From: an uncultured Pseudodesulfovibrio sp.
GTDB lineage: Bacteria; Desulfobacterota; Desulfovibrionia; Desulfovibrionales; Desulfovibrionaceae
DNA length: 64,000 nucleotides
Assembly: GCA_963677845.1 (NCBI GenBank)
Contig: OY782498.1
Location: 1,431,518 to 1,495,517 of the forward strand
Direction of reading: 5' to 3'
The notes under the pieces were generated by a model. It searched no databases, had not been told where the DNA came from, and worked only from the letters and a program-made list of their open reading frames with translations. Below, one piece after another: positions 1-64,000 of this stretch. A program made the translations under genes and the position numbers. Numbering within the stretch: position 1 is the first letter of the stretch; each line of letters begins with the position of its first letter.

Positions 1-632
1 AGGCCATCGCATTAACTCAGATGGCTAAAGACGCCGGCGCAGATGCTGCCCTGCAAATCACACCCTACTACAACAAACCGACGCCCGGTGGATTGGTCGA
101 ACACTTCAAAGCCATCGCAGCAGAAGTCTCCATGCCTTTCGTCATTTACAATGTCCCGGGTCGAACAGGTTTGAACCTTCTCCCAGCTCATCTCAAGATG
201 ATTGTGGACGCTGTTCCCGAAACGGTTGCTGTTAAAGAGGCAACGGGAGATATGAATCAAGCCGCTCAGGTCATTGAACAGTGTGGTAAAGATTTCAACT
301 TGCTGTCTGGGGATGATTTCACTGTCCTTCCTCTGCTTTCAGTCGGTGGTGTGGGTGTTATATCCGTCGTTTCAAACATCATGCCCAAAACAATGAGTGA
401 CATGTGCAAAGCTTTTTTTGACAAGGATCACGCAACAGCTTTGGATTTGAGTTTAAAAATGGCTCCAGTTAATCGAGCCATGTTTATGGAGACCAACCCT
501 ATTCCTGTCAAAACATCCCTGGCCATGATGGGTATTTTTAAAGATGCACAGTTCCGTCTGCCAATCGTTCCCTTGCAGGATGAGAATAAACCCAAATTGA
601 AATCCGTGTTGAAAACCGCCGGTATTTTGTAA
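1..632 (+). CDS. dapA: 4-hydroxy-tetrahydrodipicolinate synthase, 5'-truncated by the window edge
   Basis: The reading frame is open from position 3. The translation AIALTQMAKDAGADAALQITPYYNKPTPGGLVEHF...PFVIYNVPGRTG matches the conserved DapA core. Confidence 0.9.
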   Translation, partial: AIALTQMAKDAGADAALQITPYYNKPTPGGLVEHFKAIAAEVSMPFVIYNVPGRTGLNLLPAHLKMIVDAVPETVAVKEATGDMNQAAQVIEQCGKDFNLLSGDDFTVLPLLSVGGVGVISVVSNIMPKTMSDMCKAFFDKDHATALDLSLKMAPVNRAMFMETNPIPVKTSLAMMGIFKDAQFRLPIVPLQDENKPKLKSVLKTAGIL

Positions 633-636
633 TTTC

Positions 637-711
637 AAAAGCCCCTGCCATTTGGTTGGGGCTTTTTTCGTCATCTCCTTAAAAGGACGACCAAATGGTC
701 GTCCTTTTTTT
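637..711 (+). terminator. Two tandem rho-independent terminator hairpins after dapA
   Basis: agcccc..ggggct is followed by a T-run (about 640-668). ggacgacc-aaat-ggtcgtcc is followed by a T7 run (685-711). Confidence 0.6.
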
Positions 712-883
712 ATTCACCAACTTTTTTTGTTATAAAATCTATAAAACAATTAAAAAACCTTTTTTCTTCGCACGTTCCAGTGCATGAATCCTTTCGCATT
801 TGAATTTTGTACACCGTCTACTTTAATATATGTAAGGCAGATCCCCATCAATGTGAATTATTGCACAACCAATCCGTTCTGCA

Positions 884-918
884 TAAAAAAAGGCCCGCCA
901 GCACAACGCTGACGGGCC
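884..918 (-). terminator. Terminator downstream of ppaC
   Basis: GC stem ggcccg/cgggcc, with an A-run on the plus strand that reads as a U-run on the minus-strand transcript. Confidence 0.5.
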
Positions 919-949
919 AATACTTTGCGCTTCAATCAGATCGCTTCAA

Positions 950-1870
950 CTAGCCTTCAAAGGCCTTGATGAAGTTGGGAGCAACCTGTTTCTTACGGCT
1001 CATCACGCCGTCAAGGTATACGGAGGTTCCTTCAGGTGCGATACCAAAGGCTTTCTCGACAACGGAAGCGTCATCGGAAGCGATCAGCATCTCGGAACCT
1101 TCTTTCATGATATCAGTCAGGAGAAGGAAGACAGAATGACGACCATCAGCCTTGACCTTTTCGATTTCGGCCTGCAGGGCTTCCTTGTGAGCATCCAGCA
1201 TGGACAGATCAACAACTTCCAGCTGGCCAATGCCAACCTTGTTGCCATTCATATCGAAATCTTTGTAATCACGGAAAACCAATTCATTCGGAGTCGCACC
1301 GTCAACGGCAGACTTGACCTTGAACATTTCCATGCCCAGAGCCATGACATCGTCAACACCAGCAATCTTGGCCAGAGCTTCAACAGCTTCTTTATCAGCG
1401 TCAGTGCAGGTAACGGACTTGAACATGACAGTGTCGCTCAAAATGGCACACAGCAGAATACCAGCGATGTTAGCAGGCATTTCTACGTTGTAGAAATCAT
1501 ACATGTTCTTCAGAACTGTTCCGGTACAGCCCACGGGCCAGACCCACATTTCCAGCGGACCGGAAGTGGTGATATCACCCAATTTGTGATGGTCGACGAC
1601 GGCAAGGAGTTCACCCTTGTCCAAATTGTCGATGGTCTGAGAAATGTCAGTGTGGTCAACCAGAATAATCTGCTGATCAGTCGCATCGGTAACGATCTCG
1701 GGAGCGGCAAGGCCGAACTTTTCGAGAACGAAAACAGACTCAGGAGCGATTTCGCCCTGGGTGATTGCCTTGGCTTCCATGCCACGCTTTGAGTACAGAT
1801 CAGCGGCAGCAATCGCGGAAGCGACAGTGTCGGTATCGGGGTTTTTGTGTCCAACAACCAAAATAGCCAT
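950..1870 (-). CDS. ppaC: Family II (DHH) manganese-dependent inorganic pyrophosphatase
   Basis: N-terminus MAILVVGHKNPDTDTVASAIA, a VVDHH motif, and a 306 aa length typical of PpaC. Confidence 0.9.
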   Translation of the reverse strand: MAILVVGHKNPDTDTVASAIAAADLYSKRGMEAKAITQGEIAPESVFVLEKFGLAAPEIVTDATDQQIILVDHTDISQTIDNLDKGELLAVVDHHKLGDITTSGPLEMWVWPVGCTGTVLKNMYDFYNVEMPANIAGILLCAILSDTVMFKSVTCTDADKEAVEALAKIAGVDDVMALGMEMFKVKSAVDGATPNELVFRDYKDFDMNGNKVGIGQLEVVDLSMLDAHKEALQAEIEKVKADGRHSVFLLLTDIMKEGSEMLIASDDASVVEKAFGIAPEGTSVYLDGVMSRKKQVAPNFIKAFEG

Positions 1871-1962
1871 ATCAAGTCCTCCTAATTGAATTGTCCTTTA
1901 ATAAGGAAATTTGCCTCGAAAATAGAATGTGACGAATATCACAACCTACCCGGACTGCCAAG

Positions 1963-2637
1963 CTAAAAACGGCTCCAAACTAAGAAAAGGACAAAAAGAC
2001 TTATTCCTGTTGTCAAGACGGCATACGCACGTTTCACCCGAAGGGCCATTAATCCACCAAGAGTGGCTGCAACCCATAGGTGTGCCCATGTAATATCAAT
2101 GGATGTAAGAAAACCAGGATACACAGAAAAAAGGAGTTGCATACATTGTTTGATGACAAGGATAGCAATAAAAAAGGATAAACCTGACATGATAAAAGTA
2201 CGTGCCAGGGATTTCATAATCAATGTCGTCGGCAAATTGTGTATTTCAGGATTGCGTGCCCAATTTAACAATCGATTATAGCTGCCCTGCTCTTGGTCAC
2301 GAATCATCATTTCAATTCGAGTACCAAGCCATGCGAGCGGCATACTAGCAAAGAGTACACCCATAATTCGGGCTGGGTGCTCCAGACCGAAAAATGTTGT
2401 TAGGGAAAGTGCTGAAAAAGTAGCAGCCGTCAAGTGCGGTGGAATGAATGTACCGACGGGTATGAGATCGAGCCACAAAAGCTCAAAAAAAATGGCGATG
2501 TAAAGACTCGTCGTATAATCGCCGCTAAAGGCTCCCCAAAAAAGACCAATGACAAGGGGACGCTCAAGAAGTCCTATGCTGATTGAATATCTAAACAGGG
2601 AGAACAGGGCAAAAAAAAAGCGACCATGGCAAACCAT
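1963..2637 (-). CDS. Putative PTS mannose/sorbose-family EIIC-like membrane protein
   Basis: Polytopic hydrophobic 224-aa protein lying directly downstream of the EIIB/EIIA(Man) genes. It has an LERPLVIGLFWG...ELLWLD pattern reminiscent of the EIIC-Man family. Confidence 0.5.
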   Translation of the reverse strand: MVCHGRFFFALFSLFRYSISIGLLERPLVIGLFWGAFSGDYTTSLYIAIFFELLWLDLIPVGTFIPPHLTAATFSALSLTTFFGLEHPARIMGVLFASMPLAWLGTRIEMMIRDQEQGSYNRLLNWARNPEIHNLPTTLIMKSLARTFIMSGLSFFIAILVIKQCMQLLFSVYPGFLTSIDITWAHLWVAATLGGLMALRVKRAYAVLTTGISLFVLFLVWSRF

Positions 2638-2656
2638 GCGAACGGGTTATGAACTA

Positions 2657-3121
2657 TCATGATTCAAACCTCACCTGAACAGGGTCATTGGGAACACATC
2701 TGAAATCGAGTTTCACACCTTTTCGGTTGAGAAGTTTGAGACAGTTCTCGTCCTCATCCGACAATGCGACACTCGGAGAAATTTGTTTTTTACCAGGGCT
2801 GTAATGGACATTGCCAACATTTAACACATCAAAATCAAAACCGGCTTCATAGGCTCTTTTTGCGTCTGCACAACTAGAGAACAGAATTATAATCTGTTCT
2901 CCGTCGAATCCGATTTGGTTGATGGTATCGTGGAGAGCTTCAACACTGACAAAAGAACTATCCACGGTTTGTGGAATGGCTAATGACATTATTTCCTGTT
3001 GCAAGATATCACGAGATAATTCGTCATTGGCAACAACGACTTGTTTTGCTCCAGTATAAGGAAGCCAAGTCTCAATGATCTGGCCGTGAATCAGGCGGTT
3101 GTCAATACGAACAAGAATCAC
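2657..3121 (-). CDS. PTS mannose/sorbose-family EIIB component
   Basis: MILVRIDNRLIHGQIIETW is the canonical EIIB-Man N-terminus with the phospho-His. Confidence 0.8.
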   Translation of the reverse strand: MILVRIDNRLIHGQIIETWLPYTGAKQVVVANDELSRDILQQEIMSLAIPQTVDSSFVSVEALHDTINQIGFDGEQIIILFSSCADAKRAYEAGFDFDVLNVGNVHYSPGKKQISPSVALSDEDENCLKLLNRKGVKLDFRCVPNDPVQVRFES

Positions 3122-3130
3122 GGCACTACC

Positions 3131-3568
3131 TTATTTCTTCGTTTTTTTTCGAAGCATTGCGCCCGCAACTTTAATACCCTGCCGTCCAGCGGTTTTTACT
3201 TTTTCGGCCAGAGCATTCAAATCCATTTTGCGTGATTGCAAAGTTGCGACCAACATTGGCAGGTTAACGCCAGTGATGACTTCAAGATTCTCAGACTTCA
3301 TGAGAGAAAGACTCATGGTGGTGGGTGAACCGCCAAACAAATCTGTCAAAGCGACAACGCCCTTTCCGGTTTCGACCGTCTGTATAGCCTTCCTGACGGC
3401 CTCCATGGTCTCGTCTACACTTTTTTCGACATCAATTCCCACAGCCAAACAGTTTTCCTGTTTGCCCATGACCATTTTTGCCGCGTCAAGCAGAGTGTCC
3501 CCGAATGTTCCGTGGGTTACCAAGACGATGCCAACCATTGCATCTTTTTTATCTGACTTTGATGCCAT
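3131..3568 (-). CDS. PTS mannose-family EIIA component
   Basis: VGIVLVTHGTFGDTLL motif (EIIA-Man active-site His region); 145 aa. Confidence 0.8.
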   Translation of the reverse strand: MASKSDKKDAMVGIVLVTHGTFGDTLLDAAKMVMGKQENCLAVGIDVEKSVDETMEAVRKAIQTVETGKGVVALTDLFGGSPTTMSLSLMKSENLEVITGVNLPMLVATLQSRKMDLNALAEKVKTAGRQGIKVAGAMLRKKTKK

Positions 3569-3571
3569 TAT

Positions 3572-4453
3572 TTATCCAAGTTCCATATGTCGGTGTTCAA
3601 TCGAAACAGTATACCCTTTTTTCTTCAGGGTCGCCAGTACGGACTCTCCCACTGAAACCGACCGATGTCGACCTCCAGTGCACCCAAGGGCCAAGGTTAT
3701 CCTGTATCGCCCTTCATCGGCATACAAGGGGAGCATATAACTCAAAAAATCAAGAAAACGTTTTTCAAATTCATTCCCTACATCACTTTCAAGAATGTAT
3801 TGAGCGATGGATTTGTCCATACCGGAAAGTGACCTGAGTTTTTCGTCAAAATAAGGATTAGGTAAAAAACGTAAATCAAAAACCAAATCGGCTTCTGACG
3901 GCACTCCGTATTTAAATCCAAAGGAAATGAGATGCACACGCATACCACGGCCCACTTCTTCTATTGCAGACCATTTAGTTTGAATTACGCGTCGAAGGTC
4001 GTGAATTGAATAATTTGTTGTATCAAGAACTAGAGCAGCACCTGTTCGAACTGGATCAAGAAGTTCTTTTTCCTGTTCGAGCGCCTGTTCAAGTCCAAGA
4101 TTCTTACTTTCAAGGGGGTGTGGCCGACGAGTTGTGGCATAGCGCCGAACGAGTTCGTTCATCCGTGCTTCAAGGAACAATACCTGCGGAGTAATTCCTA
4201 ATTCGTGAAAATCCCGCAAGGCCTGAGCCCAACCGTCCACAAATTCAAGCTGCCGCAAATCCATACCAAGGGCGAGGCCTCTATATTGGGAATCAAATTT
4301 TAAAATAAGGTCCGCAATCTTGGGTGACATTTCCGAAGGCAATCCATCAATACAAAAAAAACCCAAGTCCTCAAAAACATTAAGGGCTGTACTTTTTCCT
4401 GATCCGGAAAGCCCGGTCACGATGACAACGGGGAATGAATTGGAAGGCGTCAC
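3572..4453 (-). CDS. rapZ: RNase adapter protein RapZ (YhbJ)
   Basis: Walker A motif [29 protein letters not shown]-terminal [10 protein letters not shown], and a position in the rpoN cluster. Confidence 0.9.
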
Positions 4454-4471
4454 AGATACGTCCTCAGTTTA

Positions 4472-4921
4472 TTATACACCCTTGAGAAGCCCCCACAACT
4501 CTTCAAGACCATCGGCTTCAAGAAAGGATTGTCGAAAGGTATTGTCCTTCAATAACCGGGAGATCTGAGCCAAAATGCGCAGATGTAATCCAGCTGCTTG
4601 CTCTGGTGCAAGTACAAGGAAGAAAATTGAACAAGGCTTTTGGTCAAGAGCATCAAATTCGATCCCTTTGAAACTCCGTCCAACGATAACAATGACTTTT
4701 TCCAGATTTTCCAATTTCCCGTGCGGGATGGCTATACCATCACCTATTCCGGTGGTTCCCAGTTGTTCACGGTCAAGAAGGACACGGACCGAAAGGTCCG
4801 TGTCCATCTCTGGATATTTAACCCCTAATGGGGCTATAAGTTCTTTCAATGTGTCCGATTTGCTTTCGGACAGCAGTTCGGGAAGGACAAATTCCTTCGC
4901 CAAGTAATCACCAAGTTTCAT
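4472..4921 (-). CDS. ptsN: Nitrogen-regulatory PTS EIIA (EIIA-Ntr)
   Basis: GIGDGIAIPHGK active-site His motif; located between hpf and rapZ. Confidence 0.85.
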   Translation of the reverse strand: MKLGDYLAKEFVLPELLSESKSDTLKELIAPLGVKYPEMDTDLSVRVLLDREQLGTTGIGDGIAIPHGKLENLEKVIVIVGRSFKGIEFDALDQKPCSIFFLVLAPEQAAGLHLRILAQISRLLKDNTFRQSFLEADGLEELWGLLKGV

Positions 4922-4923
4922 TT

Positions 4924-5466
4924 TTAGTATCCAGGATCAATCAGGCCGTAATCGCCATTCTTTCTTTTATAGATGACATTAACGCCTTCGGTTTCGGCAT
5001 TGCGGAACACCAGGAATTCATTCTCAAGAGTATCGAGCTGCATAGCGGCTTCGTCAACTGACATTGGTTTCGGTACATACTCATCAGTGCCGACAATAGT
5101 GGGCTCAGACTCATTCGGCGTATCTTCATAAGACAACACATTCATCTGTACCATCTTGTTGCCACGGCCCTGCTTAGAACGACTCTTCATTTTCTCACGC
5201 ATTTTGCGCAGCTGGGCTTCCAGCTTGTCCAACACCATATCAATGGTGGAATACATGTCTTCAGAAGCCTCATAGGCTGATATGTGAATGCGATCCGAAT
5301 TCAAAAGAACGTCCGCCTTGTGGCGAAATTTGTCGACCAACAGATTTACCTGGAGATCGGCTTCCGAATCGGAAACGTATCTTGCTACTTTTTCAAAACG
5401 CTTCTTAGCGTATCCCTTGAGATGATCGGACGGCTCAAAGTTCTTGAAAGTGAAGCTGATGTTCAT
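4924..5466 (-). CDS. hpf: Ribosome hibernation promoting factor, long form
   Basis: 180 aa with N-terminus MNISFTFKNFEPSDHLKGYAKKRFEK; lies immediately downstream of rpoN. Confidence 0.9.
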   Translation of the reverse strand: MNISFTFKNFEPSDHLKGYAKKRFEKVARYVSDSEADLQVNLLVDKFRHKADVLLNSDRIHISAYEASEDMYSTIDMVLDKLEAQLRKMREKMKSRSKQGRGNKMVQMNVLSYEDTPNESEPTIVGTDEYVPKPMSVDEAAMQLDTLENEFLVFRNAETEGVNVIYKRKNGDYGLIDPGY

Positions 5467-5501
5467 ACGTTGCCTCCTGGTTTTGAGTGCGGCAAACAGA
5501 A

Positions 5502-6911
5502 TTAAAAATACTGCTTGCGTTTTGATGAAGACGGGATGCCCATGGCTGAACGATATTTTGCAACAGTACGTCGGGCGATATTCACATCAAGCTTTTCCTG
5601 AAGTATTTCGCCTATACGTTCATCACTGAGCGGTTTTTTCGTGTCTTCATCTGCAATCATTCTCTTGATGAGCGCCTTGACGCTCTCAGAACCCACCTGT
5701 GAACCATCATTCAAATCCAAGGCTGAATTGAAAAAGAATTTTAATTCAAAAATACCATGTGGAGTTGAAACATATTTACTGGTGGTAATACGGCTCACCG
5801 TGGATTCATGCATCTCGATGTCCTCGGCTACCTCCTTGAGGATCAGGGGTTTGAGCTTTGTCACACCTTCTTCGAAAAAATCACGCTGAAAGCCAACAAT
5901 ACTCTCAACTACTTTATACAATGTTCTCTGACGCTGGTACAGGCTTTTCATGAGCCATGCGGCAGATCGCATCTTTTCCTGAAAATATTCTTTTTCCTTG
6001 TTTGCAGCACCTTTCATTGAATCCATATAAAAAGCATTCATCTGCAAACGAGGGAGACCATCTTCATTGAGAATGATGACAAAATCCTCACCATACTTGT
6101 AAACGAAGACATCCGGACTAACATAATGAGGCTCAGTGCTTGAAAAGTTGGTCCCGGGCATGGGGTCAAGCGTCTGCATCATGTCCAGATATTCCTTGAG
6201 CTCTTCCATGGATATCTTAAACTTGCGAGCTAATGGCTTGTACCGATTCTTTTCCAAATCTTCCAGATGATCGGTAACCAGTGAGACAAGGATGGGGTCC
6301 TCATAACCAAGAACATCCATTTGCACGAGTAAACACTCTTGCGGATCTCGTGCTGCTATACCAACCGGGTCAAGGCGCTGAATACGCTTAATGGTGGATT
6401 CAATCTCTTCATCTGAAGCCTGAACCATCAACTGCAGTTCTTCGATAGATGCTTGCAGATAACCATTCGAGTCGACATTTCCAAGAATTATTTCACCAAT
6501 GGCAATTTCGTGTTCGGAAAAATTGGAAAGACGCATCTGCCAATTGATATGCCCTTCAAGGGATGGCTTGGAAGCAAGACGAGCCTCAAAGGACATCCCT
6601 TCTTCCGGGACTTCTGAATCCCGTCCGGTCGCTTGCTTTGAAGTGCTTGAAAATTCGCCAAGATAGTTTTCCCAGTCGGCATTTCTGACCAGTTCTTCCT
6701 CAGCTTGAGATTCGGTGAGAACTTCGGCAGGGTCTGGAACATCTGTTTCCGTTTCCTTTTCATCAAGAAAAGGATTTTCCATAAGTTCCTGTTGAACAGT
6801 TTCAAGCAACTCAAGTCGCGAAAGCTGCAGCAATTTGATTGCCTGCTGCAACTGCGGAGTCATAACCAGTTGTTGAGAAAGCTTGAGTTGTTGTCTGAGT
6901 TCCAATCCCAT
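5502..6911 (-). CDS. rpoN: RNA polymerase sigma-54 factor
   Basis: N-terminus MGLELRQQLKLSQQLVMTPQLQQAIKLLQLS and a C-terminal RpoN-box ARRTVAKYR. Confidence 0.95.
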   Translation of the reverse strand: MGLELRQQLKLSQQLVMTPQLQQAIKLLQLSRLELLETVQQELMENPFLDEKETETDVPDPAEVLTESQAEEELVRNADWENYLGEFSSTSKQATGRDSEVPEEGMSFEARLASKPSLEGHINWQMRLSNFSEHEIAIGEIILGNVDSNGYLQASIEELQLMVQASDEEIESTIKRIQRLDPVGIAARDPQECLLVQMDVLGYEDPILVSLVTDHLEDLEKNRYKPLARKFKISMEELKEYLDMMQTLDPMPGTNFSSTEPHYVSPDVFVYKYGEDFVIILNEDGLPRLQMNAFYMDSMKGAANKEKEYFQEKMRSAAWLMKSLYQRQRTLYKVVESIVGFQRDFFEEGVTKLKPLILKEVAEDIEMHESTVSRITTSKYVSTPHGIFELKFFFNSALDLNDGSQVGSESVKALIKRMIADEDTKKPLSDERIGEILQEKLDVNIARRTVAKYRSAMGIPSSSKRKQYF

Positions 6912-7148
6912 AGTGTATATCTCGAAAGGCTAATATGGTCTCGTTCACGCTACCGGTTTGAATTCTTTTCCGGTCATACCCTTATGATTCTGATTTGAGT
7001 ATGTCATACCTACGATAACGAAGCAAGGACATTGTTATAACATGCCGTTACTATTAACGATATAGCACAGTGCAAACCGCATGAAAAAAGTGTACCAACC
7101 TTTGTGTACCCTGTAAATCGCGAATGCGTGAAAGTTGAATGATAGTGA

Positions 7149-7874
7149 TTACAATCGGAAATCTTCACCCAGATAAATCTGGCGTGCACGACTATTCTGA
7201 ACGATCTCCTCAGGAGACCCTTCTAGGATAACATTCCCTTCGTAAACGAGATATGCTCTGTCACAAATATTGAGTGTTTCCCGAACGTTATGATCTGAAA
7301 TCAAGATGCCGATCCCCATGCTTTTCAGCACGGAAATGATCTCCTGAATATCAATAACCGCGATGGGATCGATACCGGCAAAAGGCTCATCCAAGAGAAT
7401 GAATTGAGGGTCAAGAATAAGTGCACGGGCGATTTCAAGACGCCGCCGTTCACCACCAGACAGATACATCGCAGCCTGATCGGCCAACTTAGTGATGGTA
7501 AACATTTCCATCAATTCATTAGCACGCGCCTTCTGCTGCTTGGAAGACATGGCTGTTTGCTCAAGAATAATTTCAAGATTTTGGCGCACTGTCAGCTTTC
7601 GAAAGATAGAACTTTCCTGAGGAAGATAGCTGACGCCCATACGGGCTCGTTCATGCAGTGGTTTTTCCGTCAAATCCACTCCGTCCAAAGCCACGTTCCC
7701 GGTGTTCGGCTCAACTATTCCGACAAGCATATAAAAAGTCGTGGTTTTACCTGCTCCGTTAGGGCCAAGCAGTCCGACAACTTCCTTGGGATTCAATTCC
7801 AGACTGATGCCATGCACGACCTCTTTTTGGCCGTACCGCTTGGAAAGATTTGCTGCGCGCAGTCCTTCTGCCAT
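7149..7874 (-). CDS. lptB: LPS export ABC transporter ATP-binding protein
   Basis: GPNGAGKTTTFYM Walker A, LSGGERRRLEIARAL signature, 241 aa, located upstream of rpoN. Confidence 0.95.
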   Translation of the reverse strand: MAEGLRAANLSKRYGQKEVVHGISLELNPKEVVGLLGPNGAGKTTTFYMLVGIVEPNTGNVALDGVDLTEKPLHERARMGVSYLPQESSIFRKLTVRQNLEIILEQTAMSSKQQKARANELMEMFTITKLADQAAMYLSGGERRRLEIARALILDPQFILLDEPFAGIDPIAVIDIQEIISVLKSMGIGILISDHNVRETLNICDRAYLVYEGNVILEGSPEEIVQNSRARQIYLGEDFRL

Positions 7875-8744
7875 TTATTGCACCTTCATATTGCCGGGAG
7901 TCATGAAAATAGCTTTGACTCGTTGGCCTTTGCCGCCCACCACTTCGGAACGATTGTCCTTCATGTTGAACTTGATAATTTCACCGGTCAAACTATTGGG
8001 GCCATCTTGCAACAATGGATTCTGTTCCATCTGCAACAATTGGTCATTCACAAAGTATGTTAATTTGCCGCAGGTACCTTCCGCAGTCCCCTTTTTGGCT
8101 TTGACATTTCCTTCCGCAATAATACGATCCACGCTGTCTGCCGTAAATTTTTTACCGCTCTTGGAAGAAAGATACGCTGACAAATTATTTGCCCACAAAG
8201 TTAATTGGCCGTGTTCAGCCACAACGTTTCCTACAAATGAAACAACTTTGCCCGATTCATCGTAAGTCATGCGATCAGATGAGATTTTCACTGGCATGCG
8301 ACTCGGATCTATACCAATCTTGGTAGGATTTTCTTTGGGAGCGACTGCTGCTGAAGCTTTGACTTCACCATCCCCACTCTTGGCGCTTACTACAGCCTCA
8401 GTCTGCTCTAAACTCTTTTCAGAGGAGGTAACAACAGGCTCAGGAGTAGGAGTAACCACCAATTCAAGGTATTTCACATTGGCATACCCAATGGCTTTGG
8501 TTTGATCTCTATTGGCTTCTGTTAGATTAAAAATTGTTGCCCATCCATTTTGAATAAAATCAACCTTGACCCGTTGGCCTTTTGCCAGTGTGAGAATATG
8601 TTCACTGTCCTTATCGGGGCGCTCGCGAACATTAAGATTGACGGTGGCCTCACGAATTTCACCCCATTCCTCAGCCATAACCACGGAAGGAAGAGATAAC
8701 ACGACCAGTAAGAATAGGGTCGTCAGTGCATATATATTCTTCAT
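7875..8744 (-). CDS. LptA/OstA-like periplasmic protein with an N-terminal SH3b domain
   Basis: Start chosen at MKNIYALTTLFLL (signal peptide), which does not overlap lptC. An SH3b-like segment (ATVNLNVRERPDKDSEHILTLAKGQRVKV..NGWATI) is followed by a Pro/Glu/Ala linker and an OstA-like C-terminal half. The gene sits between lptC and lptB. Confidence 0.65.
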   Translation of the reverse strand: MKNIYALTTLFLLVVLSLPSVVMAEEWGEIREATVNLNVRERPDKDSEHILTLAKGQRVKVDFIQNGWATIFNLTEANRDQTKAIGYANVKYLELVVTPTPEPVVTSSEKSLEQTEAVVSAKSGDGEVKASAAVAPKENPTKIGIDPSRMPVKISSDRMTYDESGKVVSFVGNVVAEHGQLTLWANNLSAYLSSKSGKKFTADSVDRIIAEGNVKAKKGTAEGTCGKLTYFVNDQLLQMEQNPLLQDGPNSLTGEIIKFNMKDNRSEVVGGKGQRVKAIFMTPGNMKVQ

Positions 8745-8751
8745 GAAAGGC

Positions 8752-9369
8752 TCACTCCTCGTCTTCATTCAATGGATTCTTATCAAGCCCTTCTGGGGCC
8801 AATAAAGCCGTTACACCGCCCGCTGCCACGAGTTGACGAGTAACAAGATCAATTTCCAAGGCTTTGGCTTGTACGGTCATATCGGGCCGGCGTATTGTTA
8901 CACCACCCTTAAGATAAACTTTATCAATCGCTCCGACATAATCAAGTTGCTGAGCATCAAGAGCAAGATCTCCGAAACGCCCTGATACGCCGTCATACAT
9001 TGTTAGGTTATCATTGGCCTGATCAACCTCGCCACGGTCTGCTCTGACGTACACTTCTTTACGATCTTCACCGAAATAAGCCGTCAATTGAGGACGTTCA
9101 ACGCCGATAAGCCCTTGTTCTTGATTATATTTCGCTGTTTTTGCGAGCAATTTCCATGCGAGGTATCCTTGTTTACCCTGTACAAGTTCAATATCCTCGG
9201 CCGTCACATCAGCTTCCTCAAGCAGACGTTTTCGCGATTTGGAACTACTCTTTTGTACTGAATCCGGTTCAATGATCGGATCAGCAAAGAACACAGAATT
9301 AACCGTAATCCCGACAACGAGACCTACGGCAAATATCAGAATAAGTATCAGCGCCGGACGCCCTTTCAT
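8752..9369 (-). CDS. lptC: LPS export system protein LptC
   Basis: Single N-terminal TM helix, about 205 aa, positioned kdsC-lptC-lptA-lptB. Start taken at [11 protein letters not shown], overlapping the kdsC stop by 1 nt; the alternative start is at 9381. Confidence 0.6.
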   Translation of the reverse strand: MKGRPALILILIFAVGLVVGITVNSVFFADPIIEPDSVQKSSSKSRKRLLEEADVTAEDIELVQGKQGYLAWKLLAKTAKYNQEQGLIGVERPQLTAYFGEDRKEVYVRADRGEVDQANDNLTMYDGVSGRFGDLALDAQQLDYVGAIDKVYLKGGVTIRRPDMTVQAKALEIDLVTRQLVAAGGVTALLAPEGLDKNPLNEDEE

Positions 9370-9896
9370 TAGTCCGCCCACTGCTTTAAAGCTTCATCCT
9401 TAAGTCCACGAGCTTCGAGAATATAAGCGATGGCTTCTCTGACAGCTCCATCCCCACCCTTACGAGTAGAAATCCAATCTGCAGCCTCTATGACTTCAGG
9501 CACTCCATTGGGGACACTCATGGCTAATCCAGCCACATTCATGACACCAAGATCAATCCAGTCGTCGCCCATAAATGCGGCTTCAGACAAAGACACACCA
9601 ACTTTCTCACATATCTCTTCAAAAAGCGGTGCTTTGTCGTGCTTTCCAGCATAATAATGAGTGATACCTAATTCTCGCACACGTTTTTCGACAGGCTTCT
9701 GGTTCAATCCTGTGATAACACCTATTTCAAGGCCCACAGCTTGCGCCAGCTTAATACCGAGACCATCCTGAACATGAAAACGTTTCATGACAATCCCGTC
9801 GTCACCATAATACAAGCCGCCGTCGGTGAGGACACCGTCCACGTCAAGAACAAGCAGCTTAATGCTTTGCGCAAGCTTCATCGCGTTATCAGCCAC
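9369..9896 (-). CDS. kdsC: 3-deoxy-D-manno-octulosonate 8-phosphate phosphatase
   Basis: HAD motif [13 protein letters not shown], 175 aa, adjacent to kdsA. Confidence 0.85.
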
Positions 9897-20114: not shown

Positions 20115-21060
20115 GACTTGCCCCCTTGCTGAGGTTATCCGCCTTTGCTTCCGCCATATCGTCGCCGCTTTCGGTCTGGTTCGGCTGGCTCCAGACCTTG
20201 TTGGCGATATCCCTCCTGACCCCAGCCGATATGGTCAGGTTTTTCTCGAATTGAATGGCCCCATCCTCCAGCCCAAAGGCTTCGCCCATCAATTGTGTCA
20301 GATAGAGAATGGGGATAGGTTTGGCTCCAAGTTTCTGCGCCTGCGACTGATATGCCTCAAGATTCATCTGGCACAATGGACAGACTGTAGCGATGGCATC
20401 CGCGCCCTCTGCGTCAGCGAGTATTGCTGCAACAGATTGAAGCGCCACATCGCGATGCCCCATCATGAGCGATGCACCGCAACATTTGTTTCCATGATCC
20501 CACTCATGCACGTCGGCACCCAAAGCCGTAAGAACTCGATGCATGGATGTAGGGTTCTTGGGATCATCAAACACCGGGTATGGTCGTAAGATCTGACACC
20601 CGTAATATGGGGCGATCTTCATGCCCTCAAGATTGTTGGTCACCTTCTGTTCAATAATTTTTGCCCCGACATCATTGATGAGAACATCGAGAATATGTCG
20701 TACTTCCACCTTGCCGGAATAGGTCAAACCGGACGCAGCCAGCACTTCATTCACCTTGCCATGTAGACTCCTGTCTCCAACTACTTCCTTGTTAACCTTG
20801 AGAAGGTTAAGATAACAGGCGGAACACGGCGCAATCACATCAATGCCATCAAGTTCCTTTTCAGTAAGAGCAAGGTTCCGTGCCGGAAGCGCATAATTCA
20901 TGAGCTTGCTCACAGGCTCGGCTGCACTCGCGCCGCAACAGGTCCAATCTGGAATTTCGATCAATTCGGCACCAAGATAATCCATGACTGCACGCGTAGA
21001 GATATCAAACTCCGTCGCACTTTCAGTCAAAGAACAACCTGGGTAGTATGCGTATTTCAT
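20107..21060 (-). CDS. hdrB: Heterodisulfide reductase subunit B-like protein (two CCG domains)
   Basis: MKYAYYPGCSL, DWTCCGAS, APCSACY, YYGCQ, CCGAS and CPLCQMN motifs. Confidence 0.85.
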   Translation of the reverse strand: MKYAYYPGCSLTESATEFDISTRAVMDYLGAELIEIPDWTCCGASAAEPVSKLMNYALPARNLALTEKELDGIDVIAPCSACYLNLLKVNKEVVGDRSLHGKVNEVLAASGLTYSGKVEVRHILDVLINDVGAKIIEQKVTNNLEGMKIAPYYGCQILRPYPVFDDPKNPTSMHRVLTALGADVHEWDHGNKCCGASLMMGHRDVALQSVAAILADAEGADAIATVCPLCQMNLEAYQSQAQKLGAKPIPILYLTQLMGEAFGLEDGAIQFEKNLTISAGVRRDIANKVWSQPNQTESGDDMAEAKADNLSKGASHV

Positions 21061-21623
21061 GACAATCCCTCCATCTCTCGCGCCTTGGCGAACATAGGCT
21101 TCAGCACTCCGCCCTGACCGCCACCCGGCATATGTACCTTGCCCTTGGCCATCATCTTCATACCCAGCGGTACAAACTTGAGCGGTAGCGTCGGGTTATC
21201 CATGCGTTTGAAGAAGTAATTGCTCATCATGCCCATTTCCTGCACCCGACCATGTGACTCGACGTTTTCCATGAACGCTCTATAGAACGCACTGTTCTTA
21301 CGTCCTTTGCCACTGAGCATGGCCAGTCTCTTCAGAGAAGCCATAACCGAAGTGAGTTTGAGACCTCGTGGACACCGCAGTGTGCAGGTGTAACAGGACG
21401 AACACATCCAGAAGGTATGACTCTCAAGTATCTCGTCGAGCATGCCGAACTGAATCATCCGCCACATGGCCCGAGGAGTGATATCCATAGCGAACCCATT
21501 AGGACAGGACGCGGTACAAGTACCGCACTGCATGCAGGCCCCAACTTCTTCCTTTAATTGGGCGAGCACGAACTCGATTTCGTCTCCGGCCGGGCTCCAT
21601 GTTTTTCTTACTGCTTCGCTCAT
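21057..21623 (-). CDS. hdrC: Heterodisulfide reductase subunit C-like protein
   Basis: Start moved to MSEAVRK (GGAGG RBS 8 nt upstream). CMQCGTCTASCP and CSSCYTCTLRCP motifs are present. ATGA overlap with hdrB. Confidence 0.8.
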   Translation of the reverse strand: MSEAVRKTWSPAGDEIEFVLAQLKEEVGACMQCGTCTASCPNGFAMDITPRAMWRMIQFGMLDEILESHTFWMCSSCYTCTLRCPRGLKLTSVMASLKRLAMLSGKGRKNSAFYRAFMENVESHGRVQEMGMMSNYFFKRMDNPTLPLKFVPLGMKMMAKGKVHMPGGGQGGVLKPMFAKAREMEGLS

Positions 21624-21648
21624 GGCGTTATTCCTCCATATTTCCGAA

Positions 21649-24600
21649 TTACGCCGGTTCTTCGAGTGCTGCGTCAATGACAGACATCATCGGCCCGTCG
21701 TGGAATCCTTTAAGGACCGTGGCGCTGTTGGGACAGACTGCTGCACAGGAACCGCAGCCCTGACACAGAATTTCGTCCACCTGAATCTGACCGAGTTCCA
21801 TATCAAGCACACGTGCTCCATATGGACAGGCCGCGACACACGCCTGACACAATGAACACAAAGAGTGTCGGACAGAGGCCACGACGGTTTCGCGGGCAAT
21901 GGTTTCTGCATTGAGAATTCTCAGTGCGCGTTGAGCAGCTGCCTTGGCAGAAGCGACAGATTCTCCCATTCGACGGGGAGCCAAACCTGTTCCGCACGCG
22001 TAGACACCCTGCTTAAGGAAATCCACGGGCCGCCACTTGAAGTCAGCTTCCTGATAGAAACCGTCTTCGTTGATCTCCACACCAAAAACTTCTTGGATAT
22101 CATCCATGTCATTAGGTTCCATGCCACTCGAAAGTGACAGGATATCCGGCCTAAGAACGATATTTTCTCTGAGAATGGGGTCGTAGGCCGTAATAACCGG
22201 TTTGCCTTCCTCAAATTTCACCTGTGGAGGTTCATCCTGTTCATATCGAATGAAGATGGCTCCGGCCTTCCGCGCCTGCGTGTAGTAGGTCTCAAGGAAA
22301 CCAGGCATCATGATATCACGGTAGAACACGTATATCGGTAAATCGGGGTTGCGCTCCTTGAGAGCAAGTACATTCTTAACCATTTCCGGGCAACAGACCT
22401 TGCTGCAATAGGTGCGGTCCTCACCGGGTTTGCGCCAACACTGAATCATGGCAACCGAAGAAAGTATGCCTGCATCAAGCTGACCTGTAGCTAGCTGTTC
22501 TTCCAATGCGAAATGAGTCATCACCGACTTGTGTACGCACAGACCACTTTCATAGACCTTGGCCTCGTGTGCGCCTGTAGCGAGAATGGATACACCATGC
22601 TCAAGCGGGAAGACTCCTTCCGGGCTGGCGATGGCTGAACGGAACCGTCCTGCACTGCCTCGAGACAGCACGACACGTGAATCCTTGAGCACCCTGATAT
22701 TTGGATGCTTTTCCACCTGTGCGATGAGTTCTTCCATGTACTTGTGAGGATCGGAACCATCAAGTTGTGTATGCAGTCGCATAGCCATGCCCCCGAGTTC
22801 TTCCTCGGATTCCACTAAACAAACTCCGTAACCCTGATCTGCAATGGACATGGCCGCTGTCATACCCGCCAATCCACCACCGACAACCAAGGCCGACCGT
22901 TCTACGTCAACCATATTAGGTGGCGGTGTTGGGTCGACTCCTTGCAACCGAGCAACAGCCGTGGACAAGGATGCGTAAATTTCCTTCTCCGCTGTTCGTG
23001 CGTCTGTTTCCGGGCCAAAGGTCGGTGTATAAATATCCACCACATCCATAAGTGCGGGATTGAGACCAATGGTCTTGCCCAATTCCTTGAGACGGGGAAT
23101 GTAGGCGTAAGGCATACACGCACCGATGATAATACGGTTCGGCTTAAACTCTATGGCCGCCTGTTCAATATCGCCCCACCCTTCTACGGTGCAGGCACTT
23201 CCTACACTTACAACCTTGCATACCGAATGCACATTAGCCATACGCTGACTCAGCGCCTCGATATCCACAGATTGCTCCAAAGTAGGACAGGATGCACAGA
23301 CTGCCACCAATGTACGAGGTGGCTCACGCGAAACGTCTGGGAACTCGGGGTCAAGTTCGTCCTCAATACCCGCCAGCACGTCATATGCCTTGATGATGCG
23401 GGACGCGGCTTGCGCTGCGGCCCCTGCATGAATCACGGATTCGGAGATGTCCTTGGGTTCACCAAACGCCCCGGCGGCAAAAATACCGACCGCGCTTGTA
23501 CGTTCCGGTGAATACGGTTGCGTATCTGCAAAACCCCATTGATTAAGATCAATGCCGATAGTTTGCGCGAAGGTGTCTGTATTCTTTGGCGGACGAGCGC
23601 CCACGGCCAAAACAACCATGTCATAGATTTCAGTGACCATAGTCCCGTCTTCGGCAAAGTACTCAAGCTTGATGTCCTGCCCGTTATCCGTCGGCAAGAG
23701 GGAATGAGGACGGCTGCGGACAAAACGCACGCCCTCTTCCTTTTCAGCATTGATGCGATAGCGTTGATACCCCTTTCCTGCCGTACGCATGTCCATGTAA
23801 AAGATGGAGGTCTCCACAGCACCATTGGTCACTTTTTTAGCGAGCAATGATTCCTTGATGGAAAACATACAGCATATACCAGAACAGAAGTCCGCATTCC
23901 TCTGCACATCGCGTGAGCCGACACACTGAATCCATGCAATCTTTTTGACGGGCTTGTCATCACCGGGACGCAACAACTTACCTCCGGTAGGACCGGTCCC
24001 GCTTAGAAGTCGTTCGAATTCTACCGCCGTGAGTACGCCAGGATGGTTATAATTCCAAATTTCCGACGAAGCGGAAGGATCAGTCTTCGGATCATAACAC
24101 TCAAATCCACCAGCCAAGACAATAGCTCCGACTTCCAGTTCCTCGACTGTGTCGGACAGAATACGCACGAATAATTTATCGAGCCACGGCACAAATTTCT
24201 TTGCAGTCAATGGCTTAGTCAAATATTCACGTGCACCCTGCATAACAAGAGCTGAAGCAGTCTCTTCCTGACTACTGTCTGCCAAAATGACCACTGGCAT
24301 ATCTGGATGAAGTTCCTGACAACGTGTCAGGACACGTTCAGCGTCCATGTCATTGATATTTAATCCAAGCAGGACAAGTCTGAATTGATCGGTTTCAGCG
24401 AGCTGATCCACAGCCTCACGCCCACTTGCGGTAAAATGAAGGGGGAAATTCTGTTCATCGAGACTTCCCTGCATCATTTCCTGAACCATTTCATCTCGAT
24501 CAACCACAAGGATATGAAAATCCTTGCGCTCTTCGAATTTAAAATCAATGGCCCCGGTAGGACACACTTCATGACACTTCCAACAACGCAGGCAGTTGTC

Positions 24601-25083
24601 CAAATCCAGCACATACTGATTGGGGATGGCGTGCGGAACCGGCAGATAAATAGCCGCTCGCTGTGTCAATCCAGCGTTGAATTCACTGTCCACACGCACA
24701 GGACACACCTCTGAACACTTGCCGCAACTGACACATTTCGTCGGGTCCACCAGAGGTGAAGTTCGGTTTAACGAGACAAAAAACTTGCCCGGTTCACCCT
24801 CAACTTCTGCCACCTCGGTAGAAAGAAGAATGTCAATATTATCGTGAAACAGCCCTTTGCGTAGACAATACTGGCTGGATGAATCTCGTGACATAAGCGG
24901 CAGCATTTTACACATACCGCAATGATCGGACGGGAATTGGTGGTCAAGTTGACTCAAAATTCCACCGTGATTTGGACGGCGGTCGATAAGAGCGACCTTG
25001 TGACCAGTAACAGCCAGGTCGAGGGCGGCGCGTATACCACCGATTCCTGCGCCTACCACCATTGCTCCGTATTGCTTCCTCAT
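21649..25083 (-). CDS. Giant HdrA-like flavo-Fe-S protein (HdrL-type, two HdrA modules) with an inserted CheY-like pseudo-receiver domain
   Basis: Start moved to MRKQYGAMVVGAGIGGIRAAL (GGGAGGA RBS). Module 1 has a GxGxxG motif, an inserted ferredoxin (CVSCGKCSEVCP, CLRCWKCHEVCP) and CVGSRD. A REC-like insert occupies residues about 190-310. Next comes an HdrA N-domain-like segment, then a second FAD module (VVGGGLAGMTAA), and finally a C-terminal 2x[4Fe-4S] region. Confidence 0.8.
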   Translation of the reverse strand: MRKQYGAMVVGAGIGGIRAALDLAVTGHKVALIDRRPNHGGILSQLDHQFPSDHCGMCKMLPLMSRDSSSQYCLRKGLFHDNIDILLSTEVAEVEGEPGKFFVSLNRTSPLVDPTKCVSCGKCSEVCPVRVDSEFNAGLTQRAAIYLPVPHAIPNQYVLDLDNCLRCWKCHEVCPTGAIDFKFEERKDFHILVVDRDEMVQEMMQGSLDEQNFPLHFTASGREAVDQLAETDQFRLVLLGLNINDMDAERVLTRCQELHPDMPVVILADSSQEETASALVMQGAREYLTKPLTAKKFVPWLDKLFVRILSDTVEELEVGAIVLAGGFECYDPKTDPSASSEIWNYNHPGVLTAVEFERLLSGTGPTGGKLLRPGDDKPVKKIAWIQCVGSRDVQRNADFCSGICCMFSIKESLLAKKVTNGAVETSIFYMDMRTAGKGYQRYRINAEKEEGVRFVRSRPHSLLPTDNGQDIKLEYFAEDGTMVTEIYDMVVLAVGARPPKNTDTFAQTIGIDLNQWGFADTQPYSPERTSAVGIFAAGAFGEPKDISESVIHAGAAAQAASRIIKAYDVLAGIEDELDPEFPDVSREPPRTLVAVCASCPTLEQSVDIEALSQRMANVHSVCKVVSVGSACTVEGWGDIEQAAIEFKPNRIIIGACMPYAYIPRLKELGKTIGLNPALMDVVDIYTPTFGPETDARTAEKEIYASLSTAVARLQGVDPTPPPNMVDVERSALVVGGGLAGMTAAMSIADQGYGVCLVESEEELGGMAMRLHTQLDGSDPHKYMEELIAQVEKHPNIRVLKDSRVVLSRGSAGRFRSAIASPEGVFPLEHGVSILATGAHEAKVYESGLCVHKSVMTHFALEEQLATGQLDAGILSSVAMIQCWRKPGEDRTYCSKVCCPEMVKNVLALKERNPDLPIYVFYRDIMMPGFLETYYTQARKAGAIFIRYEQDEPPQVKFEEGKPVITAYDPILRENIVLRPDILSLSSGMEPNDMDDIQEVFGVEINEDGFYQEADFKWRPVDFLKQGVYACGTGLAPRRMGESVASAKAAAQRALRILNAETIARETVVASVRHSLCSLCQACVAACPYGARVLDMELGQIQVDEILCQGCGSCAAVCPNSATVLKGFHDGPMMSVIDAALEEPA

Positions 25084-25111
25084 AACGTCCTCCCGAAACT
25101 GGGACCTGTCA

Positions 25112-26257
25112 TTAGGCCATGTGCGACACTGTGTCCTGGAACTCGTCTTCCTTGAAAACCGAAAGCGGCGGCGATTCTTCCAGACTTCTGCCCGGCTCAT
25201 AGTCAAAGCTCTTCTGTGTCCGAGCTGCGACAGTACGGAACAACTCCATTACGGGGATGCCGTTAGGACAAGCATTGGAACACTGTCCACACCCCACACA
25301 GGCCATGGACATATGCGCCATACGGGTCAGATGATAAAAGATGGTGTCGGTGGGCAACTTGAGACTTCCCTTACGCTTGGCCCAGCCCATGTACTGCCAC
25401 GGCTTATGTTCGAACACGTCAGTATTAAACACACATTCCTTGCAGTAGCAGACTGGACAGGCCACTCGACAGTTGTAGCAATTCACGCAACTCGACAGAT
25501 ACTCCGACAAATCCGACAGTGTTCCGGTAGCAGCCTGAGTTGCTTCAATCATGGCGTCACGATGTTCAGTACGGACCTTGATAAGCGATTCGAGTACCCC
25601 GTCGCGCCCATTGGTTTCCATGTCGGGCAATCCAAGGCTATTAAGCAAAGCTTCGCCTCGCGCACTGTCAGCCATGACAGGAATAGCATCGTGCAGATCT
25701 GCACCGGCAATTCCAATAACGATATCCGCATTGGTTGGAGCCGGGAATTCACAGGATTTACAGGCCGGAGCGATATCCACGCCGTTCAACGCAGTTTCAT
25801 TCGCTCCACCATGTTGCCCTTGGAAGGCGAGCGTCGCCTCAAACGAATCCCGATCACCAACAAAAGTCTTATAACCGGTGTTGTCGTAGGCCCCCATACA
25901 GTCCACTCCCACGATAATGACGTCGTCGAGACTACCCTGATTGAGTTTGACCAGCTCCACGAATGCACGAATCTCACAAGGTCGCATGACAACGGCAATG
26001 CGCTCGCCAGATTGCCCTCGTGTCAATCGCGAAAGTAGTTTTGCACTGTTCATGGGAAATGCCGGAGCTAATGGATCAGCACCTGAAAGTTGATCTGGAT
26101 CAGTTACCAGCGTGGGCATGGGAATTCCTTTGTCGAACAGGTGGACCGGTACCACAACTCCGCCTAACGACTCGTCTTCCAGCAAGCCGCGCAAAAAGCC
26201 CTGGATCGCCACAACCGGATTGATATTTTCAACTTGTATTTTCACAGTGGTCGCCAT
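25112..26257 (-). CDS. FrhB/FdhB-like Fe-S (flavo)protein with a C-terminal 2x[4Fe-4S] ferredoxin domain
   Basis: VVMRPCEIRAFVEL resembles the GxPCQIxA motif of the F420-hydrogenase/dehydrogenase beta family. CVNCYNCRVACPVC and CVGCGQCSNACP motifs are also present. Confidence 0.5.
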   Translation of the reverse strand: MATTVKIQVENINPVVAIQGFLRGLLEDESLGGVVVPVHLFDKGIPMPTLVTDPDQLSGADPLAPAFPMNSAKLLSRLTRGQSGERIAVVMRPCEIRAFVELVKLNQGSLDDVIIVGVDCMGAYDNTGYKTFVGDRDSFEATLAFQGQHGGANETALNGVDIAPACKSCEFPAPTNADIVIGIAGADLHDAIPVMADSARGEALLNSLGLPDMETNGRDGVLESLIKVRTEHRDAMIEATQAATGTLSDLSEYLSSCVNCYNCRVACPVCYCKECVFNTDVFEHKPWQYMGWAKRKGSLKLPTDTIFYHLTRMAHMSMACVGCGQCSNACPNGIPVMELFRTVAARTQKSFDYEPGRSLEESPPLSVFKEDEFQDTVSHMA

Positions 26258-26275
26258 GTCGCCACCTCCCAGTGT

Positions 26276-26704
26276 CTAAACCACGGCCATGGAACGCGCT
26301 TCCATGGGACCGAGTTCTCTGATTTCGTTAATGAAAGAATTTACCGTTTCCGCAAATTCATTCCCTTCACTCGCTCCCACCCAAGTCAGCTTGACGCGCT
26401 CCCGTTCAACACCAAACTGAGGCAGGATTTCATTGAGAAGCTTAACCCGACGCCGGGCTTTGTAGTTGCCGTTGATATAATGGCAATCACCGGGATGACA
26501 CCCACTGACAAGCACTCCGTCAGCCCCGGAAAGAAGCGACTTCACAATGTACTTAGGGTCCACCATGCCGGTACACATAACGCGTACTAATCGTAAATTT
26601 GGCTGTTGTACCATTCTCGACGTTCCGGCGAGATCTGCTGCGGTGTAGGTGCACCAATTGCAGACAAAAGCCAGAATGGTCGGTTCAAATTCACTACTCA
26701 TCAC
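26276..26704 (-). CDS. mvhD: MvhD/FlxD-like [2Fe-2S] protein (methyl-viologen-reducing hydrogenase delta subunit family)
   Basis: ILAFVCNWCTYTAADLAG, MCTGMVDP and VSGCHPGDCHY motifs; 142 aa. Confidence 0.85.
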   Translation of the reverse strand: MMSSEFEPTILAFVCNWCTYTAADLAGTSRMVQQPNLRLVRVMCTGMVDPKYIVKSLLSGADGVLVSGCHPGDCHYINGNYKARRRVKLLNEILPQFGVERERVKLTWVGASEGNEFAETVNSFINEIRELGPMEARSMAVV

Positions 26705-26710
26705 TGCCTC

Positions 26711-28735
26711 CTAGGCTTCGCCCGGTTGATTATCACTGACTGCCTCAGCTCTTTGTCCCTCGGCCTCAGGAGGCACAAGGTCAAACATCATGCCAAGCAT
26801 TCCGTCGATTTCATTGAATATCTGAGTCTGATTGAAGTGCTTGATCTGCGCGGCCCCACTTGGGCAATATCCTGCACAGCTGCCACAGCCCTTACACATT
26901 GCTTCGTTGATAACCGATATCTGTCGCCGTTCGTCAAACTCGATGGCTGAGTACGGGCACAGATTAATACACACCTTGCATCCGATGCAGACGTCCGGGT
27001 CGATCCACGAAGTTGTCGGAGATATGGAAACAGTCCCCTTCGCAGCAAGCGCAAGAGCTTGCGCTGCACCACCTGAAGCATGAGCAACGGCATCAGGAAT
27101 ATCTTTTGGTCCCTGACAGGCTCCGGCAAGGAACACACCATCGGTCGCGGTAGAAACCGGACCCAACTTGGGATGTTCTTCAAGGAAGAATCCATCCTGC
27201 CCTTGAGCCACACCAAATATACGGGCCACTTCAGTGACATCTTTACGCGCTTCCATGGCAGTGCACAGAATGACCATGTCCACAGGTACACGCACATTCA
27301 TCCCGAGTAAGGTGTCTTCACCAACGATCACCAGCTTGTCATCTTCTTCAACAACTTCAGCTGGACGACCCCGAATAAAGGTCACACCTTCCTCTTGAAC
27401 ACGCTTGAAGAACTCTTCGTACCCCTTGCCGAAGCACCTCATATCAATGTAAAAATTGTACACCTTGGTATCGTGTCCGACTTTATCCTTGATAAGATGG
27501 TCAAATTTGAGGGCGTACATGCAACAGGTGCGCGAACAGTATTCGTGATAGTTTTTATCACGGCTGCCCACACAATGAATTATGCCGACACTTTTGGGCG
27601 CCTCGCCATTCTTCAAGACAATCTTTCCCTCGGTGGGACCAACTGCGTTGTTAAGCCGTTCGAATTGTAACGCAGTGTACACATTGTCGAATCGACCAAA
27701 GCCGTATTCGTACAATGGTGTCGGGTCCATGGCATCGTATCCGGTAGCCAATACAATGGAACCGACATTAAAGACTTCATGAGTCTCCTTCATAGTATAA
27801 TCGATGGCTCCAGTAGGACATATGGTCTGACATATTCCACATTTATCTTTAGTAATCTTTTTACAGATAGAACCATCGATGACCGGCGTACTCGGCACGG
27901 CCTGTGGCGAATTCCGATAAATGGCCTTTCGCATGGAAAGCCCTTCGTTGAACTCGTTCAAAGCTTTGGTTGGACACTTTTCCAGACAGGCTCCGCAGCC
28001 GGTACAGACAGCTTCGTTCACATACCGAGGCTTGTGCTTCACGGTTACTGTATAATTCCCGACAAAACCTGAAACGTCCTCAACTTCACTCCAAGTCATC
28101 AGATTGATGTTCGGTTCCTGCGATACCGCTACCATCTTGGGAGTGGAGATACAGGCTGCACAATCCAATGTAGGAAATGTCTTGTCGAACTGGGCCATAT
28201 GCCCACCAATTGACGGACTTTTTTCAACCAAATGAACCTTATGTCCTGATTTGGCGATATCAAGAGAGGCCTGAATACCGGCGATGCCAGCACCAACGAC
28301 CATGACATCCGGCAGGACATCCACTTCGCGTGAAAAGAGTTTCTCGTGATCGCCCACTCTATCAACGGCCGCTTCGACTATATGCTTGGCCTTAGCTGTC
28401 GCTTCATCCGGATCAGCGGTTGTCCATGAACAATGTTCCCGAATACATGCGTGTTGCATGAGATAGGGATTTAACCCAGCCCGTGCACAAGCCTTCTGAA
28501 AAGTCTTTTCATGCAGACGCGGTGAACAGGATGCCACGACGACCCTGTTGAGCCCATATTCGCGGATATCCTTGATAACCATTTCCTGTCCCGGGTCCGA
28601 ACACATGAATTGGTAGTCTCGAGAGACCGCCACGTCCTTGAGTTTTCCGGCATACCTGGCCACGTCTTCGCAATCGACCTTTCCCGCGATGTTCGAACCG
28701 CAGTGACAGATGTATACTCCGATTTTGTTGCCCAT
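26711..28735 (-). CDS. hdrA: Heterodisulfide reductase subunit A (FAD, multiple Fe-S; electron-bifurcating type)
   Basis: N-domain GVYICHCGSNIAGKVD, VVGAGIAGIQASLD, inserted ferredoxin, CVGSRD, and C-terminal CIGCKVCINLCP/CKGCGSCAGYCP motifs. Confidence 0.9.
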   Translation of the reverse strand: MGNKIGVYICHCGSNIAGKVDCEDVARYAGKLKDVAVSRDYQFMCSDPGQEMVIKDIREYGLNRVVVASCSPRLHEKTFQKACARAGLNPYLMQHACIREHCSWTTADPDEATAKAKHIVEAAVDRVGDHEKLFSREVDVLPDVMVVGAGIAGIQASLDIAKSGHKVHLVEKSPSIGGHMAQFDKTFPTLDCAACISTPKMVAVSQEPNINLMTWSEVEDVSGFVGNYTVTVKHKPRYVNEAVCTGCGACLEKCPTKALNEFNEGLSMRKAIYRNSPQAVPSTPVIDGSICKKITKDKCGICQTICPTGAIDYTMKETHEVFNVGSIVLATGYDAMDPTPLYEYGFGRFDNVYTALQFERLNNAVGPTEGKIVLKNGEAPKSVGIIHCVGSRDKNYHEYCSRTCCMYALKFDHLIKDKVGHDTKVYNFYIDMRCFGKGYEEFFKRVQEEGVTFIRGRPAEVVEEDDKLVIVGEDTLLGMNVRVPVDMVILCTAMEARKDVTEVARIFGVAQGQDGFFLEEHPKLGPVSTATDGVFLAGACQGPKDIPDAVAHASGGAAQALALAAKGTVSISPTTSWIDPDVCIGCKVCINLCPYSAIEFDERRQISVINEAMCKGCGSCAGYCPSGAAQIKHFNQTQIFNEIDGMLGMMFDLVPPEAEGQRAEAVSDNQPGEA

Positions 28736-28757
28736 GGTTCCTCCATTCCTCGACGTG

Positions 28758-29027
28758 TCAACGACTGCTCTTGCCGCTGGTCAGTTCCAAAGTCAGTTCG
28801 CCCACCAGTTTTTTGAGTTCTTCATTTTCAGCGATCAACTCAGATTCACTCGAAAGATTTGGTCGCTTTTCAAAAATCTGATGGCATTGCTCCAGGAATT
28901 GCCCTCGCCACTTGTAATACTGTCCGGGTCGCAGGTCGTGGGAGCGACACAAGTCATTGACGCACCCTCCCATAAGGCCTTCCAAGACGATCTTTGCTTT
29001 TTTCCGTGCATCCCATTTGCGCCGCAT
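28758..29027 (-). CDS. Stand-alone IS3/IS911 OrfA-like HTH protein with no OrfB and no inverted repeats
   Basis: Start taken at MRRKWDARKKAKIVLEGL (GGAGG RBS). It has the HTH_Tnp_1-like pattern ..NDLCRSHDLRPGQYYKWRGQF.. and a leucine-zipper-like ELIAENEELKKLVGELTLEL. It ends 22 nt before the hdrA start. Confidence 0.6.
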   Translation of the reverse strand: MRRKWDARKKAKIVLEGLMGGCVNDLCRSHDLRPGQYYKWRGQFLEQCHQIFEKRPNLSSESELIAENEELKKLVGELTLELTSGKSSR

Positions 29028-29544
29028 TCGTGATACCTCCTTGCCGTATTCCCTTGTCTTCTCTTTTCCGGGGCGTTCACATGGAGAGTATGAGAGTGTC
29101 GCGCTACGCGAACCGCTTGAATATTGTTGCCCTTGAATCAGCAACCCCGCTTGAACCAAAAGGAAATTCATTTTCCCGGATATCCGCGTTACTCCCGGAC
29201 GATTCTCACTTGCTCTCTAAGAACAAGATGCGTACCGCTTTCGAGTTGTATAGATATTCTCGATTGATGGAGAGAGAGTCTATTGGCAGGCATGCTGTTT
29301 TCCCTTGAAAATCAGGCTAAAAACGTCTTCTCGTACAAGATAAGTCTTGCAAAACAAGACACATCCTCACCTTGAAGAGAGTCCCCTGCCATTCATAAGA
29401 TGAAATTATTTGCAAAAGATTGTGCGAGGACTCTCAAGAGTCTCTCATGCTTCAAAGAGCGTTGTGTGTCTTGTCAGACGAGACTTTTTAACTCTCTCAA
29501 AACGATATGTTTTTTTCTTCAACAATTTCAAGATGTAGACAGAT

Positions 29545-29575
29545 TTGACAATTCCCGCACAATTCATGGTATAAT
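29545..29575 (+). promoter_or_regulatory. Candidate sigma-70 promoter for the sigma-54 activator gene
   Basis: TTGACA (29545-29550), a 19-nt spacer, then TGgTATAAT extended -10 (29567-29575), about 40 nt upstream of the ATG. The spacer is longer than optimal. Confidence 0.35.
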
Positions 29576-29615
29576 TATGTGAGGACTTTTTTGTAGGAAG
29601 AGGGAGAATTACGTC

Positions 29616-31022
29616 ATGGCCGAGATTCTCATTATTGATGGGGACAGGAGTTTTACTCAAGCCTTGGGGAAAGCTCTTGCAACACACGGTCTGCCGACGG
29701 CAGACTGTGATACACTGTCACGTGCGATGGGCCTACTTCACACCGGAGACTACAAGGCTGTACTGCTTGGAGATGATCTTGCGGATGGTGACAGTCTAGC
29801 TTACCTCGCAACGATCAGAGAAATTCCGTCCTTTCCTGAAGTCATCGTCATTTCCCGTAGCCGAAATCCTGACATGGCGGAATTGGCCATTCAAAACGGT
29901 GCGTGGAATTACATCACCAAACCGCTGAACATGCAGCGACTTCTCGTCCTTATCAAGCGTGTCATAGAATATCATGAAGAACGATATAGCGGTGGCATCC
30001 GATGTTCCCTGCGTCGTTCCGGTATCATTGGCAACAGCCGCCTGCTTCAATCCTGCCTGGATACACTGGCTCATGCTGCCAGCTCAGATGCAAATGTTCT
30101 TATCACCGGAGAAACCGGGACAGGCAAAGAACTCTTCGCACGAGCCATTCACAAAAACAGTGAACGAGCAGCAAATCCTTTTATTGTTGTTGACTGTGCT
30201 GCCCTACCAGACTCTTTGGCAGAGAACCTTCTCTTTGGTCATGAACGCGGAGCATACACTAGCGCAGATAGAAATTCCGTGGGGTTAGTCAAACAAGCTG
30301 ACAGCGGTGTTCTCTTTCTTGATGAAGTAGGAGAATTGCCGATGTCCCTGCAAAAAGTTTTTCTGCGTGTACTGGAAGGACGAAGCTTTCGTCCTGTTGG
30401 TGGCATGAAGGAAATCCAGAGTAATTTTCGTCTTGTAGCAGCAACCAATCGAAACCTTGAGGCCATGGTTGAAAAAGCAGACTTCCGGCGGGATCTTTTT
30501 TATCGGCTGCGCGGTATCCGCATGCAACTTCCGCCACTTCGATCAATCACCGAAGACATTAACGAATTGACATGTAAATTCATTCAGCATCATTCCAAAC
30601 GACTTAAAATGGCGAGCAAAGGATTTTCGCCTGATTTCTTGGATGCACTGATGAACTATAAATGGCCAGGCAACATCCGAGAACTTCAAAACACCATTGA
30701 GCAAGCCCTTTCACGAGCTGGCAAAGAATCGATCCTCTACCCTCGTCACCTGCCACGTGCCATCCGTGCGGAAATTGCTCGTCGTGATATGGAAAAAGGA
30801 ATCAGTAGAGAAGAACATCAGGACCACTTACGTATTGATCCACAAGATTTTCCGACTCTCAAAGAGTATCGAAATCTTCAGTATGAAGAAATGGAAAAAC
30901 GGTATCTTCTTAATCTATTTGAGATAACCGGAGGAGATGTCAAAAAATCATGCGAAGTCGCAGGAATTTCTCGCGCTCGATTTTATGTCCTCATCAAACA
31001 GCACGGAATATCAAGGGATTGA
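29616..31022 (+). CDS. Sigma-54-dependent NtrC-family response regulator (REC-AAA+-Fis HTH)
   Basis: GETGTGKELFARAIH Walker A, LFLDEVGEL, a GAYTSA variant of the GAFTGA loop, WPGNIRELQN, and a C-terminal HTH (GDVKKSCEVAGISRARFY). Confidence 0.9.
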   Translation: MAEILIIDGDRSFTQALGKALATHGLPTADCDTLSRAMGLLHTGDYKAVLLGDDLADGDSLAYLATIREIPSFPEVIVISRSRNPDMAELAIQNGAWNYITKPLNMQRLLVLIKRVIEYHEERYSGGIRCSLRRSGIIGNSRLLQSCLDTLAHAASSDANVLITGETGTGKELFARAIHKNSERAANPFIVVDCAALPDSLAENLLFGHERGAYTSADRNSVGLVKQADSGVLFLDEVGELPMSLQKVFLRVLEGRSFRPVGGMKEIQSNFRLVAATNRNLEAMVEKADFRRDLFYRLRGIRMQLPPLRSITEDINELTCKFIQHHSKRLKMASKGFSPDFLDALMNYKWPGNIRELQNTIEQALSRAGKESILYPRHLPRAIRAEIARRDMEKGISREEHQDHLRIDPQDFPTLKEYRNLQYEEMEKRYLLNLFEITGGDVKKSCEVAGISRARFYVLIKQHGISRD

Positions 31023-31036
31023 AAATGATTAGCCAC

Positions 31037-31088
31037 AAAAAAGAACTCCCTGATACCACTTATTGTGATTTCAGGGAGTTCTTTTTTT
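31037..31088. terminator. Bidirectional terminator between convergent genes
   Basis: gaactccctga...tcagggagttc stem flanked by an A-run and a T-run. Confidence 0.6.
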
Positions 31089-31105
31089 GAGACAATAATT
31101 TTGAA

Positions 31106-32338
31106 TTATTCTTTCAAAGTTGCGACATAATCCATAATGGCTTGTGCAGAACGTTTGGAGAGATTCACCGCCTCAGCCACAGTCTTGGCGCCTGTGACAA
31201 CATCACCTGAAGCAAAAACTCCTTCCCGAGTGGTTCGGCCATCTTCATTGGTTATGATGAGGCCTGTTTTACCGACTTCAATACCGGACAAATTATCTCG
31301 CGGAGCCTGACTGGCCGCAATAAAGACTGTGTCCGCTTCAAGAAAGTGTTCACTGCCCTCTTCAGTCACAAGACGCATTGAACCGTCCTGTTCCTCAAGG
31401 TGAGTTTTGACACATCGAATACCATCATCCAAAATTTCGAGAGGTGTAGTATAAAATTGAAATGCGACACCATCAAGTTTGGCATACTCATACTCGTATT
31501 TGGTGGCCGACATATTTTCTTCGCCACGGCGATAGAGGACTGTGACCTCTTCCGCCCCCTTGCGTCGGGCTGTTCTGGCAACATCCATGGCCACATTTCC
31601 TGCGCCGATAACAAACACTCGCTTGCCTAAAGAATAAACATTAGGATTTTTGAGATAATTAATCGCGTAGTGGACCGTTCCCAAAGTTTCACCTTTGATA
31701 CGTAAAGGCTTGGGACTCCACACACCGGTCCCGATGAAGATTGCCTTGTATCCATCACGCAAAAGATCTTCGAGCGTAATAATAGGACCAATGACCATAT
31801 TGGGCCGTATTTTAACACCCAGCCGTTCCAACATCTTCTTGAGTTTGACCAAAATGCTTTTTGGCAAACGAAAATCGGGAATGCCGTACTGAAGAACTCC
31901 GCCTATCTTATCTTCGGATTCGAAAATAGTCACATCAAAACCCTTTGAAGCAAGGATAAAGGCAACAGTAAGGCCAGCAGGCCCGGAACCAACTATCGCT
32001 ATCTTTTTGCCATTATTCTCATGCTCGGGCTTCTTCATCTGAAGCTGTTCCAGATAATAACTGGAGATATAGTTTTCGATGTCACTGACCTGAATAGGAG
32101 AACTCTTTTTGCCAAGAATACAATGGCCTTCACAGAAATTTTCATGCGGACAGATAAGAGAACAAACAACAGATAGCGGATTGTTATTAAACAAAAGTTC
32201 GCCCGCTTCGTATGTCTTCCCGTCAAGCAAGAGTTTTATAACTTCATTAATTGGGGTACTGATCGGACACCCCTTGCTGCACAACGGTTTCTTGCATTGC
32301 AAGCAGCGACTCGCCTCTTCAATGATATGCTTTCCCAT
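31106..32338 (-). CDS. Glutamate synthase small-subunit-like NAD(P)H oxidoreductase (GltD/SudA/NfnB family), stand-alone
   Basis: N-terminal Fe-S domain (CLQCKKPLCSKGCP..CPHENFCEGHC), IAIVGSGPAGL and a second dinucleotide fold VIGAGNVAMD. Confidence 0.8.
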   Translation of the reverse strand: MGKHIIEEASRCLQCKKPLCSKGCPISTPINEVIKLLLDGKTYEAGELLFNNNPLSVVCSLICPHENFCEGHCILGKKSSPIQVSDIENYISSYYLEQLQMKKPEHENNGKKIAIVGSGPAGLTVAFILASKGFDVTIFESEDKIGGVLQYGIPDFRLPKSILVKLKKMLERLGVKIRPNMVIGPIITLEDLLRDGYKAIFIGTGVWSPKPLRIKGETLGTVHYAINYLKNPNVYSLGKRVFVIGAGNVAMDVARTARRKGAEEVTVLYRRGEENMSATKYEYEYAKLDGVAFQFYTTPLEILDDGIRCVKTHLEEQDGSMRLVTEEGSEHFLEADTVFIAASQAPRDNLSGIEVGKTGLIITNEDGRTTREGVFASGDVVTGAKTVAEAVNLSKRSAQAIMDYVATLKE

Positions 32339-32630
32339 AAGACTCGGATATTTGTTAGGAAGTGTTAACCCAATGGAAGACTCAAAGACATCTGAATGTC
32401 GTTGTCGACCGAACTTTTGACAATAAGCAGTGATTGATGATGATATTTTGATGCCATTGTCAAGGAGATTTCAGACTTCAAAAGCCTGTTTTAAAGCAAA
32501 CATAACGAAAAAGAATTCACCATTGTAACTACGTATATTTGAATAAAAAAAGACAAGAACTTTTTATGTGGTCTTATTAACTACAAACAGTTCATTATTG
32601 GGGTAGACAACAAGAAAAGCGAGGTAAATT

Positions 32631-33086
32631 ATGCAAGTAGCCGTAGAATCACAAGCTCCTGACTTCACTTTGAAAGATGTAGCGGGTCAAAAAATATCTC
32701 TGTCTGATTATGCTCAAAAAAAACATGTATTGCTCGTCTTCAATAGAAGTTTCTTGTGACCATTCTGCCGACAGCACATGACGCAGTTGCGTCAAGAATA
32801 CGAACAGATCAAGGCTTTGGACATTGAAATACTCGTTGTCGGGCCTGAAAAACCACAATCTTTTATAACATATTGGGAAAAAGAAAAAATTCCCTTTGTC
32901 GGGCTTCCCGACCCGAAACACTCTGTGTTGAATCTTTATGGACAAGAAGTACGTCTTATTAAATTAGGCAGAATGCCAGCCCAAATGTTGATAGATAAAA
33001 ATGGAATCTTAAAATTTGTATATTATGGAAAATCCATGGCAGACATACCCGATGTCAACCAAATAAAAAGCGCATTAAAGGCCTAA
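32631..33086 (+). CDS. Prx-like2/AhpC-TSA family thiol-disulfide oxidoreductase, selenocysteine-containing (UxxC; TGA at 32757-32759)
   Basis: ATG at 32631 (GAGG RBS) is in frame with track ORF 32778-33086. The translation MQVAVESQAPDFTLKDVAGQKISLSDYAQKKHVLLVFNRSFL-U-PFCRQHMTQL places the TGA exactly at the first Cys of the family's CxxC redox motif. Confidence 0.75.
32779..32794 (+). promoter_or_regulatory. Candidate SECIS hairpin for the Prx-like gene
   Basis: UGACGC-AGUU-GCGUCA (6-bp stem, GU-containing loop) starting 20 nt after the UGA. Confidence 0.4.
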
Positions 33087-33138
33087 AAAAAGAACCCGGT
33101 CCTATGGCCAGGTTCTTTTTTATGATTTTACGAAATCG

Positions 33139-33618
33139 CTACTTAAATTCATGCACCAAAATAAAATCATTGGCAGCACGCGTCCCATGGCAACCAATGC
33201 AACCTGCCGGCTTTCCAGCCTTGTCTGCCGTGCCATCGGGTGAATATTTCACCCAAAACCAGTCTCCATCGCTTGGATTATACCCACTCACCTTATACAT
33301 GACTGTTATGGCCGCAAGCTTTTCATCAGGGCTATAATTTTCTTTAACCTCAATGGTGCCACATGCAACTGGCGGCATTTTTGAATTCAACCCAGCCGAA
33401 TTCACATAAACCTTGTGTTTCGGACCATGAGGAGCACGACCGGGTTGCATTCCTTCATGATCCGGCCAGAAACCCCACTCAGTATATGGATCAACCTTGG
33501 TGATATAGTTCCATAACTCTTTTGCATCTGGTCCCGGTTTTCCTTCGGCCAAAGCAGAACCAGCCAGCAAAGACAATGTAAAAGCCGCACAGAGAGCAAT
33601 CAGACAACACTTTTTCAT
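33139..33618 (-). CDS. Secreted cytochrome P460-family-like monoheme protein
   Basis: Signal peptide, then a single C-terminal CIGCH heme motif followed by NDFILV. GTIEVKE and DWFWVKY segments match the general P460-fold pattern as I recall it. Confidence 0.55.
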   Translation of the reverse strand: MKKCCLIALCAAFTLSLLAGSALAEGKPGPDAKELWNYITKVDPYTEWGFWPDHEGMQPGRAPHGPKHKVYVNSAGLNSKMPPVACGTIEVKENYSPDEKLAAITVMYKVSGYNPSDGDWFWVKYSPDGTADKAGKPAGCIGCHGTRAANDFILVHEFK

Positions 33619-33646
33619 GGGAGACTCCTTGTATTATCATTATGGC

Positions 33647-34411
33647 CTAAAACAAACCTCTCACAAGATAAAAGCCGGTAAAAAGCTGCATGAAAGCCAA
33701 TAGGACCAGTATGAGATTATTGACGCCATGGAATATGGGCAGTATTTTTCTCGAAGCTTTTTTGAATTTCATATATAAACCGGAACCTTCACCAAAAACA
33801 ATCATTGGTAACATGATCATTGCAATCGTTCGGTGGTCACCTGTCATGCCGGCCTCGCCATAGATCAGTTTTGCCATAATTCCTCCAGCAATCATGCCGA
33901 AAAACCATGTACTCATGACAACAATTCCATAGCGGACATGCCCTTTCCAATTAAACCGAACTTTATGTTTAAAAAGGGAAATTCTAATTCGATTGATACC
34001 CTGCCATGCTACCCAAAGAGATAAAACAAACGCGAGGGTCATGAAAACGGGATGTCCAAGAGCCATAAAAATGGGCATTTTTTGCGATGTGGAAATAGTC
34101 ACATCAGCTTTATGAGAAGACTCACAGTTCAGAATTTGTGCTACAGGCTGAGTCTGCCCACTCAACAACAGAGAGAATGCCGCAATCTCATCGTCCGAGA
34201 CTTTTGCTCCATTGGAAACCATGCGCTTGACAGTCGGCCCCCAAAAATCCTCTCCCTTACCCCAATTGGCACAAATGCGGTCAGCCGTATGACAGACAAC
34301 ACATCGCTCCTTGATTAAGGATGGCTCAATCTGTAAAGCGAAGCCATTTACAGCAGGAAAAGAAAACATGACCATTACCAAAAATATAAGAATACGATAC
34401 GAAATTTTCAT
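33647..34411 (-). CDS. Membrane protein with an N-terminal periplasmic c-type heme domain (CVVCH) fused to a four-TM His-rich module
   Basis: Start proposed at MKISYRILIFLVMV (signal/anchor); the track ORF begins at 34450. CxxCH is at residues about 37-41. The C-terminal half has four hydrophobic helices, each near a His (ALGHP, KGHVRYG, GDHRT, IFHGV). Confidence 0.5.
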   Translation of the reverse strand: MKISYRILIFLVMVMFSFPAVNGFALQIEPSLIKERCVVCHTADRICANWGKGEDFWGPTVKRMVSNGAKVSDDEIAAFSLLLSGQTQPVAQILNCESSHKADVTISTSQKMPIFMALGHPVFMTLAFVLSLWVAWQGINRIRISLFKHKVRFNWKGHVRYGIVVMSTWFFGMIAGGIMAKLIYGEAGMTGDHRTIAMIMLPMIVFGEGSGLYMKFKKASRKILPIFHGVNNLILVLLAFMQLFTGFYLVRGLF

Positions 34412-34514
34412 ACTTAAATACATCTGATAATCATCCCTATAAGTCAACACATCTCCCTTATTAATAACATGAACTCTTCTTGTTTCTTCTACTCAACCAT
34501 TCTATGAATGGATC

Positions 34515-34835
34515 ATGTCGTCATCGCCATTTACGTTGAAAGTCATAAAAATCATCCGTTCGATACCTCATGGAAAGGTTGCTACGTATGGTGGGATTGC
34601 CACCATGGCTGGTAATCGTCGAGCGGCCCGACAGGTTGCTCGTATTCTCCACTCCTGCTCTCGAAAGGAAGGACTTCCCTGGCACAGGGTACTCAACAGG
34701 GAAGGTCGTATCTCCCTCGCTCGTCAGCAGGGGTATGAGGACCAAAAAGAATTACTTGTAAATGAAGGTATCTTATTCGACGCGTCGGACAGAATAAATC
34801 TCGACGATTTTCTGTGGTATAAGAAAATAGTCTGA
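34515..34835 (+). CDS. Alkyltransferase-like protein (ATL/YbaZ type, MGMT DNA-binding domain without the acceptor Cys)
   Basis: IPHGKVATYGGIA..AARQV.. and LPWHRVLN, where MGMT has PCHRV (Cys replaced by Trp). Confidence 0.8.
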   Translation: MSSSPFTLKVIKIIRSIPHGKVATYGGIATMAGNRRAARQVARILHSCSRKEGLPWHRVLNREGRISLARQQGYEDQKELLVNEGILFDASDRINLDDFLWYKKIV

Positions 34836-34898
34836 TCATATATCTTTTATTGCTAAAATTGGTTGCATTTCAGCCCCCTTTTGCAATAGATTGCCTCC

Positions 34899-35348
34899 AT
34901 GAAACAAATACAAATTCGCTCTATTCTCTGTATTTTGGCCGTAATTTCATTGTGTGCTTGCGCCAGTAAAGCCCCTGAAATGGGAATGCACAATGGCACA
35001 TTTGCCGTATGCGGCGAAACAAATGACTGCGTTTCATCACAAGCCACTAATCCCAAAAATAAAATTGCTCCAATTATAGCCCATGGAGATTCTGAAATTG
35101 TCATGGTTGATTTGGGCAACGCAATTGAGTCCATATTCGGGGGTAAAGTCTTGCTCGTTGAGGACAATTATCTTCGTGCTGAATTCAAAAGCTCAGTCAT
35201 GCGTACCATGGACGATGCTGAATTCTTCTATGATCAGCATGCGGGAATAATTCACGTTCACGCAATCTCACGTGGAGACTTTTTGGATTTTGGCGGAAAT
35301 AGAGATCGTATTGAAGAATTACGACAAATTTTTGAGAAATCACAATAG
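34899..35348 (+). CDS. DUF1499-family lipoprotein
   Basis: Lipobox LCAC, NDCVSSQA, YLRAEFKS..MDDAEF and RGDFLDFGGNRDRIEEL patterns. Confidence 0.7.
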   Translation: MKQIQIRSILCILAVISLCACASKAPEMGMHNGTFAVCGETNDCVSSQATNPKNKIAPIIAHGDSEIVMVDLGNAIESIFGGKVLLVEDNYLRAEFKSSVMRTMDDAEFFYDQHAGIIHVHAISRGDFLDFGGNRDRIEELRQIFEKSQ

Positions 35349-35367
35349 ATTACAATTCTATCACGAT

Positions 35368-35402
35368 AAAAAAAAGACCGCACAATGTGCGGTCTTTTTT
35401 TT
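35368..35402. terminator. Bidirectional terminator between the DUF1499 gene and the ferredoxin gene
   Basis: A8-agaccgcac-aat-gtgcggtct-T9. Confidence 0.65.
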
Positions 35403-35417
35403 CACGAATGTTATTCT

Positions 35418-35627
<210 letters not shown>

Positions 35628-35927
35628 TCAACCTATATGATTTTCAGTTGGTGTAATATAGCCTGTCTGTCAATTTGGTGGCAACACTTTTCATGAAAAA
35701 ATATTGAACACACTCAATCAACCATTATGAAAACTGTTGAAAAAACGTGCGCCTCACTCAAGGCCCCATAATATTAATTAGTTAAAATATTTTAAATAAT
35801 TAAGCTCTTTTGCGTTCTTCATCAGTAAAAAGCCTCGGAAAAAAAAAGATTTAATGATAATTTGTCATGAGATAATAGTTCATTACCGAAATCAGTTGTC
35901 ATTAATAATCTCTTTTTTGAGGATTCC

Positions 35928-38153
35928 ATGCCGTCATTTCTTAAAAATGCATTTAAAAAAGATCAGCTCATCCTTCTTGTCGCCGGAGTGAGTATTACTA
36001 TTGTCATGGTCCTCCTCTTTCTCAGTCAGCCTCAATTCCTCTACTTACTGGAATTAAAGATATATGATCATTATATAAAAGAATATCATGGACCAGTTTC
36101 AACCAATATCCCTGTTATCATCGACCTTGATGAAAAAAGCTTGGCTGAAAAAGGCCAATGGCCCTGGCCAAGATATCGTGTAGCCATGCTCATGAAATAT
36201 CTGCAGGCATACGGTGCAGCAGCCATTGCTTCAGATATTATTTTTGTTGAACCAGACCGGACATCGCCCATAAACATCAAAAAAGATGTAAAAAGGGATT
36301 TGGACCTCAATATTAGTTTCAAAGGATTACCCGTTGATTTTGATGACTACGATGCATTATTGGCGGCCAATCTCAAAACAGGACCTTTCGTTCTTGGCAT
36401 TGATTTTATCGCAAGCGCTAAAAATCAGCGAAATGTTTCTCAAGAGCGACCCCAATGTACTGTCAAACCCGCCAAGGTTGCAGTCCTCGCCCCTCCTGGT
36501 TCTATGGCTCCGCTTGATGCCATTCCTCAGGCAGAGGATATGATCTGTCCCATTCCGATATTAGCAGAGGCCGCTGCACGAAGTGGGTTCATTACAATTT
36601 CCCCTGATGCAGATTCAGTCTACAGGCGCGTGCCTCTCCTCTTCAGTTGCAAAGGAAATATCTATCCCAGTCTTGCTCTGGCCTCGCTCATGCAGGCAAC
36701 CGGCATAAATAGCATGATTCTAAAAATGTCCTCGTTAGGCGTAGAATCGATCAAACTCAAAGGAATGGTTATCCCAACAGACCATCATGGACGAATGTTG
36801 ATCAACTATCGCGGTACAATGAAAACATTTGAGTATATAAGCGCCGCTGACGTTCTTGACAGGAAACTCCCTAACGGAGCACTTCAAGGGCGGATTGCTC
36901 TGATCGGGACGTCTGCTTCAGGACTGAAGGATTTGCGCCCTACACCACTTGATCCGGGCGCTCCAGGGGTAGAAACCCATGCAACAATCATCGATAATAT
37001 TTTATCAAAGCAATTTATTTCCATCCCGGACTGGACGAAAGGAATTGAGTTTTCCGGCATGGTACTAGCGGGGCTTGTCACGACCTTTCTCCTCATGTGG
37101 GCCCGAGCTTCCTGGATAGTACTCCCTCTGATAGGCCTAAGTTATGCGATGTGGTATGGATCAATTCTCCTTTATCAAGAACAAAACTACTTCATATCCC
37201 CCATGTATTCCTATCTTACTTTGGCTGTAACATTCGCTTCTTTGACCATTCTAAAATTCTGGCGAGAAGAACATGCCAAAAAATTCATTCATGGAGCGTT
37301 TGCCCATTATCTGTCTCCATCAGTTATTTCTCAAATAATGGACAATCCAGATGCCTTATCTCTGGAAGGTCAGGAAAAAGACATAACTATTCAATTCTCA
37401 GATGTTCGTGGTTTCACCTCACTATCGGAAAAACTTTCTCCGACACAAGTGACAGACCTTTTGCATGATTACCTGACGCCAATGACTCGAATCATTACAG
37501 AAAATGAGGGGACACTGGACAAGTTCATCGGTGATGCGGTCATGGCTTTCTGGAACGCACCACTTGATGTGGAAAATCATCAAGATAAAGCATTAATAGC
37601 CGCAATTAATCAACTGGACCGTCTGGAACAATTGAACGATGAATTCATGAAAAAATATGGATTTACCATCGCCGTAGGCATTGGTATTCACTCGGGTCCT
37701 GTGCGAGTCGGGAATATGGGGTCCGCAGATTTATTCGATTACACACTCATTGGTGACAATGTAAATCTAGCTTCACGTCTTGAAGGATTGACCAAATATT
37801 ACGGTCAAAAGCTGGTGGTCAGTCAAGACGTAATCAATGCCTGTAAAGAAGGATATTACTGTCGAATACTCGATAATGTTCGAGTAAAAGGCAAAAAAGA
37901 ATCAGTCACTATCTATACGGTTTACAAACAAAAAGAAGCCTTAGAACGTAAGGACGAACTCGCTCTATATCAAACAGCTTATGATGCATATACAAACAAA
38001 AAGTTCGAGGAAGCCAAAAAACTGTTTATAAAACTCAAAGGAACAGGGAAAGATCAATTATTGTACGATCTGTACATCAAACGATGTGCACACCTCATAG
38101 AGGTCCCTCCTGAATCCGATTGGGATGGTGTATTCAATCACAAAACAAAATAA
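35928..38153 (+). CDS. CHASE2 sensor-domain class III adenylate/guanylate cyclase
   Basis: N-terminal TM helix, a periplasmic CHASE2-like region (GQWPWPR), three TM helices, then the cyclase core ITIQFSDVRGFTSLSE..KFIGDAVMAFWNAP..IGIHSGPVRVGNMG and a helical C-terminal tail. Confidence 0.85.
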   Translation: MPSFLKNAFKKDQLILLVAGVSITIVMVLLFLSQPQFLYLLELKIYDHYIKEYHGPVSTNIPVIIDLDEKSLAEKGQWPWPRYRVAMLMKYLQAYGAAAIASDIIFVEPDRTSPINIKKDVKRDLDLNISFKGLPVDFDDYDALLAANLKTGPFVLGIDFIASAKNQRNVSQERPQCTVKPAKVAVLAPPGSMAPLDAIPQAEDMICPIPILAEAAARSGFITISPDADSVYRRVPLLFSCKGNIYPSLALASLMQATGINSMILKMSSLGVESIKLKGMVIPTDHHGRMLINYRGTMKTFEYISAADVLDRKLPNGALQGRIALIGTSASGLKDLRPTPLDPGAPGVETHATIIDNILSKQFISIPDWTKGIEFSGMVLAGLVTTFLLMWARASWIVLPLIGLSYAMWYGSILLYQEQNYFISPMYSYLTLAVTFASLTILKFWREEHAKKFIHGAFAHYLSPSVISQIMDNPDALSLEGQEKDITIQFSDVRGFTSLSEKLSPTQVTDLLHDYLTPMTRIITENEGTLDKFIGDAVMAFWNAPLDVENHQDKALIAAINQLDRLEQLNDEFMKKYGFTIAVGIGIHSGPVRVGNMGSADLFDYTLIGDNVNLASRLEGLTKYYGQKLVVSQDVINACKEGYYCRILDNVRVKGKKESVTIYTVYKQKEALERKDELALYQTAYDAYTNKKFEEAKKLFIKLKGTGKDQLLYDLYIKRCAHLIEVPPESDWDGVFNHKTK

Positions 38154-38185
38154 AAAAGGGCCGTTAAAAAAACGGCCCTTTTGCA
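38152..38185. terminator. Bidirectional terminator
   Basis: A-run-gggccgtt-aaaaa-aacggccc-T-run. Confidence 0.6.
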
Positions 38186-38204
38186 TTTTTATATGATTTA
38201 AAAC

Positions 38205-39467
38205 TTAGGGGTTATTCATCATACCTTCAATAAAACTGTCAGGCCACAGGGCAGGAGACGGGTCGCCTTCCATAAGACGTTCCTTGGCGGCATTATCCAG
38301 TTCAAAACCATTTTTGATAAAGCTAGTATAAAAACCGGCAGCATCAATGTCACCGATCAAAATACAACCAGCCAAAACATTTTCTTTGAATATGAGCTTT
38401 CGGTAAATTGAGTTTTCTCGATCCAAATGAATGGTTGTCTCATACCCATCCTCATCTGCCAGATTTGTTTCACCAACAGAAATCGTCGGCAAACCGTAAT
38501 ACGTAATAGAGTTCATTGACATGCCACCTGTGTAAGGGGCATCCGCCCCAGCCATATTCAACCCAGCATATCGTCCCTGAGTGTACGCATTAGGCCAGAT
38601 GGGACGCACGGTATATTCACCGGTCAGTAGATCCTTGGCTTCAGCAACATCGCCCGCAGCAAAAATATCAGGATCGCTTGTTGCAAGGAAATCATTAACC
38701 CGAATACCCTGATTTGTAATTAATCCAGCCTGTGCAGCCAGTCCCATATTCGGACGTACACCGGCAGCCACAATGACCACATCTGCATCGACAAGCCCCT
38801 TGTCGGTTTCTACACCTTTAATAGTTCCGTCATTGTACCGAACAATTTCCTTGGTGCCGGTCCCTTGCATAAATTTAATACCATTCTTTTCAAGATGATC
38901 GACAATTAACTCTCCTGCCGTTTCATCAAAATAGGTGCGCATTATACGGGAACGAACAACAATGGTGACTTCTACACCCTTTTCGGCAAAGCCTTCGGCA
39001 GCTTTCAAAGCGATCAGTCCAGCACCAATGACAACAACCCTCTTAACTTTGTCCACCAATTCCTTGAGTGTCTCCGCATGAGCGACAGTTGTAAAATTGT
39101 GGACCCCCGGTCCATCAATTCCAGGGAGGTTCGGCTTGACGGGTGTCCCCCCTGTAGCAAGCAGTAATTTGCCATACGGTACAGTATCCCCACTGTCCAA
39201 GGTCACAATTTTATCATTGGTATCAATGGACAACACCCGTGATCCGAGCCGCATTTCAATCCCGTTATTTTTATAAAATTCTTCTGGACGAAATGGTAAT
39301 GTTTCGAATTTTATCTTATCTGAAAGGTAATAGGAGATCAGCGGACGTCCATATGTCGGCACAGCCTCATCACTGATAACCGTTATGGCCCCTTTCGTAT
39401 CATGTTGACGAATACCTTCAATGGCACCGATGGCCGAAACACCATTTCCTACAATAACGTAATTCAT
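38205..39467 (-). CDS. FAD-dependent pyridine-nucleotide-disulfide-family oxidoreductase (rubredoxin/ferredoxin-reductase-like, no redox Cys pair seen)
   Basis: Start moved to MNYVIVGNGVSAIGA (GAGGAG RBS). Second Rossmann fold VVVIGAGLIALKAAE; FAAGDVAE motif. Confidence 0.75.
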   Translation of the reverse strand: MNYVIVGNGVSAIGAIEGIRQHDTKGAITVISDEAVPTYGRPLISYYLSDKIKFETLPFRPEEFYKNNGIEMRLGSRVLSIDTNDKIVTLDSGDTVPYGKLLLATGGTPVKPNLPGIDGPGVHNFTTVAHAETLKELVDKVKRVVVIGAGLIALKAAEGFAEKGVEVTIVVRSRIMRTYFDETAGELIVDHLEKNGIKFMQGTGTKEIVRYNDGTIKGVETDKGLVDADVVIVAAGVRPNMGLAAQAGLITNQGIRVNDFLATSDPDIFAAGDVAEAKDLLTGEYTVRPIWPNAYTQGRYAGLNMAGADAPYTGGMSMNSITYYGLPTISVGETNLADEDGYETTIHLDRENSIYRKLIFKENVLAGCILIGDIDAAGFYTSFIKNGFELDNAAKERLMEGDPSPALWPDSFIEGMMNNP

Positions 39468-39713
39468 ACTAAACTCCTCTGCGCCCAAAATTCACAACAT
39501 TAACAATTATGACAATAAAACGCCTCTTTTTGGGGTTGGACAGACTATCTACACATTTTTTAGTAAAAAATCCACTTCGACAATTAAAACAACCGTTTTA
39601 GATTAATATATTGAAATATTTGATTAAATATGAAAGTGAAAAATTTGCAAGAACCGAGAAGAACCGTTAACTAAAGCACCTCCCATTTACTCTAAACAAG
39701 AGATAAGCAAATC

Positions 39714-41132
39714 GTGAGCATTCAGGGAAATAAAGTACTCATTGCCAACAGGGGCGAAATAGCTGTTCGGATCATGGAAGCATGTTCCGATTTAGGCGTT
39801 CAGTTTGTCGCTCTGTATACAGAAGAAGATTCACAGTCCGGTCATATTGATGTTGCCAAAAGACTGGGCGGCGAAAAATCACTCTACCGCATTCATAACT
39901 ATCTTGATGCCGGTGATATCCTTTCCGTAGCCGATGAATCTGGTGCAACCGCTGTCCATCCGGGATACGGATTCTTTTCGGAAAACTACCGTTTTGCCAG
40001 ACGGGTAGTAGAACGAGATCGTCCCATGACCTTTATTGGTCCTTCATGGGAAGTTATTCGCGACCTTGGCGACAAGATTAATACCAAACGACTAGCACGC
40101 AAAATTGGGGTACCGACTGTCCCCGGTTCCGACCGTGCAATATATGATGAAATGGAAGCTGAAGCTATTGCCGAGAGCCTCTTTGAATTCCAGACGAAAA
40201 TGGGCATTTCTCGTCCGGTCGTTTTGGTAAAGGCATCCGCCGGCGGCGGAGGCATGGGCATCGATGAAGTCGAAGACATGGCTCGTTTCAGACAAACCTA
40301 CCGTCGAATTCGCAACTACTCGCTTCGTACATTTAATGATGAAGGCGTCCTTATTGAACAGCGCGTATTTAACTTCAATCATCTTGAAGTACAGATAGCT
40401 TCAGACCGAACCGGTATCAACCCAGTACACTTCGGGACTCGTAATTGCTCCGTTCAAAGTCCGGGTCTGCAAAAACGAATTGAAGTTGCCCCCGGATTCC
40501 GACCTGAAGATCTGCAATACAGTTTTGATGCCCAGAAGCTAATGGATGACATTACTGAATATTCCCTCTCGATCGCTCGCGAAATCAAATACGACAATGT
40601 CGGTACATGGGAATGGATTGTAACCCCCAATGGCGAGCCCTTTCTTATGGAAGTGAATACTCGTATTCAGGTGGAAAACGGCGTTTCGGCTTGCATCGCT
40701 TCAACGCAGGGCAACAAGGACGTCAATCTCATTCGTGAACAAATTCGCATCGGCCTTGGTGAGGATCTCGGTTATACGCAGGATGACGTTTCCTTTGACG
40801 GCGTCAGCATTGAATACCGCCTCATCGCTGAAGACACGACTCAAGGCTTCACTCCATGGGTTGGCAAGATTGAAGAACTAAAATGGACCGCCTGCGACTG
40901 GTTGAGCATGCATACGCATGTTCCTTTAGATCGAACATACCAAATCCCCACAGAATACGACCCCAACCTGGCATTGGCCATTATTTGGGGCAAGGATTTG
41001 GAAGAGGCAAAGAAACGCGGTCTGGAATTCTTGAACGACCTGAAACTCAACGGCGGGGACTCAAGCGGTGCTGGCATGAAGTCCAACATTCCCTTCCTCA
41101 TTGAGAAAACAGAAAATTTGCTTGAATTCTAA
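39714..41132 (+). CDS. accC: Biotin carboxylase (ATP-grasp)
   Basis: GTG start. KVLIANRGEIAVRIMEAC, HPGYGFFSEN and EVNTRIQVE motifs. Confidence 0.85.
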   Translation: MSIQGNKVLIANRGEIAVRIMEACSDLGVQFVALYTEEDSQSGHIDVAKRLGGEKSLYRIHNYLDAGDILSVADESGATAVHPGYGFFSENYRFARRVVERDRPMTFIGPSWEVIRDLGDKINTKRLARKIGVPTVPGSDRAIYDEMEAEAIAESLFEFQTKMGISRPVVLVKASAGGGGMGIDEVEDMARFRQTYRRIRNYSLRTFNDEGVLIEQRVFNFNHLEVQIASDRTGINPVHFGTRNCSVQSPGLQKRIEVAPGFRPEDLQYSFDAQKLMDDITEYSLSIAREIKYDNVGTWEWIVTPNGEPFLMEVNTRIQVENGVSACIASTQGNKDVNLIREQIRIGLGEDLGYTQDDVSFDGVSIEYRLIAEDTTQGFTPWVGKIEELKWTACDWLSMHTHVPLDRTYQIPTEYDPNLALAIIWGKDLEEAKKRGLEFLNDLKLNGGDSSGAGMKSNIPFLIEKTENLLEF

Positions 41133-41136
41133 TACT

Positions 41137-43383
41137 ATGAATATAGAAAAGAAATTGCAGGGACTTCAGGAACGGGTTAATTATGCCCGCGATATCCTTG
41201 GCGGCGCTCCCCGGCCTGAGTTGGATGCTTTTACCACGGAAATCAGTTCGTTCTCCGAAAAAAACAATGACCTGTCCGAAGAGTTAAAAAATCGGGCACT
41301 GGACTCATTGGACGCTCGATTGATTGCCATGGAATCCGCCATCGACACGCAGCTTACAGCCATGGATAAGGTGCGAATTGTTCGTCATCCTCAACGTGCA
41401 TGCCTCAAGGATATCCTTGAAAACGTCTACGATAACTACACTGAAATCGGTGGGCAAGACGAACATTCTATTGACCCCGGCATGCTTATCGCCAGAGCGT
41501 ACATCACTCGGCGTCGTGGCAAAAAGATCATTAACCAGCCGGTTATGGTTGTGGGGCAAGAAAAAGGCCACGGCGAAGAATTTCGTAATGGTGGCTCCAT
41601 CAAACCATGGGGCAACAGCAAGGCCTTGAAGTACATGAAGGTTGCTGCTCGGGAACAAATCCCCATCCATGCCTACGTGAATACGCCCGGCTCTTACCCT
41701 GTTGAAGATTTCCCGGGTGCAGCCCAGCAAATAGCTGAAAATATATATGAAATGGCAGGGCTTCCTGTTCCCATTATCGCCATCTTTTCAGAAGGCGGTT
41801 CCGGTGGCGCAGAAGCCATCGGCATGGCTGACAAACGTCTGATGCTTTCCCATGGATATTATTCAGTCATTTCTCCCGAAGGAGCTGCTGCCATTGAAGG
41901 CCGTATCCGAGGCTCTCAACGTGCACCTGTTGAGCTTATTGAATCCTGTGCATTGGCACAACGCATCACAGCTCAGGACAACCTGAAAAATGGTTACATT
42001 GATGAGATCATAGAAGAACCGCCGCTCGGTGCTCGCGCCGATCATTTCGACTTCTACAAACAAGTTCGAGAACAAATTGTCCGCGCCACAGATGAAGTGG
42101 CTCTTGGCGTTCGTGGCGTTCGTTTATTTCGTGCCATGGCCATGCGTCACTTCAAGCGACATACGGATATTATCGTTCGCTGGTCCCTCAATGAAACCGC
42201 ACGAGAACGCCTGATTGCCAAACGCTTCAAAAAATACCGCAAACTCGCTCAGCATGCTTATCAAGACAATCGATCCTTGATGGATAAACTGACTGCAACG
42301 AGTTCCGGCATCGTTTCCAACACTTCAAGCCTGCTCGTGTACGGATTGGTTAAACCCTTCCGTCAGCGTATTGGGCGTATTGTGGAAGAAGCTACTGATG
42401 AAATTCATGTCGTCACCGGCAAGGTCGATTCCGTTGTAAAGACAGTGCTCAAAAAAGTGGGCATCAAGGCTGAAGGTGACAAACAGAAGGAAATGGAGCT
42501 GACGGGGCTGTCTACAACACAAGAAACAGAGCCTACGGTAACCAATGATAATGGTTATATAAGCCCTCAAGCTAATATCGACAGAGAAGTTACTTGCCCG
42601 CACGCCTCAAAGCGTGGTTGTCTCGATATTTGGGCTAAAGATTTGTTTATTGATTTCGCCGGTGTCTGCCCTCATTGTGGTTACAACTTTCCAATGGAAT
42701 ACCAGTGGTATCTGCATAACCTCTTTGATAAAGGCTCTTTGCGTGAATTCAACCGCGACATCGCGGCAGGCAATCCCACGAAATTCCCGAACTTCGACGC
42801 ACGCGTTGACGCTGCCAAGGAAAAAACAGGCCTGCAATCAAGCTGCATGACGTTCAATGCTAGTCTTGAAGGGATTAATGTCACCTGCGCTACATTGATC
42901 GCAAACTTCCGAGGCGGCTCAGTGGGCGCAGCCGAGGGCGAGAAGTTCATTCGCGCTCTGGAACTGGCACAGACAAAACATCAACCGTTTCTCGCCTATG
43001 TACACGGCACAGCGGGTATTCGCATTCAGGAAGGCGTTAACGGCCTTATTCAAATGCCACGCTGCACAATGGCGGTCCGTAAGTATATTGAAGAAGGTGG
43101 ACTGTATATTGTGCTGTACGATACCAACTCGTATGCCGGTCCAGTTGCATCCTTCCTTGGATGTTCTCCGTACCAATACGCAGTCCGTTCCTCACGCTTG
43201 GGCTTTGCTGGCCCCGGTGTTATCAAGGAAACCACAGGCATTGAAATACCACCCGACTACCACAATTGCTACAAAGGCCTTTCCCGAGGTCACATTCAAG
43301 GCGTGTGGAGCCGTAAGGACATTCGTAAAAATCTGCATCAGGCTTTCCTGACAATTGGTGGACGCAACCTCTATTATAGGTAG
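41137..43383 (+). CDS. Carboxyltransferase with fused alpha (AccA-like, N-terminal) and beta (AccD-like, C-terminal) halves
   Basis: Start moved to MNIEKKLQ, 4 nt after the accC stop. The AccA-like part has RIVRHPQR..., GGSIKPWG..K and FSEGGSGGAEA. The AccD-like part has a Zn-ribbon remnant C-x7-C-x15-CPHC and ANFRGGSVG. Confidence 0.8.
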   Translation: MNIEKKLQGLQERVNYARDILGGAPRPELDAFTTEISSFSEKNNDLSEELKNRALDSLDARLIAMESAIDTQLTAMDKVRIVRHPQRACLKDILENVYDNYTEIGGQDEHSIDPGMLIARAYITRRRGKKIINQPVMVVGQEKGHGEEFRNGGSIKPWGNSKALKYMKVAAREQIPIHAYVNTPGSYPVEDFPGAAQQIAENIYEMAGLPVPIIAIFSEGGSGGAEAIGMADKRLMLSHGYYSVISPEGAAAIEGRIRGSQRAPVELIESCALAQRITAQDNLKNGYIDEIIEEPPLGARADHFDFYKQVREQIVRATDEVALGVRGVRLFRAMAMRHFKRHTDIIVRWSLNETARERLIAKRFKKYRKLAQHAYQDNRSLMDKLTATSSGIVSNTSSLLVYGLVKPFRQRIGRIVEEATDEIHVVTGKVDSVVKTVLKKVGIKAEGDKQKEMELTGLSTTQETEPTVTNDNGYISPQANIDREVTCPHASKRGCLDIWAKDLFIDFAGVCPHCGYNFPMEYQWYLHNLFDKGSLREFNRDIAAGNPTKFPNFDARVDAAKEKTGLQSSCMTFNASLEGINVTCATLIANFRGGSVGAAEGEKFIRALELAQTKHQPFLAYVHGTAGIRIQEGVNGLIQMPRCTMAVRKYIEEGGLYIVLYDTNSYAGPVASFLGCSPYQYAVRSSRLGFAGPGVIKETTGIEIPPDYHNCYKGLSRGHIQGVWSRKDIRKNLHQAFLTIGGRNLYYR

Positions 43384-43410
43384 CTTTTCACCCTTCTATT
43401 ACCTGCATTA

Positions 43411-43440
43411 GGCAGCCTCTTCGGAGGCTGCCTTTTTTTT
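43411..43440 (+). terminator. Rho-independent terminator
   Basis: ggcagcctc-ttcg-gaggctgcc followed by T8. Confidence 0.7.
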
Positions 43441-43577
43441 AATCCAAAAAATAACGACACTGTAACGTGGTGGTAACTTCCATTTTACTTGAGGGTGTAG
43501 AAAAAGACTGGTCTTATTTGTTATTGGTAATAATTTCTGCATATTTACCTCTACAGAATTAACATGCGAGAAACACC

Positions 43578-45863
43578 ATGCTTCCTGAAAAGATCAAAGC
43601 CCTATTTTCAGATAAAACAGAGGATGCAATGCACCTTAAACTCCCCGAGTATGTACTGACAGATTTCAAATTGGATACAATTCATACCCAAACACTCGTT
43701 CTCATTACAATCAGGGACTATTTTACTCTTCGAGAAATGTACGGCCAAAGTTTTGTTGATCATTTAGAAAATGAGCTCAAGGCGTCTTTGCAGCAAACAG
43801 CAAAAAACAACAACACAAACTCCATTCAAACGAATAAAATAGGTCCTGGTGTTACGGCTTTTCTCGTTCCGCAAGACAGCAACCCTGCTGATATTGCCTA
43901 TGGATACAAGGGGCAGGCTCGAATGGCTCTTGGAGCTATAATGCTTCGCCATACAGGTATCGGCATTGATCTTGGAATGGGGTTCGCTTCTGTGCCCTGC
44001 AATCAGCAAGAAAAATGTACCACGATTATCACACAAGCTCTTAGAGATGCCCGTCGAATGGAAAGTCGACCACTGGATATGAAGAATCTTTCCATCAACA
44101 CTCGTTTCAACACCATTCTCACGCAAAAACTGATATCAGCCCATTATCAACCCATTTATGACTTTCGCACCAGCACGACCTTAGGTTGGGAGGCTCTTGC
44201 TCGTGGACCGAAAGGCTCTTCTTTCCGCTCCCCTTTTATGCTTTTTGAAACGGCTGAAGAACTTGGTCGCCTTTTTGCCCTGGAAAAACTATGTAGGGAA
44301 GTTGCTGTCAACAATGTTGGCACATTATCAGAACAACAAAAACTGTTTCTAAACATCCATCCAAAAACAATGGCCGATCCACTCTTCTCTCCCGGTCATA
44401 CCCGTGAACTTTTGGAGAAAGCCCAATTAACCCCAGATAACATTGTTTTTGAAATAACCGAACGCCATAGTGTCCAGGACTTTGATCTCTTTTACAGGGC
44501 ATTAGACCATTACCGCAATCAAGGCTTTCAAATTGCCGTGGACGATGCAGGAGCCGGTTATGCGGGATTATCGCTCATTGCTGAACTTCAACCAGATTAC
44601 ATCAAACTAGATAAATCACTCATCGACGACATTCATAAAGACCCGGTAAAACGTGCATTGGTAGAAACCACCGTCACTTTTGCCGACAAGATAGGTTCCC
44701 GAATTATTGCTGAAGGTATCGAATACAAGGCACAAGCACTTTGCCTCAAAGATATAGGCGTTCATTGCGGCCAAGGTTTTTTTCTTGCAAGACCGGCGTA
44801 TCCGAAGCCTCGGGTCGGCGACGAATGTAAGAATCTGAAAGCTGTCCGTGACATTTCATCCAACATCACCTGCTCTCGCCCTGTCGGAGACCTCGCGGAG
44901 ACACCCCATCCAGAGGGGCTTGACTGTAGGGTCTCACAAGTTCATAAATTTTTTCGAAAAAACAATCAATTTAGCAGTATTGTCATAGTTGAAGACAATA
45001 TTCCACGAGGAATCCTCATGGAATATCACCTCAATCGTCAACTTTCATCTCAGTATGGAATAGCCCTTTACCACAAACGCTCCATAGCTTCGATCATGGA
45101 TGACAGGCCGCTTGTTGTGGACATGGAAACCCCCGTTGAGCAGGCAGCTCGTTCTGCCATGCAACGGGAACACTTCAAGACCTACGATGATATCATCGTG
45201 ACCAAAAAAGGGAAGCTCTACGGAGTGGTCACGGTGCAAGCTCTACTCAATGCTTTGGCCGAAATTCAGGTTGAAATGGCCAAAGGAACCAATCCTCTCA
45301 CCGGCTTACCGGGCAATGTCGCCATAGAACAGGAAGTGGAACGTCGTATTAAACAAAAAGAAAGTTTCAGCATCATCTACGGCGATCTTGACCATTTCAA
45401 GGTGTACAACGACACCTATGGATTTAAAAATGGTGACAGAATAATCAAATTGGCGGCAGATATCATGTCTTGGGCCATGAAAAAACATGCACCGCAGGAT
45501 GCCCAACTCTGTCACATCGGCGGCGATGATTTTGTGCTCATTACCACACCGGAATCCGTTAATAGGATATGCAAATCCATAACTCGCTGTTTCGGACGGT
45601 TGGTTCACCAATGTTATTGTGCAGATGATCGCGCACGAGGTTGGATCAAAGCCAAAGGAAGAGATGGTAAAAAAAGGGAATACCCTTTAGTTACCATCTC
45701 CTTAGGTGTTATTGAGATTTTCGGTCAATGTTCGCTCATGGAGATCGGGGAACGGGCCGCGCACATCAAAAAATACGCAAAATCCATTTCCGGAAACTCC
45801 GTGGCTATTGATCGACGTTCCGCAATCGGAAGTGATTCAACGATTCTTATAGAGCAAAAATAG
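43578..45863 (+). CDS. c-di-GMP signalling protein: N-terminal domain of unknown type, EAL, CBS pair, GGDEF-like (GGDDF)
   Basis: EAL-domain motifs WEALARGP, FEITERH, QIAVDDAGAGY, KLDKSLI, AEGIE and GQGFFLARP. The region around VVEDNIPRGIL...VTKKGKLYGVV is CBS-like. The C-terminal domain has NPLTGLPGN..DLDHFKVYNDTYGFKNGD..HIGGDDFVLI. Confidence 0.8.
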   Translation: MLPEKIKALFSDKTEDAMHLKLPEYVLTDFKLDTIHTQTLVLITIRDYFTLREMYGQSFVDHLENELKASLQQTAKNNNTNSIQTNKIGPGVTAFLVPQDSNPADIAYGYKGQARMALGAIMLRHTGIGIDLGMGFASVPCNQQEKCTTIITQALRDARRMESRPLDMKNLSINTRFNTILTQKLISAHYQPIYDFRTSTTLGWEALARGPKGSSFRSPFMLFETAEELGRLFALEKLCREVAVNNVGTLSEQQKLFLNIHPKTMADPLFSPGHTRELLEKAQLTPDNIVFEITERHSVQDFDLFYRALDHYRNQGFQIAVDDAGAGYAGLSLIAELQPDYIKLDKSLIDDIHKDPVKRALVETTVTFADKIGSRIIAEGIEYKAQALCLKDIGVHCGQGFFLARPAYPKPRVGDECKNLKAVRDISSNITCSRPVGDLAETPHPEGLDCRVSQVHKFFRKNNQFSSIVIVEDNIPRGILMEYHLNRQLSSQYGIALYHKRSIASIMDDRPLVVDMETPVEQAARSAMQREHFKTYDDIIVTKKGKLYGVVTVQALLNALAEIQVEMAKGTNPLTGLPGNVAIEQEVERRIKQKESFSIIYGDLDHFKVYNDTYGFKNGDRIIKLAADIMSWAMKKHAPQDAQLCHIGGDDFVLITTPESVNRICKSITRCFGRLVHQCYCADDRARGWIKAKGRDGKKREYPLVTISLGVIEIFGQCSLMEIGERAAHIKKYAKSISGNSVAIDRRSAIGSDSTILIEQK

Positions 45864-45872
45864 ACCTGAGTC

Positions 45873-47555
45873 TTACCGAGTCAATTTACGAAACTTAAGT
45901 CGGTGAGGCTGACTGGCATCTGCGCCGAGACGTTTCTTTCTGTCAGCATCATAATCGCTATAATTCCCTTCCACCATGACCACTTTGGAATCCCCCTCAA
46001 AGGCAAGGATATGCGTGGCAACTCGATCAAGGAACCAGCGGTCATGGCTGATGACCAGAACACAACCGGCGAAGTTTTCCAGACCATCTTCCAAAGCACG
46101 CATGGTATTTACGTCCAGATCGTTGGTCGGTTCATCAAGAAGCAGGACGTTGGCACCGGATTTCAACATCTGGGCCATGTGCACTCTGTTCCGCTCACCG
46201 CCTGACAGGACGTCAACATTTTTTTGCTGATCCTGACCGGCAAAGTTAAAACGAGAGCAGTAGGCACGAGCATTCATCTCGCGCTCTCCGAGTTTGATAA
46301 ACTCAGCTCCGCCGCTGATGATTTCGTAAACGCTTTTACCCGGAGTCAGAGAATTACGATTCTGATCGGCATAAGCCAATTCAACGGTTGAACCGATAGT
46401 CATTGTGCCGGAATCAGGTTGTTCATCGCCAACGATCATCTTGCATAAAGTAGATTTACCTGCGCCGTTAGGACCGATAATCCCCACGATGGCATTGGGG
46501 GGGAGGATGAAATTAACATCTTCCATAAGCAATTTATCGCCCATGGATTTTGTGACATTCTCGGCCACGACAACCTGTTTTCCAAGATGTGGTCCCGGTG
46601 GGATATAAATTTGCAGATCATCTGCCAGACGTTCGCTCTCATGGCTGATCATTGATTCATACGCATTAATACGCGCTTTGGACTTGGCTCGACGTCCTTT
46701 TGGAGACATACGAATCCATTCCAGTTCCCGTTGCAAGGTCTTTTGACGATCTGCTTCCTGCTTGCCTTCCTGAGAAAGGCGATTCTGCTTCTGATCAAGC
46801 CAGGAAGAATAATTCCCCTTCCAAGGAATACCACGACCTCGATCGAGTTCCAAAATCCAACCAGCCACGTTGTCGAGAAAATACCTGTCATGAGTTACAG
46901 CAATGACGGTACCGGGAAAACTGGACAGAAATTGTTCCAGCCATGCAACAGAATCCGCATCAAGATGGTTGGTAGGCTCGTCCAACAGCAAGATATCAGG
47001 TGACTGAAGCAACAGACGACACAAGGCCACACGACGTTTTTCACCACCAGAAATTACGGATACAGACGTGTCGCCCGGAGGGCACCGTAGGGAATCCATA
47101 GCCATTTCAAGCTTGGAATCAATATCCCACGCGCCCTTGGCATCCATGAGTTCCTGTACTTTGCCTTGCTTTTCAATGAGAGCGTCCATTTCGTCGGCTT
47201 CCATGGGTTCAGCAAATTTTTCGTTGATCTCATTGTATTCACGGATAATATCCATGACTTCGCCAACACCCTCTTCCACTACTTCACGAACGGTACGCTC
47301 TTCATTCTGGAGAGGCTCCTGTTCAAGGTAGCCGACAGTAAATCCATCCTTGACCTGTATTTCGCCTTCAAAGGCAGTGTCCACACCGGCCAAAATCTTC
47401 AATAAGGAAGATTTACCAGAGCCGTTCAGACCAAGCACGCCGATCTTGGCGCCATAGAAGTAGGACAGAGAAACATTTTTCAATACTTCCCTTTGCCCGT
47501 GACGCTTGGTCACTTTATACATGGAATAAATAATCTTATCGGGTTCGTTGCTCAT
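45873..47555 (-). CDS. ettA: Energy-dependent translational throttle ABC-F protein
   Basis: IIYSMYKVTKRHGQREVLKNVSLSFY-type N-terminus, two ABC cassettes, 560 aa. Confidence 0.9.
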   Translation of the reverse strand: MSNEPDKIIYSMYKVTKRHGQREVLKNVSLSYFYGAKIGVLGLNGSGKSSLLKILAGVDTAFEGEIQVKDGFTVGYLEQEPLQNEERTVREVVEEGVGEVMDIIREYNEINEKFAEPMEADEMDALIEKQGKVQELMDAKGAWDIDSKLEMAMDSLRCPPGDTSVSVISGGEKRRVALCRLLLQSPDILLLDEPTNHLDADSVAWLEQFLSSFPGTVIAVTHDRYFLDNVAGWILELDRGRGIPWKGNYSSWLDQKQNRLSQEGKQEADRQKTLQRELEWIRMSPKGRRAKSKARINAYESMISHESERLADDLQIYIPPGPHLGKQVVVAENVTKSMGDKLLMEDVNFILPPNAIVGIIGPNGAGKSTLCKMIVGDEQPDSGTMTIGSTVELAYADQNRNSLTPGKSVYEIISGGAEFIKLGEREMNARAYCSRFNFAGQDQQKNVDVLSGGERNRVHMAQMLKSGANVLLLDEPTNDLDVNTMRALEDGLENFAGCVLVISHDRWFLDRVATHILAFEGDSKVVMVEGNYSDYDADRKKRLGADASQPHRLKFRKLTR

Positions 47556-47593
47556 TGATACCTCGTTAAAAATGAAAATATGCGGAACGGTGA

Positions 47594-48424
47594 CTAGGTA
47601 TACGACTGTACCACCGCTTTCAAGTCGTTTCTGTCATACTCATGGACAGCAAGCCTGCCTTGAACGGAAAATACGGGCCGATCATTTTGATACAACACTC
47701 CCAGCGGGATACGTTCGCCAAATTCGTCGCTCTTTTCCATGGCCGCTCCCCAATTGGTCGGATCATGATCTTCCAAAAAATACGTTCGTTCCTTATACCA
47801 TGAAAATGTATTGATTTTATTAAAGGAAACACATGGTTGCAAAATATCAACCAAAGAAAAACCTGTGTGATTAACAGCTTCGGTGATGACGGCAGCCAAG
47901 TGATCAGGCTCACCAGAAAAAGCCCGCGCCACAAAGTTGGCCTTCATTGACACAGCAGTACTCACCGGGTTGAAGGCTTCTGACTGCGCGCCGTTAGGTT
48001 GTGCTTTGGTTACATGGCCGCGCCCAGTTGTCGGGCTAGCTTGTCCTTTGGTCAAACCATAAATCTGATTGTTATGCACCAACATGGTGATATCCAGATT
48101 ACGCCGGATAGCTGCGAGGAAATGATTGCCCCCTTCACCATAGGTACAACCGTCGCCCGAGACGCAAATAACGTTCATTTCGGGATTCGCCATTTTCATG
48201 CCCTGCGCCACTGGCAAAGACCGACCATGCAGACCATTGAACATGTGACAGTTCAGATAATGAGGCATCTTGGCGGCTTGCCCAATACCAGAGGAAATTA
48301 TCACCTCGTGAGGCGCGATATCCATACCCGTCAAAGCCTTTTTCAAGCTCGAAAGGATGGAGAAATTACCGCAACCGGGGCACCATGTCGTTTCGAATTG
48401 ACCGTAATCTTCGATGGAAACCAT
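47594..48424 (-). CDS. korB: 2-oxoacid:ferredoxin oxidoreductase beta (TPP-binding) subunit
   Basis: Start moved to MVSIEDYG. WCPGCGNFSIL and SGDGCTYGEGGNH motifs. Confidence 0.85.
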   Translation of the reverse strand: MVSIEDYGQFETTWCPGCGNFSILSSLKKALTGMDIAPHEVIISSGIGQAAKMPHYLNCHMFNGLHGRSLPVAQGMKMANPEMNVICVSGDGCTYGEGGNHFLAAIRRNLDITMLVHNNQIYGLTKGQASPTTGRGHVTKAQPNGAQSEAFNPVSTAVSMKANFVARAFSGEPDHLAAVITEAVNHTGFSLVDILQPCVSFNKINTFSWYKERTYFLEDHDPTNWGAAMEKSDEFGERIPLGVLYQNDRPVFSVQGRLAVHEYDRNDLKAVVQSYT

Positions 48425-48428
48425 ATCC

Positions 48429-50126
48429 CTACTCCATGGTCTTGATAATGTTGTCCAAACCGGCAAGTACATACTCAGATGTCATGGGCCGTCCGTCAAA
48501 ACGTAAAATGTACTCCCGAATCATAAATCCGGTTTCCTGAGCGATAAGTTTGGCAAATTGGCCGGTGGCATTGCCTTCCACTGTGACGACCATGCCTGAC
48601 TCCTCAAGATAATCAATAAACGTATCCTCAAGAAGCGGCCAAACCTGTTTAAAATGCAACACACCAATGCTCTTGCCTAAGTCCGCGGTATCCATAGCGT
48701 CTAGACACGCTCCAAGGGTGGAGCCCCATGAAACAAGCAAAATATCCGGCTTATCTTCTCCATAATAATCGGGCTCAATCACTTCATCCCAAAGACTGTA
48801 TTCTTTGTTCAACCGCTTGGTGTTTTGCATCATTCGGTTGAGGCCATCCTCGGTGATTATCGTATTCTCATCGTGTTCATGGGAATCAGCCCGCACCAAC
48901 GCTTTGGTGGAACCCGGCACCAATCGGGGCGACACACCATCTTCTGTCAATTGATACCGCTTGTAATCACCTTCATCGACATCAAGCATCGGGCGAGCTG
49001 TTTGAGGTAAATTTTCAATGTCAAAAGGCTTTAGAGAACGATAGGAATCCGCCAGATATTGATCGGATAATATAAAAACCGGCGTCTGAAACTGCTCGGC
49101 CAAATCAAAAGCCCTATGTGTCAAATAAAAGCATTCTTCCGGGTCTGCCGGAGCAAACACGGCTCGTGGAAATTCTCCGTGCCCGGCATAAAGCACCAGA
49201 TTGAGGTCTCCCTGCTCGGTCCGAGTCGCCATGCCTGTTGCTGGTCCGGGGCGCTGTACCACGACACAAACCAATGGAGTTTCAGAGACACCAGCCAGGC
49301 TCACACCTTCAACCATAAGCGCAAACCCGCCGCCCGAAGTAGTGACTATGGCTTTGGCTCCGGTAAAAGATGCTCCGATAGCCATGTTGACAGCCGCGAT
49401 CTCATCTTCGACCTGCTCATACATCAAACCAAGTGGGCCGCCCTTCTCGATGAGTGACATGGCAACCGTCGTAGCAGGCGTCATGGGGTAAAATGACAAG
49501 AAGTTACACCCAGCGGCCAAGGCTCCAAGAGCAATAGCTTCGTTGCCATTGACCATAATTTGCTTGCCATTTTCTTCGGGTGGCGCAAGACATGGGAAAT
49601 CGCACTTTTGCGATGCCACCCAAGTGTATGCAGCTTGAAGTACATCAATATTTGCCTGCACAACTTCATCGCCTTTCTTGGCAAATGCTTCAGAAAGGAG
49701 TTGTTCCAAAATCTTAATGTCATGACATACGACCGCACCAAGCACACCGAGAGCCACCGTATTGTAGAACAACGGCTTGGACGCCAACTCTTTGAAAGGA
49801 ATACGCAAGGCGTTAAAACCTTCTGTATCAATATCATCACCAGCAACAACTATTGCATCAGGATTAAGTCTTGCTTGATGAAGCTCCAAGGTCTCGGCAT
49901 TGAGGGCCACCAAAATATCAATGGCCTCGGTGGGGCCGACAATGGGGTCTGGGCCAAGCCGAATGGCAAAAGTGTTATGCCCTCCACGCACTCGTGACAT
50001 GTATTTCTGATTGACCAACAAATGGTAGCCGGACCGAGTGACGCCCTTGGACAAAAGACGACCTATGGTAGCCAATCCCTGCCCTGCCGCGCCGCCGATA
50101 ACGATATTGATACTTGTGTCTGCCAT
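48429..50126 (-). CDS. korA: 2-oxoacid:ferredoxin oxidoreductase alpha subunit with fused gamma domain
   Basis: Start moved to MADTSINIVIGGAAGQGL (gamma-domain signature; GAGGAA RBS), followed by an alpha domain (NGNEAIALGALAAGCNF..YPMTPAT). Confidence 0.85.
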   Translation of the reverse strand: MADTSINIVIGGAAGQGLATIGRLLSKGVTRSGYHLLVNQKYMSRVRGGHNTFAIRLGPDPIVGPTEAIDILVALNAETLELHQARLNPDAIVVAGDDIDTEGFNALRIPFKELASKPLFYNTVALGVLGAVVCHDIKILEQLLSEAFAKKGDEVVQANIDVLQAAYTWVASQKCDFPCLAPPEENGKQIMVNGNEAIALGALAAGCNFLSFYPMTPATTVAMSLIEKGGPLGLMYEQVEDEIAAVNMAIGASFTGAKAIVTTSGGGFALMVEGVSLAGVSETPLVCVVVQRPGPATGMATRTEQGDLNLVLYAGHGEFPRAVFAPADPEECFYLTHRAFDLAEQFQTPVFILSDQYLADSYRSLKPFDIENLPQTARPMLDVDEGDYKRYQLTEDGVSPRLVPGSTKALVRADSHEHDENTIITEDGLNRMMQNTKRLNKEYSLWDEVIEPDYYGEDKPDILLVSWGSTLGACLDAMDTADLGKSIGVLHFKQVWPLLEDTFIDYLEESGMVVTVEGNATGQFAKLIAQETGFMIREYILRFDGRPMTSEYVLAGLDNIIKTME

Positions 50127-50196
50127 AATTTCCTCGTGGCTGAGACCGAAAAAAACCGGAAGGGGCAAATCCCTTCCGGCACATTAGACTTAAGTT

Positions 50197-50703
50197 CTAC
50201 GCATTTGCCGGAGGTGTGAAAACCCGGGTGGCCAAGTCTCGATCCAGCATAAACAGTCCGCCGCCGTCACCGACCATTTTCATTTTGCCGACGATGTCGC
50301 CCACAGTGTCTTCTTCTTCCACCTGTTCAGCGATAAACCATTGCAAGAAGATGCCCACAGCGTGATTCTTTTCTTCAACAGCCAGATTGGCCAGATCATT
50401 AATCCGAGCAGTAACACCCTGCTCATGACTCAAAGCTTCCTCAAAAGCCGCCAATGGGGATTCCCACGAATATTCAGGAGCTTCAATGGTGCCGAGTTTG
50501 GCATGTCCGCCAGCTTCGTTGATATAATCAAAGAACTTCATGGCATGAAACATTTCTTCCTGATACTGCGCGTACATCCATTTTGAAATACCGGACATTC
50601 CCACCTGTGAAAAATGGGAAGACATAGAAAGATAGATGTGAGCGGAGTAGATTTCCCAATTCATCTGCGCGTTAAGCGCATCTTCCATTTTTTCGCTGAG
50701 CAT
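50197..50703 (-). CDS. ftn: Non-heme ferritin
   Basis: LNAQMNWEIYSAHIYLSMS, ferroxidase centre EEMFHAMKF; 168 aa. Confidence 0.9.
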   Translation of the reverse strand: MLSEKMEDALNAQMNWEIYSAHIYLSMSSHFSQVGMSGISKWMYAQYQEEMFHAMKFFDYINEAGGHAKLGTIEAPEYSWESPLAAFEEALSHEQGVTARINDLANLAVEEKNHAVGIFLQWFIAEQVEEEDTVGDIVGKMKMVGDGGGLFMLDRDLATRVFTPPANA

Positions 50704-50870
50704 AACTTACGTCTCCTTGGCTTTGTTATCATCTTGATTCCGAGCGTGTAATCATTCGTCGCCCGTCACGTACGCAAGACACAATGATAATCATTGTGAA
50801 TGAAAAAACCAGTGTATAATCCACCATTTTTTCAATTGTTTTGCAACTGATGAAAAGACTGTTGCAAATA

Positions 50871-53084
50871 CTAATATAACCTGTTTTCGGAAAAGATAGT
50901 CCGTATCCGATGGTCAAGATGGGTATGCCGCTTTCCTGCCGTGGCATTATTCAATCCAATCTGAAAAGCTCGATCCGAGCCGATAAGCACAGCCAATTCC
51001 CTCGCCCGCGTCAAACCGGTATACAACAAATTTCGTTGCAATAGCATATAATGCTGGGTCACGATTGGCATCACCACAGCGGGATATTCACTTCCCTGCG
51101 ATTTATGCACGCTCACAGCATATGCCAATCCAAGTTCATCCAACTCGCTGGACTCGATGTGCACAAAATTACCATCGAACTCTATAAGCAATTCATGAGA
51201 ATCTTCATCCACTTCAATAATCCACCCAAGATCGCCATTAAAGACTTCCTTGTCATAATTATTTTTAAGCTGGATGACACGATCTCCTTCTCGATACGTC
51301 ACATACTTTCGTTCAAGTTCCCGCTTTCCGCCCGGAGGATTCAAACGTTTCTGCAAGGCAAGATTCAAAGCCTGCGTACCGACGTCTCCCTTGTGCATGG
51401 GAGTAAGAACCTGAATATCTCGAAGCGGGTCCAAACCATACCGTTTGGGGATACGATCACACACGCTGTCGAGTATGAGCTTTTGAACCTTGAGCGTATT
51501 TTCCTGTGGTATCCAGTAGAAATCCGCTTCCGGGGCCTGACACGGGTGCTGACGCGGAAACTGTCCGTTGTTAATCCGGTGGGCATTGACAACGATAAAA
51601 CTTTCTTGCGCCTGTCTGAAAATATGGGTCAAAACAGCGCACGGTATTTTGTGCGAATCAATCAAATCGCCAAGAACATTTCCCGGCCCGACACTGGGAA
51701 GCTGGTTGACATCTCCTACCAGAATCAAGCGACAGGTATGCGGCAACGCGCGTAGAATCGCCACAAATAACTGCGCATCCACCATGCTCGCTTCATCAAC
51801 GACCAACACGTCCGCCTTGAGCTTTTGATCCTCGCAATAATGAAAACCGCCGTCCGGTTGATATTGCAAAAGTCGGTGCAATGTCTTGGAGGGATGCCCA
51901 GTCGCCTCGGCCATACGTTTGGCTGCCCTGCCCGTCGGAGCCGCCTGTTTAATCTTGAGGCCCAGTTCTTTCAAAGTGAGCATGATCGCCTTGGTAATCG
52001 TTGTTTTACCAGTACCAGGACCGCCGGTAATGATGAAAACCTTATTACTACATGCTTCAAACACGGCTTCACGCTGTTCGTCGGACAACGTAAACCCAAG
52101 CGTTTCCTCGACACGCGGCAATGTCTTGTCGATCTTTTTTCGACTGACGGGCGTGGGGTGACTAACGAGCTGATACAACCGTTGTGTAGATTCATTCTCA
52201 TAATGATAGAAATACATCAGATACACAGCTTCGGAAATATTTTGCTCGGACAAGTCTTCAATGCGTATCCGCTTTTTCTCTTCCAACGAATACAGAGCCA
52301 GTTCAAGTTTCTCAATATCAGAAGTATCGAGCATTCGGGCTACATCTTCGAGCAACTTGGGCTTGGGCAAAAACAAATGCCCACCCCGCTCGCAACTGGT
52401 AAGCATCGTGTAGGCGAGAGCCGCCTCCAACCGCTGCGCGCAGTCATGATCGAACCCAAGCTTCATGGCCATCTGGTCCGCTGTACGGAAGCCGACTCCC
52501 CGAATTTCATAGGCTAGATCATACGGATTTTCTCGCAACTTGCGCTCGGCCTGTGCGCCATAAAGATGAAAAATCTTCCCGGCAAATGTCGTGGGGACAT
52601 TATGCGTCTGCAAAAATACAAGCAGGTTCTTAATTTCCCGCTGTTTTCCCCAAGATTCAATGATATCAACGAGTTTTTTCTTCGAAATTCCACGCACTTT
52701 GAGAAGCTTTTCCGGGTCGTCATCCAGAATATCCAACACCTCAATGCCGAATTCTTCCACTAATCTCGTGGCGGTTTTTTCACCAACACCTTTGATGGAA
52801 GATTGCAAAAAACGAATAACTCCGTTCTCTGTCGCCGGACGAGTCTGTTCAAATGTCGAGACCTCGAATTGACGACCAAATTTCGGATGCATAAGCCATT
52901 TGCCGTGCAAATCCAAAGACGCACCGGCAGCCAGTTCGCCCAAAGTACCGACGATGGTCGTCTGACCGGGTTCATCTTTCACACGGACACGGGCAATCGT
53001 GTACCCATTTTCCTTGTTATGATAAATGACTGTCTGAACTTCCGCGCCAGACAAGTAGGAAAGTTGATCGTCGCTCATGGACAC
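50871..53084 (-). CDS. recD2: RecD2-type (RecD-like/YrrC) SF1 5'-3' DNA helicase
   Basis: NGYTIARV OB-like N-terminus, HhH region, ITGGPGTGKTT Walker A, LVVDEASM, VGDVNQLPSVGPG and SVHKSQGSE motifs. Confidence 0.9.
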   Translation of the reverse strand: MSMSDDQLSYLSGAEVQTVIYHNKENGYTIARVRVKDEPGQTTIVGTLGELAAGASLDLHGKWLMHPKFGRQFEVSTFEQTRPATENGVIRFLQSSIKGVGEKTATRLVEEFGIEVLDILDDDPEKLLKVRGISKKKLVDIIESWGKQREIKNLLVFLQTHNVPTTFAGKIFHLYGAQAERKLRENPYDLAYEIRGVGFRTADQMAMKLGFDHDCAQRLEAALAYTMLTSCERGGHLFLPKPKLLEDVARMLDTSDIEKLELALYSLEEKKRIRIEDLSEQNISEAVYLMYFYHYENESTQRLYQLVSHPTPVSRKKIDKTLPRVEETLGFTLSDEQREAVFEACSNKVFIITGGPGTGKTTITKAIMLTLKELGLKIKQAAPTGRAAKRMAEATGHPSKTLHRLLQYQPDGGFHYCEDQKLKADVLVVDEASMVDAQLFVAILRALPHTCRLILVGDVNQLPSVGPGNVLGDLIDSHKIPCAVLTHIFRQAQESFIVVNAHRINNGQFPRQHPCQAPEADFYWIPQENTLKVQKLILDSVCDRIPKRYGLDPLRDIQVLTPMHKGDVGTQALNLALQKRLNPPGGKRELERKYVTYREGDRVIQLKNNYDKEVFNGDLGWIIEVDEDSHELLIEFDGNFVHIESSELDELGLAYAVSVHKSQGSEYPAVVMPIVTQHYMLLQRNLLYTGLTRARELAVLIGSDRAFQIGLNNATAGKRHTHLDHRIRTIFSENRLY

Positions 53085-53093
53085 TCTTTTCGG

Positions 53094-53699
53094 CTAAATT
53101 TTTTGCCGGTGAACGAGAGACTGTTTGAGAGTCTCTTTGTCCATGAATTTGACTTCCGCGCCAATGGGTATGCCCTGCGCCAAGCGGCTCACAGACACCT
53201 CAGGGAATTCGGACTCCACCAGATTTTTCACATAGGATGCGGTCGCTTCAGCGTCCAGCGTGGCGCCAAGGGCAAGAATCAATTCGGAGATTTCACCTGT
53301 CGCCAACCGACGACGAAGCCTATCCACCTCAAGATGCCCCGGTTCAACCCCATCCAACGGCGACAACAAGCCGCCGAGGACAAGATATTTCCCGCGATAA
53401 ACACCCATTTCTTCCATGGCGAGAAGCGCATCCCATTCCGGCACGAGACACAGTTGAACCGATTCTCGGGATGGATCCGCACAGATAGAACAGGGGCTGG
53501 ATTCCGCCAAGCAGGCGCAATCGTCACAAAGACAGAGTCGTTCACGAAGCTCGACAATAGACTGCCCTACTCCCCGAGCCTTTTCCCTTGGCATCTTAAG
53601 TAATGTCAACGCAATACGTAAAGCCGACTTAGGGCCAATACCAGGCAGGCTGGAGAGTTGATCGACCACTTCCTTGAGTGGCCCAGGAAGATTCTGCAA
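53094..53699 (-). CDS. recR: Recombination protein RecR
   Basis: LPGIGPKSALRIA HhH, Cys4 zinc motif (C..C..C..C), Toprim region. Confidence 0.95.
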   Translation of the reverse strand: MQNLPGPLKEVVDQLSSLPGIGPKSALRIALTLLKMPREKARGVGQSIVELRERLCLCDDCACLAESSPCSICADPSRESVQLCLVPEWDALLAMEEMGVYRGKYLVLGGLLSPLDGVEPGHLEVDRLRRRLATGEISELILALGATLDAEATASYVKNLVESEFPEVSVSRLAQGIPIGAEVKFMDKETLKQSLVHRQKI

Positions 53700-53707
53700 A
53701 TCAGTTC

Positions 53708-54019
53708 CTAAAACATACCGGGGATATTCATACCGCCGGTTATGCCCTTCATTTCTTCTTCCATCATTTCCTTGGACTTCTTGATCGCTTCATTGGCAGC
53801 GGTCATGACGAGATCCTGCAGCATTTCGACATCTCCAGCTTCCATGACGGAATCTTCGATCAGTACTTCGACAACTTCCTGTGCACCGGAGACCTTGACC
53901 TTGACCATGCCTCCACCGCTGGATGCTTCAACAATCTTGCTCTTCAGGCCTTCCTGAGTCTCAGACATCTTGCGCTGCATGATCTGGGCCTGACGGATCA
54001 TTTCATTCATACCTTTCAT
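53708..54019 (-). CDS. ybaB: YbaB/EbfC nucleoid-associated protein
   Basis: MNEMIRQAQIMQRKM..GGGMVKVKVSG..; lies between dnaX and recR. Confidence 0.9.
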   Translation of the reverse strand: MKGMNEMIRQAQIMQRKMSETQEGLKSKIVEASSGGGMVKVKVSGAQEVVEVLIEDSVMEAGDVEMLQDLVMTAANEAIKKSKEMMEEEMKGITGGMNIPGMF

Positions 54020-54043
54020 TATATACTCCTCAATCGTATTCGT

Positions 54044-55891
54044 TTATTGTTTACGGGCATTTACCGAAATAATCTGAGCGCCGAACGTTTCAATAATCTT
54101 GTTGACGGCCGGATTATTTTCGGCATCCTCCATGAGTTGTTTGTCCGATTTGGGCACGACAATATTGCCTGTTTCAACTCGAACCTCAACCCCTGGATCA
54201 AAATATTCTTTCGTTAACAATTCAAGCGCATTAAACGTATTCTTTTCCGTCAACTGCCCACACAGTGTTTTGGATCTACACGTCACGACCAGCTCGTTGT
54301 TCGCAAGCTCTCCCTTTGTCAGATGCAACATGCTTACCTTAACACCGGCTTGTCCATTTCGTTCTTCCACAAACGCCAAAAAGCCTTTCCAACTTTTGGG
54401 ACCGGATAACGAAGCTGAAACCGACACCGACGGTGTTACTGTTTCAGCTATTGGAGCAGCATCAGACGGCATCACCGCCGCTGGCTCAGGCTCCTTTGGT
54501 GCTGTAGGAGAAGCCGGAGGTTCGGCTGCTCTTGCAGGCGCAGCCTGCGGAGACGCTTGCCGTGGGGGCATCTGGGGTCTTTGTTGTGCTTGTTGTGGAG
54601 CTTGAGGTCGAGATTGTTGCATGGAAGGCGCTGCCTGAGGCGGAGAAAAACGCTGGCCGTTAGCAGGTGCACCACCTTGGCCCTGTCCTTGTCTGAACCC
54701 AGCACCCGGCCCGCCCTGCATTCCACCAGAACCACCCATTGGACGTTGTGGTGTATTTGAAGCCGGAGCCTGTGCAGACACGGATTCAAGACGAATCAAT
54801 TCGGGAAGACTGGTCAAGTTCAACAACAAAAGTTCCAAAGCCAATGCAGGTTCAAGACTGGTCATAACCTTGCGTTGACCGTCCAATGTCATCTGCCAGC
54901 ACGCATGAATATGCGCGGGTTCAAATTTTCCAGCCCAGTCCATCCAACTGGTAGCTTCTTCGCCGGACAAACCAAGAAGTGGCAATGCCTCTTCGCCAGC
55001 CTGTCTAAGTAAAAACATGTTACGCCAGCAATTGGTCAACTCACGCAAAAAGAATCCAAGATCAAGTCCCTGATCAAGCACCTGACGGAGCACGTATCCG
55101 ACTGAAACAAGGTTGCGCGAATGCATGGCCTCCATCAAGCCGAAGAAAACATCCTGACCAGCCAGACCAAGGAAGCCACGTACATCCTCTTCCTTGAGCA
55201 CATCTTCACCCATAGCGAGAGCCTGCCCCAATAAAGACATGGAGTCGCGTACACTTCCAGCACCACGCTTGGCGATGATCTGTAATGCGCCGGGTTCAAA
55301 CTGCAACCCTTCCAGATTCATTATTTTTTCAAGGTGATTCACCAGTTCGGACTGAGTCAGCATCTTAAAGGTATAATGCTGGCAACGGCTAATAATTGTT
55401 GCCGGAAATTTATGATGCTCAGTTGTCGCCAAAATAAATGTCGCTCGCGGCGGCGGCTCTTCCAACGTCTTAAGAAGCGCGTTAAACGCTTCTTTGGTAA
55501 GCATGTGCGCCTCATCGATGATAAAGACTTTGTAACGGCATTCTATCGGCGCATAGCCTATATCTTCCTTCAACCGGCGAGCATCATCAATACCACGATT
55601 GGATGCGCCATCGATTTCAATAACGTCTACAGCAACGCCGGCAGTAATCTGCTTGCAATTTGCGCATTCATTACACGGCTCCCCGGTGGGAGCATTCACA
55701 CAGTTCAGTGCCTTGGCAAAGATGCGAGCGATTGTGGTTTTACCCACCCCGCGAGTGCCAGAAAAAAGATAAGCAGGCGCAATCTTGTCCTGAGCGGCAG
55801 CCCGGGAAAGAATAGATTTGATTGCTTTTTGTCCGGCAACGTCTTCAAACGTCTGGGGACGATACTTCGCTGTGAGATTCGATGTACTCAT
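54044..55891 (-). CDS. dnaX: DNA polymerase III subunits gamma/tau
   Basis: KYRPQTFEDVAGQ, GTRGVGKTT, zinc module CNECANC, FIIDEAHML, and a Pro/Gln/Ala-rich tau linker. Confidence 0.95.
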   Translation of the reverse strand: MSTSNLTAKYRPQTFEDVAGQKAIKSILSRAAAQDKIAPAYLFSGTRGVGKTTIARIFAKALNCVNAPTGEPCNECANCKQITAGVAVDVIEIDGASNRGIDDARRLKEDIGYAPIECRYKVFIIDEAHMLTKEAFNALLKTLEEPPPRATFILATTEHHKFPATIISRCQHYTFKMLTQSELVNHLEKIMNLEGLQFEPGALQIIAKRGAGSVRDSMSLLGQALAMGEDVLKEEDVRGFLGLAGQDVFFGLMEAMHSRNLVSVGYVLRQVLDQGLDLGFFLRELTNCWRNMFLLRQAGEEALPLLGLSGEEATSWMDWAGKFEPAHIHACWQMTLDGQRKVMTSLEPALALELLLLNLTSLPELIRLESVSAQAPASNTPQRPMGGSGGMQGGPGAGFRQGQGQGGAPANGQRFSPPQAAPSMQQSRPQAPQQAQQRPQMPPRQASPQAAPARAAEPPASPTAPKEPEPAAVMPSDAAPIAETVTPSVSVSASLSGPKSWKGFLAFVEERNGQAGVKVSMLHLTKGELANNELVVTCRSKTLCGQLTEKNTFNALELLTKEYFDPGVEVRVETGNIVVPKSDKQLMEDAENNPAVNKIIETFGAQIISVNARKQ

Positions 55892-56163
55892 TGGTATGCC
55901 TGATGCTTAAACGTGGAATTCATACTCGCCTGATAAAACAGAACTAAAACGGGGAAGCCCGATATTCCGCGTCGAATTTCACCATTAATATCAGATGATG
56001 GTCCGACTTTCTAGACTTTCTATCAACCCAGTTTTCAATCTTGTTTGTTACTCTGTTTTTTCAAAAAACTGAACAAACAAGATCAACCCCTCGCGTACTC
56101 GATTGTACGCAAGAGGCTGATCTATGTTTCAAAACAACGCACTTCACACGCGTATATCTTTCA

Positions 56164-57087
56164 TTAGATAGAATAACGATGGAGCCAATGTTCGTAATCC
56201 GGATTCTCACCCTTGACGATCTTGAAGTACTCGGTTTGCAGCATCATTGCCACAGGACCAGCCTTGCCCTCGCCTATTTGACGACGATCAATAGAACTGA
56301 TGGGCGTCAGTTCAGCCGCAGTGCCCGTAAAAAAGACCTCGTCGGCCACGTATAGCATGTCACGGGTGATCGGTTCTTCTCGGACCTCATATCCGAGATC
56401 GTTTGCCAAAGAGATGATGGAGTTACGGGTCAAGCCGCCCAGTACGCCATCGGAGTGCGGAGTGTAAATAACGTCATCCACAACCATAAAAATATTTTCG
56501 CCAGACCCTTCGGACACATGACCTGTGGTATCAAGTAAAATAGCCTCGTGATAACCGTCGGCCACGGCTTCGGTCTTGGCAAGTACGGAGTTTACATAGT
56601 TACCACACGCCTTGGATTTGGTCATCATGACATTGACATGATGACGATTGAACGAACTGCATTTGACGGCAATACCATTTACCAATGCGTCATCGCCAAG
56701 GTACGCACCCCATGGCCATGTTGCGATAATGGTGCGAATAGGGTTGTCGCCGGGATGCACACCCATGGCACCGTCACCAATGAAAACCAGAGGACGGACA
56801 TAGGCTCCGGCCAACTTGTTTCGCTTCAGGGTATCAATGGCAGCATCGGTCAATTCTTCTGCCGTATACGGAACCTTGATGCCCAATATCTTGGCAGAAT
56901 TAATCAGACGAACCATATGTTCATCAAGTCGAAAGACTTCTGAAGATCCGTCCGCGCACTCATACGCACGGATGCCTTCGAAAACACCAGCGCCGTAATG
57001 AAGTGTGTGAGTCAGGACGTGAACATTTGCCTCGTCCCAGGGGACCTGTTTACCGTCGAACCAGATGGTTTCGGATTTCTGGACCAT
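56164..57087 (-). CDS. ilvE: Branched-chain amino acid aminotransferase
   Basis: Start moved to MVQKSETIWFDGK (AAGGAG RBS). LHYGAGVFEGIRAY and FFTGTAAELTPI motifs. Confidence 0.9.
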   Translation of the reverse strand: MVQKSETIWFDGKQVPWDEANVHVLTHTLHYGAGVFEGIRAYECADGSSEVFRLDEHMVRLINSAKILGIKVPYTAEELTDAAIDTLKRNKLAGAYVRPLVFIGDGAMGVHPGDNPIRTIIATWPWGAYLGDDALVNGIAVKCSSFNRHHVNVMMTKSKACGNYVNSVLAKTEAVADGYHEAILLDTTGHVSEGSGENIFMVVDDVIYTPHSDGVLGGLTRNSIISLANDLGYEVREEPITRDMLYVADEVFFTGTAAELTPISSIDRRQIGEGKAGPVAMMLQTEYFKIVKGENPDYEHWLHRYSI

Positions 57088-57306
57088 TGATGATCTCCTT
57101 ATTGTATTATGGCGCGCTCGCCGATCTATTCTTGAGTTGAATATGGACGCTAAGAAAATCTCCTTCATAGGTCAAGATACTAAACCTAAACCATTTGAAC
57201 AGGAACATTGATTGCCATTCAATTTCAGCCATTTTCATTTTGACAGTGCAGTAAGTGGAGAGTAAGAAATCTGGATTGAACTATTATATTTTAGGAGTTT
57301 TACGTC

Positions 57307-58518
57307 ATGTCCAAGTTTGCAAGAGTCGATAGACTGCCCCCGTATGTTTTTGCTCAGGTCAACGAATTGAAAATGAAGATGCGCCACGCGGGCGCGGATA
57401 TCATTGACCTTGGCATGGGCAATCCTGATGTGCCCACCCCCAAGCCCATCCTCGACAAACTGACTGACGCGGCGCACAAAGCCGGTAACTCTAAGTATTC
57501 AGCGTCGAAAGGCATCAAGGGTTTACGCCACGGAATCCGTGACTGGTACTACCGTCGCTATAATGTTTCTCTAGACGCTGACCGCGAAGTCTGTGTCACC
57601 ATGGGAGCGAAGGAAGGCTTGGCCCACCTTGCGCTGGCCATGCTTTCCCCTGGTGATGTCGTTCTGGCACCGGACCCAGCCTACCCGATTCACCCGTATG
57701 CTTCCATCATTGCTGGTGCAGACGTACGTCGTGTACCCATCGGCCCCGGTCAGGATTTCTTTGAAAATCTGGAAACCGCTGTCTCCCACACATGGCCCAA
57801 ACCCAAGTTGTTAATCATCAACTTCCCGCACAACCCGACCACACAGTGCGTGGACTTGAGCTTTTTCCAGCGTATCGTTGATTTCGCTAAAGAACATGAC
57901 CTCTACGTCATTCATGACTTCGCCTATGCGGATTTCGTATTCGACGGTTACGAAGCCCCCAGCTTCATGCAGGCCGAAGGCGCTCGTGACGTAGGTGTCG
58001 AATTCTTTTCCATGACCAAAAGTTATTCCATGGCTGGTATGCGCGTTGGTTACTGCGTCGGTAACCCGGAAATGGTCAATGCTCTGACTCGTATCAAGAG
58101 TTACCTTGACTACGGTATTTATCAGCCCATTCAGATCGCTGCCGCCTGCGCCCTCAACGGTGACCTTGAGGATGATCCCAAGTTCACACAGGACGACATG
58201 GACGCATCGGTCAAGGAAATCATGGCCGTGTATGAAGATCGTCGTAACGCCTTGTGCGAAGGCCTCAACCGCATCGGCTGGGAAGTGACACCACCCAAGG
58301 CAACCATGTTTCTGTGGGCCGCCATTCCTGACGAATTTAAAAAGATGGGTTCCGTTGAATTCTCCAAGATGCTCTTGCAAGAAGCAGAAGTCGCAGTCTC
58401 GCCCGGCCTTGGTTTCGGCCAGTACGGCGACGACCATGTCCGCTTTAGTTTTGTCGAAAACCGACATCGCACCAATCAGGCAGTCCGCAACCTGCGCAAA
58501 TTCTTCGCAAAGGGGTAA
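57307..58518 (+). CDS. Class I PLP aminotransferase, AlaC (YfdZ)-like
   Basis: [38 protein letters not shown] closely parallels the AlaC N-terminus. The [18 protein letters not shown]-Lys motif is present. Confidence 0.75.
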
Positions 58519-58520
58519 GT

Positions 58521-59819
58521 ATGGACGTTATTAAACTCGGTCTTGGCGGTTTCGGCACAGTCGGATCTGGTCTGGCAAAAATTCTGGACAGCAATGCACA
58601 ACGCATTGAAAAAAGACTCGGCAAACGCATTGAAATCAGATCAGTACTTGTGCGCGATCTGACCAAGAAACGTGCCTTTGATCCGGGTCCGAACGTCACT
58701 TTTACCGATGACCCAAACGTACTGGTCAATGATCCAGATATTGATATCGTGGTCGAACTCATGGGTGGTCTCGACACAGCAAAAGACTTGGTACTCAAGG
58801 CTTTTGCCGCAGGCAAACATGTAGTCACAGCCAACAAGCATCTTTTGGCCGAACATGGACTGGAACTTTTCGACGCGGCCCGAGAACACTCCACAGGCCT
58901 TATGTTCGAAGCAAGTTGTGCCGGTGGCATTCCTATTGTTCAGACCTTGAAAGAAAGTCTGGCCGGAGATGAAATCACACAAATGCTTGGTATCATGAAT
59001 GGTACAGCCAATTATATCCTGTCTGAAATGACCACCAAGGGGCTGGATTTTGAAACAGCTCTGGCTGACGCTCAAGATCTTGGGTATGCCGAGGCCGACC
59101 CAACCTTTGATATTGAAGGTTTTGACACAGCGCATAAACTTTGCGTGCTTATTCGCATGGCTTATGGTGTCGACTATCCTCTGAATGAAATCCCCATTCA
59201 AGGAATCACCGGGGTCACCCCCATGGACATTCAATTCGCTCGCGAATTCGGCTACCGTATCAAATTGCTGGCTCATGTCATGGACGTGGACGGCAAATTG
59301 GAAGCGGGTGTCCATCCGGCTTTGGTGCCATATACTTACTTGTTGGCTCGTGTGGGCGGCAACTACAATGCCGTACGACTGGAAGGCAACGCGGTAGGGC
59401 CGATCATGTTGCATGGTCAAGGTGCCGGAGATCTCCCGACGGGCAGTGCCGTGTTGGCAGACATCCTGAATATCGTCCGTAATGTTGGAAAAGGATGCCC
59501 TGCACCGGATAATACCGGTTTCAGAAATCAACCCCTGACAAAAGCGAATATTCTTCCACCAGAAGATTCAGAATCCAAATATTACTTCCGTTTCACCGTT
59601 GCCGACCGCACAGGTGTCATGGCCGCCATCACCAAATCTATGGCGACTCACGGCATTTCCATTGCGCAGGCCGTACAAAAAGGCGAAGCCGGAGCCGAAG
59701 GTGTGCCATTGGTGATAGTCAGTCATGAGACCCCTGCTAAAGCAGTAACTGCCATGATTGAAGAAATGGACGCCATGGATTTCACCGTCGAACCCTGCGT
59801 CAAATTTAGAATACTTTAG
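58521..59819 (+). CDS. hom: Homoserine dehydrogenase with a C-terminal ACT domain
   Basis: GLGGFGTVGSG, VVTANKHLLA, GIMNGTANYIL and DVxGxD-like motifs. Confidence 0.9.
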   Translation: MDVIKLGLGGFGTVGSGLAKILDSNAQRIEKRLGKRIEIRSVLVRDLTKKRAFDPGPNVTFTDDPNVLVNDPDIDIVVELMGGLDTAKDLVLKAFAAGKHVVTANKHLLAEHGLELFDAAREHSTGLMFEASCAGGIPIVQTLKESLAGDEITQMLGIMNGTANYILSEMTTKGLDFETALADAQDLGYAEADPTFDIEGFDTAHKLCVLIRMAYGVDYPLNEIPIQGITGVTPMDIQFAREFGYRIKLLAHVMDVDGKLEAGVHPALVPYTYLLARVGGNYNAVRLEGNAVGPIMLHGQGAGDLPTGSAVLADILNIVRNVGKGCPAPDNTGFRNQPLTKANILPPEDSESKYYFRFTVADRTGVMAAITKSMATHGISIAQAVQKGEAGAEGVPLVIVSHETPAKAVTAMIEEMDAMDFTVEPCVKFRIL

Positions 59820-59828
59820 AGATAGATA

Positions 59829-61025
59829 ATGAAAGTACTGTACCTTATCGCCGACGGAATGGGTGGTTGGCCGCTAGACGAACTTGGCGGCAAAACCACC
59901 ATGGAAGCGGCACATACACCAAACATGGACGAACTGGCCAAGACCGGCATAATCGGTCGTGCCCAGACGGTACCTGCGGGCATGCCCCCCGGTTCTGATG
60001 TCGCGAACATGTCACTGCTCGGCTTTGATCCTGCCACCTATCACACTGGCCGTGGACCTATCGAAGCTGCGGCTCAGGGACTTGAACTTGGAGCAGATGA
60101 TCTGGTCTGGCGATTAAATTTGGTCACTGTTTCCAAGTTGACCATTGATGGCTACATGCGCGACTACTCGTCAGGACATATCTCCACAGATGTTTCGAGG
60201 CCTGTAGTAGAAACGTTGCAGGAAAGGCTTGGTGACGACACCTACACTTTCTACCCAGGAATCCAATATCGCCATCTGTTGGTACAAAAAGACGGTGCTC
60301 TTACTGAAGATGCCGACTTGCTCATCAGCCCCCCTCATGACATCACGGACAAATCCATCAAACCGGACTTGCGTGCTTTTTCCCGTAGTCCGTTCCTTTG
60401 GGATTTGGTATTCGAGGCCAAAGAGATACTCGCAGACAGAGCCATAAACATGTCCATGGCGAACTCCATCTGGCCATGGGGACAAGGTCGCCCGCTTAAC
60501 CTGCCGAATTTCAAAGAAACTTCTGGCATGAAAGGTGCGGTTATCTCTGCTGTAGACCTGATTAAAGGACTGGGCAATGCTTCCGGTATGGATGTCATTG
60601 ACGTTGAAGGTGCAACGGGCCTGTTAGAAACGAACTATCAAGGCAAAGTTGATGCGGCACTCAGGTTCCTTGAAGACAATGACTTCGTATTTGTTCATCT
60701 GGAAGGCCCGGATGAGTGTGGCCATGGCGGTAGCGCCAAGGACAAAGTAGAGGCAATCAACCGATTCGATGCCCGTGTAGTCGCCCCGCTTCGAAAAGCA
60801 CTCAAGGATCAGGAAACCGCGTGGATCATTACTTGTGACCACTTCACTCCTATTGTCGAGCGCACACACACAATGGATGCGGTGCCCTTCATTCTTAATG
60901 GCCCCGGATGTAATGCTTCCGGCATTGAGTCCTTCAGTGAGCAATCGGCAGATTCTACTGGCCTGAAGCTGGAAAAAGGCCATGAACTTCTCTCATTCGC
61001 ATTGAAAAAATTCGGATTAAAATAA
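59829..61025 (+). CDS. ApgM-family (archaeal-type cofactor-independent phosphoglycerate mutase-like) metalloenzyme; possible non-canonical homoserine kinase
   Basis: MKVLYLIADGMGGWP, GSDVANMSLLG and HLEGPDECGHGG motifs. It lies immediately downstream of hom. Confidence 0.8.
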   Translation: MKVLYLIADGMGGWPLDELGGKTTMEAAHTPNMDELAKTGIIGRAQTVPAGMPPGSDVANMSLLGFDPATYHTGRGPIEAAAQGLELGADDLVWRLNLVTVSKLTIDGYMRDYSSGHISTDVSRPVVETLQERLGDDTYTFYPGIQYRHLLVQKDGALTEDADLLISPPHDITDKSIKPDLRAFSRSPFLWDLVFEAKEILADRAINMSMANSIWPWGQGRPLNLPNFKETSGMKGAVISAVDLIKGLGNASGMDVIDVEGATGLLETNYQGKVDAALRFLEDNDFVFVHLEGPDECGHGGSAKDKVEAINRFDARVVAPLRKALKDQETAWIITCDHFTPIVERTHTMDAVPFILNGPGCNASGIESFSEQSADSTGLKLEKGHELLSFALKKFGLK

Positions 61026-61441
61026 TGGCACGCACATCAGATTTTCCCGCGTGTGACAGCTGGTATTCGCACTTCATTTCTTATGGCGAAACCGATGCCA
61101 TGGGTGTGGTGTATCACGCTGAATATCTGCATCTTTTCGAACGGGCACGGAGTAAACTCATCAGAGAGTCGGGCATGAGTTACGCCGAGACAGAACGTCG
61201 AGGTATTATGTTACCTGTCCGCGAGGCACAATGCAGATATCGCGTCCCCATCAGGTATGATGAGGAAATTCATATCCATGTAGGCATCGAAAAATGGGGC
61301 CGAGCTTCAGTCGATTTCATTTATGAAATCTGGAATCGAGAAAAACACACACTCCATTCAACCGGCAAGACTAGTCACGCCTGCGTTAACATGGAAGGAA
61401 GGCCGGTTCGAGTTCCGGACTGGCTTAAAGACCTCTTCTAA
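61025..61441 (+). CDS. YbgC/4HBT-family acyl-CoA thioesterase
   Basis: GETDAMGVVYHAEYLHLFERAR hot-dog fold motif. TAATG overlap with the upstream gene. Confidence 0.75.
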   Translation: MARTSDFPACDSWYSHFISYGETDAMGVVYHAEYLHLFERARSKLIRESGMSYAETERRGIMLPVREAQCRYRVPIRYDEEIHIHVGIEKWGRASVDFIYEIWNREKHTLHSTGKTSHACVNMEGRPVRVPDWLKDLF

Positions 61442-61521
61442 TAAAAAGACGACGAACCAAAAACTCATAATATAAATTGAAATAGCCGGTTGCGACACAT
61501 GCTCCCCGGCAAGGATTTCTC

Positions 61522-62307
61522 ATGCGCATTGACATTCACGCCCACGCCTTTGACCCTAAAATCGCTCACAAGGTTCTAGTACAACTTGAGGATCACTACG
61601 GCATCAAACCTGTTGGTACAGGCAAAGCTGATGATCTTATTCAACGTTTGGATGAAGCCGGTATCGACAAATCCGTTGTGCTGACTGCTGCAACAACTCC
61701 AAGCCAGGTAATTCCGGCTAACAATTGGGCCATTGAACTCAAAAAAAACAACCCTCGTTTTATCCCGTTCGGCACTGTCCACCCCGGATTTGATCATAAC
61801 GCAGAAGAATTGGATCGTTTGGAAATAAATGGTATCCAAGGATTAAAATTCCATCCTGATTTTCAAGGGTTCAGAATGGATGACGAAGATTTTTTCGAAG
61901 TCATGGAACTCGTCCAAGGAAGATTTGTTTGCATGTTCCATGTCGGAGATACTCTGCCCCCTGACGAGAACCCTTCATGTCCCAAAAAAATGGCTGCACT
62001 TCGTAAAAAATTCCCTAAACCGGTCCTTATTGCAGCTCATATGGGCGGCTACCAACACTGGGAGTATGCTATTGAGCATCTTGCGGGGACAGATGTTTAC
62101 GTTGACTGCTCAAGTGTACTGGACTTTGTGGATGACTCACTCCTCAATCGTCTATTCAAAGCCTTTTCGCACGATCACATTCTTTTTGGCAGTGATTATC
62201 CACTGTTCGATGCGGCGACAGAGATCAAGAAAATTGCACGTCGTCTCAATTTGAACGACAGTCAAGTGGATGATCTTCTCAGCCGTGGGGAATCTCTTTT
62301 CGCCTAA
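61522..62307 (+). CDS. Amidohydrolase-2 family metal-dependent hydrolase (TIM barrel)
   Basis: MRIDIHAHAF, ..FHVGD.., AAHMGG and FGSDYPLFD motifs. Confidence 0.7.
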   Translation: MRIDIHAHAFDPKIAHKVLVQLEDHYGIKPVGTGKADDLIQRLDEAGIDKSVVLTAATTPSQVIPANNWAIELKKNNPRFIPFGTVHPGFDHNAEELDRLEINGIQGLKFHPDFQGFRMDDEDFFEVMELVQGRFVCMFHVGDTLPPDENPSCPKKMAALRKKFPKPVLIAAHMGGYQHWEYAIEHLAGTDVYVDCSSVLDFVDDSLLNRLFKAFSHDHILFGSDYPLFDAATEIKKIARRLNLNDSQVDDLLSRGESLFA

Positions 62308-62403
62308 AAAATAAATCAACACATTTTGCAAAATAGGAGTTGATAAAAAGTGCGATCAGATTGTAAGAAGAAAATACCATTCAATGCTTACAAGGGGTAA
62401 TCA

Positions 62404-62625
62404 ATGAAACGTTTCTTCACACTTGTCATGCTGTGTCTCTTTGCTTTCTCTTTGACCGCATGCTTTTCAAAAAAGTACATGATAACAACGAATACAGGCA
62501 AAACTTATATTGCTGACGGTTCTCCAGAATATGATGTCCAAAGCGAGACATATAAATTTGAGGACGACAAAGGGAAAAAGGTCATCCTCAATCAGGAAGA
62601 CATTGAAGTTATTAAAGAACAATGA
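62404..62625 (+). CDS. YgdI/YgdR-family small lipoprotein (DUF903)
   Basis: Lipobox LTAC followed by YMITTNTGKTYIADGSPEYD...YKFEDDKGKKVILNQEDIEVIKE, which parallels E. coli YgdI. Confidence 0.75.
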   Translation: MKRFFTLVMLCLFAFSLTACFSKKYMITTNTGKTYIADGSPEYDVQSETYKFEDDKGKKVILNQEDIEVIKEQ

Positions 62626-62633
62626 TTTTCAAC

Positions 62634-62666
62634 AAAAAAGCCCCGATAAAAATCGGGGCTTTTTTG
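62634..62666. terminator. Bidirectional terminator
   Basis: A6-gccccgat-aaaa-atcggggc-T6. Confidence 0.7.
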
Positions 62667-62685
62667 TAAACAAATACTGATTGAA

Positions 62686-63960
62686 TCAAATCAGATCATT
62701 AATAGATCCGAAATCTGGATCAAAAAGACGTTTATACGTCCGCACCACAAATCCGTCAGTCATCCCGGAAATATAATCACACAACATACGACGCCGCTCA
62801 TATATATCATGATTTTGCAGGGCCATATGATAATGGGCCGGTAAAAGCCGATAACCGGGAGCATCGTTAATCACGTACTCTTCTTCCATAACCGTGAAGA
62901 GTTCACGGAGAATGCGGCCCCCTTTGTATTCAAGTTGATGAACCTGAGGCGTATGAAAGACCAAATTAATGGATAACATTTTCAAGAGGGTACAAAGTGC
63001 CAAGCCCTCTTCCTCAATTTGAATATCAAAACGATAGCGATGTGTTTTCTCTGCAAGGACATTGTCACGTTCGACAAGTTTCGTTCCGTGAATAAATGTT
63101 CCGATCAACCGTGCAAGAAAAGCACTGAAAGTGTCATCCGTGATGGCGGTAGCGAGCCCCTCAAGAAATTCCCGGTCATTACCGGTATATTCTTCATCTT
63201 TGTCATCCATCCAATTTCGAATTTTCTTTATCGTAATAAAGCCAGCACGAATACCATCATCAATGTCATGAATTGAATAAGCGATGTCATCTGCCCAATC
63301 CATGATTCTACATTCAAGCGACTTGAATGAATTCAATGCATTTTCATTTTCAAAAAGAGTAGAAAATTCAACGTCAGGGCTGACAAAATCCAAAATATCC
63401 TTCTGGAAATTATAAATGAAATGATTCTTTTTCTTCTCTGAATCAGCAAACAACACTTTATATTTGAGCATTCCATCAAGAAAAGCCCGTGTGGGATTCA
63501 TGCCGGACCACTGGGTTTTATCCCTGTAAAACAAATCAACCAGAATACGAAGGTTTTGCGCATTCCCTTCAAACCCACCCGATTCAAGCATCAATTCATT
63601 GAGAATCTGTTCTCCAGCGTGACCAAAAGAGGGATGACCGATGTCATGTGCCAAACAAATTGATTCAACCAAATCCTGATCTATCCGGAAATGGTCAGAC
63701 AAAACATCAGAAGAACGATTGAGATGGTTCACTATGGAACGGCCGATTTGCGACACTTCCATGGAATGAGTCAGACGAGTACGGTAAAAATCAAATTCAC
63801 CGGATAGAAAGACCTGTGTCTTATTTTGAAGTCGACGAAAAGCCGGAGAATAAATAATACGATCCCGATCTTGTTCAAATGGAGTACGGCCCTTAACGTT
63901 TTTGGACTGACCACGCCCTATCCACTCTGTATCGAAGTCGCTGTAAAAACTGTTTTTCAC
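62686..63960 (-). CDS. dgt: dGTPase-family HD-domain triphosphohydrolase-like protein
   Basis: FEQDRDRIIYSPAFRRLQNKTQVF, RTRLTHSMEVSQIGRSI and HDIGHPSFGH motifs. Confidence 0.85.
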   Translation of the reverse strand: MKNSFYSDFDTEWIGRGQSKNVKGRTPFEQDRDRIIYSPAFRRLQNKTQVFLSGEFDFYRTRLTHSMEVSQIGRSIVNHLNRSSDVLSDHFRIDQDLVESICLAHDIGHPSFGHAGEQILNELMLESGGFEGNAQNLRILVDLFYRDKTQWSGMNPTRAFLDGMLKYKVLFADSEKKKNHFIYNFQKDILDFVSPDVEFSTLFENENALNSFKSLECRIMDWADDIAYSIHDIDDGIRAGFITIKKIRNWMDDKDEEYTGNDREFLEGLATAITDDTFSAFLARLIGTFIHGTKLVERDNVLAEKTHRYRFDIQIEEEGLALCTLLKMLSINLVFHTPQVHQLEYKGGRILRELFTVMEEEYVINDAPGYRLLPAHYHMALQNHDIYERRRMLCDYISGMTDGFVVRTYKRLFDPDFGSINDLI

Positions 63961-64000
63961 GATTCCTCCTCGTCCTTGGAACTTACGTGGAACTCGGGAT

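What the first reader, a model, noticed from the sequence alone, without database searches (positions are those of the whole stretch)
24154..24516. CheY-like pseudo-receiver domain cleanly inserted into the HdrA fold of a giant HdrL-type protein
Comparison with the neighbouring canonical HdrA defines the insertion.
- HdrA reads ..CPTGAIDYTMKETHEVFNVGSIVLATGYD.., while HdrL reads ..CPTGAIDFKFEERKDF[~120 aa]VEELEVGAIVLAGGFECYD...
- The insert has the receiver topology: HILVVDRD, then ..RLVLLGLNINDMDAERVL.., ..MPVVILADSS.., ..YLTKPL...
- The phospho-acceptor Asp position is Gly (codon at 24364-24366) and the Thr/Ser87 position is Ala. The conserved Lys is kept.

The domain therefore cannot be phosphorylated in the usual way. 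A receiver-fold module wired into a flavin/Fe-S electron-bifurcation-type subunit suggests allosteric or protein-protein control of electron flow. I do not know of this being characterised for Hdr enzymes.
Basis: partly seen in the sequence, partly recalled or inferred. Interest (0 to 1): 0.7.

Follow-up and report, generated by a model that had tools for sequence, protein, structure and literature searches.

The report
Dead receiver domain inside HdrA-like enzyme
A signalling (receiver) domain that has lost its phosphorylation site sits inside a large iron-sulfur flavoprotein of a sulfate reducer; relatives in other sulfate reducers keep an intact copy at the same spot with sensor kinase genes in the same operon, which suggests that some of these redox enzymes are switched directly by phosphorylation.

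Summary
Window 24154-24516 (- strand) encodes a Pfam-significant receiver domain (PF00072, 58.5 bits, E 9e-16). It is predicted as a (beta-alpha)5 fold. It replaces about 6 residues between the inserted ferredoxin domain and the FAD domain of the first HdrA-like unit of an 1144-aa tandem-HdrA protein from a Pseudodesulfovibrio. The acceptor Asp is Gly, Asp13 is Arg, Thr87 is Ala, and Lys109-Pro is kept.

It is not an oddity of this genome. The same insert, at the same site and of the same length, defines a large Desulfobacterota family.
- **Desulfobacterales and Syntrophobacterales:** all 254 orthologue sequences checked carry a canonical D-D-D-T-K receiver. Histidine kinase genes follow hdrCB directly in 15 of 17 loci scored by script.
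- **Desulfovibrionales:** those kinases are gone (0 of 35 loci) and a Usp gene sits in their place. None of 120 proteins keeps the full catalytic set, and the receiver core evolves fastest while helix alpha5 and its linker stay conserved.

My reading is that this is a phosphorylation-independent relic of a once kinase-controlled receiver, kept as an architectural or docking module. Databases already label such proteins "response regulator", but I found no paper on them. The neighbouring sigma-54 activator has also lost its acceptor Asp, together with its kinase.

The parts
21649..25083 (-). Gene for the 1144-aa tandem HdrA-like protein. Unit 1 has the FAD domain, the inserted 2x[4Fe-4S] ferredoxin domain and the receiver. 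Unit 2 has an HdrA N-terminal-like domain, an FAD domain without an inserted ferredoxin domain, and a C-terminal ferredoxin domain.
   Evidence: Pfam and NCBIfam HdrA/HdrA2 matches. BLASTP against the window HdrA. 100% identical to P0001 from an uncultured Pseudodesulfovibrio. AlphaFold mean pLDDT 85, pTM 0.86. Best structural matches are HdrA chains 8RVY, 5ODC and 7BKB.
24154..24516 (-). Degenerate receiver (REC) domain, residues 190-310. The Pfam match covers about 24193-24513. The insertion as defined against HdrA covers about 24160-24528.
   Evidence: PF00072 at 58.5 bits, E 8.9e-16. PDB receiver matches. Predicted b1-a1-b2-a2-b3-a3-b4-a4-b5-a5 topology with pLDDT about 87-92.
24364..24366 (-). 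Gly240 codon at the phospho-acceptor (CheY Asp57) position.
   Evidence: Alignments. Column counts. Codon read directly.
24496..24501 (-). Asp195-Arg196 at the acidic-pair positions (CheY Asp12 and Asp13). The second acidic residue is lost.
24280..24282 (-). Ala268 codon at the Thr/Ser87 position.
   Evidence: Codon read.
24211..24216 (-). Lys290-Pro291 (CheY Lys109-Pro110), retained.
   Evidence: Pro is present in 119 of 120 close relatives.
24142..24198 (-). Helix alpha5 plus linker, 'KKFVPWLDKLFVRILSDTV'. This is the best-conserved part of the insert in Desulfovibrionales, and it runs straight into a beta-strand of the FAD domain.
   Evidence: W, L, D, K, R, S and D are nearly invariant in alignment A1. 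Mean pairwise identity is 0.61 here against 0.39 for the receiver core. Model helix 295-311 is followed by strand 313-324.
24538..24759 (-). Inserted 2x[4Fe-4S] ferredoxin domain of unit 1, immediately N-terminal to the receiver. All eight Cys are invariant.
   Evidence: Fer4 matches. Invariant C118/121/124/128 and C165/168/171/175, in script numbering.
26711..28735 (-). Canonical HdrA (674 aa), first gene of the operon.
26276..26704 (-). MvhD/FlpD-like subunit.
   Evidence: PF02662, E 1e-53.
25112..26257 (-). FrhB/FdhB-like Fe-S protein (381 aa).
   Evidence: PF04432 and Fer4_8.
21057..21677 (-). HdrC-like ferredoxin. The ORF as listed overlaps the end of the tandem-HdrA gene, so the true start is probably an internal ATG.
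   Evidence: Fer4_8, Fer4_9 and Fer4_17.
20107..21060 (-). HdrB-like protein with two CCG domains.
   Evidence: PF02754.
19212..20114 (-). Tandem universal stress protein. It occupies the position that histidine kinases hold in the canonical loci.
   Evidence: PF00582. Synteny statistics.
29616..31022 (+). Divergent sigma-54 activator. Its own receiver also lacks the acceptor Asp ('VLLGDD') and Asp13 ('IIDGD'), and no kinase gene lies next to it.
   Evidence: Pfam. Alignment with orthologues. 41-locus comparison.

Best explanation
The segment is a true receiver-fold domain. It descends from a canonical, kinase-partnered receiver that was inserted once into the hinge of a tandem HdrA-like flavoprotein. 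The hinge lies between the inserted ferredoxin domain and the FAD domain.

In Desulfobacterales and Syntrophobacterales the receiver is intact and the operon carries its own histidine kinases. There it probably puts the Hdr-like complex under direct phospho-control.

In the Desulfovibrionales lineage, to which this Pseudodesulfovibrio belongs, the operon kinases were lost. The catalytic pocket then decayed. Asp13 and Thr87 are rarely kept in any subgroup, and the acceptor Asp was then lost in several sublineages, becoming Gly here.

The domain is now a phosphorylation-independent pseudo-receiver. It is kept because its fold, and above all helix alpha5 and the linker, have become a fixed architectural or docking element at the ferredoxin-domain/FAD-domain junction.

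**Shown:** fold, insertion site, residue states, family distribution, kinase synteny and the shift in selective constraint.
**Inferred:** single origin, phospho-control in the canonical forms, and the structural or docking role here.
For: - **Fold.** PF00072 is significant and the predicted topology is (beta-alpha)5.
- **Clean insertion.** It is seen against the window HdrA and against solved HdrA structures. Representatives have either 120-124 aa (one of 139 aa) or no residues at the site.
- **Canonical relatives.** The signature is D-D-D-T-K in 16 insert-bearing representatives, 118 Desulfobacterales-type proteins and 120 Syntrophobacteraceae-type proteins.
- **Common origin.** The window receiver scores a median of 42.9 bits against canonical HdrA-inserted receivers. 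Its best score against any other receiver in the same loci is 34.8 bits.
- **Kinase synteny.** A same-strand kinase follows hdrCB in 15 of 17 canonical loci and in 0 of 35 degenerate loci. Usp follows in 34 of 35 degenerate loci.
- **Decayed pocket.** None of 120 Desulfovibrionaceae proteins has Asp12, Asp13 and Asp57 together. The acceptor column holds D 62, G 46, S 9, A 2 and E 1.
- **Shifted constraint.** The receiver core is the least conserved region in the degenerate group (0.39) and the most conserved in the canonical group (0.71). Alpha5 plus linker shows the opposite pattern, 0.61 against 0.41.
- **Still under selection.** dN/dS of the core is 0.26-0.51 in the four unsaturated pairs, against 0.02-0.60 across the other four regions. 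It was the highest value in two of the four pairs and is always below 1.
Against: - No experiment exists on any member.
- Phosphotransfer to the canonical forms is inferred from residues and synteny only.
- The conserved length, the persistent Lys-Pro and the purifying selection fit a live allosteric or partner-binding role just as well as a passive scaffold.
- About half of the Desulfovibrionaceae proteins keep Asp57, and many of those loci keep a divergent hybrid kinase. Residual phosphorylation in those relatives is not excluded.
Confidence: 0.6

Rival explanations
1. The pseudo-receiver is still an active regulatory module. Without phosphorylation, it would sense a partner protein or ligand and gate movement of the inserted ferredoxin domain, and hence electron flow. 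The partner could be the tandem Usp encoded directly after hdrB, or the Fe-S/MvhD subunits. This is essentially the first reader's idea.
For: - The receiver sits exactly at the C-terminal hinge of the inserted ferredoxin domain.
- Lys-Pro and alpha5 plus linker are conserved.
- dN/dS is below 1.
- Usp replaces the kinases at the same operon position in 34 of 35 degenerate loci.
Against: - The receiver core is the fastest-evolving part of the protein in this group.
- No surface outside alpha3, alpha5 and the linker is conserved.
- No partner has been tested.
- Usp also occurs downstream of the kinases in some canonical loci (L066, L076, L077). It is therefore an old operon member rather than a replacement.
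Confidence: 0.27
2. The domain is still phosphorylated, either at a non-canonical residue such as a neighbouring Asp in 'NINDMD' or Asp195/Asp197, or by a kinase encoded elsewhere.
For: Several Asp residues lie near the pocket. Relatives with Asp57 often keep a divergent hybrid kinase.
Against: - The acceptor, Asp13 and Thr87 are all missing, so the Mg2+ site and the phospho-switch cannot form.
- No kinase gene lies in this locus.
- Across 41 Desulfovibrionales loci with a divergent sigma-54 activator (23 of them with the kinase), presence of the hybrid kinase tracks the sigma-54 activator's acceptor perfectly. It does not track the state of the HdrA-inserted receiver. The exceptions are L054, L037, L044, L045, L022, L046 and L049.
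Confidence: 0.03
3. The resemblance to a receiver is chance, or the segment is a normal part of HdrA.
For: None was found.
Against: - Pfam E 9e-16 with a score above the gathering threshold.
- 87 PDB receiver matches.
- The segment is absent from the neighbouring HdrA, from all solved HdrA structures and from most HdrA-like representatives.
Confidence: 0.01

Closest known systems
Canonical receiver-containing tandem HdrA proteins of Desulfobacterales and Syntrophobacterales, for example Desulfobacula toluolica Tol2 'HdlA5' (P0312, locus L001). NCBI annotates them as 'response regulator'.
   Same: - Same tandem HdrA architecture and about the same length (1130-1190 aa).
- Receiver inserted at the identical site with the same length.
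- Same operon core: large HdrA-type gene, MvhD, FeS protein, this protein, HdrC, HdrB.
   Different: - Their receiver is D-D-D-T-K and is the most conserved region of the protein.
- Their operons carry REC-PAS-HK, HAMP-PAS-HK and REC-HATPase genes.
- Their first gene is a GltD/HdrA fusion of about 1140 aa, not a plain HdrA.
- The window copy has Gly, Arg and Ala at the catalytic positions, no operon kinase, and Usp after hdrB.
HdrA of methanogen heterodisulfide reductase complexes (PDB 5ODC, 8RVU/8RVY, 7BKB).
   Same: - Thioredoxin-reductase-like FAD domain, inserted 2x[4Fe-4S] ferredoxin domain and the Cys motifs.
- Partner genes for HdrB, HdrC and MvhD.
- Best sequence and fold matches.
   Different: - No solved HdrA has anything at the insertion point. 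About 6 residues there are replaced by about 130 here.
- This protein is a fusion of two HdrA-like units that divide the N-terminal, inserted-ferredoxin and C-terminal ferredoxin domains between them.
- Its substrate is unknown. From my own knowledge, DsrC is often proposed for bacterial Hdr-like complexes.
Aspartate-less or pseudo-receiver domains, for example FrzS, HP1043, ChxR and the KaiA N-terminal domain (recalled from the literature, not tested here).
   Same: Receiver fold retained while the phospho-acceptor pocket is degenerate, so any function is independent of phosphorylation.
   Different: Those are N-terminal modules of regulators or clock proteins. This one is an internal insertion in a redox enzyme, and it has living canonical orthologues at the same position.
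HdrABC/HdrL cluster of Syntrophobacter fumaroxidans (Sfum_0819-0824; PMC5947623) and HdrL of Desulfobacterium autotrophicum HRM2 (PMC2702500).
   Same: - Same gene set: HdrA-type protein, HdrB, HdrC, FeS protein, MvhD and a large NAD-type HdrL.
- Syntrophobacter and Syntrophobacteraceae MAG loci with this layout carry the canonical receiver (L074, L076).
- The complex was abundant in S. fumaroxidans under sulfate reduction.
   Different: - Neither paper mentions a receiver.
- I could not confirm that Sfum_0821 itself carries it.
- 'HdrL' in those papers means the GltD/NADH-type fusion, which this protein is not.

Membership tests
Response regulator receiver domain (Pfam PF00072, CheY-like fold) | Significant profile match over the whole domain | tested here: met
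   58.5 bits against a gathering score of 30.2, E 8.9e-16, profile positions 1-106 of 111. 87 PDB receivers match at E<=1e-3.
Response regulator receiver domain (Pfam PF00072, CheY-like fold) | (beta-alpha)5 topology | tested here: met
   The AlphaFold model has strands 191-195, 216-219, 235-241, 265-269 and 287-290 alternating with helices 199-212, 222-231, 249-259, 271-282 and 295-311. pLDDT is about 87-92. This is a prediction, not a solved structure.
Canonical phospho-accepting receiver | Acceptor Asp at the end of beta3 (CheY Asp57) | tested here: not met
   Gly240.
Canonical phospho-accepting receiver | Acidic pair for Mg2+ binding (CheY Asp12/Asp13) | tested here: not met
   Asp195 is kept, but Arg196 replaces the second acidic residue.
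Canonical phospho-accepting receiver | Thr/Ser87 switch residue and Lys109 | tested here: not met
   Ala268 replaces Thr/Ser. Lys290-Pro291 is kept.
Canonical phospho-accepting receiver | Cognate histidine kinase | tested here: not met
   No kinase core was detected in window 10001-40000. Kinases follow hdrCB in 15 of 17 canonical loci and in 0 of 35 degenerate loci. A kinase elsewhere in the genome cannot be excluded.
HdrA family (FAD/Fe-S subunit of heterodisulfide reductase-type complexes) | TrxR-like FAD domain with GxGxxG, conserved Cys motifs and an inserted 2x[4Fe-4S] ferredoxin domain | tested here: met
   NCBIfam HdrA2/HdrA matches at E 1e-190/1e-146, below the equivalog cut-offs. Invariant Cys and Gly columns. 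Fold matches to 8RVY, 5ODC and 7BKB.
HdrA family (FAD/Fe-S subunit of heterodisulfide reductase-type complexes) | Genomic association with HdrB (CCG), HdrC and MvhD | tested here: met
HdrA family (FAD/Fe-S subunit of heterodisulfide reductase-type complexes) | Flavin-based electron bifurcation or heterodisulfide reduction activity | not testable with these tools
   Needs biochemistry.
HdrL sensu Strittmatter et al. 2009 (HdrA/glutamate-synthase fusion with an NADH site) | GltD-type module (Fer4_20 plus an NAD(P)H-binding Pyr_redox_2 domain) fused to HdrA | tested here: not met
   This protein has no PF14691 match. The module is present in the upstream partner gene of canonical loci, for example L001 4838-8338. 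Definition taken from PMC2702500.

The most novel reading that the evidence does not exclude
The receiver-containing tandem HdrA family would be an undescribed class of response regulator whose output is an Hdr-type, possibly electron-bifurcating, redox complex. In Desulfobacterales and Syntrophobacterales, operon-encoded PAS kinases would phosphorylate the inserted receiver and so gate the neighbouring ferredoxin domain. That would give direct post-translational two-component control of electron flow. The window protein would be the 'locked' descendant, in which the switch was fixed after kinase loss. Regulation may then have passed to transcription through the Asp-less sigma-54 activator, or to the Usp partner.
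Probability: 0.35. Interest if true: 0.8.

Novelty: new variant of a known kind. Interest (0 to 1): 0.6.

Why it matters
Hdr-like complexes are thought to be central to cytoplasmic electron transfer, and possibly to electron bifurcation, in sulfate reducers and syntrophs. Nothing is known about how their activity is controlled.

This family places a receiver domain at the hinge of the ferredoxin domain, and in many genomes dedicated kinase genes lie in the same operon. That gives a concrete and testable handle on post-translational control of such enzymes.

The Desulfovibrionales copies, including this one, are a natural experiment. They show what happens to an embedded receiver once its kinases are lost: the core decays while alpha5 and the linker are retained.

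The parallel loss of the acceptor Asp in the neighbouring sigma-54 activator coincides exactly with loss of its kinase across 41 loci. This is a clean case of co-degeneration of a two-component pair.

Tried and rejected
- **Literature.** Searches for HdrL, HdrA or HdlA together with receiver, CheY or response regulator found no description of the domain. Pereira et al. 2011 could not be opened. The paywalled reviews of HdrA diversity that I know of were not sought and are unlikely to be in this open-access library. Prior mention therefore cannot be excluded.
- **Sfum_0821.** I tried to confirm that it carries the receiver. The paper gives no domain data and no supplements are held. The third homology search returned only Syntrophobacter and Syntrophobacteraceae MAG proteins. 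The link remains an inference.
- **Sigma-54 promoter.** A -24/-12 consensus search in the window was no better than chance: 64 matches against 65 expected, and none in the hdrA upstream region at two mismatches or fewer. I make no promoter claim.
- **Acceptor Gly coupled to loss of the divergent hybrid kinase.** I rejected strict coupling. L054 has Gly with the kinase. L037, L044 and L045 have Ser with the kinase. L022, L046 and L049 have Asp without it. The kinase tracks the sigma-54 activator instead.
- **dN/dS for the window's closest pair.** Synonymous sites are saturated, so only four other pairs were informative. The segments are short and the values are noisy.
- **Interface analysis.** This was not possible because model coordinates are not exposed.
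Full report
**Numbering.** Residues are counted from the ATG at 25083. The 1144-aa product is identical to database protein P0001, from an uncultured Pseudodesulfovibrio. My scripts and the AlphaFold model started at the GTG at 25086, so their numbers are one higher.

Yes. Window 24154-24516 (- strand) encodes residues 190-310 of a large ORF.
- On its own the segment scores 58.5 bits (E 8.9e-16) against Pfam PF00072 Response_reg. The gathering score is 30.2, and profile positions 1-106 of 111 are matched. The hit persists in the full protein.
- NCBIfam places it nearest the NtrC/NtrX/ZraR-type receivers.
- phmmer finds 87 solved receiver domains at E<=1e-3, including YycF, NtrC1 and RssB.
- Those alignments, and a MAFFT alignment with E. 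coli NtrC, place Gly240 at the acceptor position. Its codon, 24364-24366, reads tcc/gga.
- Ala268 sits at the Thr87 position, and Lys290-Pro291 sits at the Lys109-Pro110 position.

**2. Is it a clean insertion?**

Yes.
- BLASTP against the neighbouring 674-aa HdrA aligns script residues 9-186 to HdrA 145-317 and 310-554 to HdrA 315-553. About 123 residues sit where HdrA is continuous.
- Solved HdrA chains (8RVU, 5ODC, 7BKB) break at the same point. About 6 HdrA residues (320-325 of 8RVU) are replaced by about 130.
- The insertion follows directly after the last CP motif of the inserted 2x[4Fe-4S] ferredoxin domain, whose eight Cys are invariant in the family.
- An AlphaFold model built on 85 homologues has mean pLDDT 85.1 and pTM 0.86. 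It gives the insert a b1-a1-b2-a2-b3-a3-b4-a4-b5-a5 topology at pLDDT about 87-92. Helix alpha5 (295-311) runs straight into strand 313-324 of the FAD domain.
- Foldseek returns HdrA chains as the best matches for the whole model.

**3. What is the host protein?**

It is a tandem fusion of two HdrA-like units.
- Unit 1 lacks the HdrA N-terminal domain and the C-terminal ferredoxin domain. It has the inserted ferredoxin domain and the receiver.
- Unit 2 (script 594-1141) aligns to HdrA 7-232 and 325-647. It therefore has the N-terminal and C-terminal domains but no inserted ferredoxin domain.
- There is no GltD/Fer4_20 module. The protein is thus not 'HdrL' as originally defined, an HdrA/glutamate-synthase fusion (PMC2702500).

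The operon on the - strand reads: HdrA, MvhD, FrhB/FdhB-like FeS protein, this protein, HdrC, HdrB, tandem Usp, and a split HdrC/HdrB-like pair. A small HTH_Tnp_1 ORF and a divergent sigma-54 activator lie upstream.

**4. How widespread is the insert, and is the Asp ever present?**

*Close relatives.* The 120 best homologues are 54-100% identical and all about 1140-1190 aa. Those with source names are mostly Desulfovibrionaceae. All carry the insert, and several sources already call them 'response regulator receiver modulated heterodisulfide reductase subunit A' or 'Response regulator receiver protein'. Column counts:

| Position (CheY numbering) | Residues found in 120 proteins |
|---|---|
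| Asp57 (acceptor) | D 62, G 46, S 9, A 2, E 1 |
| Asp13 | acidic in only 7 |
| Thr87 | T or S in only 11 |
| Lys109 | K in 93 |
| Pro110 | P in 119 |

No protein has Asp12, Asp13 and Asp57 together.

*Representatives.* A full HMMER scan of 50%-identity representatives with residues 1-420 gave a bimodal picture. Sixteen representatives have a 120-124 aa insert (one of 139 aa) at this site. About 90 have -7 to 0 residues, mostly -3, and are typically about 1000-1020 aa long.

*Distant relatives.* The 15 distant insert-bearing representatives (the 16th, P0121, groups with the degenerate type) and two further cluster members, including a Desulfatirhabdium protein, all carry the full canonical D-D-D-T-K signature. 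So do 118 of 118 relatives of P0129 (Desulfobacula, Desulfotignum, Desulfobacter; NCBI name 'response regulator') and 120 of 120 relatives of a Syntrophobacter MAG protein.

*Common origin.* The window receiver scores higher against these canonical HdrA-inserted receivers (median 42.9 bits, minimum 34.5) than against any other receiver encoded in the same 83 loci (maximum 34.8). Together with the identical site and length, this supports one common origin.

**5. Gene context**

*Canonical loci.* In four loci (Desulfobacula toluolica Tol2, a Desulfobacter MAG and two others) the order is the same:
1. REC-PAS-HK
2. GltD/HdrA fusion of about 1140 aa
3. MvhD (not called in the Desulfobacter MAG locus)
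4. FeS protein
5. REC-tandem HdrA
6. HdrC
7. HdrB
8. HAMP-PAS-HK of about 770 aa
9. REC-HATPase of about 375 aa

The taxa were:
- Pseudodesulfovibrio, Maridesulfovibrio, Desulfomicrobium, Desulfohalobiaceae, Desulfocurvus, Solidesulfovibrio, Desulfolutivibrio, Desulfobaculum and Oceanidesulfovibrio;
- Desulfobacteraceae;
- Syntrophobacteraceae.

Scripted annotation of all loci gave, for loci with at least 4 kb of downstream flank:

| Locus type | Same-strand kinase within 4.5 kb downstream | Usp downstream |
|---|---|---|
| Canonical | 15 of 17 | 3 of 17 |
| Degenerate | 0 of 35 | 34 of 35 |

In the canonical loci with Usp, it lies after the kinases. The degenerate loci also use a plain HdrA of about 680-740 aa as the first gene, not the GltD fusion.

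**6. Selective constraint**

Mean pairwise identity by region:

| Group | Receiver core | Alpha5 + linker | Other regions |
|---|---|---|---|
| Degenerate | 0.39 (lowest) | 0.61 | 0.54-0.76 |
| Canonical | 0.71 (highest) | 0.41 | 0.37-0.68 |

In the Desulfovibrionales group the motif 'FVPWLDKLYMRxxSD' is nearly invariant.

NG86 dN/dS of the receiver core in the four unsaturated pairs is 0.26-0.51, against 0.02-0.60 across the other four regions, and was the highest value in two of the four pairs. Constraint is relaxed but clearly below 1. The segments are short and the estimates noisy.

**7. Interpretation**

The simplest history has four steps.
1. An NtrC-like receiver was inserted once at the hinge after the inserted ferredoxin domain of a tandem HdrA protein, in an operon with its own kinases.
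2. That state persists in Desulfobacterales and Syntrophobacterales. Residues and synteny predict a genuine phospho-controlled enzyme there. This is inferred and untested.
3. In Desulfovibrionales the operon kinases were lost and the catalytic pocket decayed. The acceptor Asp then drifted to D, G, S, A or E.
4. The window copy (D-R-G-A-K) belongs to the Gly sublineage, which includes Pseudodesulfovibrio, Maridesulfovibrio and Desulfomicrobium.

The domain is retained at constant length under purifying selection. Conservation is concentrated on alpha5 and the linker that feed into the FAD domain. I therefore think it most likely serves as a phosphorylation-independent architectural or docking element (confidence 0.6).

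A live allosteric or partner-sensing role, for instance with Usp, is the main rival (0.27). Non-canonical phosphorylation is unlikely (0.03). Chance resemblance is excluded.

From my own recollection of the published HdrA structures, the ferredoxin domains of HdrA move and carry the low-potential branch. That would make this hinge a sensible place for a switch. I did not verify this here.

**8. Side finding: the sigma-54 activator**

The divergent sigma-54 activator (29616-31022) also has an Asp-less receiver ('IIDGD', 'VLLGDD'). Its orthologues in L005 and L006 are canonical and are preceded by a PAS-HK-REC hybrid kinase.

Across the 41 Desulfovibrionales loci where a divergent activator receiver could be scored (one of them the window), the match is perfect:
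- where the hybrid kinase is present, the activator reads DDD[T/S]K (23 loci);
- where the kinase is absent, the activator's acceptor is Gly (15 loci including the window) or Ala (3 loci).

The state of the HdrA-inserted receiver does not track that kinase strictly. So the hybrid kinase's partner is the activator, not the enzyme.

**9. Novelty and limits**

The architecture is visible in database names, but I found no paper that mentions it. The two HdrL papers, the Desulfococcus genome paper and all keyword searches were negative. Pereira et al. 2011 could not be opened, and the paywalled HdrA reviews I know of were not sought.

The S. fumaroxidans HdrABC/HdrL cluster (Sfum_0819-0824) has the same gene set and was abundant under sulfate reduction. 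I could not confirm that its HdrA carries the receiver.

Pseudo-receivers and enzyme-linked response regulators are both known kinds. An internal receiver in an Hdr-type flavoprotein, with canonical and decayed lineages side by side, is a new variant of them. No biochemical claim here has been tested.

Noticed in passing
window 29616-31022 (+): The divergent sigma-54 activator has an Asp-less receiver ('IIDGD', 'VLLGDD'), and no kinase gene lies beside it. Across the 41 Desulfovibrionales loci with a scorable divergent activator, the PAS-HK-REC hybrid kinase is present exactly when the activator's receiver is DDD[T/S]K (23 loci). It is absent exactly when the acceptor is Gly or Ala (18 loci). 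There are at least two independent losses, of the 'DGGSK' type and the 'DNA[S/A/T]K' type.
   Followed up: yes
window 19212-20114 (-): A tandem universal stress protein gene directly follows hdrB. Desulfobacterales and Syntrophobacterales loci have HAMP-PAS-HK and REC-HATPase genes at that position. Usp is there in 34 of 35 degenerate loci. In three canonical loci (L066, L076, L077) it lies after the kinases, so it looks like an old operon member exposed by deletion of the kinases.
   Followed up: partly
window 28758-29171 (-): A small ORF with an HTH_Tnp_1 (IS3-type transposase N-terminal) match lies immediately upstream of hdrA on the same strand. A similar 87-aa HTH_Tnp_1 gene sits at the same place in L005. 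It may be a conserved small regulator rather than a transposase remnant.
   Followed up: partly
window 17809-19104 (-): A second HdrC-like gene (242 aa, Fer4) and a single-CCG gene (167 aa) follow Usp, like a split HdrD. The same pair occurs in L005.
   Followed up: no
window 31106-32338 (-): A stand-alone GltD/NfnB-like gene (Fer4_20 plus Pyr_redox_2, 410 aa) lies convergent with the sigma-54 activator. In canonical loci this module is fused to the first HdrA-type gene of the operon.
   Followed up: no
window 25083-25088 (-): A GTG at 25086 immediately precedes the ATG at 25083. The ORF list starts even earlier, at a TTG at 25206, which overlaps the upstream FeS gene. The database protein starts at the ATG.
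   Followed up: yes
P0190 and P0288 (related proteins, not in the window): Other receiver-HdrA combinations exist. P0190 has three N-terminal receivers followed by one HdrA unit. Desulfotignum balticum P0288 (936 aa) has the receiver at 119-228 but no inserted ferredoxin domain before it.
   Followed up: partly
L001 17347-18477 and equivalents in L002-L004: Canonical operons end with a REC-HATPase protein of about 375 aa that gave no HisKA match in Pfam. Its role in the putative phosphorelay is unclear.
   Followed up: no
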